From an uncultured virus (IMG/VR IMGVR_UViG_3300033075_001055) (taxonomy: Duplodnaviria; Heunggongvirae; Uroviricota; Caudoviricetes): a stretch of 64,000 nt of DNA. Below are positions 1 through 64,000 of this stretch, one piece after another. The stretch lies in the IMG/VR virus record IMGVR_UViG_3300033075_001055; one strand, written 5' to 3'. The number at the start of each line of letters is the position of its first letter. Positions within the stretch are counted from its first letter, which is position 1. A program made the translations under genes and the position numbers. The notes under the pieces were generated by a model that saw only the letters and a program-made list of their open reading frames with translations, was not told where the DNA came from and made no database searches.

Positions 1-109
1 CTGAGATTTGCTGTGCAAAATTGGTCCAATGAATTGATAAGTTGAAAAATTAGGGGATAACCGTAAATATTCGATATCCGAGACACCACACAACCCGAGG
101 GCAAGAACC

Positions 110-373
110 ATGCCAGTTATTATCGAGACCGAAGAGACGCTGGATGCACGCATCGCACGCCTAGAAAAACTAGAACTACTCCGCGGCGCAGAAGAGCACT
201 ACGCGATGCTTTACCACGCCCACACCGAACGTGGTGAACATGACCAGGCCCGAGACATGGCAGAGCAGGGCGAGAAAGCACACGAAGCGTATCAGCGTGG
301 GCACAACGAACTGCGCGAAGCCATGGACCGTCGCTTGCCCCGTGTCACAGCCCGCACCTCGAACGCTTCATAG
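110..373 (+). CDS. hypothetical protein (87 aa)
   Basis: ATG with GAGG upstream; AT-rich promoter-like region 1-100; helical charged sequence. Confidence 0.6.
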   Translation: MPVIIETEETLDARIARLEKLELLRGAEEHYAMLYHAHTERGEHDQARDMAEQGEKAHEAYQRGHNELREAMDRRLPRVTARTSNAS

Positions 374-705
374 ATCACAGCGTTCTTTGGGAAACGCCTC
401 TGTAACTCCCCAACGAACTCAGCCAGCCGCCCGTCCCCCACTGCCAGCGGGTCATAGCGCACCATAAAGACGGTGTTGCGATTGACCTGCTCTGGTTCGC
501 ATCCCACCCCGGATAGCAGCCAAGACAGCGATACCCCGAGCACTTCGGCAATCTTTCGCCACGTGCTGACGCGCGCATCTCGCCCAAGACAAATCCGGTG
601 CAGGCTCATCACAGATAGGTTGCATTTGTTGGCCAGGGTGGCCTGCGTCCATCCACGTGCCTTGAGTTCTTTTTTCAGACGGGCGCTAGGTTTTCCACTT
701 GCCAT
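292..705 (-). CDS. XRE/Cro-CI family HTH transcriptional regulator
   Basis: RLKKELKARGWTQATLANKCNLSVMSLHRI...KIAEVLGVSLSWLL matches the HTH_3 pattern. Confidence 0.8.
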   Translation of the reverse strand: MASGKPSARLKKELKARGWTQATLANKCNLSVMSLHRICLGRDARVSTWRKIAEVLGVSLSWLLSGVGCEPEQVNRNTVFMVRYDPLAVGDGRLAEFVGELQRRFPKNAVIYEAFEVRAVTRGKRRSMASRSSLCPR

Positions 706-778
706 GTCTGTGTCTTGGTGATAGCCCTGAGGGCAGCCGTGTGCGAAGTGCGGGGCGCGTAAAGGACGCTGCGCTGCT

Positions 779-1000
779 TTACGCTGTCTCTAGCCTGTCA
801 AGCAAAGTCTGCATTGTCATTTTGCGAGGCTTTATCCATGGCTTGAAGCATCTCGGAATTGGTTCCAATCCTAGTTGCCGCCTCATTTCGTCATCGGACC
901 GCCGCCGCTCGACCTCAGCCAGTAGCCTTTGTAGTTCCTTCGGCAGCGCCCAAACCGCGGGAATGTAATTGGTTGGCAGGTCTGGATTTAGCGACACCAT
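779..1000 (-). CDS. hypothetical protein
   Basis: GAGGAG RBS upstream; follows the 1010 stop closely. Confidence 0.55.
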   Translation of the reverse strand: MVSLNPDLPTNYIPAVWALPKELQRLLAEVERRRSDDEMRRQLGLEPIPRCFKPWIKPRKMTMQTLLDRLETA

Positions 1001-1009
1001 TTATTCTCC

Positions 1010-2047
1010 TCAATTCGGGCAACACAAAATGCCCCAAGACGCGTTTTGATTCCACGTATAAACGTAGTCCGAATCAGTCCCGTCTACGCGCGGACATCGG
1101 ACCTCGGTTTGCGTTTGGCTTGGCGGGGTCGTCTGCTCATAGCAGTTAATTCCACGCGGAAATCCGCCAGCACAGGAAGGGGCAGGCGCAGTAGTGGGGC
1201 ACACGCCGCAAGCCGCAAGCCCGCGCGATACCGTGGCGTCCTTACCTGTCCAGCCACACGCGGCGGTTGCTGCGTTCATTGGCTCCTTGAACGGGGCCAG
1301 ACGCGCCCCAGTGATAAAGCAGCCTAGGCGCGTTGATCCGATCCAGTCGCACCCTGTAGGCGCACGATTTGACGTGCATGGGCTGTATCCTTGGTTGCAC
1401 TGCCCGACCGGGTCGCCTCCGAACGCACCGACGCATGCCCAGACATCGTTCTCCAGCCTATAGCCGTCCGTGGATTTGCAGGGTGGTGCCATTCCGCGTT
1501 TGTACAGGGAAATGGTCATGTCAAACGCACTCGACAGATCGGCGACCACCGCTCCTCCCATATCCCCTTGCGGCATCGTCGGCGCCCCCTTGCACGGTCC
1601 CCCGCCGCAGCATCCGTTGATGCACTTTTGATTGTCCGGGCACAGGGGCGCGGCTTCGACGCAGATGTAGTGCGTATTTGTGAGGTCCGGGGCATAACAG
1701 CCGACCATCGTGCAAACCGCGAACGCGATGCATAGCGCGAAAGCAAGTAGTATCAGCGCAGCGATGACTTCCTTGACCGGACGGCGACCGGGCAGCGTTG
1801 TTTTGCCGGTTTCGCCACGGATCGGTGGCACGCACATGCCCTTCGCCCATTCTGGTAGCGATTGGCTCATCACGTAGGTAACTTGTGGGCGGATCTTGTC
1901 CATGGGGTCAGACGGCTTGGGCTCTGTTTCCATCTCAATCCCGACCGCACCCGCGGCGAATTCCGCGACGGGGGACGATTTCAGGGCTTCGGTTGTGTCT
2001 TGGTTAGCCATTCGGTCATCACTTTCGCTAAATTCTCGATTTTGCAT
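1010..2047 (-). CDS. Cys-rich membrane-anchored or lipoprotein-like exported protein (start may be MANQDT, about 2012)
   Basis: hydrophobic segment VIAALILLAFALCIAFAVCTMVGC, then CxxxxxxCPxxxxCxxGCC, a DM-rich linker and a Cys-rich C-terminal domain. Confidence 0.7.
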   Translation of the reverse strand: MQNREFSESDDRMANQDTTEALKSSPVAEFAAGAVGIEMETEPKPSDPMDKIRPQVTYVMSQSLPEWAKGMCVPPIRGETGKTTLPGRRPVKEVIAALILLAFALCIAFAVCTMVGCYAPDLTNTHYICVEAAPLCPDNQKCINGCCGGGPCKGAPTMPQGDMGGAVVADLSSAFDMTISLYKRGMAPPCKSTDGYRLENDVWACVGAFGGDPVGQCNQGYSPCTSNRAPTGCDWIGSTRLGCFITGARLAPFKEPMNAATAACGWTGKDATVSRGLAACGVCPTTAPAPSCAGGFPRGINCYEQTTPPSQTQTEVRCPRVDGTDSDYVYTWNQNASWGILCCPN

Positions 2048-2071
2048 TCGGTTAAGTCCGCTGACCAGTGG

Positions 2072-2335
2072 TTAGGTTTCGGCATCCTCATCTGTCCGAG
2101 GATTTGGATCCTTGACCGTAAACGGCTTCCCTTGCCCGTCGAGTTCAATAGTCCAACCCTGGTTGTAGCGCAGGCGGATTTGACCGATTTTGACACCGTC
2201 TTGATACAGGTCCAGCCACTTTCCAGGAACGTCATATTCATCCAAGCCTTGCCCGCGCCAGTTTGCCAGGTCATCGGACGCGACAAACCCCGTCAGCACG
2301 TCCCATCCCAGTTTAACTCCTTCGCGTTCGCTCAT
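2072..2335 (-). CDS. hypothetical protein
   Basis: ATGA overlap with upstream gene; GAGGA RBS. Confidence 0.6.
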   Translation of the reverse strand: MSEREGVKLGWDVLTGFVASDDLANWRGQGLDEYDVPGKWLDLYQDGVKIGQIRLRYNQGWTIELDGQGKPFTVKDPNPRTDEDAET

Positions 2336-2844
2336 TCCTCGTCTCCGTCCTCATCCGCGCGCTTGTTCCGCGAGCGTTTCCGTTTCGCCGCCTGCAACTG
2401 TTTCGCGAGCCGCTGTAGTTCCGCGAATGCCTCACAGTGGTCGCATCGCTTGCCTGTTTCTGCCCGTTTACAGTCGCTTGCCCCGCTGTAAATCTCGGTC
2501 GGGGTCGCGGTCTTTTCCAGGGACGCGGCGTGTTTTAGCACAGGTCGCAGGTCTAGGTCGCCGATATCGTCGCGAAATACATCGTCATCGGGCTCGCCAC
2601 AGACACCGCGGGCGAACGAACCCAGGGCACATGCGCGCCATGTACCTTTGTGCATAACCCGGAGCGCGTAATCGCACCGGCGCCTGCGCGCGATGTCGGC
2701 TTGTTTCTCGGGCTCGGTCAGCAGCGCGTACGCGGCTTTGCGCCGGTTCGGGACTGGTATCGTGTAGCGCTCGAAGACGATGCGCCAAGTGAAGCCCGAG
2801 TGCTTAAATTCAGCGTGGCGTAGGTTTGTGGCTGGTTCGGTCAT
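2332..2844 (-). CDS. hypothetical protein with Cys motif (CDHC)
   Basis: 4-bp overlaps at both ends, typical translational coupling. Confidence 0.6.
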   Translation of the reverse strand: MTEPATNLRHAEFKHSGFTWRIVFERYTIPVPNRRKAAYALLTEPEKQADIARRRRCDYALRVMHKGTWRACALGSFARGVCGEPDDDVFRDDIGDLDLRPVLKHAASLEKTATPTEIYSGASDCKRAETGKRCDHCEAFAELQRLAKQLQAAKRKRSRNKRADEDGDEE

Positions 2845-3305
2845 GCGGGCTCCGTGGACTTTGTCGTTTCGTGCCGCGGCGGCAGTTTCAATCCCAGACC
2901 TTCCGCCTGCTCGCGGCTGATGACGATGGGCGGCGGCGGTAACAAGCGGTCGTGGTCTATGCGCATGCGGAAAGCGATGCCGTGCAAATGATGCACCGCC
3001 GCGCAGACGTTCAGCGCCTCACTGGCTTGATACCAGTGGTCGCGCTCAATCGCTTTCGAACGAACACGCCAAACCGGCCACATTGCTTTAATGGTCGCCG
3101 CCGCGTTCGAATTGAAGTCCAGCAAGCACGCCACCGCCGCCGCCTCATGCTCGCTGTACTTAGTGGCGACGTCTTTCAGCGTCCAGTCAGTTCGCGCCCA
3201 CGTTTCTAAATATGCCATCAATGCCGCGTCACGCTCGGCAAAGTCCCACCGTTCTCCTAATGTGCGCCATTTCTTTGCTATTTGTTCGCGCGTTGGTTCG
3301 GTCAC
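2841..3305 (-). CDS. hypothetical protein
   Basis: coupled overlaps at both ends; GGAG RBS. Confidence 0.6.
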   Translation of the reverse strand: MTEPTREQIAKKWRTLGERWDFAERDAALMAYLETWARTDWTLKDVATKYSEHEAAAVACLLDFNSNAAATIKAMWPVWRVRSKAIERDHWYQASEALNVCAAVHHLHGIAFRMRIDHDRLLPPPPIVISREQAEGLGLKLPPRHETTKSTEPA

Positions 3306-3895
3306 AGGGTCTCCAGTTCGCGGCGGTAGCGGTTGCCTATCTCGGTACGTCCTTGGTTAGCATCCCGCACCCCGACGCACCCGTATTGCGCTTTGATGAC
3401 AGGTCGCAGGTCGGGTTGTAGATGGTTCGCGATGTGCATCCACGCCGCCCGTGCGCCGTCGCGGGTGCCTTCGTGCGGGTTGATCGGGCTGCACAATCGC
3501 AACTCTTCGCCGTCAAGTTCAATGCTTTGCCCGTTCGGTTCATCAATGCGACTCGCGATCGTCGCCAGTTCCGCGCACTCGGCGGCGCGCTTGGCATCCT
3601 TCTCTTGCACGCGTTCGACTCGGATCACGTCGTGCTCACCGTCCACCCAATCTTCAGATGGTTGTGCCCGGCTCAGTGGTCGCCCGTTGCTCTTCCACTT
3701 CCGCTTGACCTTCAGCTTTGCGGGCGGGGGCTCGGTCTGGAGCGCGATCGTTAGTTTGCGCTTGGCATCGCGCGGGACAAAGGCACCGACCTCGAACGCG
3801 CGCATCTGCCGGACCGACACACCAGCCCGTTTCGCGCACTCGGATTGAGACCAGCCCAGTTCCTCGCGCGCTAGTTTGATGGCGTCGGGGGTCAC
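3302..3895 (-). CDS. XRE-family HTH protein with C-terminal extension
   Basis: GTG overlapping upstream TGA; IKLAREELGWSQSECAKRAGVSVRQMRAFEVG HTH. Confidence 0.75.
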   Translation of the reverse strand: MTPDAIKLAREELGWSQSECAKRAGVSVRQMRAFEVGAFVPRDAKRKLTIALQTEPPPAKLKVKRKWKSNGRPLSRAQPSEDWVDGEHDVIRVERVQEKDAKRAAECAELATIASRIDEPNGQSIELDGEELRLCSPINPHEGTRDGARAAWMHIANHLQPDLRPVIKAQYGCVGVRDANQGRTEIGNRYRRELETL

Positions 3896-5193
3896 GACTT
3901 CTGACCCTCCCGGAACGCAGCCCAGAGCGCGTTCATGTCGCGGGTCGAGTCGGTGATGCCGAGTTCGGAACGAAGCCAACCAGCATGGTCAGCAAAGCAA
4001 CCTTTCGGACATTCTCCCTGTTTCTTGCCCAGCAACCGTGCTGCCTTTAATTCGACCTCGTGCCAGGTTGCGCCGTGGGGGCGGATTCTGTGCTTCTCGT
4101 CCGTAAATGTTTTCTCGCTGAACAGCATCGGGTTCGGGTCCTCGACGCGATCGATATTCCAGCTGAACTTCGTTCCGTTCTCATGCCACGCCAAGCCCCA
4201 AGTCTGAAAACGCTCCGCTTGCCACTCCTTGTGCGCTCGCCTCAATGCCAATGCCGGCAAATCGCGGAACGGCTCGGGCGCGGGTTCGGGCTTGGAGATG
4301 ACGCGGGCGGACTGGTTCGCAAACAGCCATGGCTCCCGGCCGCCGTACGTTACCTGCACCGGCATCATTCCGTCATAATCTTCCGGTTCCTGGGTTTTGA
4401 TCGTGAACCGTTCGCCGGACTTGATTGGTGACCCACCTGCGCACCGAATTTCCGTCACTGCCTCGCAAACCGTCCCCACTGGCAACGTGCGCAGGTCCAG
4501 AAGCGGGGGCTTTTCTTCGACTTTGAACGACCACGGCATCGGGTCGCCAACCTGAAACGTCATGGTCGCGTTCACGGGTACGTTCGTGTTGTTCGTGATG
4601 ACGACCGTTTGCGGTTTGACCTCGTCCGACTTCCGCGCCGGTTCCTTCCCCGCGTCCGCCCGATGCCCGTGCTTGCGTTCCCATGCTTTCATGGTTTCGC
4701 TTGCCAGTTTGCTTTCCTCCCAGAACATCGACTGCACAACGTCCCGATACGCCCGCACCCCTTCCGCGAGCGCGTCACGGTCGCCGGTCATGGTCACGAG
4801 TTCTTGCCGGGCTGCGTCGCGGTCTTTGCACACCTGTGCGTTCCAGCGACTGAGCCGAGCTACCTCATCCCGCAACTTCCCGCACTCGTCCACAAGCCGC
4901 TTGGCGTGCTCGACCGCGGCGGCTAGTTCGCCCTTGACGGCGTCACGCTCCTTTTCGAGTTCGGCGATGCGGGCGTGACACTGATTGCGGTCTCCGTACA
5001 TGCGCAGGCCAATGCTTCGCGCAGACTTCAGACTTTCCTTAGCCGCGTCCAACTCCCCCGCCTGTCTCGCGCACAGGTCGGCGAGGCGGTCCAGTTCGGC
5101 GGCGGCTCCCTGCACAATCTCCAGCGCGCCACCGGCACCAGCACAACGCCGCAGCCCGTTCGCCAACTCTTTCGCAGTCTTCTGTTCGCTCAT
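3892..5193 (-). CDS. coiled-coil protein with a duplicated C-terminal module
   Basis: N-terminal heptad-like region; C-terminus paralogous to 5693-6679. Confidence 0.7.
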   Translation of the reverse strand: MSEQKTAKELANGLRRCAGAGGALEIVQGAAAELDRLADLCARQAGELDAAKESLKSARSIGLRMYGDRNQCHARIAELEKERDAVKGELAAAVEHAKRLVDECGKLRDEVARLSRWNAQVCKDRDAARQELVTMTGDRDALAEGVRAYRDVVQSMFWEESKLASETMKAWERKHGHRADAGKEPARKSDEVKPQTVVITNNTNVPVNATMTFQVGDPMPWSFKVEEKPPLLDLRTLPVGTVCEAVTEIRCAGGSPIKSGERFTIKTQEPEDYDGMMPVQVTYGGREPWLFANQSARVISKPEPAPEPFRDLPALALRRAHKEWQAERFQTWGLAWHENGTKFSWNIDRVEDPNPMLFSEKTFTDEKHRIRPHGATWHEVELKAARLLGKKQGECPKGCFADHAGWLRSELGITDSTRDMNALWAAFREGQKS

Positions 5194-5435
5194 GACAACC
5201 TCATCTCTTCGTATCGCCTGGTGATTGCGTTGTAAACCATGCCCGCTGCTATCCGTTCTCGCCGCAGCCACACAGCCTTTGTTGGCACATCTTCCGCGTT
5301 CGCGACTCTGGCGCACCGCTCACAGCACGCCACGTCTTTTTCCTCGAACCAGAACGGTGTCTGCGCGCGACAAAAACAGCACCGCTCTAATTCCATCCAC
5401 GGAGGAGGCCCAGACTCGCGCTTGACCTCAATCAT
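5190..5435 (-). CDS. small Zn-ribbon protein
   Basis: CCFC...CCERC; coupled overlaps. Confidence 0.6.
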   Translation of the reverse strand: MIEVKRESGPPPWMELERCCFCRAQTPFWFEEKDVACCERCARVANAEDVPTKAVWLRRERIAAGMVYNAITRRYEEMRLS

Positions 5436-5686
5436 GATACCCGTCTCCATTTCTCTCTCAGCGTCTGTTCGCTGAGCGTTGTTCGTCTCTGTCCCGGTTT
5501 GCCGACCGTTTCCCACTTGCCGCGCTCGGGCTGAAACGCAAGCTCAATCTCGCGCTTGCCGTCGGTCCACCTCTGCCCGCGCTCGAACTCGCTACCACGC
5601 ACCGACTCGACGCGCGGTCCGCCCTCACTGCGGTACGTGATCATGAGGGTTGAGCCGGGCGCGAGGTCGGGCAGGTGCAGGGTCAT
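5432..5686 (-). CDS. hypothetical protein
   Basis: ORF fills the gap between coupled genes. Confidence 0.55.
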   Translation of the reverse strand: MTLHLPDLAPGSTLMITYRSEGGPRVESVRGSEFERGQRWTDGKREIELAFQPERGKWETVGKPGQRRTTLSEQTLREKWRRVS

Positions 5687-5692
5687 TGGTCG

Positions 5693-6679
5693 TCATCCGC
5701 CTGTCTTCTTCCATGCCCGTTTTTGCTTCGGTTTCTCGGGTGGCGGCTCGGTCTGTAGCGCCACGATGATCTTGCGCTTGTACTCGCGCGGGACCTTGCC
5801 GCCACGCTCAAACGCGCGCATGCGATGCACCGGGACGCCCGCCTGTTTCGCGCACTCCGACTGAGACCATCCCAGTTCTTCGCGCGCTAGTTTGATGGCT
5901 TCCTTCTGGCCCTCCCGAAACGCGGCCCAGAGCGCGGTCATGTCGCGGGTCGGGTCGGTGATGCCGAGTCGATCACGGAGCCAAGAATTTGGACCGGATG
6001 CCAAGCACCTCCCCAGCATCCGCGCCGCCTTGGTTTCGACTTCGAGCCAGGTTGCGCCGTGGGGGCGGTAATCTTCATCGTATTTACTAACGTCACAATC
6101 TCTGCGGACATTTATGGCGTAACTGCCGATCTTTACCCAATTCCCGCGTAAGCCATCCGGCGTAAGTTCAAGCACATCCCCGCCCCTGTCCTCGTACATG
6201 CGATGCGCCCGTCTCAACGCCAGCGCCGGCAGACCCTCGCGGAACGGTTCTGGCGCGGGTTCGGGCTTGGAGATGACGCGGGCGGGTTGCATGGCTGCGA
6301 TCCACGTAATCGCGTGCTCCTTTGTTGCAACCCGCACCGGCCACTTTGTATCACCGTCGTCGCGCTCCGTGATTGTGAACGCGCCAGTTATCGATCGATA
6401 CGACCCAAGAACCGTCTTCAGTGGTTCCACCGCCTCGCAGACCGTCCCCACCGGCAACGTGCGCAGGTCTAGGAGCGGGGGTGGCAGTTCAAACTCGTCC
6501 CATAGGTCCCTCAGCGCGCTGAACCGGCCATAAGCCCGGGCAAAGTCCAGTGACTTTCCGACGCATTGACTGGTTCCGTTGCCCGTGTCGATCTTGTGTT
6601 CGCGAACGAGGATATTCACTCGCTCGCCGACGTATCGCGCCAGATTCGCCTTGCTGAATCGCGGCTTGTTCTGTGACAT
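5693..6679 (-). CDS. module-HTH fusion protein, paralogous to 3302-5193
   Basis: shares LLDLRTLPVGTVCEAV, ARVISKPEPAPEPFR, ALWAAFREGQK and AIKLAREELGWSQSECAK; ATG 7 nt after the -10 box. Confidence 0.75.
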   Translation of the reverse strand: MSQNKPRFSKANLARYVGERVNILVREHKIDTGNGTSQCVGKSLDFARAYGRFSALRDLWDEFELPPPLLDLRTLPVGTVCEAVEPLKTVLGSYRSITGAFTITERDDGDTKWPVRVATKEHAITWIAAMQPARVISKPEPAPEPFREGLPALALRRAHRMYEDRGGDVLELTPDGLRGNWVKIGSYAINVRRDCDVSKYDEDYRPHGATWLEVETKAARMLGRCLASGPNSWLRDRLGITDPTRDMTALWAAFREGQKEAIKLAREELGWSQSECAKQAGVPVHRMRAFERGGKVPREYKRKIIVALQTEPPPEKPKQKRAWKKTGG

Positions 6680-6686
6680 GCGCAGA

Positions 6687-6714
6687 ACTCTACACCCCTC
6701 CCGCCCCATGTCAA
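6687..6714 (-). promoter_or_regulatory. sigma70-type promoter for a leaderless transcript
   Basis: TTGACA-N16-TAGAGT-TCTGCGC-ATG; near-identical copies at 21762 and 39839. Confidence 0.75.
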
Positions 6715-6732
6715 CGAAAAAGCGCCGGGCTG

Positions 6733-7236
6733 TTACTTTTTCTCGGAACAGGCTGCGACCGCGCGCAGAACTCGGACGATTGCGGTGGGTAGGTCGTCGC
6801 TGTGCTTGTGGCCGTCTATGACGTGGCAGATGTCGCCGTCCGTGCTGTGGCCGAAGAAGATCGCGCTGTCAGTCACGATAGAACCCACCCAAGCATGCGC
6901 CTCTAACCACGAACACCCCCGCCGTCGCATGACTCTGCTCACGCTCTCGCCGCAGTCGCTGATCACGTAGCCGGTCGCAGTCGCGCGGTAGTAGCACGCC
7001 GCAATGCCGTGTTTTTGGTCTTCGCCATAATCGAGCCCGACAGAATGCAGCGCACCGCCGAGAGGCCCGTGCTCAGTTTGTGCCGCTGCGCGCCACCAGT
7101 CCGCGGTATTCTTTTCGGTCGGGCTGCGGCTTAGAAAACGTTCGCCGTCTTCGCTTTCTTCTATCTCGGACGATGTCAGCAATGCGTCCACGTCGGCGAT
7201 TGCGTCAGGACTCGCCAAATACTCGCGTAGGGTCAT
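6733..7236 (-). CDS. hypothetical protein
   Basis: MTLREYL start overlapping the upstream stop. Confidence 0.55.
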   Translation of the reverse strand: MTLREYLASPDAIADVDALLTSSEIEESEDGERFLSRSPTEKNTADWWRAAAQTEHGPLGGALHSVGLDYGEDQKHGIAACYYRATATGYVISDCGESVSRVMRRRGCSWLEAHAWVGSIVTDSAIFFGHSTDGDICHVIDGHKHSDDLPTAIVRVLRAVAACSEKK

Positions 7237-7499
7237 TCGCTCATCTCCAGGCATGCTTGTTTGCACTTGCTGCAGCACCGACCGCCACCGATAGCGCACT
7301 CCTCCTTGCCGCGACAGTGATCGGCCAGGTCGCAATCCGGGGGCAGGGGAACGGGCACGGGCGGCTTTTTGCGCTTGGCTGGATGCGCGCCCGCTTGCGA
7401 CACCGCCTCGCCTACTTGTTCAGCCTTGTCCCTGATCTCATCCGCCCACGGCAACAGAAAGCAACCAGACAGCGCCGGAAGCAGCAGCCACGCTCTCAT
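7233..7499 (-). CDS. small Cys-rich lipoprotein
   Basis: MRAWLLLPALSGC lipobox; C-terminal CCSKCKQAC. Confidence 0.65.
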   Translation of the reverse strand: MRAWLLLPALSGCFLLPWADEIRDKAEQVGEAVSQAGAHPAKRKKPPVPVPLPPDCDLADHCRGKEECAIGGGRCCSKCKQACLEMSE

Positions 7500-7750
7500 G
7501 GCCGCACCCGTCCGCAGTTCTGGTTGCACTTGGCGCAACAGAAATTCGGGCCCATCGGGTCGTAGTTGCCGTTCTCGTCGCACCAATACGACTCGGTTTT
7601 CTTGCGACCCTCGACGCATGCACAGCGATGGTCAGGCGGTCCCACGCGCGCCGGTTGTTCTGGCGTATCCGTACTTAGCAGGCTACCAAACGCGCCCCAC
7701 ATGCAGCCCGACAACGCGCCGACCAGCAGCGCCAAACTCCACGCTTTCAC
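7496..7750 (-). CDS. small Cys-rich lipoprotein (paralogue of 7233-7499)
   Basis: MKAWSLALLVGALSGC lipobox; C-terminal CCAKCNQNC. Confidence 0.65.
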   Translation of the reverse strand: MKAWSLALLVGALSGCMWGAFGSLLSTDTPEQPARVGPPDHRCACVEGRKKTESYWCDENGNYDPMGPNFCCAKCNQNCGRVRP

Positions 7751-8280
7751 GATTGCACCGCCGGAAACGTCGCGGGCTTTGACCCTGGTTTGATCTTGAG
7801 CAAGCCGTCGACCGTGTGCAGGTCGTCGAGGCGGTAGGCTTCACATTCGCTAAAATCACTGCAAGCCTGCGCGGCTTCGCGTTGCAGCACATGCCTCGCT
7901 TCGGATGCTAGCAGCGTTCCGCCTGGACTGCGCTCACGATCCATGTGCCACCAAATGCCCAGGACTTTATTGTAAATCGCATACATCCCCGGCTTCTCGT
8001 CATGCTCCGCTACCGTCTGTTCCTTCTTCGCCTCCTCGGGCAGCAGCGCCAACAGTATCTCGCGGCTGGTCATGGCTTCGAGCGCAGCGATGTCTGCGCT
8101 GTATTTAGCGATGACTTCGGGCAATTTCTGACACCGCTCCTTTGCCTTGTCCAGCATCTTCTGATTGTGATCTCGTTTGCGCCCAAGGTCCGTGATCGTG
8201 CTTACTCGCACGTTCTCAATCCCGCGCATGCACGTCTCGACCGTCGCCGCGATTTGCTTATGCTTTTTGATGTCGCTCAC
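7747..8280 (-). CDS. hypothetical protein, N-terminal coiled coil
   Basis: GTG start with GGAGG RBS, overlapping the upstream stop. Confidence 0.6.
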   Translation of the reverse strand: MSDIKKHKQIAATVETCMRGIENVRVSTITDLGRKRDHNQKMLDKAKERCQKLPEVIAKYSADIAALEAMTSREILLALLPEEAKKEQTVAEHDEKPGMYAIYNKVLGIWWHMDRERSPGGTLLASEARHVLQREAAQACSDFSECEAYRLDDLHTVDGLLKIKPGSKPATFPAVQS

Positions 8281-8521
8281 GTCCGCACCTCCAGTAGTTC
8301 GATCGCGCTCGCCGTCAGCGGGCAGAGCACGGTTTCGGGGTTGTTCTCGGTTGGCTGCATTCGCGGGGCTAGGTTGTGGCACTCGCCCTGGTTCGCGCCC
8401 CATTCCGTGTCATGCGGCGGATGTTGCTTCCCGCACTGCTCACAAACTCCCGGCGTGTGCCCGTCAGACAACGGCGCACTGTTCGACCGATAGCGCGACG
8501 CGACTTCGTCTGACTTGCGGC

Positions 8522-8716
8522 TCATTCCCGCTTCCCTTCCTCTGCCCTCTTGTCCTGGCAAAAGTCGCACACGCCGTCAGTCCGTGCGACGTGCCGACAG
8601 AACCCGCAGCCGCCTGATGATGGCGGGCAGTAGACCACTCCGAAGCCGTCAAAGTCCGCGTACTCACGGCGGCACTTTGGACAGAACATCGTGGGCTGTT
8701 CAACCTCGCCGTTCAT
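8522..8716 (-). CDS. small Zn-finger protein
   Basis: CPKC, CGFC and CDFC motifs. Confidence 0.6.
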   Translation of the reverse strand: MNGEVEQPTMFCPKCRREYADFDGFGVVYCPPSSGGCGFCRHVARTDGVCDFCQDKRAEEGKRE

Positions 8717-10044
8717 ATGACTTCACTCATGGCAAGGTCCGTGCGGTGCATGGCATCCACAACGGTTTCAATGGACACGCCAGCTTCGCGCGCCGTCATG
8801 ACCAGCAAAGAGCACAGCCCCATTATCGCCGCGCCATGCTGTTCACTGGTGAGCCCTTTCGCTGTTCCTTTTTCGATGATGTGGCCGATTGCTTCGCCGG
8901 CCACTTTCGGATCGACTTTCATTTCATCGTCCCCTTCTCCGCTGCGATGCACTCGGGGAGGCGCAGAAAGCCGCCCCAGTTGTCAACCTTTGGGGTCTTC
9001 CTGAATGCCCCGCACGCCTCCTGCCGATCATCGACGCATGGACATCCACCGCAATGCGTATCCGTAGCCGGCGCGATGTCGATGGTGATTAGGCGCTTGG
9101 CTGGTGACATTCCGCCCTCCTTTGTGCATCCACGCACTCAGACAGGCGCAGCATTATGGGCGCAACACTAGACTGTCGCAGATGCCAGGCTCCCGATTGC
9201 GCCGCCGGTTTTGGCTCCAGTGTTTTGTCGAAGCCAGTGCAAACACGCCCGACGCCTAGCCGGCACTTTCCGCACTCTGTCGCGCTTCCTGGTTCGGCGT
9301 AGACTCGCAATGCAAACCCAGCCAACGCACTCGGAACCAGGCTCGCTATCAGCTCGGCGCGGGTCATGGGGACACCTTGCGCTCGGTTTTGTCGACGAGT
9401 CCATGCGCCTGACAAAACTCAGCTCGCGATTGGATGGCTTCCGGGGTGAACTTCGCCGCTTCGTCCCTGCATTCTTGGATGTGCGCCTTCCAGGCCGCAT
9501 CTAGCCACTCCATTGCCTTTCCGTTCATGTTCAGCGTCCCCTTGCCAAACAGACCGCAGTACGGACACTTCCAATCCATCAAAGCCTTGATCTTGATCTC
9601 GCTCATGTTCTCCCTCTCCTCCCACCCCACCCCGCAGCCCTGATGCAAGAGCGCGTTCGTGGCGGTTGCACGGGGGCTGCGGGGTGGACCGGGCGGCATC
9701 CCCACGTATCCGCACAGAGCCTTGCTGAACTCGCTGCGCACTATCAGACACGGAAATCCAGCGTGTCGCCACTCTTTGCGGTCTGGCTCAGTCTTCCAAG
9801 GTTCCGTCTGCATTGTCCTCTCCTTTTCCTTCGATTAAACAGGCGCTCCCAGGCACACGCCCGAGACCGGACACGCAACGCGGCACTGATCAGAGTCCGT
9901 CGCGTTCCGTGAGACAACCTCGCGCCTAATTGACGGGCGCTGTCAGTCACTCGACCGACAGACCGCGGACAGCTGAAAACATGAACACAACGAAAGCGAG
10001 AAGAACGATGTGCTTGCTGTCTGCGGCGCTTATGCACGCCCAAG

Positions 10045-10196
10045 TGCGCCGGGATGGAATCGAACCACCTCAGTGTCTTGTTATCGGCTTTGATGGCCAT
10101 CGCAACCGACTCCTTCATGGGTTGCCGCTAGCAAGCATCCCAAACGACACAACCGTTTCACCACGGTCCAGGATACCGCTCCTGGCTTCACGGCGC
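10045..10196 (-). ncRNA. tRNA-like structured RNA (about 152 nt) of unknown class
   Basis: 5' GCGCCG pairs with 3' CGGCGC-A; canonical T-arm GGTGG-TTCGATT-CCATC; expanded multi-hairpin interior without a standard anticodon arm. Confidence 0.55.
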
Positions 10197-10207
10197 GTGC
10201 TACTTCG

Positions 10208-10280
10208 CTCGGGTGGCTGGATTCGAACCAGCGACGCGGTGGTTAACAGCCACTTACTCTTCCGACTGAGTTACACCCGA
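10208..10280 (-). tRNA. trnN: tRNA-Asn (GTT), CCA not encoded
   Basis: cloverleaf: acceptor TCGGGTG/CACCCGA, D-arm ACTC/GAGT, loop CT-GTT-AA, T-arm GCTGG-TTCGAAT-CCAGC. Confidence 0.93.
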
Positions 10281-10873
10281 AAAACAAGCGGGGCGCGGTG
10301 TTCAATGAAGGGCGAACCTTAGACCCTGCCCGCGATTTGCACGGGACCACACCCGCGACCCTTTGCCGGCACGACGCTTGCCGCCGTGTCCTCTTGCGAG
10401 GCTTCTGGCTTCCGACCTAGCACATCGAATGACTACGCAGGCGCGTACGGGTTCTTGCGCCGCTTCGGTCCCGGAGCGCCGAAGTTAGCCGGCATGCTCT
10501 GCGCCTTGTCTTCGGTGCGACCGGGGATGACTTTAAAACCCTCATATCGGTGCTCCCAATCCATCTTGGGGATGTCCGTCGCGCGGATCTTGTTTGGTGT
10601 TGCGCGCAGAATCGGTGTCGTCGGATTCATTCTCGGTTGCATGTTCGTTCTCCCTGTTCTGTTAGTTCCCATACTTCCAAGCCATCGCAGCCACAACCAG
10701 CGCCGCAACAATGGCAACAATCGTTCCCGCGTTCTCACTCGGTTCCCGCCACCGAACCAGATGCCACACCCTATCAAGCCAGTCTGACAGCCGCACGGGT
10801 TCGCGGTGCCATGCGAGTTCTAGGCGCGTCTCGGGCTGCAAACAGTGGGCGATTCGGACTCCAGTTAGGCGCA

Positions 10874-11218
10874 TCACATCCAGCCGCTGTCGGACTGCCG
10901 GGTGATGACCGATTCGCTTCCATCGTACTCTTCGATTCTGACATCGCCGTCTACTTCCATCACTTGCAACCCATCAGCGCCCAGCATGCAGACATGTTCA
11001 GCATTAAACTTTTCTGCACACTCTTCCCGCAGTCGCGCCAGCAAAGGGTGCAGTTGATACCCGGGCAAGTCGCTGCATTCCCTATCCTTAAAACTCCCGC
11101 CGCCCTCAATGAACTCCACGATCGGCTGATAGGTGAGCATGTACTTGGCCACTTCGCCATCGTTCCAGGTCGTCCACCCGGCCCCGAATCCAGGGCTATA
11201 CAAAATCTTTCTCGTCAT
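10874..11218 (-). CDS. conserved phage hypothetical protein
   Basis: YSPGFGAGWTTWN and IEEYDGSESV motifs recognised from phage proteins. Confidence 0.7.
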   Translation of the reverse strand: MTRKILYSPGFGAGWTTWNDGEVAKYMLTYQPIVEFIEGGGSFKDRECSDLPGYQLHPLLARLREECAEKFNAEHVCMLGADGLQVMEVDGDVRIEEYDGSESVITRQSDSGWM

Positions 11219-12060
11219 GGTCTCACCTTACCGTCCTCGTAGTACGCAAACTTTCGCACCGACTCCCGCAACTCCGACGCGCAGCAGATCATTCCCCACA
11301 TCGCGGATAGGGCTGCGTCGCGGTCTCTTTGCGCGTCGTGTAGCTGACTGCACACCGACTCAAACTGTTCGCGCACGTGCTCCCGGTCCGCGTCGGCTTC
11401 GATGGCGCGCTTAATTGCGGCGTCGCGGTCGGACTCGGCTTTCTGGCGCGCTTCACGTTCGCGGTATACCATCTGCACAGCCACGTTAGACACGATGCAC
11501 CCCCGTTTCCGAATCCGCCACCGGCTCAGGTACCGACCCGTCTGGTAGCGCGTGGTGGGTCGCGGTGGTTTGCTCAGTCAGGGCTGAGAGCAAAGCCGCG
11601 CGCCATGCTTGGTCTGTGCAGTGCCAACTCTGCAATACGCGCGTCTCTCCGAACGTTTCCTGCCATGCGTTCCAGGTGGCGACTGCATGGACCCGGCGCA
11701 ACTCCATGTCCAGAAAGACCGTGCTGGCATCGGTCCATTTAATGCCAAGCCACACGCCATGGATTAACCCAGCCGCGCACTTGGCTGCAAACTGCAATGG
11801 GGTCATTTCGTCACCGCCTTTCGGATGTAGCGCCGTGACCCATTTCCGCGGCGGGTCTCCTCGCTGTTGTGCTTGTAGAAATTGGCCTTGCTTCCGTACT
11901 TGCTCACCACGCGCCACTGCATCGGTGTTTCGCCCTCAATGCGTCCGGTCCAGATAACCTTGTCTGCCGGGCCAGACACGCACCAGTGATATCCCTCGCA
12001 ATACTCCACCTCGTCGCCTACTTTGAACATCGCGCGCTCCGTGCCCAGTGGGCGAAGGGG

Positions 12061-12330
12061 TTAGGCTGCTGGAGTCCAACCGACATACTTGATGTATCGA
12101 ACATTGCACGGCACGTCTAAACCGGCCGTGAACGCGTACGGCTGACCGACAAAGGTGGTTCCGCGCTCTCGCGCAACCGCGCGTTCAATCTCAATATCCG
12201 AAAAGCGCGTCCCATCCTCGTTAAACACACCACCGCGCAATAGATTGGCCTCATGACTGCGTTGCGCAGCGGCTTCAATCAGTTCGGCGATGGTGTTGAA
12301 TCGGTTTTGCTGCCAGCGGTTCGTTTCCAT
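12061..12330 (-). CDS. hypothetical protein (leaderless)
   Basis: preceded by TTGCGC-N17-TACAAA-N6-ATG. Confidence 0.55.
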   Translation of the reverse strand: METNRWQQNRFNTIAELIEAAAQRSHEANLLRGGVFNEDGTRFSDIEIERAVARERGTTFVGQPYAFTAGLDVPCNVRYIKYVGWTPAA

Positions 12331-12388
12331 GCACCATTTGTATTACAGCCCGATTTAGAGCGCAAGATAAAAATGCACGGACGCGAGA

Positions 12389-12778
12389 TTATTTCTGTAC
12401 ACCGTCGCTGCGTGCGCTCGATAACAGCGCCTTTACCCGACACGGCTGCAACTTCATCTTGGCCGCGATCTGCTCCACATCCAACCCGCGAGCCTTCAGC
12501 TTCAGCGCTTTCACGCGTCGAGGGCTGGTCAGTTTGCGGTTGCGCTGACCGGGGATCTTGTCGGTGGCCCCAGGAGGACGGCCGCGCGGAACTTTGATCT
12601 TCGCCTCTCTGCACAACCTGGACAACGTCGGGCGCGATGGGACATATTTTCCGTCGATACTCAACGCGTCCGCGGTCTTTTTCAGTGACCGATACTGGCG
12701 CAGTAGTCCGATGATGTACGCTGCTTCGTCCGCCGTCAGCACGCGGACCCATTGCTCTGTCTGTTCTGCCGTCTTCAT
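12389..12778 (-). CDS. HTH DNA-binding protein
   Basis: two HTH-like segments (SLKKTADAL...; GLDVEQIAAKMKLQPCRVK) and an RGRP AT-hook-like motif. Confidence 0.6.
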   Translation of the reverse strand: MKTAEQTEQWVRVLTADEAAYIIGLLRQYRSLKKTADALSIDGKYVPSRPTLSRLCREAKIKVPRGRPPGATDKIPGQRNRKLTSPRRVKALKLKARGLDVEQIAAKMKLQPCRVKALLSSARSDGVQK

Positions 12779-12962
12779 GTGGCGCTACTATCGTCAGCGT
12801 GGGACCTTTTTGCAAGCACAATCCGCGGCCCGATCCACTCCGCGACCGTGGGCTGCGTCTGAACCACGCCCGCCGCCAGTTCCCTGCGCGCGGCTTCGCG
12901 TCGGCTCTCGGGCTCGCTTAGGTCCGCGATGATGTATTGTAGGTAGTGGCGGCGGGACATGG

Positions 12963-13367
12963 TTAAGGGCTGACCGGCGGTTTGATCTCGGGCAGGTTCA
13001 GCGCCTTGGCCATCGCGCGGCACACATCGCCGAACAGATGGTCTTTGCGCTGCTGTTCTGGCGGCAGTTCCGAGTAAGGCACCATGCATGGGTGCGTCTT
13101 CGCTTCTGGATCCTTGACCGTGCCATAGACCCATCCCTCTGCGCGCTTCTGGCTCATCCAGGATTCGTGGCTCTGCTCTGGGGTGTTGCCGTAAAACAAC
13201 ACCCCGACAACGCCCTTGGCCGCGCTGTCTTTTTGCCAGTCGGGCGCGTCGTCCCATGGCTTCTGCGACAGGTCGCCGATGCTCTCGCAGTACGCGCGGT
13301 TTGCGTCGTGACAAGCCGCTGCGATGTACTTCGCTTGCTCTGAACTCAGATCGTAAATCGTGGTCAT
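12963..13367 (-). CDS. RyR domain protein
   Basis: HESWMSQKRAEGWVYG..KD..AKTHPCMVPYSELPPEQQRKD is the RyR-repeat signature. Confidence 0.88.
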   Translation of the reverse strand: MTTIYDLSSEQAKYIAAACHDANRAYCESIGDLSQKPWDDAPDWQKDSAAKGVVGVLFYGNTPEQSHESWMSQKRAEGWVYGTVKDPEAKTHPCMVPYSELPPEQQRKDHLFGDVCRAMAKALNLPEIKPPVSP

Positions 13368-13749
13368 GGTCTGTCTCCTCTATTTGAGCCAGTTCTCGAT
13401 GTCACGAATGAGGGCCAGCACCTTCTCCGCCTTCTCTTCGTTGCCCTGCCCGACGTACTTCCGACGCGCTGATCGTGCCTGCGCGATCATCTTGCGTAGG
13501 TCGTTCTCGGGGCTTCGATCCGGGCTCCGCTCTGGTTTCTTGTCCGCTTGGGTCGCCATGTTCACGTCCTGGGTGCTGATTCTCGGTTGAGGTAAATCAC
13601 TTGCGTCTGGTCTGGCCATGTTTCCAGAGTGATTTGACGCACGTTCCCGTTGCAGTCACATCCCTCGCTCTGCGTCTTGCAATCGCCGAATCCTTGCGCC
13701 TCGAACACTTGCAGCGCCTTGATCAGTTCGGAGCACGTCAGGCTTTCCA

Positions 13750-14058
13750 TTACTCCCCCTTGCCTTGCTCGCCCTGCCCGCTGTTCCGCAGCCGCTTGTA
13801 CGCCTCTTTGTGCAGTTTGCGCGCCATCTTTTGGTCTTCGCGGTACGGCTTCTGTAGTTCTTTTACCTTCATGACCAGCGGCGCAAGGTCTTTGTCTTCC
13901 TGTTCTGCGATTTTGCTTTCTTCCAGCTCGCGCCCTGCCCGCGCTTGGATCTCGCGCAGTTGTGCGGGCGATGCGCGGTCCAGTTCTTCACGGTCGCGCG
14001 GGGTTAGTCCGCTTGTGTCCTTCGTGTCTTGCTTCGGTTCTCGTCGAGTCTTGGTCAT
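13750..14058 (-). CDS. hypothetical charged protein
   Basis: GAGG RBS; TAATG overlap with the downstream gene. Confidence 0.55.
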   Translation of the reverse strand: MTKTRREPKQDTKDTSGLTPRDREELDRASPAQLREIQARAGRELEESKIAEQEDKDLAPLVMKVKELQKPYREDQKMARKLHKEAYKRLRNSGQGEQGKGE

Positions 14059-14480
14059 CCTCTATTCCTCCTCGCTGATTGCAAACTTCGGGTGAGGGCC
14101 GGTGAATTTGGCCGTGATGTCGGTCGGGGCCACCTCGGTTGCTTGGCCGAGATAGATGCGGCTACCGCCTTTGGAACCAGTTCCACCGAGGGACCAACTC
14201 ACGCCGCAGTTCGATCGGGTTCTTGAATCCGGCCCCGTAGATGATCTCATGCAGTTGCTCGGCCATCGTCTATTCCTCGCTCTCGTCGTCCGTGTCGTCG
14301 CTGTCTTCGTCGTCTGTCTCGTCCGCGGCATCCGTGCCCGCGTCAGGGTCTTCCCCGTCCAACCAACGCTGAACACGTTTCGCGCTCTCGCGCGTCCCCG
14401 TGCTCATTTGCGGGTCATCGCATCGCGCCACAAGCACTTGAATGTCATCTCTCGGGGCTGCGTAGTTGTCCATCTCTCCC

Positions 14481-14810
14481 TCACTTCTGCGCCACGCGGG
14501 CGCGGGTTAGTTCCTCGCATGCTTTCCAGAACAGCGCCTGCCACAGGTCCCCGCTATCTGACCAGCAATCTTCCGAGGTCTCGAATTCCCACTGATCGTC
14601 TGCGTACGACTCGCGCAACGGGGGAACATGCCGCACGCGCGAGTACCACGTAAACAGCACCGGCTTCCCGCTGTGCCACGACTTCACGTCGATTTCTAGG
14701 TCGGCGTATTTGTCAAGGCTAGAATCTACCGTCAGGCGCACGTCTGTCCGGTCGTCCTGCCAATCGTTCAGCGTGCGTTGAATCTCGTCTCTGATTTCGT
14801 CCCAGGTCAT
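14481..14810 (-). CDS. hypothetical protein
   Basis: strong GAGGAGAGGA RBS. Confidence 0.6.
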   Translation of the reverse strand: MTWDEIRDEIQRTLNDWQDDRTDVRLTVDSSLDKYADLEIDVKSWHSGKPVLFTWYSRVRHVPPLRESYADDQWEFETSEDCWSDSGDLWQALFWKACEELTRARVAQK

Positions 14811-14856
14811 CGCCCGTTCCTCTCCTCTATCAAAATTTTCTTCGCGTCCGCCACCC

Positions 14857-15201
14857 CTATGCGAGTTTTCCGCCGTGCCTGAATGCCCGGGTCGCGTTGT
14901 ATGCCATCTTCACGCGCACGGCTTCGTCAATGTCCACGCCGTAGGTCTGCGCAGTGTCCAGTGTGCGGATCAGGATGTCGGCCAGTTCCTCTTCGCGGCA
15001 GGTCAGCGGACGCAGCCCAAGATCGGTCATCTTTTGAGCCTTGTCGCATGGTTTGTCGTCTTCGCCCTTGCGCCACGCTTCCCAGAGTTCGCTAATCTCT
15101 GAGTGCAGGTTCATCAGGTACTTGGCAAGGTCGGGCGCTCCCGCATGCCACCCCATGGTCACGTTGAAATCGTAAATCTTCTTGGCCAGTTCGTTCAGCA
15201 T
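14857..15201 (-). CDS. MazG-like (all-alpha) nucleotide pyrophosphohydrolase
   Basis: HSEISELWEA...EEELADILIRTLD...KMAYNATR motifs. Confidence 0.85.
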   Translation of the reverse strand: MLNELAKKIYDFNVTMGWHAGAPDLAKYLMNLHSEISELWEAWRKGEDDKPCDKAQKMTDLGLRPLTCREEELADILIRTLDTAQTYGVDIDEAVRVKMAYNATRAFRHGGKLA

Positions 15202-15232
15202 TGTTCACCTTTCTGCGCCACGCGGGCGCGGG

Positions 15233-15664
15233 TTAGTTCTCATCTGCCAACGTCAGCACGAACTCAACGCGCGGATCGTCGGCATCCTTCCGCAATCGCG
15301 AGCCATCCCACGACACGATCCATTTATCATCCGCCACGATGCCCGCCTCCTGTAGCACATCGCCGAGCCCTTGATAGTACCCGCATGCGTCCCCGCGCAG
15401 GGCATCGCGATAGAACAGCGCCGCGCAGTTGACCGGGCGCGCGATCGGGGCGTGCTTGTTCTGTCGAGCCCACTGCATGAGCCTGGGCAGTACATCCTCG
15501 CGCCACTTACACCACGCCTCAGACGGCAGCGACTTTAGGAACTTGCCTACCATCTTGCGGCGCAGACTGTTCTTCTTCGTGCGCGGGGCTCCGGGGATGA
15601 TCAGTGCCACGGGTGTGAACGCCTCGCCGGATGCTTGCGCGCGGCGGCTGCTTGCTCTGGTCAT
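15233..15664 (-). CDS. rusA: RusA-like Holliday junction resolvase
   Basis: PGAPRTKKNS, D..GYYQGLGDVLQEAGIVADD and PRVEFVL motifs. Confidence 0.75.
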   Translation of the reverse strand: MTRASSRRAQASGEAFTPVALIIPGAPRTKKNSLRRKMVGKFLKSLPSEAWCKWREDVLPRLMQWARQNKHAPIARPVNCAALFYRDALRGDACGYYQGLGDVLQEAGIVADDKWIVSWDGSRLRKDADDPRVEFVLTLADEN

Positions 15665-15996
15665 CGTCCGAGCCTCACAAACTTTCCGTTGACCTCTACC
15701 GGGTTTGCGAACCACGTAACGCGCTTGCCGGTGTACCCGCACTCGTGACAGCCCACTGCCACATGCGAACATCCAGGATGGCAGTCGCAAGCACAGCCCG
15801 AACATGGCCCCGTCACTTTTTCATCCGTGGCTAGCAAATCCGGCTCGTAACAGTAGCCGGGCTGAATGACATAGACGCGGCGGCGGTCCAGTCCGAGACG
15901 TAGCACCGCGCGCCGGATTGCCTTGCGGTCTGCGTCGTCGCGTGTCTTGATTCGGACCATCGGCGCTTGCGCGCGGCGGGAGGATGCGCGGGTCAT
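15661..15996 (-). CDS. Cys-rich hypothetical protein
   Basis: CSGCACDC and GCHECGYTGK; coupled overlaps. Confidence 0.6.
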   Translation of the reverse strand: MTRASSRRAQAPMVRIKTRDDADRKAIRRAVLRLGLDRRRVYVIQPGYCYEPDLLATDEKVTGPCSGCACDCHPGCSHVAVGCHECGYTGKRVTWFANPVEVNGKFVRLGR

Positions 15997-16661
15997 GGCG
16001 ACACCAGTTTGAACGTCGTCACCCATACCCACGGGTTCTCGTCCCAGGACTCCGCACCGTAGACGGAGATCCACAGTAACTGAAACAAGAATCGGGGCGC
16101 GGTCGGGACCGCAAAACCCAACGCGCTGAGTATGGCCAACCCGTCGTCGGACTTCGCCCACCCCTCTACCCCCTCCGCCCTTGCGTCCTCTTCGCTGATG
16201 TCTTGCAGCCGCTCCACGCGCACCGCCAGCACGTCAAGGAGGTAGCGCGATGCCCAGCGTGGCATGTGGATCGATGGCGACCACCCTGCGCCAGTCGTAT
16301 CTCCGTGGCAGTCGGCGCGATATGTGGTGTGCTCTGGTCGTATCGGCTTACTGACAGAGGCCAACCATTCGTATTCCGCCGGTTCGTGCATGAAGGCTTC
16401 CCGCACCCAGATCCGATCGCCGGCCATGCCGTACGGGCTGCGCAGCGTGACGACACGAAAATCGTCAACGTCGGTCTGCAACTGAAACTTCCATTGCCCG
16501 TTGACCCGCCCCAGGTTTTTCGACAGCGGCCATTCGCCTAGCAACTTTTCGTAGTGCTGTAAATTAGGTCCACCCTTGACGAGTCGCCGCGTCTGCGTCT
16601 TCTCGCCCGTGCCAATCTTGCGCACCATCGCCCCGTTGAACAGCGCTGGATATTCTTTCAT
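15993..16661 (-). CDS. ASCH/PUA-like phage protein
   Basis: FNGAMVR...KTQTRR, GDRIWVRE, WSPSIHMPRWASR and NPWVWV family motifs. Confidence 0.8.
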   Translation of the reverse strand: MKEYPALFNGAMVRKIGTGEKTQTRRLVKGGPNLQHYEKLLGEWPLSKNLGRVNGQWKFQLQTDVDDFRVVTLRSPYGMAGDRIWVREAFMHEPAEYEWLASVSKPIRPEHTTYRADCHGDTTGAGWSPSIHMPRWASRYLLDVLAVRVERLQDISEEDARAEGVEGWAKSDDGLAILSALGFAVPTAPRFLFQLLWISVYGAESWDENPWVWVTTFKLVSP

Positions 16662-17021
16662 CACCCCACCCCCATCACTCCCGCCAGCACAAGCCCAGAC
16701 GCGACACCCCACAGGACCATGCACGCGGCGCAGAATAGCGCCTTGACCAGCCACGGACGCAAAAGCCAGCCCGCGACAAATGCCAGCACGAACAGCAGTC
16801 GATGTATCCGGCGGATCATGGCCGTCCTCCCGTCGCTTCGTCGATCTCGTCCACGGTCGGCGGCCAGGCGTGGTCCAACTTGGCGAGCGTTTTCTTGCGC
16901 TGGTCTCCATCTTCGCGCTTGAACCGCCACACGACCGGCGGCTTGCCTGTGCCAACCAGCGGCTTCAGATTCCGTTCATAGTAGTCACCGCGCAGGATCG
17001 CGGCTCTGATTGCTGGCGTGC

Positions 17022-17276
17022 TCACGGCTGCCACCCTTTCGGCATCTTCCACCCAGCCGCGAGCGCAGACTTTGCCCACTCCGGCAGCGGAACATTGCTC
17101 TGCGCGACCTTTAGCGCCGCGTTTGCTGCGCGTAGGGCCTTGGTTGCGTCGGCGCGCGTTTCCCAGACATAACCGCCGTTTTCGTAGCTGCTCGGCTTGA
17201 CTGTCTCATGCGCTGCTCGGCTCGCGATGTGATGTGGTTCGCGCGCCTCGTCGATGACCAACCTATCTTTGCTCAT
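17022..17276 (-). CDS. hypothetical protein
   Basis: AGGA RBS; follows the methyltransferase. Confidence 0.5.
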   Translation of the reverse strand: MSKDRLVIDEAREPHHIASRAAHETVKPSSYENGGYVWETRADATKALRAANAALKVAQSNVPLPEWAKSALAAGWKMPKGWQP

Positions 17277-17306
17277 AGTCCTAGCCTCTCTTGCTTCATC
17301 GGGGCG

Positions 17307-18185
17307 CTACTCGAACAGCGATGGTTGACGGTCTGCCGACGCTTCTGTCAGGTTGCGCACCGCTTGCTCGTAATAACTCGTCTTCAGCTCTGCCCCGATG
17401 AACTTCCGCTTCATCTTCAGCGCCTCATGCCCTTCCGAGCCAATGCCCATGAACGGCGACCAGACCACATCTCCAGGGCGACTCCACAAGAACAGCAGCC
17501 GGCGAATGACCTCCAGTTGCAACGGGCAGATGTGGCGCTCGTCGTCGTGTTCGCGGGCACTTCGGTATTGCAGCGTGTCCGACGGGTCGATGTCCATCCA
17601 AATCGGGCTCGCGTACTTCTGCCAAAGGTCTACGGGGAACTCTTCCGCTGTGTGTTCGATGGGGTCTGGGTTCTGCCCTGGTTTGCGCATCGTCACCACG
17701 TAGTCAGGGATTCCCTGCCGGCTCATGGCGCTGTCTTTCTTGATCTGTTTGTGCAGCAGCCCGAGGGCCTTGGTCCGCTGCATCGCCGTGACCGGGTCTT
17801 TCCATATCACGACTTCGGAATGGAAGATGAAGCCAACCTCATGATACGCGCGGATGATGTCGCCCCGGAAGTCGCGCAAACCGATGTACCCGTCGCGCTC
17901 TTTGCTCGTCGGCATGAGCATGCAATGAATGCTGACGTTGCGCCCTGGCTTCATCGCCCGCATCTGTTCGCGGATCAGGTGCTTGTAGTGCTCGAAGAAC
18001 TCCGCATCGTCTCGACAGTTTCCCATGTCGCGCGGGCTATTGCTGTAGGTGTACAGCGATGCAAACGGCGGCGAAAACACAGAGAAATCGACGCTGTTAT
18101 CCGGGATGCCCTTCGCCACGTCTACCGTGTCGCCATGGTAAACGGACCATGTATCTGTCAGATGCTGCGCTACGATGTTTCTCAT
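17307..18185 (-). CDS. DNA N4-cytosine/N6-adenine methyltransferase (beta class)
   Basis: catalytic SPPF N-terminal to SAM-binding PFMGIGSEG; GAEL motif. Confidence 0.9.
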   Translation of the reverse strand: MRNIVAQHLTDTWSVYHGDTVDVAKGIPDNSVDFSVFSPPFASLYTYSNSPRDMGNCRDDAEFFEHYKHLIREQMRAMKPGRNVSIHCMLMPTSKERDGYIGLRDFRGDIIRAYHEVGFIFHSEVVIWKDPVTAMQRTKALGLLHKQIKKDSAMSRQGIPDYVVTMRKPGQNPDPIEHTAEEFPVDLWQKYASPIWMDIDPSDTLQYRSAREHDDERHICPLQLEVIRRLLFLWSRPGDVVWSPFMGIGSEGHEALKMKRKFIGAELKTSYYEQAVRNLTEASADRQPSLFE

Positions 18186-18187
18186 GA

Positions 18188-19567
18188 TTACACCTCGCTC
18201 CTGAGCCATGCCGGGATCTTCATTCCGGTCCGTGCTCTGTATTCGTTGACCGTCCGCGCGCTGCCTCGAATCTCGGAGATGACCGCCGCTCGCGTCTCGG
18301 TTGACAGTTCGCGCGCCATCGCTTCCGCATCTGCCTGTTTGCGATCCAGGTTGCGAATGACTGCGCCTTCGGATTCACTGGCGAAGATGTGGACATCGCA
18401 GGGCTTGCGCTGACCGAACCGCCAGATCCTGCGCACACTCTGGTAGTACGACTCCCACGAGTCCGTGACGCCGACAAAGGACATGCGGGAACAGTGCTGC
18501 CAGTTGAGTCCGAACCCGCAGATTGACGGCTTGCTGACTAGCACGCGGATTCGGCCCTCCGCAAAGTCCGTCAGTGCGCGCTCTTTGTCTTCCGCGTCGT
18601 CGCAGCCAGCAATCTCGACGGCATCGTCGATCAGGTTCGTGAGCCGCTTCCCTTCGTCGTTCAGGTCGCACCACACCACCCACGGTTGACGGTCTGCATT
18701 GACGACCGCCGCAGCCTCGTCGCATCGCGCATCCAAGGACGCACGCCGCGCTTGTCTGCGCGCCATGAGGTCAGAGGCTTCATGCACGAACAGATACCCC
18801 GCGGCGTGAGCCTGTTTGTGGTCTACCGCGATAATGTGATGATGCGTCCGCAACTCTGGAAGTTTATATGTTTCTGCGTCGTACCCAAGATCGGACGGGT
18901 CGCGAACCAGCGCGCCCCACGACGCGACCCACTGCCAGAATGCAGCCCGTGCGTGTCCCTTAAGCCGCCAGATTGCCGTGTCCCCGCCGTCGTGGACGAA
19001 GAACTCCGCCAGCATTTCGGCGCGTTTGCATATGCCCAGGAACTCCGCATGCGTAGCCAGCTCCGTGTAGTCGTTCGGACTCGGGGTAGCTGTTGCGGCG
19101 AGGCGGTACGGCGTGCGCGCGAACGCCTCTAGTAGTTGCTGAAGCGTCTTAGCTGCATGGTGTTTGATGATGCTGCTTTCATCCAACACGACGCCATTGA
19201 ATCGCGCCGCGTCGAATCTATGCAGTCTGTCATAGTTCGTGATGTTGACCCCTGGCTTGACGTCGGCTCCATCCCGGCAAAGCGTGACCGTGACGCCGAG
19301 TTCTTGCGCCTCTCGCACGGTCTGTGCCGCCACTGCCAGCGGAGCCAGAATCAGCGTGTCCCCTGGAACATGCCGCGCCCATTCGACTTGCATGCGCGTC
19401 TTACCTAGCCCGGTCGATGCGAAGATAGCAGCTCGTCCGCGACGTAGCGCCCAGCGCACCAAGTCCGCTTGAAACGGAAACAGTGAATCGCTAAGCGGTC
19501 CGGGTTCAAACCCGCACGACGGTGCATGGCTCAGTTTCCGCGCGATGAAGTCTTCATAATTGCTCAC
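18188..19567 (-). CDS. SNF2-like superfamily 2 helicase/ATPase
   Basis: TGLGKT, LDESS, TATPSPN, FGLNWQ and RRIWRFGQ motifs. Confidence 0.9.
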   Translation of the reverse strand: MSNYEDFIARKLSHAPSCGFEPGPLSDSLFPFQADLVRWALRRGRAAIFASTGLGKTRMQVEWARHVPGDTLILAPLAVAAQTVREAQELGVTVTLCRDGADVKPGVNITNYDRLHRFDAARFNGVVLDESSIIKHHAAKTLQQLLEAFARTPYRLAATATPSPNDYTELATHAEFLGICKRAEMLAEFFVHDGGDTAIWRLKGHARAAFWQWVASWGALVRDPSDLGYDAETYKLPELRTHHHIIAVDHKQAHAAGYLFVHEASDLMARRQARRASLDARCDEAAAVVNADRQPWVVWCDLNDEGKRLTNLIDDAVEIAGCDDAEDKERALTDFAEGRIRVLVSKPSICGFGLNWQHCSRMSFVGVTDSWESYYQSVRRIWRFGQRKPCDVHIFASESEGAVIRNLDRKQADAEAMARELSTETRAAVISEIRGSARTVNEYRARTGMKIPAWLRSEV

Positions 19568-20659
19568 TTGACATGCCTCCCTCTTCCTTGCCCGTCCGTC
19601 GTCCACTTCCGTTTTCTGTTCTTGGCCATCTTCGCATGTGGGCGAAATTCTGCCCAGAAGAAGGCTCAGCCGTCACGCTTGACCCTCACGGACTTTGCGA
19701 TGCGTACAGTGCCGAGATCTTGGTGAATACGGTCCTGAAGGGCATCAATTAGTTTTTCAGGAGGTGGCGGAGTTCGGTCCACAATCACTTGCCGACTTGC
19801 CTTGCCGAACGTGTTCACCGCCCATGCCGATATCGTCCGCTGCGTCTCTACTGTCATCTCTCATCCCTCGCCAACGCCCGGTCAAGCGCGCGTTGTGGCT
19901 CTGCAAATGTCCCGATGTACCATGCTCGTTCCACCATCAGGAGTTCCGCAATCTGCGCCATCTGCCTGTCAAGCCTCTTCGCACGGACAACACACGCCGC
20001 ACACTTCTGACCACGCACCGGCACAAAGCACATGCACGAGCGGACGGCGCAGGGGGGCCAGAGGGGGAGGATCATGGTGCATCCATGTTGAACTTAGTAT
20101 CCAGCACACGCTTAGACTTCTCGTCGAGTTCGCCATTGACAAGACGCAGGGTACATTGTGAGACGCGCACTCGGCATACCATCCGCCAGCACTTGCGCAC
20201 GAACGGCAACCACTCTGCTGCACTCTCCCGCGTTTTGTACGTGCTCCCGACGCGCATCCACCCCTTAACCGGATGCTGGACCATAGTGAAGTACACGGCG
20301 CGCTTTTCAATTGATGCGTTCACAGTCTCACTCCCCCGCCGCAGACCGCAGACGCGATCTCCTCGGCGGTCAGGTCGGGATACTTAGCGACCATGGAAAC
20401 CCAATTGGCATCGAACAGTTTATCCGCCATCCGCCATTCACGGGAGTCCTTCAATTCCTCATACAGACTCCACAACTCTTCCCATTTGTCGGTCGAGATT
20501 TGTCCCGTCACGTTCCCTCTCCTTTTTCTCATCCCGTTCCCGCTCCAACTCCCACCACAGCCCCACCCAATACGCCCGCAGCGCGTCCGATTGCGCAGTC
20601 GAGTAGTTCGGGCGCTTCGGGCGGCGGAACAGGCGTAGGAGGAGGGGCGGGAGCATGGG

Positions 20660-21127
20660 CTAGACCTGTGCCGTCTGCGCCACGATTCGACGACGCGCGC
20701 CGACTTGGTTGATGCCTGCAAGTCTTTTACTGACCGGGCGCAGTTTCAGAATCGCCGCCGCGGTGTCGCGCACGTCCTTGGTAAGCATCGCACGCCGAAT
20801 GTAGTCTGCTGAATCCATCGGCATCGCAAAGCCCAGGCCCTTGATCGATTCCATGAACGAGATCAGCGCCCACTTATCGACATCGTATTCAATGCCGAGC
20901 GCTTTGCAGACCAGCGCCTCCACTGCCCGTGCTTGAATCTCGGACGCGAGCCAGAACGAGCGTGTGCGCCGCTTTAGCCGGTTGTGAATGTCTTCGCGCC
21001 CCCACGCGACCGCCTCCACCTGTAGCGCGTGCGATGCTTCGTGGGCTGCGTCCCGTGCGTCGTCCGCGTCATTGCCGCGACTCTGGACGGCCGCGATAAG
21101 CCGCTGCGCTCGTGATTGTCGTCCCAT
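20660..21127 (-). CDS. putative HExxH zinc metallopeptidase-like protein
   Basis: AAHEASH followed by E in SEIQARAVE; GGGAG RBS. Confidence 0.55.
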   Translation of the reverse strand: MGRQSRAQRLIAAVQSRGNDADDARDAAHEASHALQVEAVAWGREDIHNRLKRRTRSFWLASEIQARAVEALVCKALGIEYDVDKWALISFMESIKGLGFAMPMDSADYIRRAMLTKDVRDTAAAILKLRPVSKRLAGINQVGARRRIVAQTAQV

Positions 21128-21136
21128 GTTCTCCCT

Positions 21137-21322
21137 CTATTTCTTCGCCGCGTTTCGTGGCGCGTCAGGATTCTTCCACTCCATCAACCGCCCGCCGCAT
21201 TCGTTCCCGTCGTCGCACTCGACATCGCACCGCGCCCTGCCCAGCCTGTCGGGGTTGATCCAGTACTCGGTGCCGCAGTCGATGCAGTTCACTTGGATGC
21301 GCGGGGGTACATTCTCGAACAT
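21137..21322 (-). CDS. small Zn-ribbon protein
   Basis: CIDC...C...ECGGRL. Confidence 0.55.
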   Translation of the reverse strand: MFENVPPRIQVNCIDCGTEYWINPDRLGRARCDVECDDGNECGGRLMEWKNPDAPRNAAKK

Positions 21323-21553
21323 GGCTCTCCCTCTGTTTCTCCGACGGGTGGGGCTACTTGCCTGCGCGCCACTCGGAAATCATTCGCTGAAGGCGCACGT
21401 CTAGATCATCTCGCAGCGTCGGTATTGCGTGGTTATCGCCAAAGTCGCGACACTCTCCACCGACTTGTTTCCCGCCGTGGAACACATCCATCTGATAGCC
21501 GTGCTCGACCAAGTAGACATGCACGGCGAAGTCTGGCTGGCGCGTCCTGCTCA

Positions 21554-21754
21554 TCACGCCCCCGCCTTATATTCGCCGACTTTGCGCACCACGGTTAGGC
21601 TAGACCGATAGAACCAGTGCGTAACCAATTGGCCATCCTGCATCGCCCGGCCCCAATGTCGAACCTGAACTCGGTCTTTACCTGCGCGGGTCACATGGCC
21701 CGTAATGTCGCCGTCAGTCACTCGGTCGCCGATTTCGATGCGGTTCGCGTTCAT
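21554..21754 (-). CDS. small SH3/KOW-like hypothetical protein (leaderless)
   Basis: IGDRV...GHVT...VQVRHW pattern; ATG 7 nt after TAGAGT. Confidence 0.55.
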   Translation of the reverse strand: MNANRIEIGDRVTDGDITGHVTRAGKDRVQVRHWGRAMQDGQLVTHWFYRSSLTVVRKVGEYKAGA

Positions 21755-21761
21755 GCCCAGA

Positions 21762-21790
21762 ACTCTACGCGCCCCATTTCCCCGCGTCAA
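21762..21790 (-). promoter_or_regulatory. sigma70-type promoter for a leaderless transcript
   Basis: TTGACG-N17-TAGAGT-TCTGGGC-ATG with A/T tracts upstream. Confidence 0.75.
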
Positions 21791-22862
21791 CAAAAAAGAA
21801 CCGGCCGGTGATTTATTTTCGGACACGGGCGGGGAGGGTGCCGGAGCCGTTGCAGTCATCCGCAAGTGTCGCTTGCCATTTTCGCATCGCCTTAACGGCT
21901 CGTCTGCTTTTGCCAACAATTCGCGGCCCCGTGCATTCGCTCACATCGCCATAAGCGTGAGTCATCTGCGCACCCCAGCATGCACAGCACCCAGGACACG
22001 GGCGCAGGCGCTGGCCGATGTGGTACTTGTGCTCGTCAAGTATCAACCAGTCGATCCAGTGCACATGGACAGCCGGATTTAGAAGGCATCCATGCGTCGC
22101 CGCGAACTCCGCATGCGCCAACTTCCTGCGATGCCGCTGCGTCATCCCCACCAGCGACCGGGGCGTGAATGAGCACGCCGACATTTCTGGCAAGCATTCT
22201 AGATCCGTGTGCCTTCGCCAGAAGTTACCCCTTTCACTTGTCCCATCCCAACGCCTGAACTGGCGCGCAATACCGCGCCATCGTCTCCGCCCGTTCGCCT
22301 TCATGTCTTGCCTCCTCCCTCAATCACGTTCACCGTCACAGCCCGGTCCGCGTTCTTCGGCGCGCAGATGTTGATCAGCGCATTCCCGACCGTCAGCGAA
22401 TACACATGCACGCCGCCCTCGCTGGTCATGTGTTCGAGATAGAACCAGCCGCCGATCGATATCTCGTCTACCGTGCCGTTCGCGTCGCAGGTTGCACGGG
22501 TTAGGTGGGCGGGGAGCTGGGTCATGGCCGTTCCCCTTCGCATGCGCCAGCCGTCAGCCCGATCTGGTATGTGCCAAGTCCATAGGCTGCCCGCTCAATG
22601 AAGGCATAGCCAGCGCTATTTGGCGTCCCATCTCGGTTCTTGTAGGCGCCCTCCGCGACATATTCCAGGCCGGAAATATTCACGGGAAATCGCGTTCCAT
22701 TCACCCATGCCGCGCAGTGTTCCGCGTGCAACCGGCGCTCCTCTTCTGTCGAGCTTTCCGGGTCGGGCGTAAAGTCTCGCGGGTCGCCGCCGGGAAACGA
22801 GCCGTAGCCGTACAGTGTTTCGTCGCAGCGATAGCAGCCGGGGCAATCGATTCTCTTGTCGC

Positions 22863-23363
22863 TCACAGCATCTCCCCTTGCCCGTTCGTGGGCCACTTGA
22901 CCTTGTTTCCGTTCGCGTCGCAGGGCCAGAAACGCCATCCTTCGCAATCGCACTGCCAGTAGTCGCCAAAATCGTCTGACGCCATCACCGGATCATCCTC
23001 AGTGTGATCTGCGGAAAATGTCATCACTCGCAGCCCGCCGCCGTTCGGTTTCTTGCACAGCCACTGACCGCCCTCCGACTCGTGCTCCTTGACCGCTTCC
23101 TCGGTTGGCCATGGACGCATCCGCGGATTCACCTCCGCCGCGATTTCCTGAACGTGGCGCTGTTCCATGCGCGCAAGCGATTCCACGGTCTTGCGCGGGC
23201 TCTTGTCATGCAGCCAGCACATGCCCTTGGTTCCGTTCGCAAGGTGCCAGCACTCACCGGACTTGCTCAGGTCACCGGCTTCGTTTCGCGTCCACCCCTT
23301 GCCCCGCAGATAGTCGCGGACCATGTCGGGGGTTGCGCCCTGCATTTCAAGTAGTTCGCTCAT
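22863..23363 (-). CDS. hypothetical Trp-rich protein
   Basis: 166-aa ORF in the coupled chain. Confidence 0.55.
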   Translation of the reverse strand: MSELLEMQGATPDMVRDYLRGKGWTRNEAGDLSKSGECWHLANGTKGMCWLHDKSPRKTVESLARMEQRHVQEIAAEVNPRMRPWPTEEAVKEHESEGGQWLCKKPNGGGLRVMTFSADHTEDDPVMASDDFGDYWQCDCEGWRFWPCDANGNKVKWPTNGQGEML

Positions 23364-23366
23364 ATC

Positions 23367-23789
23367 TCAACCCACTCCCTTGTCACACAACCGATTCAGC
23401 CACTCCCCCGCCGACAGAACAGCCGCGCGTAGGTCTCGCAGCCGATCCGTCGCCACGCCCCCGGCATTGTCCGGCCAAATGGTTGCTGTCACGCTATCGC
23501 CGTTGTCCTCGATTCGCAGGTATCCACGTTCGTAGGGCAACTCGATTTGCGTGACGCTGACGGGGTTCGCGAATGGGTCGGCGGGAGGGTCATATTTCCG
23601 CCACAGCGCGCCCTGAAAGTAATCGTCTAACACACGCGCCACCCCATCGCCCGAGTACACCAACCAGTGCGTTCCATCCCATCCCAAATTCACGCGCCGC
23701 ACCGGGAGTGACCCTGAGCCCCGCTTGGTTGGCAAGATGCTCAGTTCGTAATCTCCCGGCTTCGTTGGCTTGGTTGTGGTCCATGTCAT
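23367..23789 (-). CDS. hypothetical protein
   Basis: WTTTKPTKPGDY N-terminus typical of small phage proteins. Confidence 0.6.
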   Translation of the reverse strand: MTWTTTKPTKPGDYELSILPTKRGSGSLPVRRVNLGWDGTHWLVYSGDGVARVLDDYFQGALWRKYDPPADPFANPVSVTQIELPYERGYLRIEDNGDSVTATIWPDNAGGVATDRLRDLRAAVLSAGEWLNRLCDKGVG

Positions 23790-24245
23790 GGTCCTATTCT
23801 CCCGATGTCAGCGCCAAAATCTCGGCGCGGTCGCGTATCTTTCCGTCGATACGTGTCTTGTTGCATAGGCACATCGCGCGGCAATGTGTCGGGCATAACT
23901 CGCACATGCACATCGCGTCCACACGCGCGCGAATGCAAAATGGACCTTCTGAGCAGTGGTCTACTGCACACCTCTTCGGCGGCAATCTCCCGAATATGAG
24001 CCCATACCAAAGCACGCTGATAATCCGAAGCATCGTCTACCGCTCCCTTTCCTTCGTCTGTCGCATGGCTTCCTTGCATCGCTCCAAGTCCAGCAACTGC
24101 GCATACCTCCAAGCGCGTTCTAACTGCGCCCGGTCGGTTTTGTGCCGGCAATAGTCGGCGGGCGATTCCTCCTGCCCGTCCCACCCTGCGCGCGGTTCTC
24201 TGCCTGTTGCGGAGAGTGCCATATCAAATATCTGCGCGGGGTGAA

Positions 24246-24704
24246 TCACGGTCGCTCCCTTTCCTTCGTCGCATCCAGCGCCTGTCTTGCCTGAATCACA
24301 GCCCAGTGAGCAGCGCAGAAATGGGTATCTTCCAGCAACTCTTTCTTCGTCCGCCGTCGAAGATGTTCCGCTGGCAGACGCTTGGCCGTGATCTCGTCCA
24401 ATGGATGCACCGCGTCTGCCATCCTGAACGCATGGTCTTTGCACAAAAGCGCGTCGCAGGTTTTACCGCGCGCCACAACGAAGTCGCACTCGTACTCCGC
24501 CAACATCGCGCACTTCTCACAGCATTTCAGATCCTCGCCGCACATGTGATAGGCCGCAGGCGCGAAGATGACAGACTCACGACAGATACACCGGCCCGCT
24601 TTTTTGCACGCTTGCTTAGTCGGCTTGCACTGCCAGTGCGGGTCATATCCAGCCGTCACCATCGCCTCTTGCTGCGTCATCCGTTCGGTCTTCACAATCG
24701 GCAT
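24246..24704 (-). CDS. Cys/His-rich Zn-binding protein
   Basis: CEKC..ECD...TCDALLCKDH...HFCAAH. Confidence 0.65.
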   Translation of the reverse strand: MPIVKTERMTQQEAMVTAGYDPHWQCKPTKQACKKAGRCICRESVIFAPAAYHMCGEDLKCCEKCAMLAEYECDFVVARGKTCDALLCKDHAFRMADAVHPLDEITAKRLPAEHLRRRTKKELLEDTHFCAAHWAVIQARQALDATKERERP

Positions 24705-24734
24705 GGGCTCACCCTCCTTGACAGCATCCAGCGC

Positions 24735-24962
24735 CTAAAACGGAATCCCGTCATCCGGTTGAATGCTCACCACTACGACGCCGTCCAGCGGACGCACAGC
24801 ACACGCGACCGTCGACAACACGTAAAACTCTGCGCCCTTGTGCAGATTCGCAAGCCGGTACGCTTCGGTTTCCGCTTCGCGTTGCGTCTTGTGCCGGTAA
24901 GTCGGTGGGACGCTTCCATGTGGACTCCACACGATCCAGAATTGTTGAGCGCTCAGGTGCAT
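24735..24962 (-). CDS. small protein with an SSB-like acidic tail
   Basis: FWIVWSP...PT.RH...AE.EA.RLA; ends DDGIPF. Confidence 0.65.
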   Translation of the reverse strand: MHLSAQQFWIVWSPHGSVPPTYRHKTQREAETEAYRLANLHKGAEFYVLSTVACAVRPLDGVVVVSIQPDDGIPF

Positions 24963-25159
24963 CTGTTTTCACCTTTCCTTGACGGCATCCAGCGCCTGTT
25001 GCACATACCAGGCGCGGGGTACCTCGTACTTGATCGGCTTCGGTTGCACGACCGGGGGCGCGAATAGGTCGCAGGGGGTGCGGTCGGCGCTGTCGTACTT
25101 GCGCGACGATTCCACCCTGACGCAGCCACCTTGCGCGAACCCTGTGCAATCCTCGCAGG

Positions 25160-26074
25160 TCATAGTTCTAGTTCCGTGCTCACCGGCTGGGCCTTGCGTT
25201 GGTCTGTGCCCGCCAGCGTGATCAAGACCGCTGCTTTGCCGTGTCGAGCCGCGCGCATGCGACTCACCGCGCGCTTGCCGATGTCGTCGTGATTTTCCAG
25301 CTCGTCGGGGTTCAGGTTGCTCGATAGGACCAGGCGACCGTTAAACCGTTCCAGCAGCGCCGCGATCGTCTCTGCGAACTCTTTGCGGGTCGAGCGCGTA
25401 TCCCCGACATCGGACCAGAACAGAATGTCTCTGCTGACCAGCCTCTCTAATGCCCGGTCCGCTTCATCGACCGTCGGCGTGTACCGGCTGTTTAGGTTGT
25501 TCACCAGCGCCCGCAGCTCGATTGAATCCAGGAACGCGCACGACTGCCCCGCTTCAACCGCGGCAAGGTACAGGATCGCCTGCATGGTCGTCTTGCCGGT
25601 GCCGCAGGGTCCTATCAGCATCAGGTGCGGTGCATCCTTGCTCGGCTGCCGACAACCCCGCTCGACCATGTCCAGCAAGTCGCCAAGCTGCCGCTTTCGC
25701 TTCCCGTCCGCACACCACGACACCGCGCGCTCTCGGTCCACCGCCGCCAGAAACTGCGACCAAAGCGGGCGCTCCATTGTCCACTTCACGCCGTACCGCT
25801 CTGCAATCTTGTACACCAGCGGGCATCCAGACAGCACTTCACGACGCCGCTTGACCGCATCGGCGGCGACCTTGATGGGGCAATCGACCGTCTCTGTCAC
25901 CTGCAAAAACTGGCCCTCGCCCATGTCTTTTGCGATGCCGTGTTTTCCGCCAGAACAGTAGTTCTCCGGCGACACCAGCGCCTGACATTGCCCGCGGTCG
26001 CCCGCCAGGAATTGCGCCCGCATCGTGTTCGCGATCGATGTCCACACTTCGCCGATATGCTCTGGTTCGCTCAT
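25160..26074 (-). CDS. DnaC/IstB-like AAA+ ATPase (helicase loader)
   Basis: Walker A GPCGTGKT; SSNL and AVSRM motifs; coupled downstream of the initiator. Confidence 0.82.
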   Translation of the reverse strand: MSEPEHIGEVWTSIANTMRAQFLAGDRGQCQALVSPENYCSGGKHGIAKDMGEGQFLQVTETVDCPIKVAADAVKRRREVLSGCPLVYKIAERYGVKWTMERPLWSQFLAAVDRERAVSWCADGKRKRQLGDLLDMVERGCRQPSKDAPHLMLIGPCGTGKTTMQAILYLAAVEAGQSCAFLDSIELRALVNNLNSRYTPTVDEADRALERLVSRDILFWSDVGDTRSTRKEFAETIAALLERFNGRLVLSSNLNPDELENHDDIGKRAVSRMRAARHGKAAVLITLAGTDQRKAQPVSTELEL

Positions 26075-27081
26075 CCGTTCCACCTCTTGAAATCATCCTC
26101 TGACGGCAACCCGCGATCCGTGCCAATGGTCGGATCGGCTTTCCAGGATGGCTTAGGACCGTCGCGCTTCCCGTTTGGCGCACTCACACCGTCCCACGCC
26201 TGCGACCGCGAAAACCAGTCGGTCATGCGCCCAACGTCGCCCAGCTGCGCAAACCAGGCCTTTCGTGTTTCCGATGCCCCGCCAGCCTTCCACCAGCGGC
26301 CAAACTTGCGCATGTCGTCAGCCGTGGGCGGGGTCGCGACCTTGGCCAAGTGGTCGCGCCAGACGCCGAACCAGCCGCTTTCGACGTTCGCGGGCAGGCC
26401 TGTCGTGGTCAGAGACCGAGAGCGGCATTGCAGGGCAGACCAAGCATTAGCCCAGCCGTCCTGTTCTGGGTCCTGCGCCGGGTCGATGCCTTGAACCAAA
26501 GCCGCAAGGGCTTGCAAGGGTTTTAGTGGCTCGGTGATTGGCTTGCTGGGCAAAAAAACGGGCTTCGCGGGAGGATCTTCTTTCCTCCCTGATCCTGATT
26601 CTGTACCTGATCCTGATACTGATCCTAACAGGGACCTATCCGATCCCCTATCCGCTGGGGTATCGGATGACCTATCGGTTATGGTATCCGATAGGGTATT
26701 GAATAGGGTATCCCATACCCTATCGACCAGGGCCGACTTCCGAGGGCAGACCCCTTTGAGGTACTTCTTGATCGCCGGGGCCAGTTTGTTTTTCTCGCCG
26801 GTCACATCCCCCACGCGCGCCGCCATCTCGGGAATCCAGACCAGATTACAGGCCCGGTCGACTTCTACAAAGCCAGCCCCCACAAGCGCATCCAGGGCAT
26901 CGGTCGCGTCTTTCGTGCTCGCCTGGATGTCAACTGCCATGTGTGCGGCGCTGTACGCAAAGAGGCCACACAGGTGGTTTCCTGGGTGCATGTACAGCTT
27001 GAAGTACAGCAACTGGGCCATCGGCGACAGCGCGCAGAAAACAGGGTCCGACGTGATCGAAGTCGAGAAGCCGCGGATCAT
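26071..27081 (-). CDS. phage replication initiator protein
   Basis: N-terminal wHTH-like (LSPMAQLLYFKL...ALDALVGAGFV); GS-rich linker; internal iterons; upstream of the DnaC-like gene. Confidence 0.75.
   Translation of the reverse strand: MIRGFSTSITSDPVFCALSPMAQLLYFKLYMHPGNHLCGLFAYSAAHMAVDIQASTKDATDALDALVGAGFVEVDRACNLVWIPEMAARVGDVTGEKNKLAPAIKKYLKGVCPRKSALVDRVWDTLFNTLSDTITDRSSDTPADRGSDRSLLGSVSGSGTESGSGRKEDPPAKPVFLPSKPITEPLKPLQALAALVQGIDPAQDPEQDGWANAWSALQCRSRSLTTTGLPANVESGWFGVWRDHLAKVATPPTADDMRKFGRWWKAGGASETRKAWFAQLGDVGRMTDWFSRSQAWDGVSAPNGKRDGPKPSWKADPTIGTDRGLPSEDDFKRWNG
26631..26726. repeat. 12-bp-period iteron array, probable replication origin
   Basis: minus strand GATAGGGTAT, GATACCCTAT, AATACCCTAT, GATACCATAA, GATAGGTCAT, GATACCCCAG, GATAGGGGAT, GATAGGTCCC at 12-bp spacing. 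Confidence 0.7.
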
Positions 27082-27085
27082 GTGG

Positions 27086-27688
27086 CTACTCGGCTTTCTT
27101 TGCGCGGGCCTGCGCGCGGTTTTTCGGAGCCCAGTCTGCGCAGAGCACCCTCAACGCCGCCGTCCTGATTCGACCATGGCACGCGCCAGGTTCGCCGTAG
27201 TGGATCAGTTCATGCGCGCCGCTGGAGTGCTCGCAGAACGGTAATTCGCCCTCTGCCTCTGCGTATGGGTCGCCCGCGCTGGGATAGCCCAATCCATCGA
27301 CTTCCCAGATTAGGAAGCGACAAGACAGGCACCCGCGTTGCGCTGGGCTCGCCTCGCACTTCGCCTCATGGGCAGCGATGCCGCTGATACTTGCGAAACT
27401 GCCCCGGCAGTACTTGCAGACGTAGCGCGCTACCAGCACGCGCCGGGGCTTGATTGCGGCTGCCGCTTCGCGTGCGGCGTCCGAGGCATAGAGGACCCCG
27501 GAGTCTGTATCCCTGACAAATGCGACACCCCTAGGCATCCCCTGCGGATTCTTTCCGCAAACGACAGCGTGTAGCGCAGCGCTGTCCCGGTCGCCGTGGT
27601 GCCGCCCGCAGAACGTACAGCGGTAGCGCCACGCCGACGCCAGCGAATAGGGTAGGTTGCGCGTCGTGGTTTCGATTGAGGCGCGCAT
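27086..27688 (-). CDS. tandem C2HC/C2H2-like zinc-finger protein
   Basis: YRCTFCG-x10-HAVVC and YVCKYCR-x10-HEAKC plus further Cys clusters. Confidence 0.7.
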   Translation of the reverse strand: MRASIETTTRNLPYSLASAWRYRCTFCGRHHGDRDSAALHAVVCGKNPQGMPRGVAFVRDTDSGVLYASDAAREAAAAIKPRRVLVARYVCKYCRGSFASISGIAAHEAKCEASPAQRGCLSCRFLIWEVDGLGYPSAGDPYAEAEGELPFCEHSSGAHELIHYGEPGACHGRIRTAALRVLCADWAPKNRAQARAKKAE

Positions 27689-27689
27689 A

Positions 27690-28238
27690 TTACCGCCCAT
27701 CCGTCAGAACATCCGATTCGCCCATGCAGTACGCCCACGTTTTCGGCCCCAAGGTCGATTCCCAATAAATGGCGCGCAGGCGAGTAACGGCGTGCGTTCC
27801 ATTGCAGATGCCCCAAAAATGACGTTCATTTTTAAGACACATCCGATCAAGCCATTCTTTGCATTGACGCTGTTCGCCTGAAAACAACGATTCAAACCGC
27901 TCCCGAAAACACGCCGGCAGAACCCATTTCGGCAAACATAGTTGATGCTTCCGTGGTGCCAACTTGCGCAGGTCGCCATGCTTACGCATGTGAGCAGTGT
28001 TATTAGGCAGAATCTCTAAGTTATCGGGATGGTTGTTTTGCTTATTGCAATCAATGTGATGGACAACTTCTCTCGGCAACAGAGAGCGCCCGAGTTTTTG
28101 CTCAGCCACGAGCCGATGTTCTAGCATGCGACGGTAACTGCCCTGCGTTCCAGTTCGGACCCAACAATATCCCGACGAAAAAACGCCGCGTTCCGGGATG
28201 GTATTGTTGATTTCCCACCGCGTTAGCCGAGCAATCAT
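27690..28238 (-). CDS. HNH endonuclease
   Basis: EHRLVAEQKLGRSL...VHHIDCNKQNNHPDNL...H. Confidence 0.85.
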   Translation of the reverse strand: MIARLTRWEINNTIPERGVFSSGYCWVRTGTQGSYRRMLEHRLVAEQKLGRSLLPREVVHHIDCNKQNNHPDNLEILPNNTAHMRKHGDLRKLAPRKHQLCLPKWVLPACFRERFESLFSGEQRQCKEWLDRMCLKNERHFWGICNGTHAVTRLRAIYWESTLGPKTWAYCMGESDVLTDGR

Positions 28239-28417
28239 GATTGCTGCTCCTTGTCGCCGTTCGCGTACGGTTGCAGCCGACCCGATGTGATAGCCCACTC
28301 GACGACTTCCGCAAGCATAGAAGACCGCGACCTGAATGGACCCGCAGCAGCGTCAAGCGCGTCAATGTGTCGCTGGGGAAGTGCTACCGAACATCCTGTA
28401 ACTGGTTCTTTGGCCAT
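28235..28417 (-). CDS. ribbon-helix-helix (CopG/Arc-like) protein
   Basis: SVALP...LD....SRS pattern; near-identical paralogue at 31169. Confidence 0.7.
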   Translation of the reverse strand: MAKEPVTGCSVALPQRHIDALDAAAGPFRSRSSMLAEVVEWAITSGRLQPYANGDKEQQS

Positions 28418-28523
28418 GATTAATAACAACTACCACGGCCGCACATTTCGCGTCAAGAACAACTAGCACGAACAAGCGATTTCTCTTCGCCAACCCGGCG
28501 GGTGGGGTGGGTCATTTTCGGTT

Positions 28524-29486
28524 CTACCGAGATGGACCGAACGCAACGGCGACCCATGATTCAACTCGGGGCGCGGCTTTCGCGTCAGGCTTTGGCCGTT
28601 GCAGCGGTCCCAGCCGTACGCAGATGCGGCACGACACCTGCGCCATGTCGAGGACCATCTTCGCGTTCCGAGGCAGGACGAGGCCGCAGCGCGGGCTGAC
28701 GTCGCGGCTGCCGTAATGCACGATCTTCGCAGCCTTCATTTCCGCTGCTTCGGCTTGGCGACTTCGGCGGGCCTCTTCGGGCGTCAACTGACCGCTGGGC
28801 TTGACCATCTTCACGGCCAGGTTGCGTGCCTTCGGCGATGGCTTGAGCACTTCACGCAGCGCCGCAGCAAACTTTGGCAGCGCAATTTCTTCCAGCTGCC
28901 GGATGCGCTCTCTGGTCAACCCGAACAACTCGCCGACTTCTTCAAGCGTTAGCCCGTCGGCGCGCTTGATCAAGATCGTTCGTTCACGCTCCCGAAGACG
29001 GGCCAGCGCCTTGTGTGTCAATCTGGCATCATCGGCCCGCAGCGCCATCTCCAGCGGCGACGGTTCATGTGACCGCAGGGTGTCGATGATCTCTTGGTCG
29101 GAATCTTCGGAGTGATTCACCTTTTCGTTCGCCGAGATGACGATCGGACCACGCTTACCTTTGTCCCATGCTTCAACCGGGACGCGGATAACGCTGGCCT
29201 GACCCTTGGTGACGCCCATCAGATGCCAGATGATGCGGTCCCAACAATAGGTCGAAAAGACCACTCCCACCGATATATCAAACGAATCGATCGCCATCAG
29301 AACAGCGACCTTCGCCTCAGTCTCTAGATCTTCGCGGTCCATCTTGGACAGACGCGCGAACCTCGCCGCGTGCTTCCGAATGGCACCGGACATCGAATCG
29401 ACGAGTTCGGCCCTGGCGCGCTTGCACTCTCTGCGACCGAGTAGTTCAAACTGGTAGCGATGAAGCGGGGTTCGTTCGGCTTCCAT
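28524..29486 (-). CDS. sigma70-family RNA polymerase sigma factor with a C-terminal extension
   Basis: region 2 EDL...AIDSFD....FSTY; region 4 L.ERERTIL...TLEEVGELFGLTRERIRQLE. Confidence 0.88.
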   Translation of the reverse strand: MEAERTPLHRYQFELLGRRECKRARAELVDSMSGAIRKHAARFARLSKMDREDLETEAKVAVLMAIDSFDISVGVVFSTYCWDRIIWHLMGVTKGQASVIRVPVEAWDKGKRGPIVISANEKVNHSEDSDQEIIDTLRSHEPSPLEMALRADDARLTHKALARLRERERTILIKRADGLTLEEVGELFGLTRERIRQLEEIALPKFAAALREVLKPSPKARNLAVKMVKPSGQLTPEEARRSRQAEAAEMKAAKIVHYGSRDVSPRCGLVLPRNAKMVLDMAQVSCRICVRLGPLQRPKPDAKAAPRVESWVAVAFGPSR

Positions 29487-30044
29487 CTACTTCCCCTCCG
29501 TCAGCACGTCCGACTCCCCGACGCAGTAAGCCCAAGTCTTCGGGCCAAGCAAAGACTTCCACAATTTCGCGCGACACCCAGACACGGCGCGCTTTCCGGC
29601 ACAAATCAAACGAAAGTGCTTAGGGCTGTCCAAGACCAGATTCGCCAGCCATTCGGGATCGTTCTCCTCTCCGTGGCAAAAGACCTCAGCCAAACGCTTC
29701 CCAAACTCAACTGGCGTCTTCCACCGTGGATGGACTTCCCGCGGTTTGCGTGGACTCGCTCTCTTCATCTCGCCATGCCGGCGCATATGAGCCAAATTAC
29801 TCGGGAAAATCTCCAAATTATCGGGATGGTTGTTCGTCTTGTCGCAGTCGATGTGGTGGACCGTTTCTCCGGGCAGCAATGGTCTGCCAAGTTTCCGCGC
29901 AGCGACAATCCGATGCTCCAAAATCCTCCGATAGAAGCCAGGCTCCCCGACGCGTACCCAACTGTACCCAGACGCAAATACGCCACGCTCCGGGATGATG
30001 TTATTGAGTTCCCACTGGGTCAAACGCCGCTGCGCTTCTTGCAT
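29487..30044 (-). CDS. HNH endonuclease (paralogue of 27690-28238)
   Basis: EHRIVAARKLGRPL...VHHIDCDKTNNHPDNL...H. Confidence 0.85.
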   Translation of the reverse strand: MQEAQRRLTQWELNNIIPERGVFASGYSWVRVGEPGFYRRILEHRIVAARKLGRPLLPGETVHHIDCDKTNNHPDNLEIFPSNLAHMRRHGEMKRASPRKPREVHPRWKTPVEFGKRLAEVFCHGEENDPEWLANLVLDSPKHFRLICAGKRAVSGCRAKLWKSLLGPKTWAYCVGESDVLTEGK

Positions 30045-30046
30045 GG

Positions 30047-30220
30047 CTACCGTGCCTCCTCGCTGCTCTGCGCTTTCCTAACGATGGCAGGGCCAGCCTC
30101 CAGCACGCACAACTTCACGAACTCAGAGCGCGTCATCCCGGCGGCATCCTTCATGCCGTCGAGCTTGGCTCGGAACTTCGCAGGGACGGAAATATTGACA
30201 GGCACCGTATCTAGACTCAT
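30047..30220 (-). CDS. ribbon-helix-helix (CopG-like) protein
   Basis: VNISVP...KLD....GMTRSEFV; preceded by TTGCGC-N18-TACCAT-N7-ATG. Confidence 0.75.
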   Translation of the reverse strand: MSLDTVPVNISVPAKFRAKLDGMKDAAGMTRSEFVKLCVLEAGPAIVRKAQSSEEAR

Positions 30221-30543
30221 GCGCGGCATGGTACTCCTATGCGCAGCGTGGGCGCAAGGGATAAGTTAGGAAAGTGCAGCATCCCCGCACGAAAAACGCC
30301 CCGCCGCTACTCGGGGGTGGGGGAGGGTAGAGCGAACTACAGCACCACCCCAACCCTGTCCAGTGCCTGATCAGCAGCAGCCCATAGCCCGTCACTCGGC
30401 TTTTCGATAATCCGCCAGACCCATGAGCCGTTCACTCGCTCATGCCGTTTAAGGACGTGCCCAGGACCGCCGCCCGGAAAAAACACGCCATACCATCTAC
30501 CGCGGTGACTGAACTCAACTCGATTGCGCCTTGGTTTCTTCAT

Positions 30544-30852
30544 CTACTTCCCCTCCTCTCTCTTCCGCCACAGCATCGCGCCCCGTTCCGTCAACTGCCA
30601 GCCGGTCGGGTAGTAGGCGTGGCAAACCCCTCCCGATAGGAGATAGCGACCGCACCAGGTATCGACCGACATTTGATGCAACTGGCGTTGAAACGCGCGC
30701 TTCTGTTCTGGGGCGACGTTCAGCCCGCGCATCAGGTCCGACAGACGCACGGGCGTACAGGAAACACACTTCACGTTGTCGTGCCACGCATGCCGGTCGT
30801 ACAAAAACTTGACCACGGCTTCGGGCGCGACGGGGTATAGGGCGCGGTTCAT
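30544..30852 (-). CDS. possible winged-helix protein
   Basis: helical core ending WQLTERG. Confidence 0.5.
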   Translation of the reverse strand: MNRALYPVAPEAVVKFLYDRHAWHDNVKCVSCTPVRLSDLMRGLNVAPEQKRAFQRQLHQMSVDTWCGRYLLSGGVCHAYYPTGWQLTERGAMLWRKREEGK

Positions 30853-31168
30853 GGGGTGGTTCCGGCGACCGTGCGCACCATCTGACTTTTCGCGATCCGG
30901 GTAGCGTACCGCTGCGCCTTCTGTTGTGACAGCGTGCGCAGATGGTCAACTGCCGCGACGTGGTCATAAGATGCATATGCGCCTAGTTGTTCCTTGCCGC
31001 AGTACGAACACCACAGAATGATCTGCTGACGCAGCGCGCACCCATTACACGGTACCGTTGAGCGATGAATTGCGACCGCGGCGCAGCAACTTAGCAGCGT
31101 CGCGTTGACGTGCGAGGAACAGCACGCGGTCAACGGCAACGCGCGGGTCATGGTTAGCGATTGCCCGA

Positions 31169-31360
31169 TCATTGCGCTCCCTCCTTCGTTTCAGCACCCG
31201 CAGACGCATACGGCAACAGTCGCCCCGACGTAATCGCCCACTCGACGACTTCAGCAAGCATCGACGAGCGCGACCGGAAAGGCCCCGCGGCTGCGTCCAG
31301 TGCCTCGACATGACGCGGCGGCAGAGCTACAGAAAGTCCCTGTACTGGTTCTTTGGCCAT
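31169..31360 (-). CDS. ribbon-helix-helix protein (paralogue of 28235-28417)
   Basis: MAKEPV..SVALP.RH..ALDAAAGPFRSRSSMLAEVVEWAITSGRL shared. Confidence 0.7.
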   Translation of the reverse strand: MAKEPVQGLSVALPPRHVEALDAAAGPFRSRSSMLAEVVEWAITSGRLLPYASAGAETKEGAQ

Positions 31361-31461
31361 GATTGATAACTGCTATCACGGCCGCACACTTTAAGGCAAG
31401 CGCGAATTACTCAGCGTTGCCGATTTTGCCGCCTCATTTGAGGTCGAAAAATCGGCAACAG

Positions 31462-31884
31462 TTACGCTGGCCCCGTCGGAAGCGGGCGGTAGTGCGTGGG
31501 GGCGTACGTCCCTGTTGGGTGACTAGCCAACACCCATCCGTCATAGGAACTAAGATAGCGCAGCACGGCGCAACCAAATGGCGGAACCCAGGCCAGTACC
31601 GCCGTCCCATCCTTGGGCGCCTCGGAAATCGGCCGCCACTCCGCGAGCTGTTGCAGGCGCCGGAGTTCGGCGGTCAGTTGGGGCAGCAGTTCTCTCGCGC
31701 CTATGATCGCGCGCTTGTTATTCGGCCAGAGTGCGTGACTGCCCGCGAGGTTGTCGCTGGGACCGAAACAGACGATATTCCCGACGATGTTGGCGCGTGT
31801 GCCAATCGAATCGCCGTCATCAGTCCATGGCCCTGGCGTGCCCATGCACATGATTTGGATAGCTCGTTCAATCAGCGCGTCCAT
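31462..31884 (-). CDS. Ead/Ea22-like N-terminus fused to a DUF551-like domain
   Basis: TPGPW motif; WRPISEAPKDGT...PTHYRPLP. Confidence 0.75.
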   Translation of the reverse strand: MDALIERAIQIMCMGTPGPWTDDGDSIGTRANIVGNIVCFGPSDNLAGSHALWPNNKRAIIGARELLPQLTAELRRLQQLAEWRPISEAPKDGTAVLAWVPPFGCAVLRYLSSYDGWVLASHPTGTYAPTHYRPLPTGPA

Positions 31885-32039
31885 TACTTGGGCTCCTTCG
31901 CTTGTTCGGCCAGTCTCTTTGCAGCGCGCAAAGCCTGCTTCGCCACAGCCCGCGTGCAGTGAAAAGCTTGCATCAGCAGGCGGACCACAGCGGCTTGCGA
32001 CTGTCCCGCGCGCAGGGCTTCGATTGCGAGCGCGATCAT
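31884..32039 (-). CDS. hypothetical 51-aa protein (below the ORF-track cutoff)
   Basis: MIALAIEALRAGQ...KEPK; ATGA and TAATG overlaps at its ends. Confidence 0.55.
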   Translation of the reverse strand: MIALAIEALRAGQSQAAVVRLLMQAFHCTRAVAKQALRAAKRLAEQAKEPK

Positions 32040-32211
32040 GCTTCACCCGCGTCCATCTTCGCGACCAGCCGCCACAGCCCCGCCGTTGCCTTGCGCCATT
32101 CCATGCGCGCGGTTCTGAGTTCGTGTTGGCACTGTTCAACGCGGCCTTGCCCTTTTATTGCCGCCGGCCTCCGAATAAAAGTGCTGGCGGCGGAATAAAA
32201 GTGCAGCCGGC

Positions 32212-32457
32212 CTAGCGCCTCTTTTCCGCCGCCTTTGCCCGCCCCTCACGCTTCGCAGCAAGCCGCTTCATTTCCGTTAGCGTCTCCCGCTCGCGATCGA
32301 CCAACTCGCGCGCAGCCTTCTCTAGAAGCGCGTTCATGCTGCCCCCAGGTTCCAGGGCCGCCAGCAACCTCAGTTCCTCGTACAACTCCGTCGGGAAGTT
32401 GATCGTCGATTTGTGCAATCCGCCGGGCTCAGACGCGGCGACTTTCCTCGGTGCCAT
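32212..32457 (-). CDS. transposon cargo: ribbon-helix-helix protein
   Basis: STINFPTELYEELR...SMNALL; TTGACC-N17-TCTGTT-N6-ATG. Confidence 0.7.
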   Translation of the reverse strand: MAPRKVAASEPGGLHKSTINFPTELYEELRLLAALEPGGSMNALLEKAARELVDRERETLTEMKRLAAKREGRAKAAEKRR

Positions 32458-32576
32458 GGCAGCAACAGAACACGCTACCTGCATAGGGTCAAAACCTTCC
32501 TCGACGGAATATGTGCATTAATTTCCCATATGCAATGCCTTCTGATATGCATAGCAAGCACATCAGGAGGCCACCA

Positions 32577-32897
32577 ATGAACGAGAGAACTCAGAGTTCA
32601 CGCCCGCGAAAATTGGCTACCATCGCCGCACGCCTAGACCTCAGCGATGAAAAACAACGCTTCGTCCACGACGCAATACGACGCACGCACACGGGACGTT
32701 GGCCACTTTGGCAAGCGTTGGCGATGCGTCAGATTGGGCCGTTTCTCGTCGAGGCAGTGCGCTGGCGTCCGCGACACCTGAAAGAACGCGCCACTTTTAG
32801 CGTGGTCCGTTGGGACAGCAATCAGATGGCCGTCACGTGGACCTATGCGCGTTCCCGAGAGGCTGCCATCGCTGCTCTGCGTTCATTCTCTGCCTAG
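32577..32897 (+). CDS. transposon cargo: hypothetical Trp/Arg-rich protein
   Basis: AGGAGG RBS; divergent from the RHH gene. Confidence 0.65.
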   Translation: MNERTQSSRPRKLATIAARLDLSDEKQRFVHDAIRRTHTGRWPLWQALAMRQIGPFLVEAVRWRPRHLKERATFSVVRWDSNQMAVTWTYARSREAAIAALRSFSA

Positions 32898-33145
32898 TTT
32901 CCCAACCGTCGCAGCGACGGAAGCGCTAGGACAAGAGACCGCGATTGATGAGTTGGCCGCTCAAGCCTAACCGCGCGCCATTCCAATAGTCCGTCCGCGC
33001 TCGGATGCAATCATCCGCACAATTTTCAACGTCAGCACACCGACGAAACCGGCATTAATACGCCATGCGGTCACGAAGATCGCATTGACAGCGATTCGGG
33101 CATTCGCCTACTTTTCTCCCATCTTGAGAAAGAGGAGGAATCACA

Positions 33146-33595
33146 ATGGCTTACCGGATCTTGGCGGATGGTAGCGTCGAAGGCTCGACGGTCGAAGAGA
33201 CGATCGCCCTGTATCGTGCCTTGGCGTCCGAAAAGGGCCTCGCGCCACGCGAAGACAAACCAGCCAAGCGGCGGGGTCGCCGGGCTTCTGTGAGGCCGCT
33301 CGCGGGCGCACATGATGACCCATCCTGGGCGGCATTTGTTGAGGTCCTGAATCCGCATCAACGCGATGTCCTGCGAAAGATTCGCGAAGATCAGCGAGTT
33401 TTGCGCAGCGAGATCGTTGAACTGGTCAAAGAGACCGGGAAGTCGTTTGCGCGAACGATGGAGGCGATCAAGGATGCCGTCGCGAATGCCGGCCTCAAAC
33501 AAGCCGATGTCTTCTCTCGGGAATACGAAGGCTTCGGCGCGGAGAAGGTGACGCACTACGTCGCCGGCAAGAAACTGCTGGCCAACGAGCTATAG
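33146..33595 (+). CDS. transposon cargo: possible winged-helix DNA-binding protein
   Basis: TTGACA-N18-TACTTT promoter (33085-33114); GAGGAGG RBS; LNPHQRDVL...SEIVEL helix pattern. Confidence 0.7.
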   Translation: MAYRILADGSVEGSTVEETIALYRALASEKGLAPREDKPAKRRGRRASVRPLAGAHDDPSWAAFVEVLNPHQRDVLRKIREDQRVLRSEIVELVKETGKSFARTMEAIKDAVANAGLKQADVFSREYEGFGAEKVTHYVAGKKLLANEL

Positions 33596-33993
33596 CGATC
33601 GGAGGAATGACCATGACCCTCAGAAGAACAATAGCCGCTACGTAAACTTGTTCAGCGTACGTAGCGGCTATAACCCAGACAAGCTGGGCGACAGTCGTTC
33701 CCCGTTTCCACAAGGCACTCCCGTCGGTTGGCACCACGGAGCCTAGTTGAAGCGGGGCGCGGCTTCAATATTTTTCCGCAGCAACGGGACAGGTGCGCGT
33801 TGCGCTTGTTCCAACTAGGCCCCTTGGTTAGTGAGGCGACAAAATGGTCGCGAGCCCATGTAGGACCTGCGGGTGTGTCCCGTCGGTGATCTTCCGAAAA
33901 TCGCGTCTCGATGAACGTACGGGACGCCGCATTTATGCGCGGCGATGCTTCTGCATCCCGATCTATTCGTGCGGCTGCCCTAGCAAGTAGGAT

Positions 33994-34032
33994 GCGAGCG
34001 CCCGCCGCGTCGTTCTGGCGGCGGGCGCTCGC
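33994..34032 (-). terminator. 15-bp GC hairpin right after the RHH stop
   Basis: GCGAGCGCCCGCCGC-N9-GCGGCGGGCGCTCGC; no U-tract. Confidence 0.55.
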
Positions 34033-34223
34033 TACGTCTTCTTGTTCTCCTGTTTCGCGACGCGCAACAGCCTCTCCGTGACCCATGCCGAGATGCTAAT
34101 GCCCGCCTTCGTGGCAGCGGCCTTGAACGCTTCCATGTGCGCCTCGGACACCCGCACGCGAAGGTGTGCTTCTTTGCGCATATCGTCAGGCTTCCGGCGC
34201 TCAATTTTGTCTGTCTTAGGCAT
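34032..34223 (-). CDS. transposon cargo: RHH (MobC/DUF1778-like) regulator
   Basis: LRVRVSE...FKAAA...GISISAWV; TTGCGT-N17-TACGTT-N6-ATG. Confidence 0.78.
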   Translation of the reverse strand: MPKTDKIERRKPDDMRKEAHLRVRVSEAHMEAFKAAATKAGISISAWVTERLLRVAKQENKKT

Positions 34224-34301
34224 GCCGCAAACGTATTCCATTTGCCCCACCGACGCAAGTACGATTTTCCTTGGTATTTGTGGGTCTAATGTAATACATC
34301 A

Positions 34302-35621
34302 GTGCGCGTGGAAACGAGCGCTGCGGAAAACTTCTCGACGGATTTCGCCCCTCTCTCGACGACACGCGAGGAGCGCGGGCGTCAGATCGCTAAGCGTGGC
34401 GGCATTAAGCAGATCGGTTCACGGTACGCCGTCCCGTCTCAGTCCGGCGGTGCAAGCGCCTACGTCGTCGATATCGTCGAGGAGTCGTGTTCCTGCCCAG
34501 ATTGGGAACTTCACCAGAACAGCTTTCGCTGCAAACACGTTCATGCGACGTATTTCTGGCTGGCCTGGGGCTCTGAAGTGAACGCGGACGGCAGTACAAC
34601 CGAGACGGTCACGGTCAAGAAAGTGACCCGCCCGAATCAGCCGCGCGATTGGAGCGCCTATACGAGCGCTCAGGCGAACGAAGGGATCTACGTCGAGCGC
34701 ATGCTTCGCGCGCTTTGTGACGGCATTGAGCAGCCTGCGCGCAAGGCTGGCCCCGGTCGCCCGGCGATCCCGCTCAAAGATCAGGCGTTCTCCGCCATCG
34801 CGAAGGTCTACAGCCTCAAATCGCAGCGTCGCGCACAGTCCGACCTGGCCGACAGCGTCGCGAAGGGCAACCTAGACCGCGTCTCGCACATCAATGCGAT
34901 CTCAAACTTCCTGGGCGATGAAGCCTCAACGGCGATCTTGATCTCGCTCGTCGAAGAGAGCGCGAAGCCACTCGCGGCGCTGGAGAACGGGCAGTTCGCG
35001 ATCGATTCCACGGGCTTTTCGACGACGGTTTACGAGCGTTGGTTTTCGGTTCGTCATCAACGCGCCGTCTCGACGCACCCATGGGTGAAACTGCATCTGG
35101 CCTGTGGCACGGTCACGCATGCGATCACTGCCGTCAAAGTCACGCCCGAGGGCGACTGCCCGCAACTTCCCGATCTGCTCAAGCAGACGATGAAGAACTT
35201 CGACGTGCGCGAGCTGAGCGCTGATAAGGCTTACGGCAGCAAAGAAAACTTCCGAGTGATGGACTCGTTCGGCGTCGCAGCGTTCGTGCCGTTCAAAATC
35301 ACCGCCAAGATCGACCCGAAGTGCGAGACGTGGTCACGCCACCTGAGCGAGTTCCTGTTTAACCAGGAGCGGTTTTTGCCCCACTATCACCGACGGTCGA
35401 ACGTCGAAACGGTCATGTTCATGCTCAAGGCCAAGTTCGGCGCCGCGGTGCGGTCCAAGAGCCCCGTCGCGCAAATGAACGAAGTTCTCGCCAAGTGCGT
35501 GCTGCACAACCTGACCTGCATCGTTCAAGCGATCTTCACCGCTGGCCTCACGCCGCGATTCTGGCAGGACGCAGCGCCCGTGACGCCCGCCAGCCGCCCC
35601 ACCCTGACCCTGGTGCCCTAA
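34302..35621 (+). CDS. DDE transposase (IS5/IS4 superfamily) with an N-terminal SWIM zinc finger
   Basis: CSCPD-x8-CKH SWIM motif; DWSAY; AIDSTG; WVKLH; SADKAY; YHRRSNVETVMFMLK (YREK). Confidence 0.9.
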   Translation: MRVETSAAENFSTDFAPLSTTREERGRQIAKRGGIKQIGSRYAVPSQSGGASAYVVDIVEESCSCPDWELHQNSFRCKHVHATYFWLAWGSEVNADGSTTETVTVKKVTRPNQPRDWSAYTSAQANEGIYVERMLRALCDGIEQPARKAGPGRPAIPLKDQAFSAIAKVYSLKSQRRAQSDLADSVAKGNLDRVSHINAISNFLGDEASTAILISLVEESAKPLAALENGQFAIDSTGFSTTVYERWFSVRHQRAVSTHPWVKLHLACGTVTHAITAVKVTPEGDCPQLPDLLKQTMKNFDVRELSADKAYGSKENFRVMDSFGVAAFVPFKITAKIDPKCETWSRHLSEFLFNQERFLPHYHRRSNVETVMFMLKAKFGAAVRSKSPVAQMNEVLAKCVLHNLTCIVQAIFTAGLTPRFWQDAAPVTPASRPTLTLVP

Positions 35622-35971
35622 TGTCCGACCTAGACCCCAAAGAACAAGGCCACGTCCGCGCCGCGATGCGCTTCCTGCGTAACCGTGTCGGGACGTGGGC
35701 GACCGTTGCAGCGGCGCTCCATTCATCGCCCAAGACAATCGAGAACGTGATCGGCGGGCGTGAGGTGTCGGCAAGCCTTGCGCTGCGCGTGGCGCGTCTA
35801 CTGGACGCGTCCATGGACGATCTACTGGCTGGACGTTTTCAGCCCGGCGCATGTCCTAAGTGCGGTCATGTGCCGAGTTACATGCCGCGGCTTGAGTCTG
35901 ACTTCGCGGATGAATCAACCATCGTGGAAGACGCACTGCGACCGGCTGCGGGCCTCGCGTTGGTGAAATAG
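35621..35971 (+). CDS. transposon cargo: XRE-like HTH protein with a CPKC motif
   Basis: TAATG coupling to the transposase; WATVAAAL..SPKTI...ALRVARLL..SMDDLL. Confidence 0.75.
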   Translation: MSDLDPKEQGHVRAAMRFLRNRVGTWATVAAALHSSPKTIENVIGGREVSASLALRVARLLDASMDDLLAGRFQPGACPKCGHVPSYMPRLESDFADESTIVEDALRPAAGLALVK

Positions 35972-35997
35972 AACCAGGTAGCCGCTAGGGTCATCCA

Positions 35998-36252
35998 TCA
36001 TTTGCATCCATGCGGCGCGTCTGGTCCTTCAAGTCCCTCAAAGTTTTCCACATCGGCACAGGGTACAAGTTCGCCGTCACCTATGCACAGCGGACCCACA
36101 ACCCGTCGTGAGGATGTGCCCTCATCTTCCTGCCATAAAGCGAACACCGTGACCGGGCTACGCGTGTTTGTCCCGTCTTTCTCTTTGAAGATCGCGTAGT
36201 AGTCTGCCGGAGCAGGCATGATTTGAAGAATTTTTCGTGTGGTTGCGCGCAT
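35998..36252 (-). CDS. transposon cargo: hypothetical beta-rich protein
   Basis: ILQIMPAPADYYAIF...VFALW; lies inside the right TIR. Confidence 0.6.
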   Translation of the reverse strand: MRATTRKILQIMPAPADYYAIFKEKDGTNTRSPVTVFALWQEDEGTSSRRVVGPLCIGDGELVPCADVENFEGLEGPDAPHGCK

Positions 36253-36579
36253 GGTGCCCGCCAGGTTAGCGCGCAGAATGCGCGCCCGCGAGGAGCTTTT
36301 GAGCAAACCCCGCGCAGCGATCGCAACGCCTGAGTGCATCAAGTCCGGCATAAAAAAGTGCAGCGTCGACCAATAAAAGTGCAGCGTCGGCGCTCAGGGC
36401 AATAAAAAGGCAAAGCCGTTCAACGCGCGTGTCAGTCATGGGAGGCTCACCCGGCAAAGGAGCGCCGTCGAGTTTCCGCTTTGCGTCCAGCCGCAGACGA
36501 CGAGCGCGAGCCATGCGGATCGCGAACTGCTCCAACTTGCTGAACGCGCGCAACTCGTCGGACACGTTCGGGAATTTGC

Positions 36580-36984
36580 TCACGACTCGACCCCCAGCGC
36601 GGCGAGGACTTCGGAATGACTCACGACCCCTCCGTTAAGGCACGTTTCAAATCTGACAGCGCTGCCAAGGGCGCTGAAAGTGACGCGATATCGCGGCAGT
36701 GCCTTGACCTTCTCCCGCGCCTCCGCCAACGCCCGTTCCGCCGCATCTGCCCGTTTCGTTTCCGCCGCCATGCTTTCGAGCAACGTCGCATTGATGGCGC
36801 GGACGTGCGTGGCGTCGGATTCGGCGGCTTCTGCGCGGGCGCGTTCGGTGTCGCGCTCCCGCTTCAGCTCGTCAACGATGGCGAGGAGGCGGGCGCAACC
36901 TTCGTGCATGCCGTCTTTCCGATCTACGTGTGCCCATCGGCTCAGCAGCGCGCGAACTTCCTCAATCTCTTCGTCCCGGTTCAT
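36580..36984 (-). CDS. coiled-coil hypothetical protein (Ead/Ea22-like)
   Basis: ERARAEAAE repeats; coupled overlaps. Confidence 0.6.
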   Translation of the reverse strand: MNRDEEIEEVRALLSRWAHVDRKDGMHEGCARLLAIVDELKRERDTERARAEAAESDATHVRAINATLLESMAAETKRADAAERALAEAREKVKALPRYRVTFSALGSAVRFETCLNGGVVSHSEVLAALGVES

Positions 36985-37331
36985 CGTTTCACCCCATCGA
37001 TCGCGTCTCGTTGCTTGGCCAGGTCAAACTCGGAGTGCAGCATAATCCTGTTCGCCAGCGCTCGCATGGTTGGCGCCGCCGCCGCGTTCATGCTGTGGAT
37101 GTAGATCCGCGGCGATTCGTTGCCTTCCGCCATGACCCACTGTTCCAGCCAGGTCAGCACATCCATTCCCGTGCGAGGGTTGGCATACTCGCGACCTTCC
37201 CCGAGGTCGTGGTCAAGGCTGATTGCTTCCACGCCACCGGCCTTAATAGCGGCAATGACCTCTTCCGGCCACCGGCAAAGCGTCCAGCCTTCGTGCGGTT
37301 TGCGCTCGTCGTCTAGGTAGAGTTTGGTCAT
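36981..37331 (-). CDS. cyclic-phosphate-processing receiver-domain protein
   Basis: LYLDDER, ISLDHDLG, TGMDVL.W and IHSMN motifs. Confidence 0.82.
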   Translation of the reverse strand: MTKLYLDDERKPHEGWTLCRWPEEVIAAIKAGGVEAISLDHDLGEGREYANPRTGMDVLTWLEQWVMAEGNESPRIYIHSMNAAAAPTMRALANRIMLHSEFDLAKQRDAIDGVKR

Positions 37332-37624
37332 CGCTTCACCTTCGCTTTCTCCACTTCGTACGCGGCCATCCGCAAACTTTCCGCGTCACCCTGCCTGCGC
37401 TTGGCCTCCGCGCGCATCTCCTTCGCAGACAGCCGACGCCAGAAACCCGCACACCATCGCTCTTGCCCGCGCCTGGGTTGATAGTACCAACCAGATTCGT
37501 ACAAATTTGACGGCACAGGATCGGCAACAGCGCGATGCCAGTTCGGCAGCCCGCGCGTTTCTTCGTCCATGCGGCGCAGGCGAATCCACTCCCCCTTGCG
37601 AAACGGCTTCGGCCTGGTTGTCAT
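37328..37624 (-). CDS. hypothetical protein
   Basis: ATGA overlaps at both ends. Confidence 0.55.
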   Translation of the reverse strand: MTTRPKPFRKGEWIRLRRMDEETRGLPNWHRAVADPVPSNLYESGWYYQPRRGQERWCAGFWRRLSAKEMRAEAKRRQGDAESLRMAAYEVEKAKVKR

Positions 37625-37914
37625 TTTGGGACCTGCCCCCGGACAGCCACCGCCGCCCGATTCGTCAACATCTTCCGTTCGTTGCGCTCGTCCCGTCGCT
37701 GCTTCGCGTCCGCACGCGCGAGCCCAATCAAGTGCATGACATCGCATTCCAGACCGATAGCGAGCCCGTCCAGCGTCCGCGTCATGGGCTCGGACTCGGT
37801 GCCGCGTTCGAGGGCTCCGACCGTGGCTTGGCTCACGTTCGCGCGGCGGGCTAGGTCGCGTTGGCTGAGGCGGAGCGCGGTGCGGCGATCGTAGATGTAG
37901 GTTGAGAGGGTCAC
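37621..37914 (-). CDS. XRE-family HTH regulator
   Basis: RRTALRLSQRDLARRANVSQATVGALERG. Confidence 0.85.
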   Translation of the reverse strand: MTLSTYIYDRRTALRLSQRDLARRANVSQATVGALERGTESEPMTRTLDGLAIGLECDVMHLIGLARADAKQRRDERNERKMLTNRAAVAVRGQVPK

Positions 37915-38297
37915 GACTTGACCTCGGGCACGTCATCGCGCAGAACATCAGTCTCTCCGGTTGCAAATGCCCAGCCATCCTCGCCTAGGACCTTGCGAAT
38001 GACGGCCAGCAGTGCCACAGATCCCCTGCGCCGTTCGGTCAGAACGTGCCAGACATGGCGGCTCGATACGCTGGCTTGCCGTGCCACGCTTTCGACGCTT
38101 GCCCCACGAAGGTCAAGCGATGCGCGGAAGCGGCGGTAGTTGAAAGCGGGTTGCGCTGGCCGTTCCGACTTCTTGCGCTCTGGTTCAGCCTGCCGGTATC
38201 TTTCCAATCCGTCCGATTTATCTTCGTGCCCCTCATCGCTGATTGTCAGTTCCCCGCGCAACAGTTCCTTCAGTTCTGCATTTGTACGTTCGTCCAT
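37911..38297 (-). CDS. HTH protein
   Basis: SVESVARQASVSSRHVWHVL. Confidence 0.65.
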   Translation of the reverse strand: MDERTNAELKELLRGELTISDEGHEDKSDGLERYRQAEPERKKSERPAQPAFNYRRFRASLDLRGASVESVARQASVSSRHVWHVLTERRRGSVALLAVIRKVLGEDGWAFATGETDVLRDDVPEVKS

Positions 38298-38522
38298 CTC
38301 TCGTCTCCTCACTCACAGCCCCACAACCGGCGCGCGGCTTCGATCGCGGCTTCGGGGGTGGGTTGCATTTCGTGCTCTTCGTTCGCGTGCACCAGAGTTT
38401 TTCCCAGCCTGGGCGTGTGGTAGAACCACCGGACGCGGGTGAGGTATTGTTCGGGCTGACACGCTCTCGCCACCACCTTCCCGTCAACGCAGGCGGGCAG
38501 GTACTTGATCACGGGCATGCGA

Positions 38523-38792
38523 CTACTCCTCAATCTTCAGCGCGCGAGCGATCATGTCCAGACCGCGGGGATGTGGGCCGAGCGACTTGTGGGCAATGGC
38601 AATCAACATCGCGCCCTCCAATGTCCACGCACCCTCGCTGGTGTCTTTGCCGTCGACCCAGACGTGATACTGATGCGATTCGTCAGGCTCGCGCGTCCCT
38701 GGCTTGTACGGCTGATACTTCGCGATGTGGTACGGACCGATCTCGTACTCCTCGACGATGCGGCCCCAGACAAAGCGTTCGGATGGGCGCAT
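38523..38792 (-). CDS. hypothetical phage protein
   Basis: GGAG RBS; WG..VEEYEIGPYHI pattern. Confidence 0.55.
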   Translation of the reverse strand: MRPSERFVWGRIVEEYEIGPYHIAKYQPYKPGTREPDESHQYHVWVDGKDTSEGAWTLEGAMLIAIAHKSLGPHPRGLDMIARALKIEE

Positions 38793-39302
38793 TAGCGGGG
38801 CTCCACCACAAACGGGTACGGGTCGAACGTGCCGCCGATCTGCGTGATTCGTTGCTCGAACGAAGCCACATCCACAAGCCAGGACTGAACACATCCGTAG
38901 TTATCGCCCTGGCAGCGCGCGGCCTCAATTGCCATGACGAGCGACGTTCGGCGGCGGTTCAGTTCTTCGATTGTTGCTTTCAGAAGTTCGGTCATGTGCT
39001 CTGTCCTTCGCGGGCTAGTTGTGCAACTCAACGCGCAGATACGGGCCTTTAGCGCCGACGCAATGCGTGACCATGACGATGCGCAGGATCGGTTTCTTGT
39101 CACCCATCAAACCCTGCATCCGTTCTCCGATGCGCGGCGCGGACGCGGTCTGTGTCGGCCACTCAGCGCGCTTCCATTGGTCGAGATTCGTGAAGCATTG
39201 AACTGGAAACACGTACTCTCCTTGCCCGGCTCGGTTTTTATTTCGGTCAGCGTGACGTGCAGCATACTTTCTCTCCTTGCCCGGCGAACCGGGCGGGGTG
39301 GG

Positions 39303-39545
39303 TTAGCGTCCGATTGCCTGCAACTTCGCGCGCTCACGGTTCGCAATGGCGATGCACTTGCGCCAGTACGAGAGGTCGCCGGGGGTTTCGCCCATTGCGA
39401 AGTACTGGTTGTTTGCGCGATCCACTGCCAACTCTGCGCGGCGCAGGACCTCTTTCTGCTCCTGGTACGCGCTCCAGCGGTCGGCTTCGGCTTGCGCGAT
39501 GGCGAGTTCGGCGGCGGTCTGTTCGGCTTGGGTTGCGGTGGTCAT
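39303..39545 (-). CDS. hypothetical helical protein
   Basis: followed by a GCCCGG-TTCG-CCGGGC hairpin and an RBS. Confidence 0.55.
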   Translation of the reverse strand: MTTATQAEQTAAELAIAQAEADRWSAYQEQKEVLRRAELAVDRANNQYFAMGETPGDLSYWRKCIAIANRERAKLQAIGR

Positions 39546-39564
39546 GGTGATCGCTCGTAGTGGG

Positions 39565-39831
39565 TTAGTCTTCGTGAGTCATGGAACGCACTCGCGCACG
39601 CTCACACAGAAAGCACTTGCCATCGGATCTACGGTGGCGATCGTCGGAGTGCAGCGGGTTCGCGCAATGCGACTTGCCAAACACGGGCGCACTCACCGGC
39701 TTGGCGCTGGTCATTTTGAGGCGAGCAAGCGCACGTTGCGCAGTCAGGTTGCCGGGACGCTTGGCGATGCACTCGGCGGCGATTTCCAGCGAGCAACCTA
39801 CTTCGGCGGCCAGTTCGTTGTTCGTTTCCAT
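39565..39831 (-). CDS. first early gene; Zn-binding C-terminus (leaderless)
   Basis: C...H...CFLC; ATG 7 nt after TAGAGT. Confidence 0.6.
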   Translation of the reverse strand: METNNELAAEVGCSLEIAAECIAKRPGNLTAQRALARLKMTSAKPVSAPVFGKSHCANPLHSDDRHRRSDGKCFLCERARVRSMTHED

Positions 39832-39838
39832 GAACAGA

Positions 39839-39866
39839 ACTCTACTCGCTCTGCCCGCGAAGTCAA
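39839..39866 (-). promoter_or_regulatory. sigma70-type early promoter with UP-like A-tracts
   Basis: AAAATAA repeats, then TTGACT-N16-TAGAGT-TCTGTTC-ATG. Confidence 0.75.
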
Positions 39867-40121
39867 ACAATTATTTTCAGCCGTGCGATTATTTTTCGGG
39901 TGCCGTCGGTGGGATCATTCCGGTGAGGGCAACGAAATGATGGCGACCAAGTTCGTGAGGGCGCGAAATTGATGTGGGAACGGGGCTTGGTAAGAGCGAG
40001 GAGGGTGCCCGGCAGACCGGGTGCGAAGCGATCTGCCGGGCGGGGAGGGAGGGAGAGACGAACGCGAGGATGAATCGCGAACGGGGGAAGACTAGGACGG
40101 ATGATGGGGCGGGGTCAAGCC

Positions 40122-40613
40122 CTATTCGTCGTCGCGCTCAAACGGCGAGCGGCGATAATACAACGGCGTCGACGAGAAAATAGCCGCCGATTCTGGTGGT
40201 GACGGGGAGGTCGGCGCAGGCGGTTTCGCCAATTTGCCGCACACGCGCCGCCCGTTGCCAACGTCAACGCACTCTTGACCGTCTGGGCACTTGCGCGGGC
40301 ATGATGCCGCCTCTTGGATGGTTCCTCTTAGGGTCGCTACCTCTGACGCAGTGTAAGCCACGCCAGAGCCCCCGAGAATCGCCACGAATACCAGCGCAAG
40401 GGGGCCAAGGTCCGGCGGCGGGGACGGGGCATTGCGCTCGATCTCGGGCTTGCTAGAGGGCGATGCAGCAGCCAGCAACTCAGCATGCCGCGCTTTGCGG
40501 TCCTCGTATCGGTCGTTGTAGTACGCCTTAAGCCAGCGATACCCGAAGCCAGCCAACGCCGTGATAAGGGCTGTGCTGATTGTGATGAGTGCCTGCCACG
40601 CTGCGTCGGTCAT
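40122..40613 (-). CDS. two-TM membrane protein (holin-like position) with a Cys-rich tail
   Basis: TM segments ALITISTALITALAGFG and LALVFVAILGGSGVAY; last gene of the late operon. Confidence 0.55.
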   Translation of the reverse strand: MTDAAWQALITISTALITALAGFGYRWLKAYYNDRYEDRKARHAELLAAASPSSKPEIERNAPSPPPDLGPLALVFVAILGGSGVAYTASEVATLRGTIQEAASCPRKCPDGQECVDVGNGRRVCGKLAKPPAPTSPSPPESAAIFSSTPLYYRRSPFERDDE

Positions 40614-41122
40614 CAGTCCACCGGAAACAGTTCGTCCGCGGCGTTGAGCAAGTACGCGATCAGCCCCGGTCGACGTTGAAAGTAATCGGTCTCGAAAAAG
40701 CCATCGGGTGGCTTAGCGGTGCAGTGCGTCGTGTCACTTGCCCACGTCGAAAACGTGTCACGGTCCATGAGCCACGCCGGGCGCACGTCCTGCCGCACGG
40801 ACCACACGCGGTAAGCAGGCACACCACAACCAGACACAGCGGCAGGCTCGAGCGTTGCGACCCACTGAAGATCTGTGCGCGTGGCTAGCGCGTGTACCTC
40901 GTTGTTGCCGTGACACACGATAGTTGGATGCGTGGCTGGAATACATCGCTCAATGCAGCCCGCAGACCATAGCGCGACCTCGATACTGTCGGCGCATTCT
41001 GGAAATGGCGCATCAATCGCCGCGGGCGCTGAACGTTGCACGCCAGCAGTCCGCGGATGCGGCACGAAGTCTCCACCGCAAGCGACTAACAACGCGCACA
41101 GACTAAGAAGCAATTTTGACAT
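40613..41122 (-). CDS. Cys-containing lipoprotein
   Basis: MSKLLLSLCALLVAC lipobox; AAGGA RBS. Confidence 0.65.
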   Translation of the reverse strand: MSKLLLSLCALLVACGGDFVPHPRTAGVQRSAPAAIDAPFPECADSIEVALWSAGCIERCIPATHPTIVCHGNNEVHALATRTDLQWVATLEPAAVSGCGVPAYRVWSVRQDVRPAWLMDRDTFSTWASDTTHCTAKPPDGFFETDYFQRRPGLIAYLLNAADELFPVD

Positions 41123-43223
41123 ATCGCATCCTTGTGTAACCCGTGGCGTCGCTCCCAATGTCAGACAGCGTGTATGTCGCTGTGCCGTTTCGACTTGCGT
41201 ACAATTTGATAGTTTTGCTTGCGGCAACGGTAATAATTGTACCGATTGGCGTCGTCGCAAAAAAGTACTTGCTTAACGTACCGGCATACGTACACATCGT
41301 TGCAGTGTTGGCAACTATGGCCGCATCCGTAGAGTTGTACAGGTACGCGCGTATATAACCATCAGCGACAGTGACGAACAAATCGCCACGCACCTCTGCC
41401 GTTATCAGATAGGTTCCAGCAGACGGCAGCTTGACTGAAAGCCCCGTGTCCTGGAACACGCCGTCTGCACCGGTAATCGTGAACGGCGAACCAAGCACGC
41501 TTTCGGAAGCGGTAGCAGTGACTGGATTGGACCACGTCGGCGCGCTTGCTCCGGCACTTGTTAGTACTTGCCCCGCGGTCCCGGCCGCAGTGCATCCCTG
41601 TGCGCTAGTGCTTGCCCCGTAAATCGCCCCGCCCGCCACGAAGTTTGAGGTCTGTCCCGTGCCGCCGTTACCCACCGGGACCGTTTGCAGCCACGAGGGA
41701 GCGCCCACGCCGCCAGACTTAAGCAAATAGCCGGACGTTCCAGCGGCGAGACTTGCAAGCCCGGTCGTAGACGTGCTGTACAGCAGTTCGCCAGCGCTGC
41801 CAAACGACGCGAGACCTGTGCCTCCGCTGGTTGCCGGTAGGGTGGTCACCCACGACAGCGTGGTCGCGTTGCTGGTTAGAATGGCATTGGCTACGAACGG
41901 CAATGCACTTGCGCGTGTACCGTTGTCGTAGATGATGCGTCCATTCGCAACCCCAGTCGGGGGAAGGCGCGTATCGTTGCCCTGCGTGGCGGTGCCGGAC
42001 GCCGTGCCATAGCTGACCGATAGCGAGGTCGAGCCGCCTAGCGCAACCGTTCCGCCGCCCAACAAGCCCGTGCTTGCGGTGACAGTGATGGACGAGTTCG
42101 TTAGCGACGCATTGCCGATGCTTGAAAGCGTGTTGCTGACACCGCTGATCGTCTTGTTTGTCAGCACCTGCGAACCGGTCAGGGTCGCGACAGTGGTATC
42201 AATTGCGATCGTCGGATTGCCGCTGACTCCGTCGCCGTTTGTGACTCCGATGCCAGTCCCAGCCGTAACCGTGCGCTGTGCCCATGTATCGGCAGCAGTC
42301 CGCACGGCTAGACCCGTCCCGCTCAGTCCTTCTAGCGCGGCGAGGTCGTTAGCTAGAGCGAACGTCGACGATGCCCCAAGCGATACCGGCGTGGTAATCG
42401 TGAGACCGGCGGCGGGCTGGGTTAATCCGATTGTCGAATTCGTCAGCGCAGCATTCGGCACGGTCCCGAATGCGGGGGGAGAGCCGCCCAGAAGCACTTG
42501 ACTGGACGTGCCTGCGTTGCTCTCAACAATCGCGCCGCCGGATGAAATCAAGGCACGGTTGTTATTCAGCGCCGTGCTTGAATTTGTACCACCGTTCGCG
42601 ACTGGAATAACGCCCGTGAGCGAGATGTTAGGCGAACCACCGCCCGACGACGCAAGCGGGGGCGAAGCCGTGACCGCGGACACGCCACCGGCTGGGATTG
42701 CTGCCCAGACTACATCCGTACCGTTGTACTTGAGGAAGTCGCCGGCAGATGCGGTTGCGGGGTCGATAAAGACCGTGGGGACGGGACCGCCGCTGTCGGT
42801 GACTCCGAGTGGCGGCGTAGTGGCGATTGCGGTGAGGTCGCCTGATGACGCAGGTTGCGCCCGCGCCCATACGGACCACTTGTCAGTGACCGATTCAATG
42901 ACGACTGAGCCGCCGTCCGTGTCAATTACCACCGACGACGCACCGCCGACGAACGGGCCAACGATTTCAATGTTGTACGTGCCCGCGTTGCCCTTTTTAT
43001 CGCGGAACCGCAGACGACGCGCGCCGGGCTCTACAGGCTCATTGGCAAGCGGCGGAAGCGTAAAGGTAACGGTTCCCTCGTCGCTCGCCATATCGACAGC
43101 GAGCGTAAAATCGTTGTCGTAGATGACCGCTTGCTCTGGAGTGGTTACGACCCGCTCCCCGAGGTACAGAATGCCCTGTGACTGGATCTGTTGCGCCCTG
43201 AAGTCTACGCCGCTGTCATTCAT
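41103..43223 (-). CDS. tail fibre protein
   Basis: Gly/Ser/Thr-rich repeats (PVANGGT, LTNKTI, GQVLTS.G...PTW) and a C-terminal beta domain. Confidence 0.8.
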   Translation of the reverse strand: MNDSGVDFRAQQIQSQGILYLGERVVTTPEQAVIYDNDFTLAVDMASDEGTVTFTLPPLANEPVEPGARRLRFRDKKGNAGTYNIEIVGPFVGGASSVVIDTDGGSVVIESVTDKWSVWARAQPASSGDLTAIATTPPLGVTDSGGPVPTVFIDPATASAGDFLKYNGTDVVWAAIPAGGVSAVTASPPLASSGGGSPNISLTGVIPVANGGTNSSTALNNNRALISSGGAIVESNAGTSSQVLLGGSPPAFGTVPNAALTNSTIGLTQPAAGLTITTPVSLGASSTFALANDLAALEGLSGTGLAVRTAADTWAQRTVTAGTGIGVTNGDGVSGNPTIAIDTTVATLTGSQVLTNKTISGVSNTLSSIGNASLTNSSITVTASTGLLGGGTVALGGSTSLSVSYGTASGTATQGNDTRLPPTGVANGRIIYDNGTRASALPFVANAILTSNATTLSWVTTLPATSGGTGLASFGSAGELLYSTSTTGLASLAAGTSGYLLKSGGVGAPSWLQTVPVGNGGTGQTSNFVAGGAIYGASTSAQGCTAAGTAGQVLTSAGASAPTWSNPVTATASESVLGSPFTITGADGVFQDTGLSVKLPSAGTYLITAEVRGDLFVTVADGYIRAYLYNSTDAAIVANTATMCTYAGTLSKYFFATTPIGTIITVAASKTIKLYASRNGTATYTLSDIGSDATGYTRMRYVKIAS

Positions 43224-43930
43224 CGCACCGTGCCCCAAACGCTGAAGACGATATCGCTGCCCGTGCCATTAACATCACAGACAACGCGCAAACCTTTCGC
43301 CGTCGTGGTCCCATTACCTAGCGCCATTGCCGACGCGACCGTTACTGAGCCGCTTGTATCAGTCAAAAGCGCGTTGCCAGTGAGGGAAGCAACAGGAATC
43401 GTAAGCAAATCCACGCCCGCGGAGTCCTCCACGGTGCACGTTGCCACGGTTGCCCACGCAGTAGCGCCGTTGACCTTTAGCCGGATGCCTGCCGTGTATG
43501 CTCTCTGCGCCACGGGCACATCGGCATCCGCAAGGCAGGTTACGGGCGTTGCAGCGGCGGCACTTGTCAGCGTACAGACGCGAAAAAACGCCTTGTCGCC
43601 TGCGTTCGTCAGCGGGATATTCGCGCCCAGCCCACGCACGTAGAAGGTATTCGCCGTCGTATCGTACCAAATCCAGCCGGTAAGCGGGCTAACGGGCGGA
43701 CCTGCGGACAAACGCAGATACCACGCTTCGCCCATCGTCATCTGATTTCCCGCTGCATCTTGGAACGCGACACGGGACGGGCTGCTAGCCGAGGTCCCGA
43801 GAATGCACACGCGCCCAGTCGGACACGAAGACCCAGGACCAGGGACGAGCCGAATCGAGTTTACAGACAGGTTTTGAGCATGCGACACGGACGCGCAAAG
43901 CAGCAAGACAAGGGTTAGCCACAGACGCAT
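43220..43930 (-). CDS. tail-associated protein with an N-terminal signal peptide
   Basis: MRLWLTLVLLLCASVSHA-QN; P..GWIWYDT fibre-type motif. Confidence 0.6.
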   Translation of the reverse strand: MRLWLTLVLLLCASVSHAQNLSVNSIRLVPGPGSSCPTGRVCILGTSASSPSRVAFQDAAGNQMTMGEAWYLRLSAGPPVSPLTGWIWYDTTANTFYVRGLGANIPLTNAGDKAFFRVCTLTSAAAATPVTCLADADVPVAQRAYTAGIRLKVNGATAWATVATCTVEDSAGVDLLTIPVASLTGNALLTDTSGSVTVASAMALGNGTTTAKGLRVVCDVNGTGSDIVFSVWGTVR

Positions 43931-43932
43931 GG

Positions 43933-44649
43933 TTAGTTTCCGATCGCAAGCACGTTGATGTACACGGTTGAAGTCATGCCGGGAGCAATTTGGATGGTCG
44001 CGGCAGAGCTCGAGACGATAGGTTCCCCTGCGCCATCCTGCTTAACCGCGGGCGCGCTGAAATTCCCATCTTTGTCGTACTCGCCCGACACAAACACGTT
44101 AGGCGGACCACTGAACGCGACCGGGAACGATGCCGCGACCGCTTCGACGCCCACGGCGAAGGGGATACGCAGGCTTTGAACCTTGCCCCCGAGCGCGCCC
44201 GCAGACGCTTGGAAATTGCTAACCGACCACGCATCTGCTGCAAGTTGCGTCAGTTCGTCGGGGACATTGACGGTCGCACCCAGCGTCATCGTAGAGAGCA
44301 ATTGTCCGCGATAGACCACGGGACCGTTCGCAGCCCACGGATTCACCAACTCCCATTGCGGCGGCGGTCCGATCGGATTGCCGGACGGGTCCTTTGGGCG
44401 GTGCATCTCCGTGTCGGTGAACGGGACCATAGCAAAAGTCGCATAGCCCGTTCCGCTGGTCACGGCTTTCCAAAACGACTCATAGCCAACATCGCCGTTT
44501 TGATTCTTGTTCCAAGCATAGTACGTACTGCCGTTGAGATATGTGACGTTCATATCCACCGGGCGCAGGTACACAGCCTTATTCGCCCACGGCTGAAACA
44601 CGCCCGCGGAATCGACATAGCCGATCCGAATCGTAAGCGCTTTCATCAC
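43933..44649 (-). CDS. tail-associated protein (C-terminal gp53/H-lectin-like)
   Basis: FPVAFSGPPNV...YINVLAIGN. Confidence 0.55.
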   Translation of the reverse strand: MMKALTIRIGYVDSAGVFQPWANKAVYLRPVDMNVTYLNGSTYYAWNKNQNGDVGYESFWKAVTSGTGYATFAMVPFTDTEMHRPKDPSGNPIGPPPQWELVNPWAANGPVVYRGQLLSTMTLGATVNVPDELTQLAADAWSVSNFQASAGALGGKVQSLRIPFAVGVEAVAASFPVAFSGPPNVFVSGEYDKDGNFSAPAVKQDGAGEPIVSSSAATIQIAPGMTSTVYINVLAIGN

Positions 44650-45353
44650 GCGCCCTCGACGGCGGCAAGAACCGTCACATGATCCAATGGATCGGGAGCG
44701 CTGGCACTCTTTGCCAAAGCGCGGACGCCAAAGTAATTCTTGACATCCAACTCGATCGAGTAATCGGCCGTGTTTCCCGCGCCGGGGGCTAGCGTGTGCT
44801 CAACCGCAGCCGGCAAAATTCCGCCAACCGTCGTCGCTACATCGGTCCAATGCGTCTGCGCACACGGACGAGCACCGAACGTATCCCCTAGCACGCCCTT
44901 GTTCGTTGTCCCGCTCTTTGTGGCGACAAAGTCGGTAGAGAGCGACGCATTAACGTACGCATGCACGGCATCGATCGTGCCAGAGCCCCGGCTGAGTGCA
45001 TCCGTGGGCAACAGGATTGTCAATAGCCCGCCCGCGAACGTGCTGCCAATCGCCGCCGATGCCGTGGTCTGCTGCGTCATCTGAACGCGGTAGAAATCGC
45101 TAGTCAGCGCAGCAATGCGGAGCGTCCCCTGTTCCGACCCTGGGCCGCGTACTGCGAAGTCGCAATTGTTCGCTGGAATCGGGAGTGCTTGGATTTTGAC
45201 AACCGAAGCAATGACCTCCTGATGCACACGAGCTAGCAGCGGGAATTTGTAGCTGCTGCCAGCGTCGTACAGGACTTCTTCTGAGCCCGTGAGCGCGGTT
45301 GGATACGATGCCGGCGTGGCTCGGTCAAACAGGATGATGTCATGCGACGACAT
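44646..45353 (-). CDS. virion structural protein (unassigned)
   Basis: coupled in the tail operon; beta-rich composition. Confidence 0.55.
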   Translation of the reverse strand: MSSHDIILFDRATPASYPTALTGSEEVLYDAGSSYKFPLLARVHQEVIASVVKIQALPIPANNCDFAVRGPGSEQGTLRIAALTSDFYRVQMTQQTTASAAIGSTFAGGLLTILLPTDALSRGSGTIDAVHAYVNASLSTDFVATKSGTTNKGVLGDTFGARPCAQTHWTDVATTVGGILPAAVEHTLAPGAGNTADYSIELDVKNYFGVRALAKSASAPDPLDHVTVLAAVEGA

Positions 45354-45356
45354 GCG

Positions 45357-46094
45357 TTACCTCATCAGGATCGCGTGGAAGTAATCAATTTGATAGCCGT
45401 TGCCAGTAGTCCCGGCGGCTAGATTCATCTGTTGTATGCGACACGTATCGACAAGAGATGTCGCATAGGGGCCCGTGAAGACCACCACGCCATCAATGTA
45501 GGCGGTTATGGCGCCGTTCTTGCGCGCGATCTGTAGTTCGTAGTACTGGCCATCAACGACCGGAATGCCCGTGTCAAAAAGCACACCGTTTAGATTTACC
45601 TGCCAGTTCACCAGATTGCTGCCAGCCACAAACTTGACCATGTCGGCCAAAACAGTGAGGTCAGTCAACCCGATGCCAAAGCCAGGGACGGCGGCAACAT
45701 CCAGTTCCGCATGGGCATCAACGCGAACCTTAATCGACAGCGTGAAATCAAACGTGTCGATGTAGTTTTCGTTGTCGATGGCAAGCCAGGTGGACACCCC
45801 AGGAACCGCGCACGAGACGCCCCATTCACCCATGACGCCGGGGGCGCCTGGGGCTGCCTGAAACTTGTTGACGTTCGTTGCTGTGATGACTTCAAACGTG
45901 CCAAACTTGCCGGCCGGATAGGAGCGCTCCGTGTACTCATCCCGCAAAAGCGCAGCCGACCGTCCCCATAGACCACCGATGATGTCCTGTAGCCCCTCCT
46001 CGGTGAGGTTTAGGAACTCGGCATTAATCGCCGGTCCGACGGAGTCAACAAACGCAGCATATGGGACATTTGGGTAACGGTCGGGCGTTTCCAT
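45357..46094 (-). CDS. baseplate-proximal tail protein with a lectin/ConA-like domain
   Basis: INAEFLN..EEG fibre-attachment motif; YYELQIAR....TAYIDG. Confidence 0.6.
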   Translation of the reverse strand: METPDRYPNVPYAAFVDSVGPAINAEFLNLTEEGLQDIIGGLWGRSAALLRDEYTERSYPAGKFGTFEVITATNVNKFQAAPGAPGVMGEWGVSCAVPGVSTWLAIDNENYIDTFDFTLSIKVRVDAHAELDVAAVPGFGIGLTDLTVLADMVKFVAGSNLVNWQVNLNGVLFDTGIPVVDGQYYELQIARKNGAITAYIDGVVVFTGPYATSLVDTCRIQQMNLAAGTTGNGYQIDYFHAILMR

Positions 46095-46736
46095 TTAACG
46101 AATCTCCGACCCAATTTGTGCCTGCGCTAGTCGGTCGGGCTGAACCTCAGCGCCCAACCGCCACAACGCGCGATTTTTTAAAAACAGCGTCATCTGGGCA
46201 ACTGTCATTTGCGCGCACGTACCCGACCGCGTCCACAGCGCCGCCGGTTCCAGCGTCGAGCCAACCTCGTAGATCGCGGTCGCGGATGGGAGCCCCAAAC
46301 TGTCCTGGCCGACGGTTTGCCACACAAAGCGGGGCTTGTGCATCTCGCCAGTGATGACGAATGGCACGGAACATGCAGAGTCCGCGAAAACGCTGGATGC
46401 TGCACTATGCGCGGCCGGCGGTGCATCTGAAAGTCGGCGAACTGGCACCCATGAATCCGTGGGCAACCAAGCCATGCGGGCCATTCGGTCGTATCCCAGC
46501 GTGACAATGGAGTGCAGATCCGTGTCGTATTGCACTCGGCCCATATCCGCCTTGGTGCCGTCTGGATTCGTGTGAAACAGCACTTGCGACACGATGCGCC
46601 CAAGTTTCGCAGGGACAAGATCGGGCGTCGCAATGGCTGGCGAGGTCATATCCGGAACATCCAACGGCGGTGTGTCGGTGATCTCGGGCGGGGTACTACA
46701 GGCCAGGAGCAAGGGGATCCAAAGGAGTTTGCGCAT
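46095..46736 (-). CDS. lipoprotein
   Basis: MRKLLWIPLLLAC lipobox; Pro/Asp linker. Confidence 0.65.
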   Translation of the reverse strand: MRKLLWIPLLLACSTPPEITDTPPLDVPDMTSPAIATPDLVPAKLGRIVSQVLFHTNPDGTKADMGRVQYDTDLHSIVTLGYDRMARMAWLPTDSWVPVRRLSDAPPAAHSAASSVFADSACSVPFVITGEMHKPRFVWQTVGQDSLGLPSATAIYEVGSTLEPAALWTRSGTCAQMTVAQMTLFLKNRALWRLGAEVQPDRLAQAQIGSEIR

Positions 46737-46758
46737 GTTGTCTCTCGGCTTTCGGCTG

Positions 46759-48513
46759 TTACATCCCCGGAATCATCATCCCCGGTAACGCAAGAAACGT
46801 GCCAGGAATCGGGGCTTTCGTCAAGATAAGGTTTGCGCCCTGATAGGCGTGTCGGATGCGGGTCAATGCCTGCTGCGCCTCTCGCAAATCGGACGCAGAT
46901 GCAAGGCCAGTCAGGGCAGGGTCCACATAGACTCCCCACCATTGTTTCCAGCGCCCCTTGCCGCAGTTTCGGGACACGTTAGGCACGCGGGCAGGCCACG
47001 GGGGACCGATGGGCTGCGGAGTGGGCTGCGTCACATCGTAGCGCGGACAACCCGGGGCATAGAGCGTGCATCCCACAAGATTCACTGCCGGACTCCCGTT
47101 GTCGCGGAAGAGTTCAATCTTCCAGTTCCCATGAACCGGATGACCTGCAAATTCCACGCCAAATAGGATCGCCGTCGTAACCTCGTGATAGCGTGTAATC
47201 GGGTTCCACGTTTTCTGAAAGCCGTCTGGCGCAGTCACCTTGACAGAAATGTGCTTTCCGGCGGAAACGTCGAACACCAGCGAGATCCACACGCCCGAGT
47301 TCCAGACCGGTCCACCATCGTACAGGTGAGGGGTCAAAAGCGTTGTCCCGCCCCCGGCAAAGTCTGCTATTGCAACTGGCGTGCCAATTGGAAACACGTA
47401 CTGCACGGCAGAACGCAGAACAGAGGCTGAGATTTCCAGAATCTCTAGCGTCGTCGGGTCGCTGTAACCCAGGTCGATACCGACCGCGGCGGCAATCGCG
47501 AACAGCGTAGAGCCCTGCCCGTATTCCCGCAGCCGCGCGACGACCAATGCCCGCAAATCGTCGGCTTTCTGGGGGTTGCTGATGATTTGAAACAACGCCC
47601 GCCAGTCGGCAAGTTTCAGAATCGCTCTCGACGGGTCTAGTTCCCGTTCCCAGATGTCGATTAGGTCCCAAAACAGGCGTTTAAAGATGTCCGCCCACCA
47701 ATCCATCAGCTCGGAATCCGGCGAGGACTGCCCCGCGTCGTCGTGCCCGAATTCGTGGAATGTGTTCGGCGGGAACCAGTCAATAGCCTGCGTCCGCGCC
47801 TGAATCGTGGTCACACTCGGTGCTGGGGGCTCATATGGCGCCGGTAACGTGTGCGTAAGCGGAATCGGGGCACGCAGAAGTCCTAGCGGGCTGCCCGTGA
47901 TGTCGTACAGACTGATAATCGGTATCGTGCCGTCGCTGTAAACCGTCGCCTGCGGAACAACCGGCGCCCCGCCCGTGTTCTGCACCTGTAGCGTGATTTC
48001 TAGCGCCAAAAAGTCGCCGGCCAGAATGTTGATCGCGTAGCCGGGAACGAATTGGTTGATAACTGTGCGCTCGTCGACGGAGTTCTGAGCGGCGCCGTTG
48101 ATTGCCTGCGTATTGAAGATGGTGCCGCGTATGCCGCCGTGCGTACCGTCGATAACGTACAGCGCCGCGAACGCTTGCCACTTGAGAGTCAGGCTCGCGT
48201 TGGCAAGTTTGACCGCGTAACTGACCTCCCACGGTCCGGCTGGAATCGACGCACCTTCTAGCGGGTCGCTTAGAAACTGCGCGAACGCCAGAAACTGGTC
48301 TGTGCCCGCTGGGACCGCGGACCAAGTCGTGGACGCGCTTTGTTGTGCTGGCACGCCGTTTGCTTGCAACGGTCCCATATACCGGGCGCCGGACCCTACG
48401 CCGTTGCTCAGTCCTTGATGCCACGGACCGATAAACGCATCCGGATGGCGGATAAATGAGACCGCGGGCAGTCCCAGGCGCAGGTAAAACGTCTGTACGT
48501 CGCGGGCGCCCAT
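46759..48513 (-). CDS. baseplate wedge protein (Mu gp48/P2 gpI-like) with extra domains
   Basis: position after gpJ; ELDP...LADWRALF motif; P-domain-like insert. Confidence 0.65.
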   Translation of the reverse strand: MGARDVQTFYLRLGLPAVSFIRHPDAFIGPWHQGLSNGVGSGARYMGPLQANGVPAQQSASTTWSAVPAGTDQFLAFAQFLSDPLEGASIPAGPWEVSYAVKLANASLTLKWQAFAALYVIDGTHGGIRGTIFNTQAINGAAQNSVDERTVINQFVPGYAINILAGDFLALEITLQVQNTGGAPVVPQATVYSDGTIPIISLYDITGSPLGLLRAPIPLTHTLPAPYEPPAPSVTTIQARTQAIDWFPPNTFHEFGHDDAGQSSPDSELMDWWADIFKRLFWDLIDIWERELDPSRAILKLADWRALFQIISNPQKADDLRALVVARLREYGQGSTLFAIAAAVGIDLGYSDPTTLEILEISASVLRSAVQYVFPIGTPVAIADFAGGGTTLLTPHLYDGGPVWNSGVWISLVFDVSAGKHISVKVTAPDGFQKTWNPITRYHEVTTAILFGVEFAGHPVHGNWKIELFRDNGSPAVNLVGCTLYAPGCPRYDVTQPTPQPIGPPWPARVPNVSRNCGKGRWKQWWGVYVDPALTGLASASDLREAQQALTRIRHAYQGANLILTKAPIPGTFLALPGMMIPGM

Positions 48514-50124
48514 TTAGTCCGTCACCAAGATGCGCAAAGCATACAGCAAAGAGGGGCCGAACGTGCTGTTATCCTCGGCTTGAACGTTTGCAGCAAGTAG
48601 CGTGCCAGTCCCTACGCCGATCTTGACTTCGCCCGGCAGACAGGACGCAATGAGCGGGGTCACGCCATCGCTGGCAAGCGTGTTTTTTGCTGCTGCATCG
48701 ATACCACCTTGGGGCGCCGCCGTGTCTTCCCAAAGGTCGTTAGGATCTTGCAGTCCAGAGACGCGGGACGGTCCCAGATTGTCGTAGTAGTCCAGCACCG
48801 CGGCGCCGATGCCCGTTTGCGGGTCGTTTATCGACTCCGACCCGCTGTAAACCTCATCGCCTGGGCTTGGATTGACCCAGCCGACCGGCAGCGGCAGTTC
48901 AAGCGTCAGTGTCGTTTTGCCGGCAGCGTCCGCAAATGCCGTGCATCGCGCCATCGGGGGCACAACCTGACCCACGGGCAAGCCAGCGACGCGCGTATCG
49001 ACCCAGATGCGCGGTTTCTGCCCGTTGCTAATTGCGGTCTTGAGGTCAGGCGGCGCAAGTCCTGTCAACCGCAGCGAGTTACTAACCGCCAAGTCGACGA
49101 CGTACGGTGTGGCGCCGCGGACCCAATCGAACGCATATAGCGGTTTGCTTGGCACGACGCGAAGTTTCGTCACGGTCCCGGTATGGTTCGGGTCCATGTA
49201 CGGAGCGATTATACGTATCGAGTTCGTGATAGGCGACAGTCCCGCGGCGGTGGTCGTGCCGCGAATATATCGCAAATCGTCCACAAGTTCTTGCGCGGTA
49301 GGCATGCGACCGAGCCCAGAGCCCACGCGCGTCAACACGCCCATTACGCCGTTGACGCCATCGTATCCGCCACCTGACCCGCTGTTTCGGTTGCCGCCTG
49401 AATAGCCGTAAAATCGCAGACCGCCGACCGGTGCGCCGTTGCTGTCGGTTGCCTCTTCGCCCCACGTTCGGTAGTCCTGTGGCGCGCCCCCTTTCGGCGG
49501 CAATTGCAGGCGGTCGAGTAGGCGCTGGTTTGCATCCCCGGGCGATTCCTGGTCTGTGCCATTTGCGACAGGGTTTGTCAGCGTGACGACGTCAGCGCTC
49601 CCAAGCGGGGTCGCGTCCCATGTCAGTTGCGCGGGCGGGCTTAGGTTGCCGACTGCGCCCGCCGTCACGGCATCAATCGTGATGTTGACCTGCCCCGTCC
49701 CAGGAGGCACGCCTGGGATGGTATACGGACCGCCGACCACGATGTATTGCGTGGAGCCATCTGGTCCGGTAAGCGTCAACCCTGGTGCATAAACCGTACT
49801 AAGTGCGCCAGTTGCTTCAACAATGCCACCCTTTGCCGTTTGCGCGACGCGAAACCCGTAGCCCCCGGCATTGTTCGGCAGTCCAAACGTTTCCATCTGC
49901 CGTTGCAGGTTCGTCAAACTGGTCTGATTCGACGGTGGCCAATCTGCGTCAAGCTGTCGCAATGCTGCATCAAACGACGTGCGCCCGACAACAAACATGC
50001 GCGCGATTTTGCCGACGAAATTTAGGTCGCCGATCGCCCATTGTGCCAAGCGGTTGCCGGCAAAAGCGAGCGTTTGCGCGAGTAAAGCGGACGGCTGGGC
50101 AAGTAGTTCGGATGCGCTCGGCAT
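48514..50124 (-). CDS. baseplate J-like protein (Mu gp47)
   Basis: AVTAGAVGNL, GTDQES, RLLDRLQLPPKGGAPQDYRTW. Confidence 0.85.
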   Translation of the reverse strand: MPSASELLAQPSALLAQTLAFAGNRLAQWAIGDLNFVGKIARMFVVGRTSFDAALRQLDADWPPSNQTSLTNLQRQMETFGLPNNAGGYGFRVAQTAKGGIVEATGALSTVYAPGLTLTGPDGSTQYIVVGGPYTIPGVPPGTGQVNITIDAVTAGAVGNLSPPAQLTWDATPLGSADVVTLTNPVANGTDQESPGDANQRLLDRLQLPPKGGAPQDYRTWGEEATDSNGAPVGGLRFYGYSGGNRNSGSGGGYDGVNGVMGVLTRVGSGLGRMPTAQELVDDLRYIRGTTTAAGLSPITNSIRIIAPYMDPNHTGTVTKLRVVPSKPLYAFDWVRGATPYVVDLAVSNSLRLTGLAPPDLKTAISNGQKPRIWVDTRVAGLPVGQVVPPMARCTAFADAAGKTTLTLELPLPVGWVNPSPGDEVYSGSESINDPQTGIGAAVLDYYDNLGPSRVSGLQDPNDLWEDTAAPQGGIDAAAKNTLASDGVTPLIASCLPGEVKIGVGTGTLLAANVQAEDNSTFGPSLLYALRILVTD

Positions 50125-50516
50125 TAGGTCGTGACCTCAAACGGCAGCGGGGCAGCAGGTCGCCCAGGCTGTTGGTATTCAATGTTGCCCGTGATCGCCG
50201 TCCCATCTGGTCGACGTAGCAGGCGAATGTCAGTGCAAACCGCGCGGACGATGTCTTGCGATTGCACAAGCGGGTCCAGCCTGCTTTCGACCGCGGACTT
50301 GAACAGCGTCGGCGTGTTGCTCGTGCTTTCCGGAAACTCTTTCAGGATTGAGCCCCGGCGCTGCGTCTCTTCCATGGGCCAGCCTGGATCCTCGAACAGC
50401 ATCGACAGCGCTGGATAGTCTGGACGGTCCGAAAACACGGGCTCGCCGTTTTCCAGCACGATGCGGTATCGCCCCGTGCGCGTGTTGATTGACATCACTG
50501 GATCGCCGACAGCCAT
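50124..50516 (-). CDS. baseplate protein (Mu gp46/gpW-like)
   Basis: position; LSMLF...GW...RGS.L motif. Confidence 0.65.
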   Translation of the reverse strand: MAVGDPVMSINTRTGRYRIVLENGEPVFSDRPDYPALSMLFEDPGWPMEETQRRGSILKEFPESTSNTPTLFKSAVESRLDPLVQSQDIVRAVCTDIRLLRRPDGTAITGNIEYQQPGRPAAPLPFEVTT

Positions 50517-50519
50517 GCG

Positions 50520-51260
50520 TCACGCCTTAAAGTGGTCTGCGCCCGTGGTGATTGTGCCGCCGATGATGACATCTTCCTGGAAGCCGTCCGGTGGAACATT
50601 GGGCGTCCCTCCAGGAACATTGAAATCCATCAGCGTTTTTGGAATGAAGTGATAGGCCGAGTTCGGATCATCGCTACGATAGGTCATCTTGACGTTGAGG
50701 CTCATCGTCATCGGATCGATCTTCATCTCAACTTGAAGTTGGCCACTGACCACGATGTCGCTCACGCGGGCGACCTTAAGCGTGCCGTGATTTACGACGA
50801 CATCCTGCGAAGCGGGCGCATTGAAACCGCTGTCTATCTCAACCTTGCCCGTTTCCCGCGTCCACATCGTCGCACGTTGCGCCGTCGTGTCCGTGAGGTT
50901 GTACTGGCACGAATCGCCGACCTTGCCGCCGCTGGGGCGATAGGTCGCAGATGCAAGCGGGAAGTATTGACCGTTGCTTGCGTCGCCGATGACCTGGGCA
51001 GGTTCGCGCAACCGGGGAATGGTCAAATGCCCCGCGTATTCTAGCCGTCCCAGCGTCGTGGCCGCGTCTGGGTCGTTCGACTCCGTAGAGCCCCACAACC
51101 GCACGCGGTCAACCAACAATTCCGCGCCACTGTCCGCCGTACTGATGTTGTCTAGCGACCCAAGAGGCGCAGAGATAGCAGCCCGACCCGCGAACATCTC
51201 GCGAATCTGGTCCATCATGTCCCGCAGCGCTGCGTTTAATTCGGGTCGTGTGACGTACAT
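50520..51260 (-). CDS. baseplate spike/assembly protein (Mu gp45/gpV-like)
   Basis: position; YRP...GD..QY; VARVSD...GTITTG C-terminus. Confidence 0.65.
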   Translation of the reverse strand: MYVTRPELNAALRDMMDQIREMFAGRAAISAPLGSLDNISTADSGAELLVDRVRLWGSTESNDPDAATTLGRLEYAGHLTIPRLREPAQVIGDASNGQYFPLASATYRPSGGKVGDSCQYNLTDTTAQRATMWTRETGKVEIDSGFNAPASQDVVVNHGTLKVARVSDIVVSGQLQVEMKIDPMTMSLNVKMTYRSDDPNSAYHFIPKTLMDFNVPGGTPNVPPDGFQEDVIIGGTITTGADHFKA

Positions 51261-52706
51261 TTATGCAGCCAAGAGTTTGTCTTTTTTGCAGGTCAGAACC
51301 GTGTACGAAGCAATGCCCTCGTCGCCCCGGTCCTCTTGCCTGTACTCGACAGCAGACACGTACCTGATTTCGTTGCAGTACAGTTTATCACTGCGCACGT
51401 CAATCCGTGAGTTGGGCGCGAACGGCAGCCCGTTTTGACTGTGCCCGGTGGCGGTCAGGGTCACGGTGTCCGAATTGTACACGCCCTGCTTATAGCGCCA
51501 CTCTGCCCGCTGCTGTGCCCGGTCGTTATCGTACCGCTCATTGTCCGCGAACGTCAGTCGGCGCCGGTAGTAATATTTTGCGTCTGAATAGTCGGAATAA
51601 TGCCCCCGAGTCATGCCATACAAGGGATTATCGCGCTCATAGAACGCCAGCCCGTACAAAATCGACCCGAAGCACCACACGTCATTACTGCGCGCCTCGC
51701 TGTCGATCGTGCGCTGTCCATCTTCCATGTTGTTACGGCTGGACAGCCCTGGGTCGCGGTTGTAGTTCGCGACGTACTGCGGAGGCGTCGTGTAATCAGG
51801 GCTGAAAAACTCTAGGTCGCCCTCTGGTGAGCAGTTCACCAGCCGCCCGCGCGGACCGTTGCCTTCCTGTGCAAATTTGGCATATCGAATCAGAATGTCC
51901 GCCACCGTCTCGCCGGGCTGTACTAGAACCTTTGGCGTGTAGGCTTTGAAGTTGATCTGGTTTGCTGCCAGCACTTCGCCACGGGTCTGCGCCCGCTGCG
52001 CCTGCGCGAGTTCCTTGTTTATCTTGGCGGTCTCAGCGTCTAGCCGCCCCTGTCTCAGTTGCCGGCTAAGACTGATTCCAAGAATCGACCGGATGCCCCA
52101 CGCATTGTTTCCAAAGGTGTCGACAAGTTGCCCGGACGCATTGCGCTGCTTACCCAGGAACACGTTTGGCTGAACCCACGATGGGTCAATGAGAAGTCCC
52201 GCCATGCGCTGCCATGAGGCCCCCAGTAGGTTGTATTTCTCTCCGACGGGTGCGCAGGAAGTTAGCAGGTAGCCCAGATCGTAGCCACTGACCGTCACAA
52301 GAGAGCCACTGAACCCGCTGGCCACATCAACGTGCGTGATTACGCCCTGCATCCATGGGCGCTCGACGCCATTGTTGACAAACGGGTCCTTATGGAAAAT
52401 CTTAATCGGGACAAGTATCTTGCTCGTCACGACATCGACGAGCCATTGCAGTTGCCCATCGTCATCGACCAGCACAAACCGGAACGGATCGTAAAGCTGT
52501 TGCACGTCGGCGCGCAGCGAGAAGTTTTTGATATCCGGCCGCTTGCCTTTGGGGTCGCCAGCAATCTGCACCGTGATCCGCGGCGTGATGTCGCCATCGG
52601 CAAGGCTCTGCGTTTGGGCTGCACTTGCAGGCGCGAACGGGTCCCCACCCGGTAAGATGCCAGGGCGACGACTGAGGACCGCCGTGCTGTTCGCGCTGTT
52701 AGCCAT
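51261..52706 (-). CDS. baseplate hub protein (Mu gp44/gpP-like)
   Basis: VSGYDLGYLLTSC, VQPGET, SPEGDL; position. Confidence 0.75.
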   Translation of the reverse strand: MANSANSTAVLSRRPGILPGGDPFAPASAAQTQSLADGDITPRITVQIAGDPKGKRPDIKNFSLRADVQQLYDPFRFVLVDDDGQLQWLVDVVTSKILVPIKIFHKDPFVNNGVERPWMQGVITHVDVASGFSGSLVTVSGYDLGYLLTSCAPVGEKYNLLGASWQRMAGLLIDPSWVQPNVFLGKQRNASGQLVDTFGNNAWGIRSILGISLSRQLRQGRLDAETAKINKELAQAQRAQTRGEVLAANQINFKAYTPKVLVQPGETVADILIRYAKFAQEGNGPRGRLVNCSPEGDLEFFSPDYTTPPQYVANYNRDPGLSSRNNMEDGQRTIDSEARSNDVWCFGSILYGLAFYERDNPLYGMTRGHYSDYSDAKYYYRRRLTFADNERYDNDRAQQRAEWRYKQGVYNSDTVTLTATGHSQNGLPFAPNSRIDVRSDKLYCNEIRYVSAVEYRQEDRGDEGIASYTVLTCKKDKLLAA

Positions 52707-53680
52707 TAGGGCGCCGGAATTGTGAGCAGTTGACCGCCGACGAGCGCATCAGGGCGCAGCAGTCTGTTTGTGGTCAGGATGTTTTGCATGATCGCGAATT
52801 TGTCGTCGATATTGCGCGTTGGGTAGAGTGCGCCGACAAACCGTGTCAGGTTCATTCCCTCGGGCACGGGCCAGATAATCGGCGGGGGCAGATTCGCACG
52901 TATCGACTGTTCTAGGTTGCGACACTGCCGAAGCGTGACCTCTGCCGCGTCCACGCTGGTCGCCCCGTACGGGTTCAGAGTCTGAATCGGGCGCAAAGCA
53001 AGCGTCGCGGCATCTAGCAGGGTCGGGAGCCTGGTTAGCCGGGTGGCGAGTTCCGGCGTGATTTGCCCTGCCGTGAATTGGTCAAGCGCCGCCGCCGCGA
53101 AATCGGACGCAGCCGTGGTAAAGGTCGTCATGCTGGACTGAACCAGCAGCGATTGCGACCGCAGGCGCAGTGACGATGCCCCGCGCGTGTACCGTTCGAA
53201 AATAGCGCCGACGTAGTTTGTCATCTGCGCGTTTGTCTCGGTCACGCTGGCGGAAATTTCGTTAGCCATTGCCGACGGAGTGCGCGAAAAGTTCAGTTCA
53301 TTGGTGAGGGTGTCTTCTTCGAACGTGAGCGTGACCGCGTAGTGCGTGCCACGACTGACCGGGTCCCAGGAACCAGACACCGGACCCTTAAGCACCATGC
53401 GGATGGGGCCGTACAGATAATGTGTCAGCGTCCCGCGCGGTTTCTGAATGATGGGACCGAGAATCGCCCGCGCATTGTTCGCCCACTCCAGTCCCGCGAA
53501 TTCAAGCGAGTACTCCGACCGAAACGGCAAATCGCCCGTTTGTTCCTGCCGTGCTCCACGACGATGCGGGATGCGGTGCGCGACAAATGACGGGCCGTAC
53601 TGCGAATCCTTGACGTTCGTGACGTACTTCGCGAACTCGACGCCATTGAAGGCAGAGGTCTGAACACCGACAACCGCCAT
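52706..53680 (-). CDS. DNA circularization/tail initiator protein (Mu gpN-like) with a LysM-like end
   Basis: SAFNGVEF...HRIPHRRGA.QE.TG; N...PD.L..GQLLTIP. Confidence 0.78.
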   Translation of the reverse strand: MAVVGVQTSAFNGVEFAKYVTNVKDSQYGPSFVAHRIPHRRGARQEQTGDLPFRSEYSLEFAGLEWANNARAILGPIIQKPRGTLTHYLYGPIRMVLKGPVSGSWDPVSRGTHYAVTLTFEEDTLTNELNFSRTPSAMANEISASVTETNAQMTNYVGAIFERYTRGASSLRLRSQSLLVQSSMTTFTTAASDFAAAALDQFTAGQITPELATRLTRLPTLLDAATLALRPIQTLNPYGATSVDAAEVTLRQCRNLEQSIRANLPPPIIWPVPEGMNLTRFVGALYPTRNIDDKFAIMQNILTTNRLLRPDALVGGQLLTIPAP

Positions 53681-55236
53681 TAGCGCACCTGTGCCCCGCC
53701 GCCGGAAATGGGCGGAATCGGGGTAGCCATGCGAACGGTCAGCACCTTTTGACCGATAGCGTCAGCGGTATCGCGAGCTGTGGTCTTCTGCGCGCTGGTG
53801 AACATGGACCAGAACGAGCCCTTTTCTACGCTGCCCTCCGGCACATTGAGCCCCTTCGCCTGCCGCGTCACGCTTCGCCCCGCGGCGCTTTCCTCGGACA
53901 CGCTTTCGCTCATGCCAGCGGCAACCATCACGCCAGCCCCTAGCGCTGGATGCACGTTGCTTAAAAACAGGCCACCTTGCTTGACGTAGCCCATGCTCTG
54001 ATTAGGCTCTTTCCCAAGGTCCGGTTTGCGGGCTATCGCATCCTCGATTGCTAATTGTGTTTCTCCCTTGGTTTCCCGCGCTTGTTTTTGCAGCCAGAGG
54101 TCGCCAAATTGCCGCTTCATCTCGGGCGTCATCTCGGTTTTTTTCGCACGTTCCCCGATCGGTGATGGTCCGCCCGCGGCGCCTGCCTCAAGTGCAGCCA
54201 TCACGTCCTGCTGAATCTGCGGCGCGTTTTTGACCGCCCCCGCTAGCAGGGGAGAGAAGTTCTGCATGAGCAATTTTTGGAGCATGGCATCATCGCCGCC
54301 CAGCCCCTTGTTATGCTTGACGGCGAGTTGATTGAGCATGCCCAAGAGTTGGGGCAGGGTCTGCTTAAGGCGCCCGTACTCGTCGGTTAGCGTTTCCTTC
54401 TTCCCGATGATGCCAGCGCTTCTAAATTGCCGTGTCAGCCCTTGCAGGTCCCCGGTGAAGTACGAGGACAGTTGCGAGACCGCGCTTTCTGCCTGTGCCT
54501 CTGATAGTCCCTGTTTGCGCAGCGCGGGCAGAAGTGCGGCCGCGCTCTTTCCGAATTCCTGACCGCGCTTGCCGCCTGCTGTCTGCATGCCAAGTTGCCC
54601 GCTGAGTCGTTCGAAGCCCTGGATCGCCTGCTGCCCGCTTTGTCCGAGACGTTCAGCGCCGCGCACGGCAGCATCAAAAAAAGCCTGCGCGTTGCCCTGG
54701 CCCTTGACCCCAAACATCTGGTCCATGGTCGCGGCAAGTGGCGCCATCTCGGTAACAGACTGGCGCCCGAGATAGCGCGCGATGTTGCTGTAGTCCTGCG
54801 CGCCCTCGGTTGCCGTTTTCCAGTCGCCGGTAAGTTCTCGAATCGAATCCGCGTAGTTGGCAACGTCCCCAGGTAGGCGACCGGTCTTGGCTGACATTTG
54901 ATCGATTTGTTGCCCGATCTTCTGCCAATCCTCCCCGGTCGCGCCCATGATGCGGGTCGACTCCTGGCGCCACGTTCGCGCGTTGCCAAGTGCCTGCGCC
55001 ATCGCCTGCTGCATGGGAGCGAGAGCGGTCCCAAGCACGTTGCGCGCAACGTCAGCCCCGAAGCGCGCCATACCCTTACCAAGCGACTGGAACGAAACGT
55101 CAAGCGCGCCAACGGACTTTTTGCCCTCCTTTTCGAGGTCGCGAAAAGCCCGTGCAGCGTCCGTCATGAACTTCACAAACTGAGCCGGGTCAGTCGATAT
55201 GACGATTTTGGCTTCGTTGTTTGCGGATTCGCTCAT
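53680..55236 (-). CDS. tape measure protein (518 aa)
   Basis: Ala/Gly/Gln-rich helical sequence directly after the frameshifted chaperone. Confidence 0.8.
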   Translation of the reverse strand: MSESANNEAKIVISTDPAQFVKFMTDAARAFRDLEKEGKKSVGALDVSFQSLGKGMARFGADVARNVLGTALAPMQQAMAQALGNARTWRQESTRIMGATGEDWQKIGQQIDQMSAKTGRLPGDVANYADSIRELTGDWKTATEGAQDYSNIARYLGRQSVTEMAPLAATMDQMFGVKGQGNAQAFFDAAVRGAERLGQSGQQAIQGFERLSGQLGMQTAGGKRGQEFGKSAAALLPALRKQGLSEAQAESAVSQLSSYFTGDLQGLTRQFRSAGIIGKKETLTDEYGRLKQTLPQLLGMLNQLAVKHNKGLGGDDAMLQKLLMQNFSPLLAGAVKNAPQIQQDVMAALEAGAAGGPSPIGERAKKTEMTPEMKRQFGDLWLQKQARETKGETQLAIEDAIARKPDLGKEPNQSMGYVKQGGLFLSNVHPALGAGVMVAAGMSESVSEESAAGRSVTRQAKGLNVPEGSVEKGSFWSMFTSAQKTTARDTADAIGQKVLTVRMATPIPPISGGGAQVR

Positions 55237-55239
55237 GCC

Positions 55240-55943
55240 TTAGAGTTTCCAATACAGCGGCGCTACATATTCGCGCCTTGCTCGGTCTATAACCTGCGAC
55301 AGACTACACCCGGACGCAGCGCACATCAACGCAGCCCAGCGCCACCATTCCCAGCGCCGGACCGCGCCATGACCTCGTTCAAACCACGCGCCAGCCGAAG
55401 CACTTGCCAATAACCCCGCTCTGAGAGCAGGGTCACGAGCGACTTTTTTTGAGCGTCCGCAAGCATGCCCTCCCACTGGTCATCGGTCACGGTCGATGGG
55501 AATTCCAGCCGCCGGAACGTTTCATAGTCCGCCCACAGAACATCAGCCTGCGTGCAGAACTTGCGCACATCAGCGTCGTTAATGGTTTCGAATAGCAGTT
55601 GATCCTTCTGCTGTAGCGCGCCCTTTTCCAGTATCGCCGTCGGGAACGGAAACACGTGCGTTTTGTACGTGCCGTCGTCAGCCCGCAGCGCCCAAGAAAT
55701 CATAAGCAGCCGCTGTTCGTCTGCGATTTGGTCCTCGGTCGGTTTGCGCTGCAACAGCCGCGTCGTGTAAAAGTCCGCGGCGGCTTTGCAAATCGCTTCC
55801 ACGCTCGGCGGAATCCACCGAAAACGGGCGCGAACCTGCTCCACATCGCAAGCGCTTCCATCGTCCCCGGACACGGCTTTATAGACCGTCAGAGGCTCGC
55901 TAATGAGTCGGACGCGACCCGTTTCTGCACCGTGCATTTGCAT
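55240..55943 (-). CDS. tail assembly chaperone G (55326-55943) and -1 frameshift product GT (to 55240)
   Basis: in-phase A_AAA_AAG at 55443-55449; the -1 frame is open to a stop 3 nt before the tape measure ATG. Confidence 0.8.
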
Positions 55944-56042
55944 TGTCTCGGCTCCATGCTCCTCGGCTTGTTTAAATCCCCAACCGCGGCGGGGTGCGCT
56001 AGAGGGCCGAGGATCCTCCGCCCCGCCGCGGCCAGGAACTTA

Positions 56043-56441
56043 TCACGATCCGGGGATGCGGCGCGTACCACGAACCCGCGGGATCGTTACAGTGATGTCA
56101 CCGTTTTCGTTGTTCACCGACGTAGTTTGCCCCTCGCACAGGCACGATTGCAAGGTCTGCTGCGTGCCCCCAAAGTTCGGATCGCCTTCGTTCCAGGTCA
56201 CGTCGAATTCCTGCCCCGGCAGCGTATGCGACCAAGGGCGGAACAATAGACCCGACGGACGAATGCGAAAGGTCAGTTGCTCGATTGAATGCGTCTCACC
56301 CTGTCCGGCGTACTGGTCAATCGGTCCATCGCTACCCTGCGCGACACCACCGGGACGCGACGACGTGACCTGAATCTGAGGCCCCATCGCGTCCAGCTTC
56401 ACGCCGTTGAAGCGAAACGTGATTTTCGTTGTAATCGCCAT
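56043..56441 (-). CDS. tail tube protein
   Basis: 132 aa right after the sheath; AAGGA RBS. Confidence 0.75.
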   Translation of the reverse strand: MAITTKITFRFNGVKLDAMGPQIQVTSSRPGGVAQGSDGPIDQYAGQGETHSIEQLTFRIRPSGLLFRPWSHTLPGQEFDVTWNEGDPNFGGTQQTLQSCLCEGQTTSVNNENGDITVTIPRVRGTRRIPGS

Positions 56442-56450
56442 GGTCGTTCC

Positions 56451-58289
56451 TTACTGCGCGGTCGGTCCCAACTGACCGGCGATGACGTGGTTTTCACGCG
56501 GCGGGCTGCCTGGGATGTACACGCGCGTCCATCCTAGATTCGTGGGGTCGGGCGATGCCGCAATCAGCCCGCGATACTTGTCTGCGCCGTCGTACAGGTT
56601 CTGAAGTTCCAACCGCTTCAGTTCGCTGTAGATGACCGGCTCAGCCTGCTTGGTATCAAACACGTACTCGGTCAGCGGCTCCGAATAATCGACGCGTTCG
56701 AGACCTTGAAACACAGCCAGCGCAGCACGACAGGACTGACGAATCCACGCCATCCCGCGCACGTACGAAGAAGACGCCCAATCAAGCAACGTGCCGCCGT
56801 AGGTGCTGACCCGCTGCTGAATCAGGAAGTTGCCCGCCTTGACGTACAGCGGCGTCATAAAGTACGTGGTCCGCGCCTGGTTCATGGTCGCCTGACTTGG
56901 GCGATCCATGGGGTCTGGATAGGTGACGGACATGCCCGGCAAATTCGACACGATCGGGCGGTCGTCGAAATTCTTGGTGATACGCGGTTCGAACGCGTAG
57001 TCACACGCCAGCATTGCAGCGAGGTTGTAGGCAGGCTGGAAAGCGCCCTGACACCATGCCGCGCTGTTGCGACCGGGCGAGGATTGCGCCTGGTCTTCGT
57101 TCACGACGCTGGGACTGATACTGCTCACCAGCGCACCGGCAGCAGTCACAGATAGGCTACTCGCCCAGTCTAGGTACTGCTCTTTTTGGTGGTATCCGTT
57201 GCCATTCGTGCGAATGTGCGTGACCAGCGCGCCAAGCGTGGTCGCGTCTTGGAAACAGGTCGCCCACTCTTGCATGGCGTCGGACGCTTCCAGGGCTGCT
57301 AGCGCGTTCGTGAGGTCGGGCAGACCCGTTCCCACGCTTTCGCCGGTATATGTCGCCGTCATGGGTCCGATGCTTGCGTTGACGGCAATCGAGATGCGGT
57401 CAAACGGGCGGTTAGGCTTGGCGATGAAATCGAACTTGTCATCGTCGGGGTTCGCGCGCTGCTGCGCGGACAGCGGGAAATCCGCCTGCGCGTTAATGGC
57501 TGCCACAACCGCCTGACACACCTGCACGTTGGTCTGACCCGCAGCGATAGAACCCGTGGTCACAACCTTGTGCGCGCACGTAACCGTGACGATACCGGCA
57601 GCAGCGCCCGTTGGACCGGCGGCGAACGTGACGAAGCCGGGGGACAGACCGATACCGGTCAGCGTCGGGTCCATGTTGACGGCGACCGGGTGGTTTGTTG
57701 CCCACGCACCTTTGACCGTAGCGCTAAAAGGCACCGCGTTACCGGCGACAGCGCCCGATACAAACGGCATGCCTTTTCCGATGCCCGTCGACGGCGCCAC
57801 GTACTTGTCAAACCGCGCTTTCAAAGCCGCGGCGATGGTCGACGTTGAATCCCCGGTCGCAACATCAACCGGAAATTCAACATCATCGATCTTGATCCGC
57901 ATCTGCCCGCTACCCGTTGCCGCAGTCGCAGAGCCAATCAGCACCGTGTACAGGTTGAACGTGTCAACGCTGCCGGTGCTCATCACGATTGGGGTCACAA
58001 ACACATCGACGCCCGAAGGATGCCGCGCGAACGCCCATTCTGCCATTTGCCGCGCGACCGAGCGCTTTCCGCACTGGCGCCACGCATCATCTGGCCCCGC
58101 AAGCAAATACGGCTTATCAGGTTGCGAGTACAGAAGCCCGTCCGTGTCGACTGCCGCAATCAAGTTGCAGCGGAATCGACCCGTAAACGCGCGGTCAGGG
58201 CTGCCGGGCGAACTTCCACGCGGCGCGATGTAAATGAACGTTCCCGGTTCGGCATTGAACGGGAGATCGGGATTACCCAAGGCTGGCAT
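56451..58289 (-). CDS. contractile tail sheath protein (Mu gpL-like)
   Basis: PGTFI, G..S.A..M, KGAW..N, G.G.PDLTNAL.AL motifs; about 610 aa. Confidence 0.85.
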   Translation of the reverse strand: MPALGNPDLPFNAEPGTFIYIAPRGSSPGSPDRAFTGRFRCNLIAAVDTDGLLYSQPDKPYLLAGPDDAWRQCGKRSVARQMAEWAFARHPSGVDVFVTPIVMSTGSVDTFNLYTVLIGSATAATGSGQMRIKIDDVEFPVDVATGDSTSTIAAALKARFDKYVAPSTGIGKGMPFVSGAVAGNAVPFSATVKGAWATNHPVAVNMDPTLTGIGLSPGFVTFAAGPTGAAAGIVTVTCAHKVVTTGSIAAGQTNVQVCQAVVAAINAQADFPLSAQQRANPDDDKFDFIAKPNRPFDRISIAVNASIGPMTATYTGESVGTGLPDLTNALAALEASDAMQEWATCFQDATTLGALVTHIRTNGNGYHQKEQYLDWASSLSVTAAGALVSSISPSVVNEDQAQSSPGRNSAAWCQGAFQPAYNLAAMLACDYAFEPRITKNFDDRPIVSNLPGMSVTYPDPMDRPSQATMNQARTTYFMTPLYVKAGNFLIQQRVSTYGGTLLDWASSSYVRGMAWIRQSCRAALAVFQGLERVDYSEPLTEYVFDTKQAEPVIYSELKRLELQNLYDGADKYRGLIAASPDPTNLGWTRVYIPGSPPRENHVIAGQLGPTAQ

Positions 58290-58470
58290 CGGACCCCTCC
58301 ACAATCAGGATTGCGCCGCTTTGTCGCAGGTCGCGGTAATAGCCGTTCCACTGGACGCCCATCGGTTCGGCGGTGATTTCTTGCTCGCGACTTCCGAGCT
58401 TATAGACGGGATGTTCGTGCATCGGGTTTTTGATGACCTCGACGCGAACGCCCATTTTTGGGTCAGACAT
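58273..58470 (-). CDS. Mu gp38/DUF2635-like small protein
   Basis: V.WNGYYRDLRQSGAI; position before the sheath. Confidence 0.65.
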   Translation of the reverse strand: MSDPKMGVRVEVIKNPMHEHPVYKLGSREQEITAEPMGVQWNGYYRDLRQSGAILIVEGSDASLG

Positions 58471-59446
58471 TTGGGGGCCTCGATAGCAGGATGTAGGGCT
58501 CCCCAATCGGAATCGCGCTGCCGTCCGGTTGGGGCTGGGTCTCTTGCATCAAAAAACGCTCATGCGCGATGATGTCTTCGGATTCGTTCGGTCGTTCGGT
58601 CGCGAGTTTGATAGTGATGGAAAGCGTATCCATCAGGCGCATGTCTGGACCAAACGACTCGCCGGTTTGATGGTCTTCGATTGAGATGCGGCAAAAGTCT
58701 GTCCATGGGCTCGTCGGCGATGACGCAGAACCCTGGTATCCGCCGCCTGGGACTGTGCCGTACAGCCCCTGACTGCCGCGCAATAGCCATTCAATACGCC
58801 CGATGATTTCGGACGTACCCGGATCGGCTAGCGCTTCTTCTGCGACACCGGAACCAAACCGCGCAGCCGGCGACCCGCGCCAGTTTTTGCTAATGACCTT
58901 AATGTCATACCGCAACGTTTTAAGGTCGCCTGCGCCTGGTTCCTGATCCCAAACTTCAGGCTTAGGCTTCCCGGAAAAGCACACGAACACGGCGGGCTCG
59001 TGTCCCTTACACAGCGTCAATAGCGAGGGCTGACCCGATGGCGCGTCTAGTGGAATGCGCCGGTCAACAAACCCCACGCACGTCAGCCCGTGCCAATAGT
59101 ACGGACCGCGGAAGTCTCGGAACGGTGCCGCGACCCAGCGACCGGGAACGTCTGCGGCTCGGTCGTTCGGGCGAAGAATCGTCACGCCGTCGTCCGCGCG
59201 CAGACTGTAGCAATCCCAGCCCCACGAATGCCCGACCGCTTGCACGTAGGCGAGTTCGGTGGCGATTTCTCCGCGCGTGGGCATAGCGCGTGAATCCGCT
59301 GCACGCAGGTCGCTAACCGTCGCATACGCGCCCGCACCTAGCATGCCGTACTTGAGCCAAATCGTGCGCACGAGCGCGCGACCGATCCGCTCGTCGACAT
59401 CGATCGGCGAGAAATAAAACGGGCTACCGAAAACAGGCACGCTCAT
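58463..59446 (-). CDS. tail completion/terminator-like protein with an inserted domain
   Basis: Mu gp37 position; PAVFVCF motif; insert with DDGVTILRP...GRW. Confidence 0.6.
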   Translation of the reverse strand: MSVPVFGSPFYFSPIDVDERIGRALVRTIWLKYGMLGAGAYATVSDLRAADSRAMPTRGEIATELAYVQAVGHSWGWDCYSLRADDGVTILRPNDRAADVPGRWVAAPFRDFRGPYYWHGLTCVGFVDRRIPLDAPSGQPSLLTLCKGHEPAVFVCFSGKPKPEVWDQEPGAGDLKTLRYDIKVISKNWRGSPAARFGSGVAEEALADPGTSEIIGRIEWLLRGSQGLYGTVPGGGYQGSASSPTSPWTDFCRISIEDHQTGESFGPDMRLMDTLSITIKLATERPNESEDIIAHERFLMQETQPQPDGSAIPIGEPYILLSRPPNV

Positions 59447-60336
59447 GATGCCGCCCTCAGTGGTTTTAGCGAGTAGTCAACGATAAGCGCCTTTAGCCGC
59501 TCCACGTCGTTACCCGTCAGCGTCACATGCTCGCGCTTCGGTACGTGTCCATCGCCCTCGTTGTGGATGCCGTCCTTGCGCCAGCGAGAGCCCACAACCA
59601 CGATGTAATGGTCGCCCTGTTTCGCGGTCTTGCCGTACAGCGTGTCAGGTACGCGACCCAGGAGGCGAATGGTACTGCGTCGCGCTTTGATGCCAGACTT
59701 TGCGATACGGTAGCCGCCTGTCTTAATCTTCGTGACAGCGCTTTCCGCGACCGTGAACGTGCGCCCGACTTTGCGCAGGTCAGACGGGAATGCGACGTTA
59801 ATCGAGCCGTCGTAACCGGGCGAAATGATGCGGGCGCGGTTCTTGTTTTTGTCGCGGACAATGACGACCTTGACGCCCTCGCCGTGGTGTTTCAGGTCCG
59901 CCAGCCGCACGGGGTCTGCCGCCTGCAACGCGACAGATTTCTTATTGATGCGCGCTACTTTCTTTTCGTAGTTGTCGAACTTGCGCTGTAGACCGGCGGG
60001 GACACCAGCCTCGCCGTATTTCTTCGCCGCCCACTCTTTCAGTCCCGCAAGTTTCTTGCCTTCGCGCGCCAGTTTTGCGAGCGCAGACGCACGAATCACG
60101 CCCGACCTGCGGAACATAGAATCGCGGCGGTCTAGGCTTTGATAATTCTGCACGGTTCGGGGACTGAGCGGGGGCATGCCGCGACCCGCTTCGATGGTCT
60201 CGCGAATGTCCGCGCGCTTTTCCCGGGCCCAATGTTTCATGGGCGGTTCCAGGTTTTGCCCGCGTTTGACTGCCGCCTCAAGTGCGCGTTGCAGCCCGTC
60301 CATATCCATGCGCATTTCCAGCATTACGTGAACCAC
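59443..60336 (-). CDS. virion morphogenesis protein (Mu gpG/P2 gpS-like)
   Basis: PLSPRT, VVVGS, IHNEG...VPKREH motifs. Confidence 0.7.
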   Translation of the reverse strand: MVHVMLEMRMDMDGLQRALEAAVKRGQNLEPPMKHWAREKRADIRETIEAGRGMPPLSPRTVQNYQSLDRRDSMFRRSGVIRASALAKLAREGKKLAGLKEWAAKKYGEAGVPAGLQRKFDNYEKKVARINKKSVALQAADPVRLADLKHHGEGVKVVIVRDKNKNRARIISPGYDGSINVAFPSDLRKVGRTFTVAESAVTKIKTGGYRIAKSGIKARRSTIRLLGRVPDTLYGKTAKQGDHYIVVVGSRWRKDGIHNEGDGHVPKREHVTLTGNDVERLKALIVDYSLKPLRAAS

Positions 60337-60842
60337 TTAAACTGGCCGCGCAAACTCGGGTCCGGCGGCGCACCTAGGCGCGCGGTCATGCCCAGCTTGT
60401 AATTGCGGCTGGACGTGGGGTGAATCTGAGTAGAAAGCGATTGCAGGCGCTTACCCAAATCAACTAGCGCTTTGCGACCGTTCTGGTAATCGTCCTCGAC
60501 CAACTGCGGCATCGCTTGGTTTTGCGAACCAGTGACCCAGATGTATTTTCTGAGCACTTTGCGACCCGCCGACAGCACGCCCGACCGATCCATTTCTGAC
60601 CATGGAATCGGCGGCGGCGGAACGTTGCGGATCTGTTGGTTGAACCACAGCGCGTCGAAACTATCCAGGTTGAACGATAGACCTATGGCGGTCCGCACAT
60701 CCCCATCGGTGTCACCTAGCACCTGTTCAAGCAGGACGAGGTTGTAACCAGTACTTTGCGGAACTCGAAAATGTTCCCGCAGAGCATCCGGACCACCTAC
60801 CGCGGACTCAGCATCCGCGGCTGTGAAGTAGTGGAGCGCCAT
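60324..60842 (-). CDS. head-tail adaptor (Mu gp36/DUF1320-like)
   Basis: YFTAAD...; Y..G...L.DL; position. Confidence 0.7.
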   Translation of the reverse strand: MALHYFTAADAESAVGGPDALREHFRVPQSTGYNLVLLEQVLGDTDGDVRTAIGLSFNLDSFDALWFNQQIRNVPPPPIPWSEMDRSGVLSAGRKVLRKYIWVTGSQNQAMPQLVEDDYQNGRKALVDLGKRLQSLSTQIHPTSSRNYKLGMTARLGAPPDPSLRGQFKWFT

Positions 60843-60848
60843 GGTCTA

Positions 60849-61118
60849 TTACCGAGGCTTGCGCCCGTCCGCCCGCGGTTTGTCCTCGCTCGGCTTTTCG
60901 GGTTCTGGCGCCTTCACGGGCTCAGGCGGGGTCTTGAGCAGAGCCGCGCGAGCCTCTTCCAGTGCGACCCGCTGCGAGGCGACTTCTGCGCGCAAAGCTA
61001 CACACGCGGAACACGGCGCGTCCGCCAGCCCGACCTCATACTCGATGATCGCAGGCGCATGCTCGGGAATCGGGAACCCCATTTTAACTGCGGTTTCCTT
61101 GCTGATATGCGTTCTCAT
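60849..61118 (-). CDS. hypothetical protein
   Basis: coupled overlap; Pro/Lys-rich tail. Confidence 0.55.
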   Translation of the reverse strand: MRTHISKETAVKMGFPIPEHAPAIIEYEVGLADAPCSACVALRAEVASQRVALEEARAALLKTPPEPVKAPEPEKPSEDKPRADGRKPR

Positions 61119-61981
61119 TCACTCACCAGAACGGCGATTTGCCGGTCGTATGCTTCCTGCGTCAGGATGCCGGAAGCGAGTAGTTGCTGGAGGTTGCGCG
61201 CCCGCTGTTCAAGCGACGCAGCCGGCTTCGCGGCTTCGCGCCCGGTCGCAGGGTGCAACTGACCCCAGCGCGTGCGCAGGTCTGCGATTTCATCGGCGGT
61301 CGTTTGAGCAATCGCCGCTTTGCCGCGGTCGCCCATGTTACGAGACATCGCCTCGCCCTGTTGCCGCAGCGCTTCGCAATGCGCCTCTAGGTCATCGGCG
61401 GTCATCTGCCCGAGCAACTTGTCGCGAGCCGCAGCGCTTTCGTTTTCGGTTACTTCGCGGATTTGCTCGATCGTGTGCCGCTGGAGTTCCTGGGCTTTTT
61501 GCAGGCGCTGTTCGTCTTCTAGGTACTCGGCCCGCGCCGCTTCCTCTGCCTTGCGTTGGGCTTCGGTCTGCATGCGCTTCGATGACATGGACTGATGCGC
61601 CCGCATGTCCTGAATCTGCTTCGTGACGTTCTGCGCTTCCGGCGATGCCATCTGGCGCTTGATGATTTCGTACTCCATCGGCGTGCACAGAACCGCGCGA
61701 TGGGCCTGAAAAGTCATCTGAGTCAGGTTGTACGGCACACCCGGAATCAGATGCGCAAGCACCTGTTCTCCGGCATTCTCAACGCGGTAGCCCATCGCTT
61801 TTGCGTTCGCGATGGCGCCCGTGTCGATGATGGCGCTGTACTGGCGATTTGGGCGCAGGTAGCACTTGACCATCTGTTTCGGGTCAACCAGGGACATGTC
61901 GACGTTGCGATCCAGCGTCCCCTCGAACCCTTCCAGTCCGTTGCCCTTTGCGCTGAAAATATCGTCTGCTGCTGCGTTCAT
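61115..61981 (-). CDS. coiled-coil protein with a C-terminal SHOCT-like domain
   Basis: LQQLLASGILTQEAYDRQIAVL; GAGGA RBS. Confidence 0.65.
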   Translation of the reverse strand: MNAAADDIFSAKGNGLEGFEGTLDRNVDMSLVDPKQMVKCYLRPNRQYSAIIDTGAIANAKAMGYRVENAGEQVLAHLIPGVPYNLTQMTFQAHRAVLCTPMEYEIIKRQMASPEAQNVTKQIQDMRAHQSMSSKRMQTEAQRKAEEAARAEYLEDEQRLQKAQELQRHTIEQIREVTENESAAARDKLLGQMTADDLEAHCEALRQQGEAMSRNMGDRGKAAIAQTTADEIADLRTRWGQLHPATGREAAKPAASLEQRARNLQQLLASGILTQEAYDRQIAVLVSE

Positions 61982-62045
61982 TTGGATTCCTCGGTCCAAA
62001 GGTTTGCGCGGTGGCGAAGCCTCGACTCTTCGCCCCGTTTGCTAC

Positions 62046-63068
62046 TTACGACGACAGCATGCCGCGGAATCGCGCCAGCGCCGGGTTGACGGCATTGAAC
62101 GCGACGAAAGCCGCAGTCGGCTCCTCGACCAGGAAGTGGACGAAGGCAGAGACCTGCACGACTTCGGCAAACCGCGGCGTACGGAACTCGGGGTACCGCA
62201 GAGACACGATCGGTTCGGAGTCCGACCCGCCCATGAAGTACATATGACCGAACGAGTTGTCAGACCGCGACGGACCGCCACCGGTCAGAATCAGCACGTC
62301 CGGACCACCAAAGTACCGCTTGCTACCCAGCCCAGACAGACCCGGAGCTTTATAGATGCCGTACTCGTCGATGTAAATCGTGCCCGGCTCGACGTGCAAG
62401 AACTCCTCGACCAGTTTCGGCGTGACGGCGCGGAACGTGGTCACATCCATACGCCCGATGGTCGTCGGATGTTGTTGTAGTTCCTGCCACACGGGCGAAG
62501 TCATGTAAATCTTGTGGATCGGGCGGTTCGACTCCTCGCGAACGAAACGCGTCCAGGTCAGCAAGTCGTCCAGTGGATTCGCGTCCGGGCTCGTGCGGTT
62601 GCTCCACTGCTGCGCCGCGGGAACGGTCGTGTTAAACGTCATCAGAGCCGCATTGCGCAGCGTCTGATTGATGGCGGCATACTCCAGCCGCAGCCGCAGC
62701 CGGTCATAGACGTACTGCCCCTGACGCGCCGCAAAGTCGAAAATCTCGTCGGCGGTGTCCTTGGTGACGTTCGGAATCAGTGCTTCAAGCCCGAACGCTT
62801 GCAGATTGTACGTCAGCGGCGAACGAACGTTAAAGCTCACGCGGTCGAGCAGCCCATCGTCGCCGATGTCCGCTTCGTGCATGGTGATGGACGTGTCATT
62901 GTCGATGCGAGCGATCAGATCGCTCAGTTTCTCGACAGGCACGCCAGACCACAGAACCGAGTGCGCGAACGTGTTGGGACTGCCGCGATCCTTCAGAAGG
63001 TACGTCAGCAGTTTGTCAACGTGCAGACCGCGGGCAGCGCCGCGGGTCGTTTGAAAAAGGGTACTCAT
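62046..63068 (-). CDS. major capsid protein
   Basis: 340 aa; HVDKLLT, QWS...ANPL.D, W..L..HP, FGHMY motifs; AAGGAG RBS. Confidence 0.82.
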   Translation of the reverse strand: MSTLFQTTRGAARGLHVDKLLTYLLKDRGSPNTFAHSVLWSGVPVEKLSDLIARIDNDTSITMHEADIGDDGLLDRVSFNVRSPLTYNLQAFGLEALIPNVTKDTADEIFDFAARQGQYVYDRLRLRLEYAAINQTLRNAALMTFNTTVPAAQQWSNRTSPDANPLDDLLTWTRFVREESNRPIHKIYMTSPVWQELQQHPTTIGRMDVTTFRAVTPKLVEEFLHVEPGTIYIDEYGIYKAPGLSGLGSKRYFGGPDVLILTGGGPSRSDNSFGHMYFMGGSDSEPIVSLRYPEFRTPRFAEVVQVSAFVHFLVEEPTAAFVAFNAVNPALARFRGMLSS

Positions 63069-63080
63069 AGACTCGGCTCC

Positions 63081-63986
63081 TTACTGAACCTGGAAGTTGA
63101 CCGTGCTGTGTTCGGCGGTGCCAACGCCAGTCGCCAGTGCCACAGCCTTGATAACCAGCACATCGCCCGCCGCCATGCTGAACTTGTCAGACCCGGCAGC
63201 CGGGACGCCTTCGGTATCGGTACCGGTGATATCGATCGTGACGGAAGCAGCGGCGGCATTTGCAGCGGCGGCGGTTGCGCCCTTCTTCCACTGATACTGC
63301 ACGCCCTTGTTCGCACCCGGGGCAACGGCGAGTTCCGCACCCTTGACCGTGACAACCGACGCAGCAGATGCGCGGTAGACAACCGGCGTGTTCAGTGCGG
63401 CGGCGGGGTTGGTGTGCAGACCCGAGATGGGCAGGAAACGGCCATCCACAACCGCGTCCGTGGCATCGCAAGTAATCGGGCTGCCGGCAATGCTCTTGCC
63501 TGCCATGCCGACCATCAGGTCCGCCTGGATGTACTGTTCGCTAGCCGACGACGCTGGGTACTGAATCGCGCGGGCAACCGGTGGAATCAGCGAACCCAGC
63601 GGACGGCTGATCACGCAACCGGGAACTGCCGGATCGGGAATCAAGAACGGATTCGCAGCCGTCACGGTCTGGTTTGGCGAAAGAATCAGCGGAACGTGCC
63701 CGAAACCGGACGCGATCGTGATTCCATTGACGCCCGTTTCATCAACGGGAATGAACGTGGAAAGGCTCGGCTCCGCCGGACCCTTGACGTTCACGCCAAT
63801 CAGATCGCCGGGGGCAATGCCGCCGATGGTCTCGCCATTGACCACGACATCGGACGAGCCGGCATTGGTCAGCAGCGAGATAGCCACCAGCGAACCGAAT
63901 CGCATGTTAGACGATTTGTTGCTCGCGCCCCAGATCCACGGAACACGCGAGCCACGGTTAAACGCTTCAACGATAGGGACACCCAT
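63081..63986 (-). CDS. capsid decoration/cement protein with a C-terminal extension
   Basis: immediately upstream of the capsid gene; Ala/Gly/Val beta-rich; AGGAG RBS. Confidence 0.6.
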   Translation of the reverse strand: MGVPIVEAFNRGSRVPWIWGASNKSSNMRFGSLVAISLLTNAGSSDVVVNGETIGGIAPGDLIGVNVKGPAEPSLSTFIPVDETGVNGITIASGFGHVPLILSPNQTVTAANPFLIPDPAVPGCVISRPLGSLIPPVARAIQYPASSASEQYIQADLMVGMAGKSIAGSPITCDATDAVVDGRFLPISGLHTNPAAALNTPVVYRASAASVVTVKGAELAVAPGANKGVQYQWKKGATAAAANAAAASVTIDITGTDTEGVPAAGSDKFSMAAGDVLVIKAVALATGVGTAEHSTVNFQVQ

Positions 63987-64000
63987 GGTCGTCGGCTCCT

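Follow-up and report, generated by a model that had tools for sequence, protein, structure and literature searches.

The insertion sequence IS903 is 1,057 bp long and has one 307-aa gene between simple terminal inverted repeats (TIRs). Transposases of its group have a DDE triad with the motif Y-2-R-3-E-6-K. Mu, Tn7, Tn5053/Tn402 and IS21 have several transposase-binding sites per end, arranged asymmetrically on left and right, and combine an integrase-like transposase (TnsB, MuA or IstA) with an AAA+ ATPase partner. Mutator/MULE elements make 9-bp duplications. The MULE transposases of eukaryotes have a SWIM finger on a DDE transposase, located after the catalytic core (accessible part of PMC1702500). 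Insertion sequences with passengers (transporter IS, tIS) are known in several IS families, and tIS and unit transposons, e.g. the Tn3 family, share one transposase, terminal repeats and integral passengers with the element described here (accessible parts of PMC7986276 and PMC9330008).

The window, a 64,000-nt stretch of DNA from an uncultured virus (IMGVR_UViG_3300033075_001055), represents a myovirus-like phage with major head, tail sheath and baseplate genes. It contained a 4,275-bp element with seven ORFs at positions 32143-36417. The left TIR (GGCCTTGC..., 32143..32162, plus strand) has an IS903-like tip and pairs with the right TIR (GGCTTTGC... read inward, 36398..36417, minus strand) at 18 of 20 positions. 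The 9 bp GTTCAACGC were present on both flanks on the plus strand, at 32134-32142 and 36418-36426. A preliminary description had reported these repeats from the letters of the window, and their coordinates held on recomputation. Among 7,999 direct 9-mer pairs in the window with a spacing of 0.5–15 kb, this was the only one flanking an inverted repeat of at least 14/20.

The empty allele that the preliminary description had proposed searching for was found in an independent metagenome (run X3, from another study), alongside the filled allele. It had one copy of the duplication and joined 32133 exactly to 36418, skipping 4,284 bases (4,275 + 9), on a contig whose short side was 20 letters. The flanks showed no letter differences among the contigs listed, in agreement with the recent insertion proposed earlier. 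Runs X17-X20 (small shares, including RNA runs) were left out of the allele evidence, and uncovered parts in runs X4 and X5 were given no weight. The 4.3-kb element is real, and the whole stretch from TIR to TIR was inserted as one piece, duplicating 9 bp of target. For this copy, the empty allele fixes the boundaries, and the element is seen entering and decaying in a phage population.

Removal of the element and one duplication copy restored an 87-aa minus-strand ORF (32036..36583, about 52 codons of it upstream of the insertion), as had been claimed; the empty allele agrees with this excision in silico. Its GTG start overlaps the upstream stop (36580-36582) and its stop overlaps the ATG at 32039. 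A search of viral contigs returned no homologue of the N-terminal part, so the case for calling the ORF a gene depends on this coupling to its neighbours. No sigma-70 consensus promoter was scored within 31900-36700, and Rfam returned a single hairpin match, below threshold. A composite transposon was ruled out, as the one transposase is internal, two flanking IS copies are missing and the element region has no long repeat. Instead, one transposase and its passengers lie within one TIR pair, as in a unit transposon, and the empty site and the multi-copy units described below indicate that they move together.

The transposase (439 aa, 34302..35621, plus strand) was the sole one among the element's ORFs, placed internally as first described. 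It consists of a SWIM domain (residues ~20-90), a linker, an IS903-like DNA-binding region and a DDE core (D235, D308, E369). Pfam SWIM matched residues 54-80 (22.8 bits, cut-off 19.6) and DDE_Tnp_1 residues 232-404. Both domains had been recognized in the preliminary description, whose spacer of CSC-x10-CKH is corrected here to CSC-x11-CKH (ligands C63/C65/C77/H79). In alignment A1, the SWIM ligands, D235, D308 and the signature Y362-R365-E369-K376 showed conservation of 90% or more, up to full invariance. In structure comparisons the fold matched Tn5 transposase first (Z 18.1), whereas MuA, TnsB and IstA reached only Z 8.8-9.6; residues 17-97 matched the SWIM proteins Shu2 and ZSWIM8 with Z 5.0, in the range of common arrangements. 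A PDB sequence search gave a chance match only, and Foldseek gave none at E 0.001.

An element of the Tn7/Mu/IS21 type was ruled out by the DDE_Tnp_1 match, the Tn5-like fold ranking first and the lack of an ATPase ORF. The asymmetric multi-site ends described below resemble those of Mu, Tn7, Tn5053/Tn402 and IS21; the ATPase partner, however, is theirs, and none was seen among the ORFs of this element or as a core gene across the family loci. The Mutator/IS256 superfamily was likewise excluded, since Mutator Pfam and IS256 NCBIfam models did not match up to E 1 and the SWIM domain is N-terminal. In MULEs, as far as the accessible part of PMC1702500 goes, SWIM is C-terminal, whereas here it precedes a DDE_Tnp_1/IS903-like core. 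Because both the order and the catalytic core differ, this suggests that the SWIM fusion arose independently of the MULE fusion.

The transposase was 24% identical to IS903 over residues 116-397, and 24–27% identical over 116-407 to the core of the IS903 group (IS903 of phage HK022, ISSod12, ISSpu20; model NF033579), with which it shares the Y-2-R-3-E-6-K signature. The GGCTTTG tip and 9-bp duplication, earlier called hallmarks of that group, were confirmed against IS903 as read from HK022. Compared with IS903, the transposases of this family are longer by about 110 residues at the N terminus, where SWIM lies, and the elements have in addition two boxes per end of opposite polarity, a divergent regulator and 1–8 kb of cargo. 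The transposase scored below the cut-off of every NCBIfam IS model. The best one, NF033579, gave 115.6 bits against a cut-off of 140; relatives (three tested) scored 115.6-129.5 and IS903 itself 357.6. In a quick tree, 59 family rows grouped apart from IS903 and ISSod12, the only two outgroups. The family is a distinct one of unit transposons, as had been proposed.

Relatives of the transposase were recovered from genome contigs by an alignment-based scan; a single-sequence scan found none. The family comprised 1,060 homologue clusters at E 1e-30 (clustered at 50% identity) and ranged over at least six bacterial phyla, two archaeal groups and phages. A TIR pair with a duplication, proposed earlier as a check on relatives, was present at 66 of 171 loci and at 0–1 in five controls. 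The duplication was 9 bp in 54 of these, 10 bp in 11 and 7 bp in one, and a GGCTTTG-type start was the TIR consensus over 64 elements. No complete element was obtained at 23 of 71 long-flank loci. The 60 non-redundant elements were 2,457-9,243 bp long, with none below 2,457 bp. A strict search found no one-gene IS form in which the two ends lie near the gene (a looser search was too noisy). Cargo was carried by 60/60, whereas tIS occur only occasionally within IS families. Neither a resolvase nor a res site was seen as a core part, in contrast to Tn3, and one integrase-like cargo gene was present in 150 proteins.

A 3,177-bp unit was present six times in one Planctomycetaceae MAG, at 99.9-100% identity, and two further pairs of loci (L107/L108, L113/L116) were near-identical; in multi-copy units, homology stopped at or near the TIRs. 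Related elements thus insert as units with varied cargo, some as near-identical copies at different sites. Defence models were matched by 22 of 57 elements, the exchangeable cargo often being restriction-modification, RmrAT-type toxin-antitoxin and other defence genes. The description of the family as regulator-laden therefore fits this copy only.

SWIM was found in 62 of 66 elements. Three complete elements (L098, L146 and L160) had no SWIM motif within 900 nt upstream, so that SWIM is not a strict requirement for cargo ends. Among 36 homologues of unusual length, 16 still matched SWIM; swapping of the N-terminal domain among close homologues was only partly borne out, the remainder showing, as named extra DNA-binding families, no more than one HARE-HTH and one DUF772.

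No description of the family was found in the literature (ISfinder lay outside that search), and none of ten proteins looked up carried an IS name. An earlier description in Thaumarchaeota was ruled out, as SWIM is absent from the accessible part of PMC6563490. The family is apparently unpublished. Among 72,556 plasmids and 50,697 phages, no record covered 80% of the transposase. The family is thus missing from annotated plasmids and phages, and has probably been overlooked because most of its hosts are uncultured.

Each end had two subterminal boxes on the plus strand. On the left (32174-32184 and 32194-32204, together 32174..32204) they are inverted relative to the TIR core, forming an inverted-type end, and on the right (36350-36361 and 36372-36382, together 36350..36382) they are oriented as the TIR core, forming a direct-type end. 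The boxes replicate TIR positions 6-16, with a spacing of 20–21 bp; in many phyla they hold fixed offsets and change together with the TIR. Box matches numbered 212, peaking at these offsets, against a shuffled mean of 14, and 173 with an element's own core against 54 with that of another element. Among 42 classed elements, 40 had one direct and one inverted end and none had two inverted ends; 18 of 60 had at least one unclassed end. The polarity relative to the transposase was reversed in 11 elements, including all nine of this copy's clade, and hence belongs to the ends. The boxes had gone unnoticed in the preliminary description.

A core ribbon-helix-helix (RHH) gene (34032..34223, minus strand; Pfam NikA-like 7e-6, PHROG Arc-like) diverges from the transposase and is the predicted repressor of both. 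The divergent promoter spacer (34233..34297) has an inverted 10-bp pair (34233-34242 and 34288-34297; 9/10), candidate RHH operators. A divergent RHH or zinc-ribbon gene was upstream of the transposase in 42 of 60 elements, with none recognized in the other 18. An inverted pair of at least 9/10 occurred in the spacer of 23/53 RHH loci and 7/265 shuffles. The operator word tracked the RHH beta-strand class (7/7, 7/7 and 4/6), the words having been picked by eye from the tested data and the related loci not being independent. Of the RHH and HTH neighbours expected in relatives, only the divergent regulator and, within the Myxococcota branch, the HTH gene downstream of the transposase (19 of 60 elements) are core genes. 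The divergent regulator and its operator pair are additional to the features first described.

We consider it probable that the element is an autonomous unit (transporter) transposon from the IS903 lineage, with polarized six-site ends and RHH control, as judged from sequence comparison. Like that of IS903, the lone DDE transposase would cut at the GGCTTTG tips; it would also bind the TIR core and two further core copies per end. As the boxes point in opposite directions at the two ends, only a left and a right end would together assemble a transpososome, and this requirement may let the ends stand kilobases apart and the cargo between them be exchanged. The RHH protein is predicted to bind the inverted site pair, which would overlap both promoters, and keep expression of both the transposase and itself low. 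A further regulatory or accessory role may fall to the coupled HTH protein. For the SWIM domain, help in target choice or transpososome assembly is most likely, this being the weakest step of the scheme. The family may spread genes for defence and addiction among phages and chromosomes; the present copy, with only small and mostly DNA-binding passengers, would have disrupted a dispensable phage gene. Such an element illustrates how a one-gene insertion sequence could become a carrier of cargo without a second IS copy, resolvase or ATPase.

A tentative reading of the insertion sites is that the family is a targeted transposon, directed by SWIM to promoters, repeats or structured DNA, with a non-coding bias exceeding that due to selection. 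Targets lay in tandem arrays in 7/60 cases (5/1,757 control sites) and in hairpins in 4/60 (13/1,757), and an open frame crossed the target in 17/54 (702/1,029 controls). The array period was 21, 42 or 43 bp in 6/7, near the box spacing; in one MAG, 4/6 copies lay within the end regions of other elements of the family, and the archaeal target of L146 adjoins, by eye, a TATA-like tract. However, all seven array cases belonged to the Myxococcota branch, and no fixed-position motif emerged across 57 oriented targets. The insertion described here interrupts an ORF and matched neither an array nor a hairpin nor a promoter, and survival of harmless insertions accounts for a non-coding bias. Loose -35 matches were not enriched (17/~60 vs 403/1,770) and outward TTGAC occurred in only 7/56 (83/1,620 in controls); these counts give no support to general promoter targeting in bacteria.

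It is doubtful, though conceivable, that this cross-phylum family (bacteria, archaea and phages; about 1,000 clusters at 50% identity) is an IS903-type obligate cargo carrier by means of six-site ends without an ATPase, SWIM being a built-in selector of DNA with a period of ~21 bp, whether repeated or bound by protein; the ends of relatives would be among these targets. If true, the family would count among the chief carriers of restriction-modification and toxin-antitoxin defence in uncultured lineages, and would constitute a one-protein tool for placing DNA of several kilobases at non-coding sites.

Binding of the boxes by the SWIM domain, the accessory HTH-CxxC protein or a host bending protein, rather than by the transposase core, appears improbable. 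SWIM and boxes mostly co-occur, the three SWIM-less elements having atypical or unclassed ends, and the HTH gene is coupled to the transposase; the boxes, however, are found throughout the family, the HTH in less than a third, and their joint change with the TIR points to the TIR-reading domain as the binder. That the element is an ordinary IS903-group IS with chance-captured neighbours (a one-off tIS or one-ended mobilization), its boxes being old TIR remnants, is very improbable, since the IS903-like tips, duplication and best model, and the tIS of several families (accessible parts of PMC7986276 and PMC9330008), are set against sub-threshold scores in the relatives too, the minimum length, the fixed co-varying boxes and the separate tree grouping.

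Among the passengers of this element, all six ORFs of the preliminary description exist, and the RHH assignment at 34032 stood; support was weak for the RHH at 32212, the HTH at 35621 and the winged-helix-like 149-aa protein. The probable RHH protein at 32212..32484 (minus strand; start likely near 32457) matched Pfam RHH_5 weakly (E 0.07) and had one close homologue, in element L001 (phmmer 1.8e-24). The passenger at 35998..36351 (minus strand; true start probably downstream, near 36252), of unassigned function, matched PHROG 8653 (E 4.6e-4) and had no homologue in the retrieved family loci. The 106-aa protein (32577..32897, plus strand, with a GGAGG ribosome site) is functionally unassigned, with no Pfam, PHROG or PADLOC match and all Atlas matches < 0.9; seven homologues adjoined family transposases. 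The XRE-like HTH protein with a CxxC motif (35621..35971, plus strand) is translationally coupled to the transposase and had weak HMM support (HigA 8e-4), yet was conserved in relatives (88 matches in loci). The 149-aa protein (33146..33595, plus strand), possibly a winged helix (TM 0.40-0.54 to wHTH proteins), had an Atlas feature match of 0.92 to a Myxococcota cluster and homologues in loci L013 and L165.

The element is real, recent and well bounded. It spans 4,275 bp (32143-36417), and its terminal inverted repeats (TIRs; 32143-32162 and 36398-36417) are identical at 18 of 20 positions with GTTCAACGC on both flanks, as the preliminary description had stated. Of the 7,999 pairs of direct 9-mers that the window contains at spacings of 0.5-15 kb, the element's own was the only one to enclose an inverted repeat of at least 14/20. 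The interrupted ORF (32036..36583, minus strand), said to be restored by excision, is indeed 87 aa long and coupled to its neighbours on both sides; one scan of viral contigs found no homologue of it. G+C content is similar within and outside the element (0.592 vs 0.601). By gene content, the window is a myovirus-like phage. We infer a Myxococcota host because the nearest taxon-labelled relative lies in a Myxococcales MAG (70% identity). The phage also encodes a cyclic-phosphate processing receiver domain (36981-37331; Pfam cREC_REC, 1.7e-24), in a gene located two genes upstream of the interrupted one. A 172-bp phage repeat (31217-31388) is duplicated in metagenome run X1, with its second copy approximately 2.9 kb off on the same contig.

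Alleles were read from four of the 20 listed runs. X1 carried the filled form. The predicted empty-site allele was recovered from a different study (run X3), in which a contig (depth 17.9; short side 20 letters, 10 shared at the joint) joined 32133 to 36418, omitting 4,284 bases, i.e. the element plus one duplication copy. The element thus inserted as a unit with a 9-bp duplication. The X3 contigs listed for both flanks showed zero differing letters to the window, and a recent insertion fits this observation. A second, filled allele in X3 (depth 14) had a deletion joint from 35443 to 36692, with five shared letters, which was also present in run X4. This deletion (35444-36691) takes the transposase C-terminus, the HTH gene and the right end. 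The homologue P0001 is 100% identical to the transposase, yet has 385 aa and diverges past residue 382, as would fit a product of the deleted allele. A joint from 31673 to 36850 occurred in X3, X4 and run X5 (depths 75.6, 16.1 and 19). Related phages therefore lack 31674-36849, and the element's whole neighbourhood is dispensable in them.

The transposase (439 aa) has the SWIM motif (residues 54-80) ahead of the DDE domain (DDE_Tnp_1, 232-404) in Pfam, confirming the order proposed. Its top NCBIfam model was NF033579, at 115.6 bits and below the cut-off of 140; three relatives scored 115.6-129.5 and IS903 357.6. Since the alignment with IS903 (24% identity) covers only residues 116-397, the transposase is an IS903-type core with approximately 110 N-terminal residues added. 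Compared with Tn5 transposase, the predicted structure (pLDDT 77) gave Z 18.1 and an rmsd of 4.7 across 278 residues, and its residues 17-97 matched ZSWIM8 and Shu1:Shu2 at a modest Z of 5.0. Scoring of 8,000 candidates gave 2,978 homologues; in the 50% library 1,060 clusters matched at E 1e-30; weaker matches will include plain IS903-group proteins. Annotated plasmid and phage records held no match covering 80% of the transposase, and their matches were IS903-group elements (24-28% identity). The claim of a distinct family was upheld: the element works like IS903 at its tips, yet departs from the IS903 group on two counts, which sets it apart within IS903-like elements.

The locus set comprised the window and 170 other loci, of which 80 (of 90) came from metagenomes, 80 (of 191) from genomes and 10 (of 10) from viral contigs. 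GGCTTTG ends emerged first from an unbiased scan. In a guided scan that left the duplication length free, the same TIR pair with a flanking duplication was found, as anticipated for homologues, in 66 of 171 loci (48 of 71 with long flanks) against 0-1 in each of five controls. The duplication was 9 bp in 54 loci, 10 bp in 11 and 7 bp in one. Removal of six duplicates or copies (L014, L025, L108, L109, L116, L135) left 60 non-redundant elements of 2,457-9,243 bp, with a median near 4.5 kb. The family occurs, among others, in Myxococcota, Planctomycetota, Chloroflexota, Acidobacteriota, Vulcanimicrobiota, Actinomycetota, Woesearchaeota and Micrarchaeota, as well as on viral contigs. In one Planctomycetaceae MAG a 3,177-bp unit was present six times, at 99.9-100% identity and with different flanks, and further near-identical copy pairs were found (loci L107/L108 and L113/L116); the cargo therefore moves together with the ends. 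The SWIM motif was present in 62 of 66 elements; it looks frameshifted in L094 and was not found in L098, L146 and L160.

Each end carries two additional copies of TIR positions 6-16 (boxes), with 212 matches over the 60 elements versus a shuffled mean of 14. Their offsets peak at 23/43 or 34/54 for boxes oriented like the TIR and at 33/53 for boxes of opposite orientation. The boxes co-vary with the TIR, since peak boxes matched their own core 173 times and another element's 54 times on average. In 42 elements both ends could be classed: 40 paired a direct with an inverted end, two had two direct ends and none had two inverted ends; at least one end was unclassed in the other 18. One locus (L098:4478-8957) combines a transposase that lacks SWIM with two direct-type ends, which form a nearly perfect inverted repeat of approximately 50 bp. 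The inverted end is the left one in the window copy and its eight closest relatives; most others are reversed. Multi-site ends impose left-right pairing in Mu and Tn7, and the six transposase sites may likewise force it here. SWIM might help targeting or assembly, and DDE cleavage would occur at the tips, as for IS903. Transposition may be replicative or follow another route: PMC3003695, an IS903 assay paper, describes IS903 as mainly replicative, and PMC7986276 notes alternative pathways.

These cargo transposons with polarised ends apparently form a family that is not yet published: no description was found among openly searchable articles, though members might be listed in supplementary tables. 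PMC6563490 was rejected as a description, as it does not mention SWIM. MULE transposases carry SWIM (PMC1702500), and transporter IS (tIS) and unit transposons are treated in PMC9330008 and PMC7986276.

The regulatory neighbours noted in the window copy recur, an upstream divergent RHH in 23/60 elements and a coupled downstream HTH in 19/60 (all in the Myxococcota branch), but neither is universal. Directly upstream of the transposase, the small divergent gene encodes RHH (23/60) or a CxxC zinc ribbon (19/60), never both; profiles matched neither in 18/60. The ribbons (L107:9743-9886 and 22 similar ORFs) form an unnamed 45-60 aa family, CxRCxHxW...CPxCxSPYW, with no Pfam match and a weak FmdB-like NCBIfam match. 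Spacers of RHH loci contained an inverted pair of at least 9/10 in 23 of 53 cases versus 7 of 265 shuffles; the pair at 34233 and 34288 is the candidate operator in the window copy. The candidate operator words, picked by eye among kin that are not independent, track the RHH beta-strand class (7/7, 7/7, 4/6; others 5/32). The RHH would repress its own promoter and that of the transposase. The gene-poor gap at 33596-34031 matched no Rfam family above threshold. It contains several hairpins: a 14-bp inverted repeat without mismatches (33631-33671) follows a short ORF that has a ribosome site, and others lie at 33746-33769 and 33994-34032 (likely the RHH terminator).

For cargo, 150 ORFs were compared with Pfam and 125 with PADLOC; most of these came from a set of 167 ORFs, each 90 aa or longer, that a heuristic had picked. 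PADLOC models matched at 1e-5 in 22 of 57 elements, a raw count from inside elements only. Eight contained both defence partners: type II R-M in three, RmrAT in two, and type I M+S, a PLD nuclease with two methylases and PDC-M02 in one each. Four tested passengers of the window copy matched no PADLOC defence model. Other cargo included P63C (5), Bro-N, XRE-IrrE, Panacea, Gp49 and Fic. Five elements (L020:3800-4500, L024, L038, L083, L145) share a module close to their left ends that comprises a conserved leader and ORFs whose products begin with RxHRNPR.

No fixed target motif was found across 57 oriented targets. An open frame across the target was rarer than in controls (17/54 vs 702/1,029), and targets lay more often in tandem arrays (7/60 vs 5/1,757) or hairpins (4/60 vs 13/1,757); promoter words were enriched weakly at most (7/56 vs 83/1,620). 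Targeting is possible, but selection among insertions would look the same. The window copy's target matches none of the array, hairpin, non-coding or promoter patterns. The array period is 21, 42 or 43 bp in six of the seven cases and 18 bp in the remaining one; these array insertions (L006, L008, L011, L013, L082, L145, L090) belong to the Myxococcota branch. In the Planctomycetaceae MAG, four of the six copies of the 3,177-bp element sit in boxes or the TIR of other family members (L129, L130 and L131, flanks about 8510-8619 and 11797-11900; L133:5842-9150), and another copy, L134, is inserted in a REP-like repeat.
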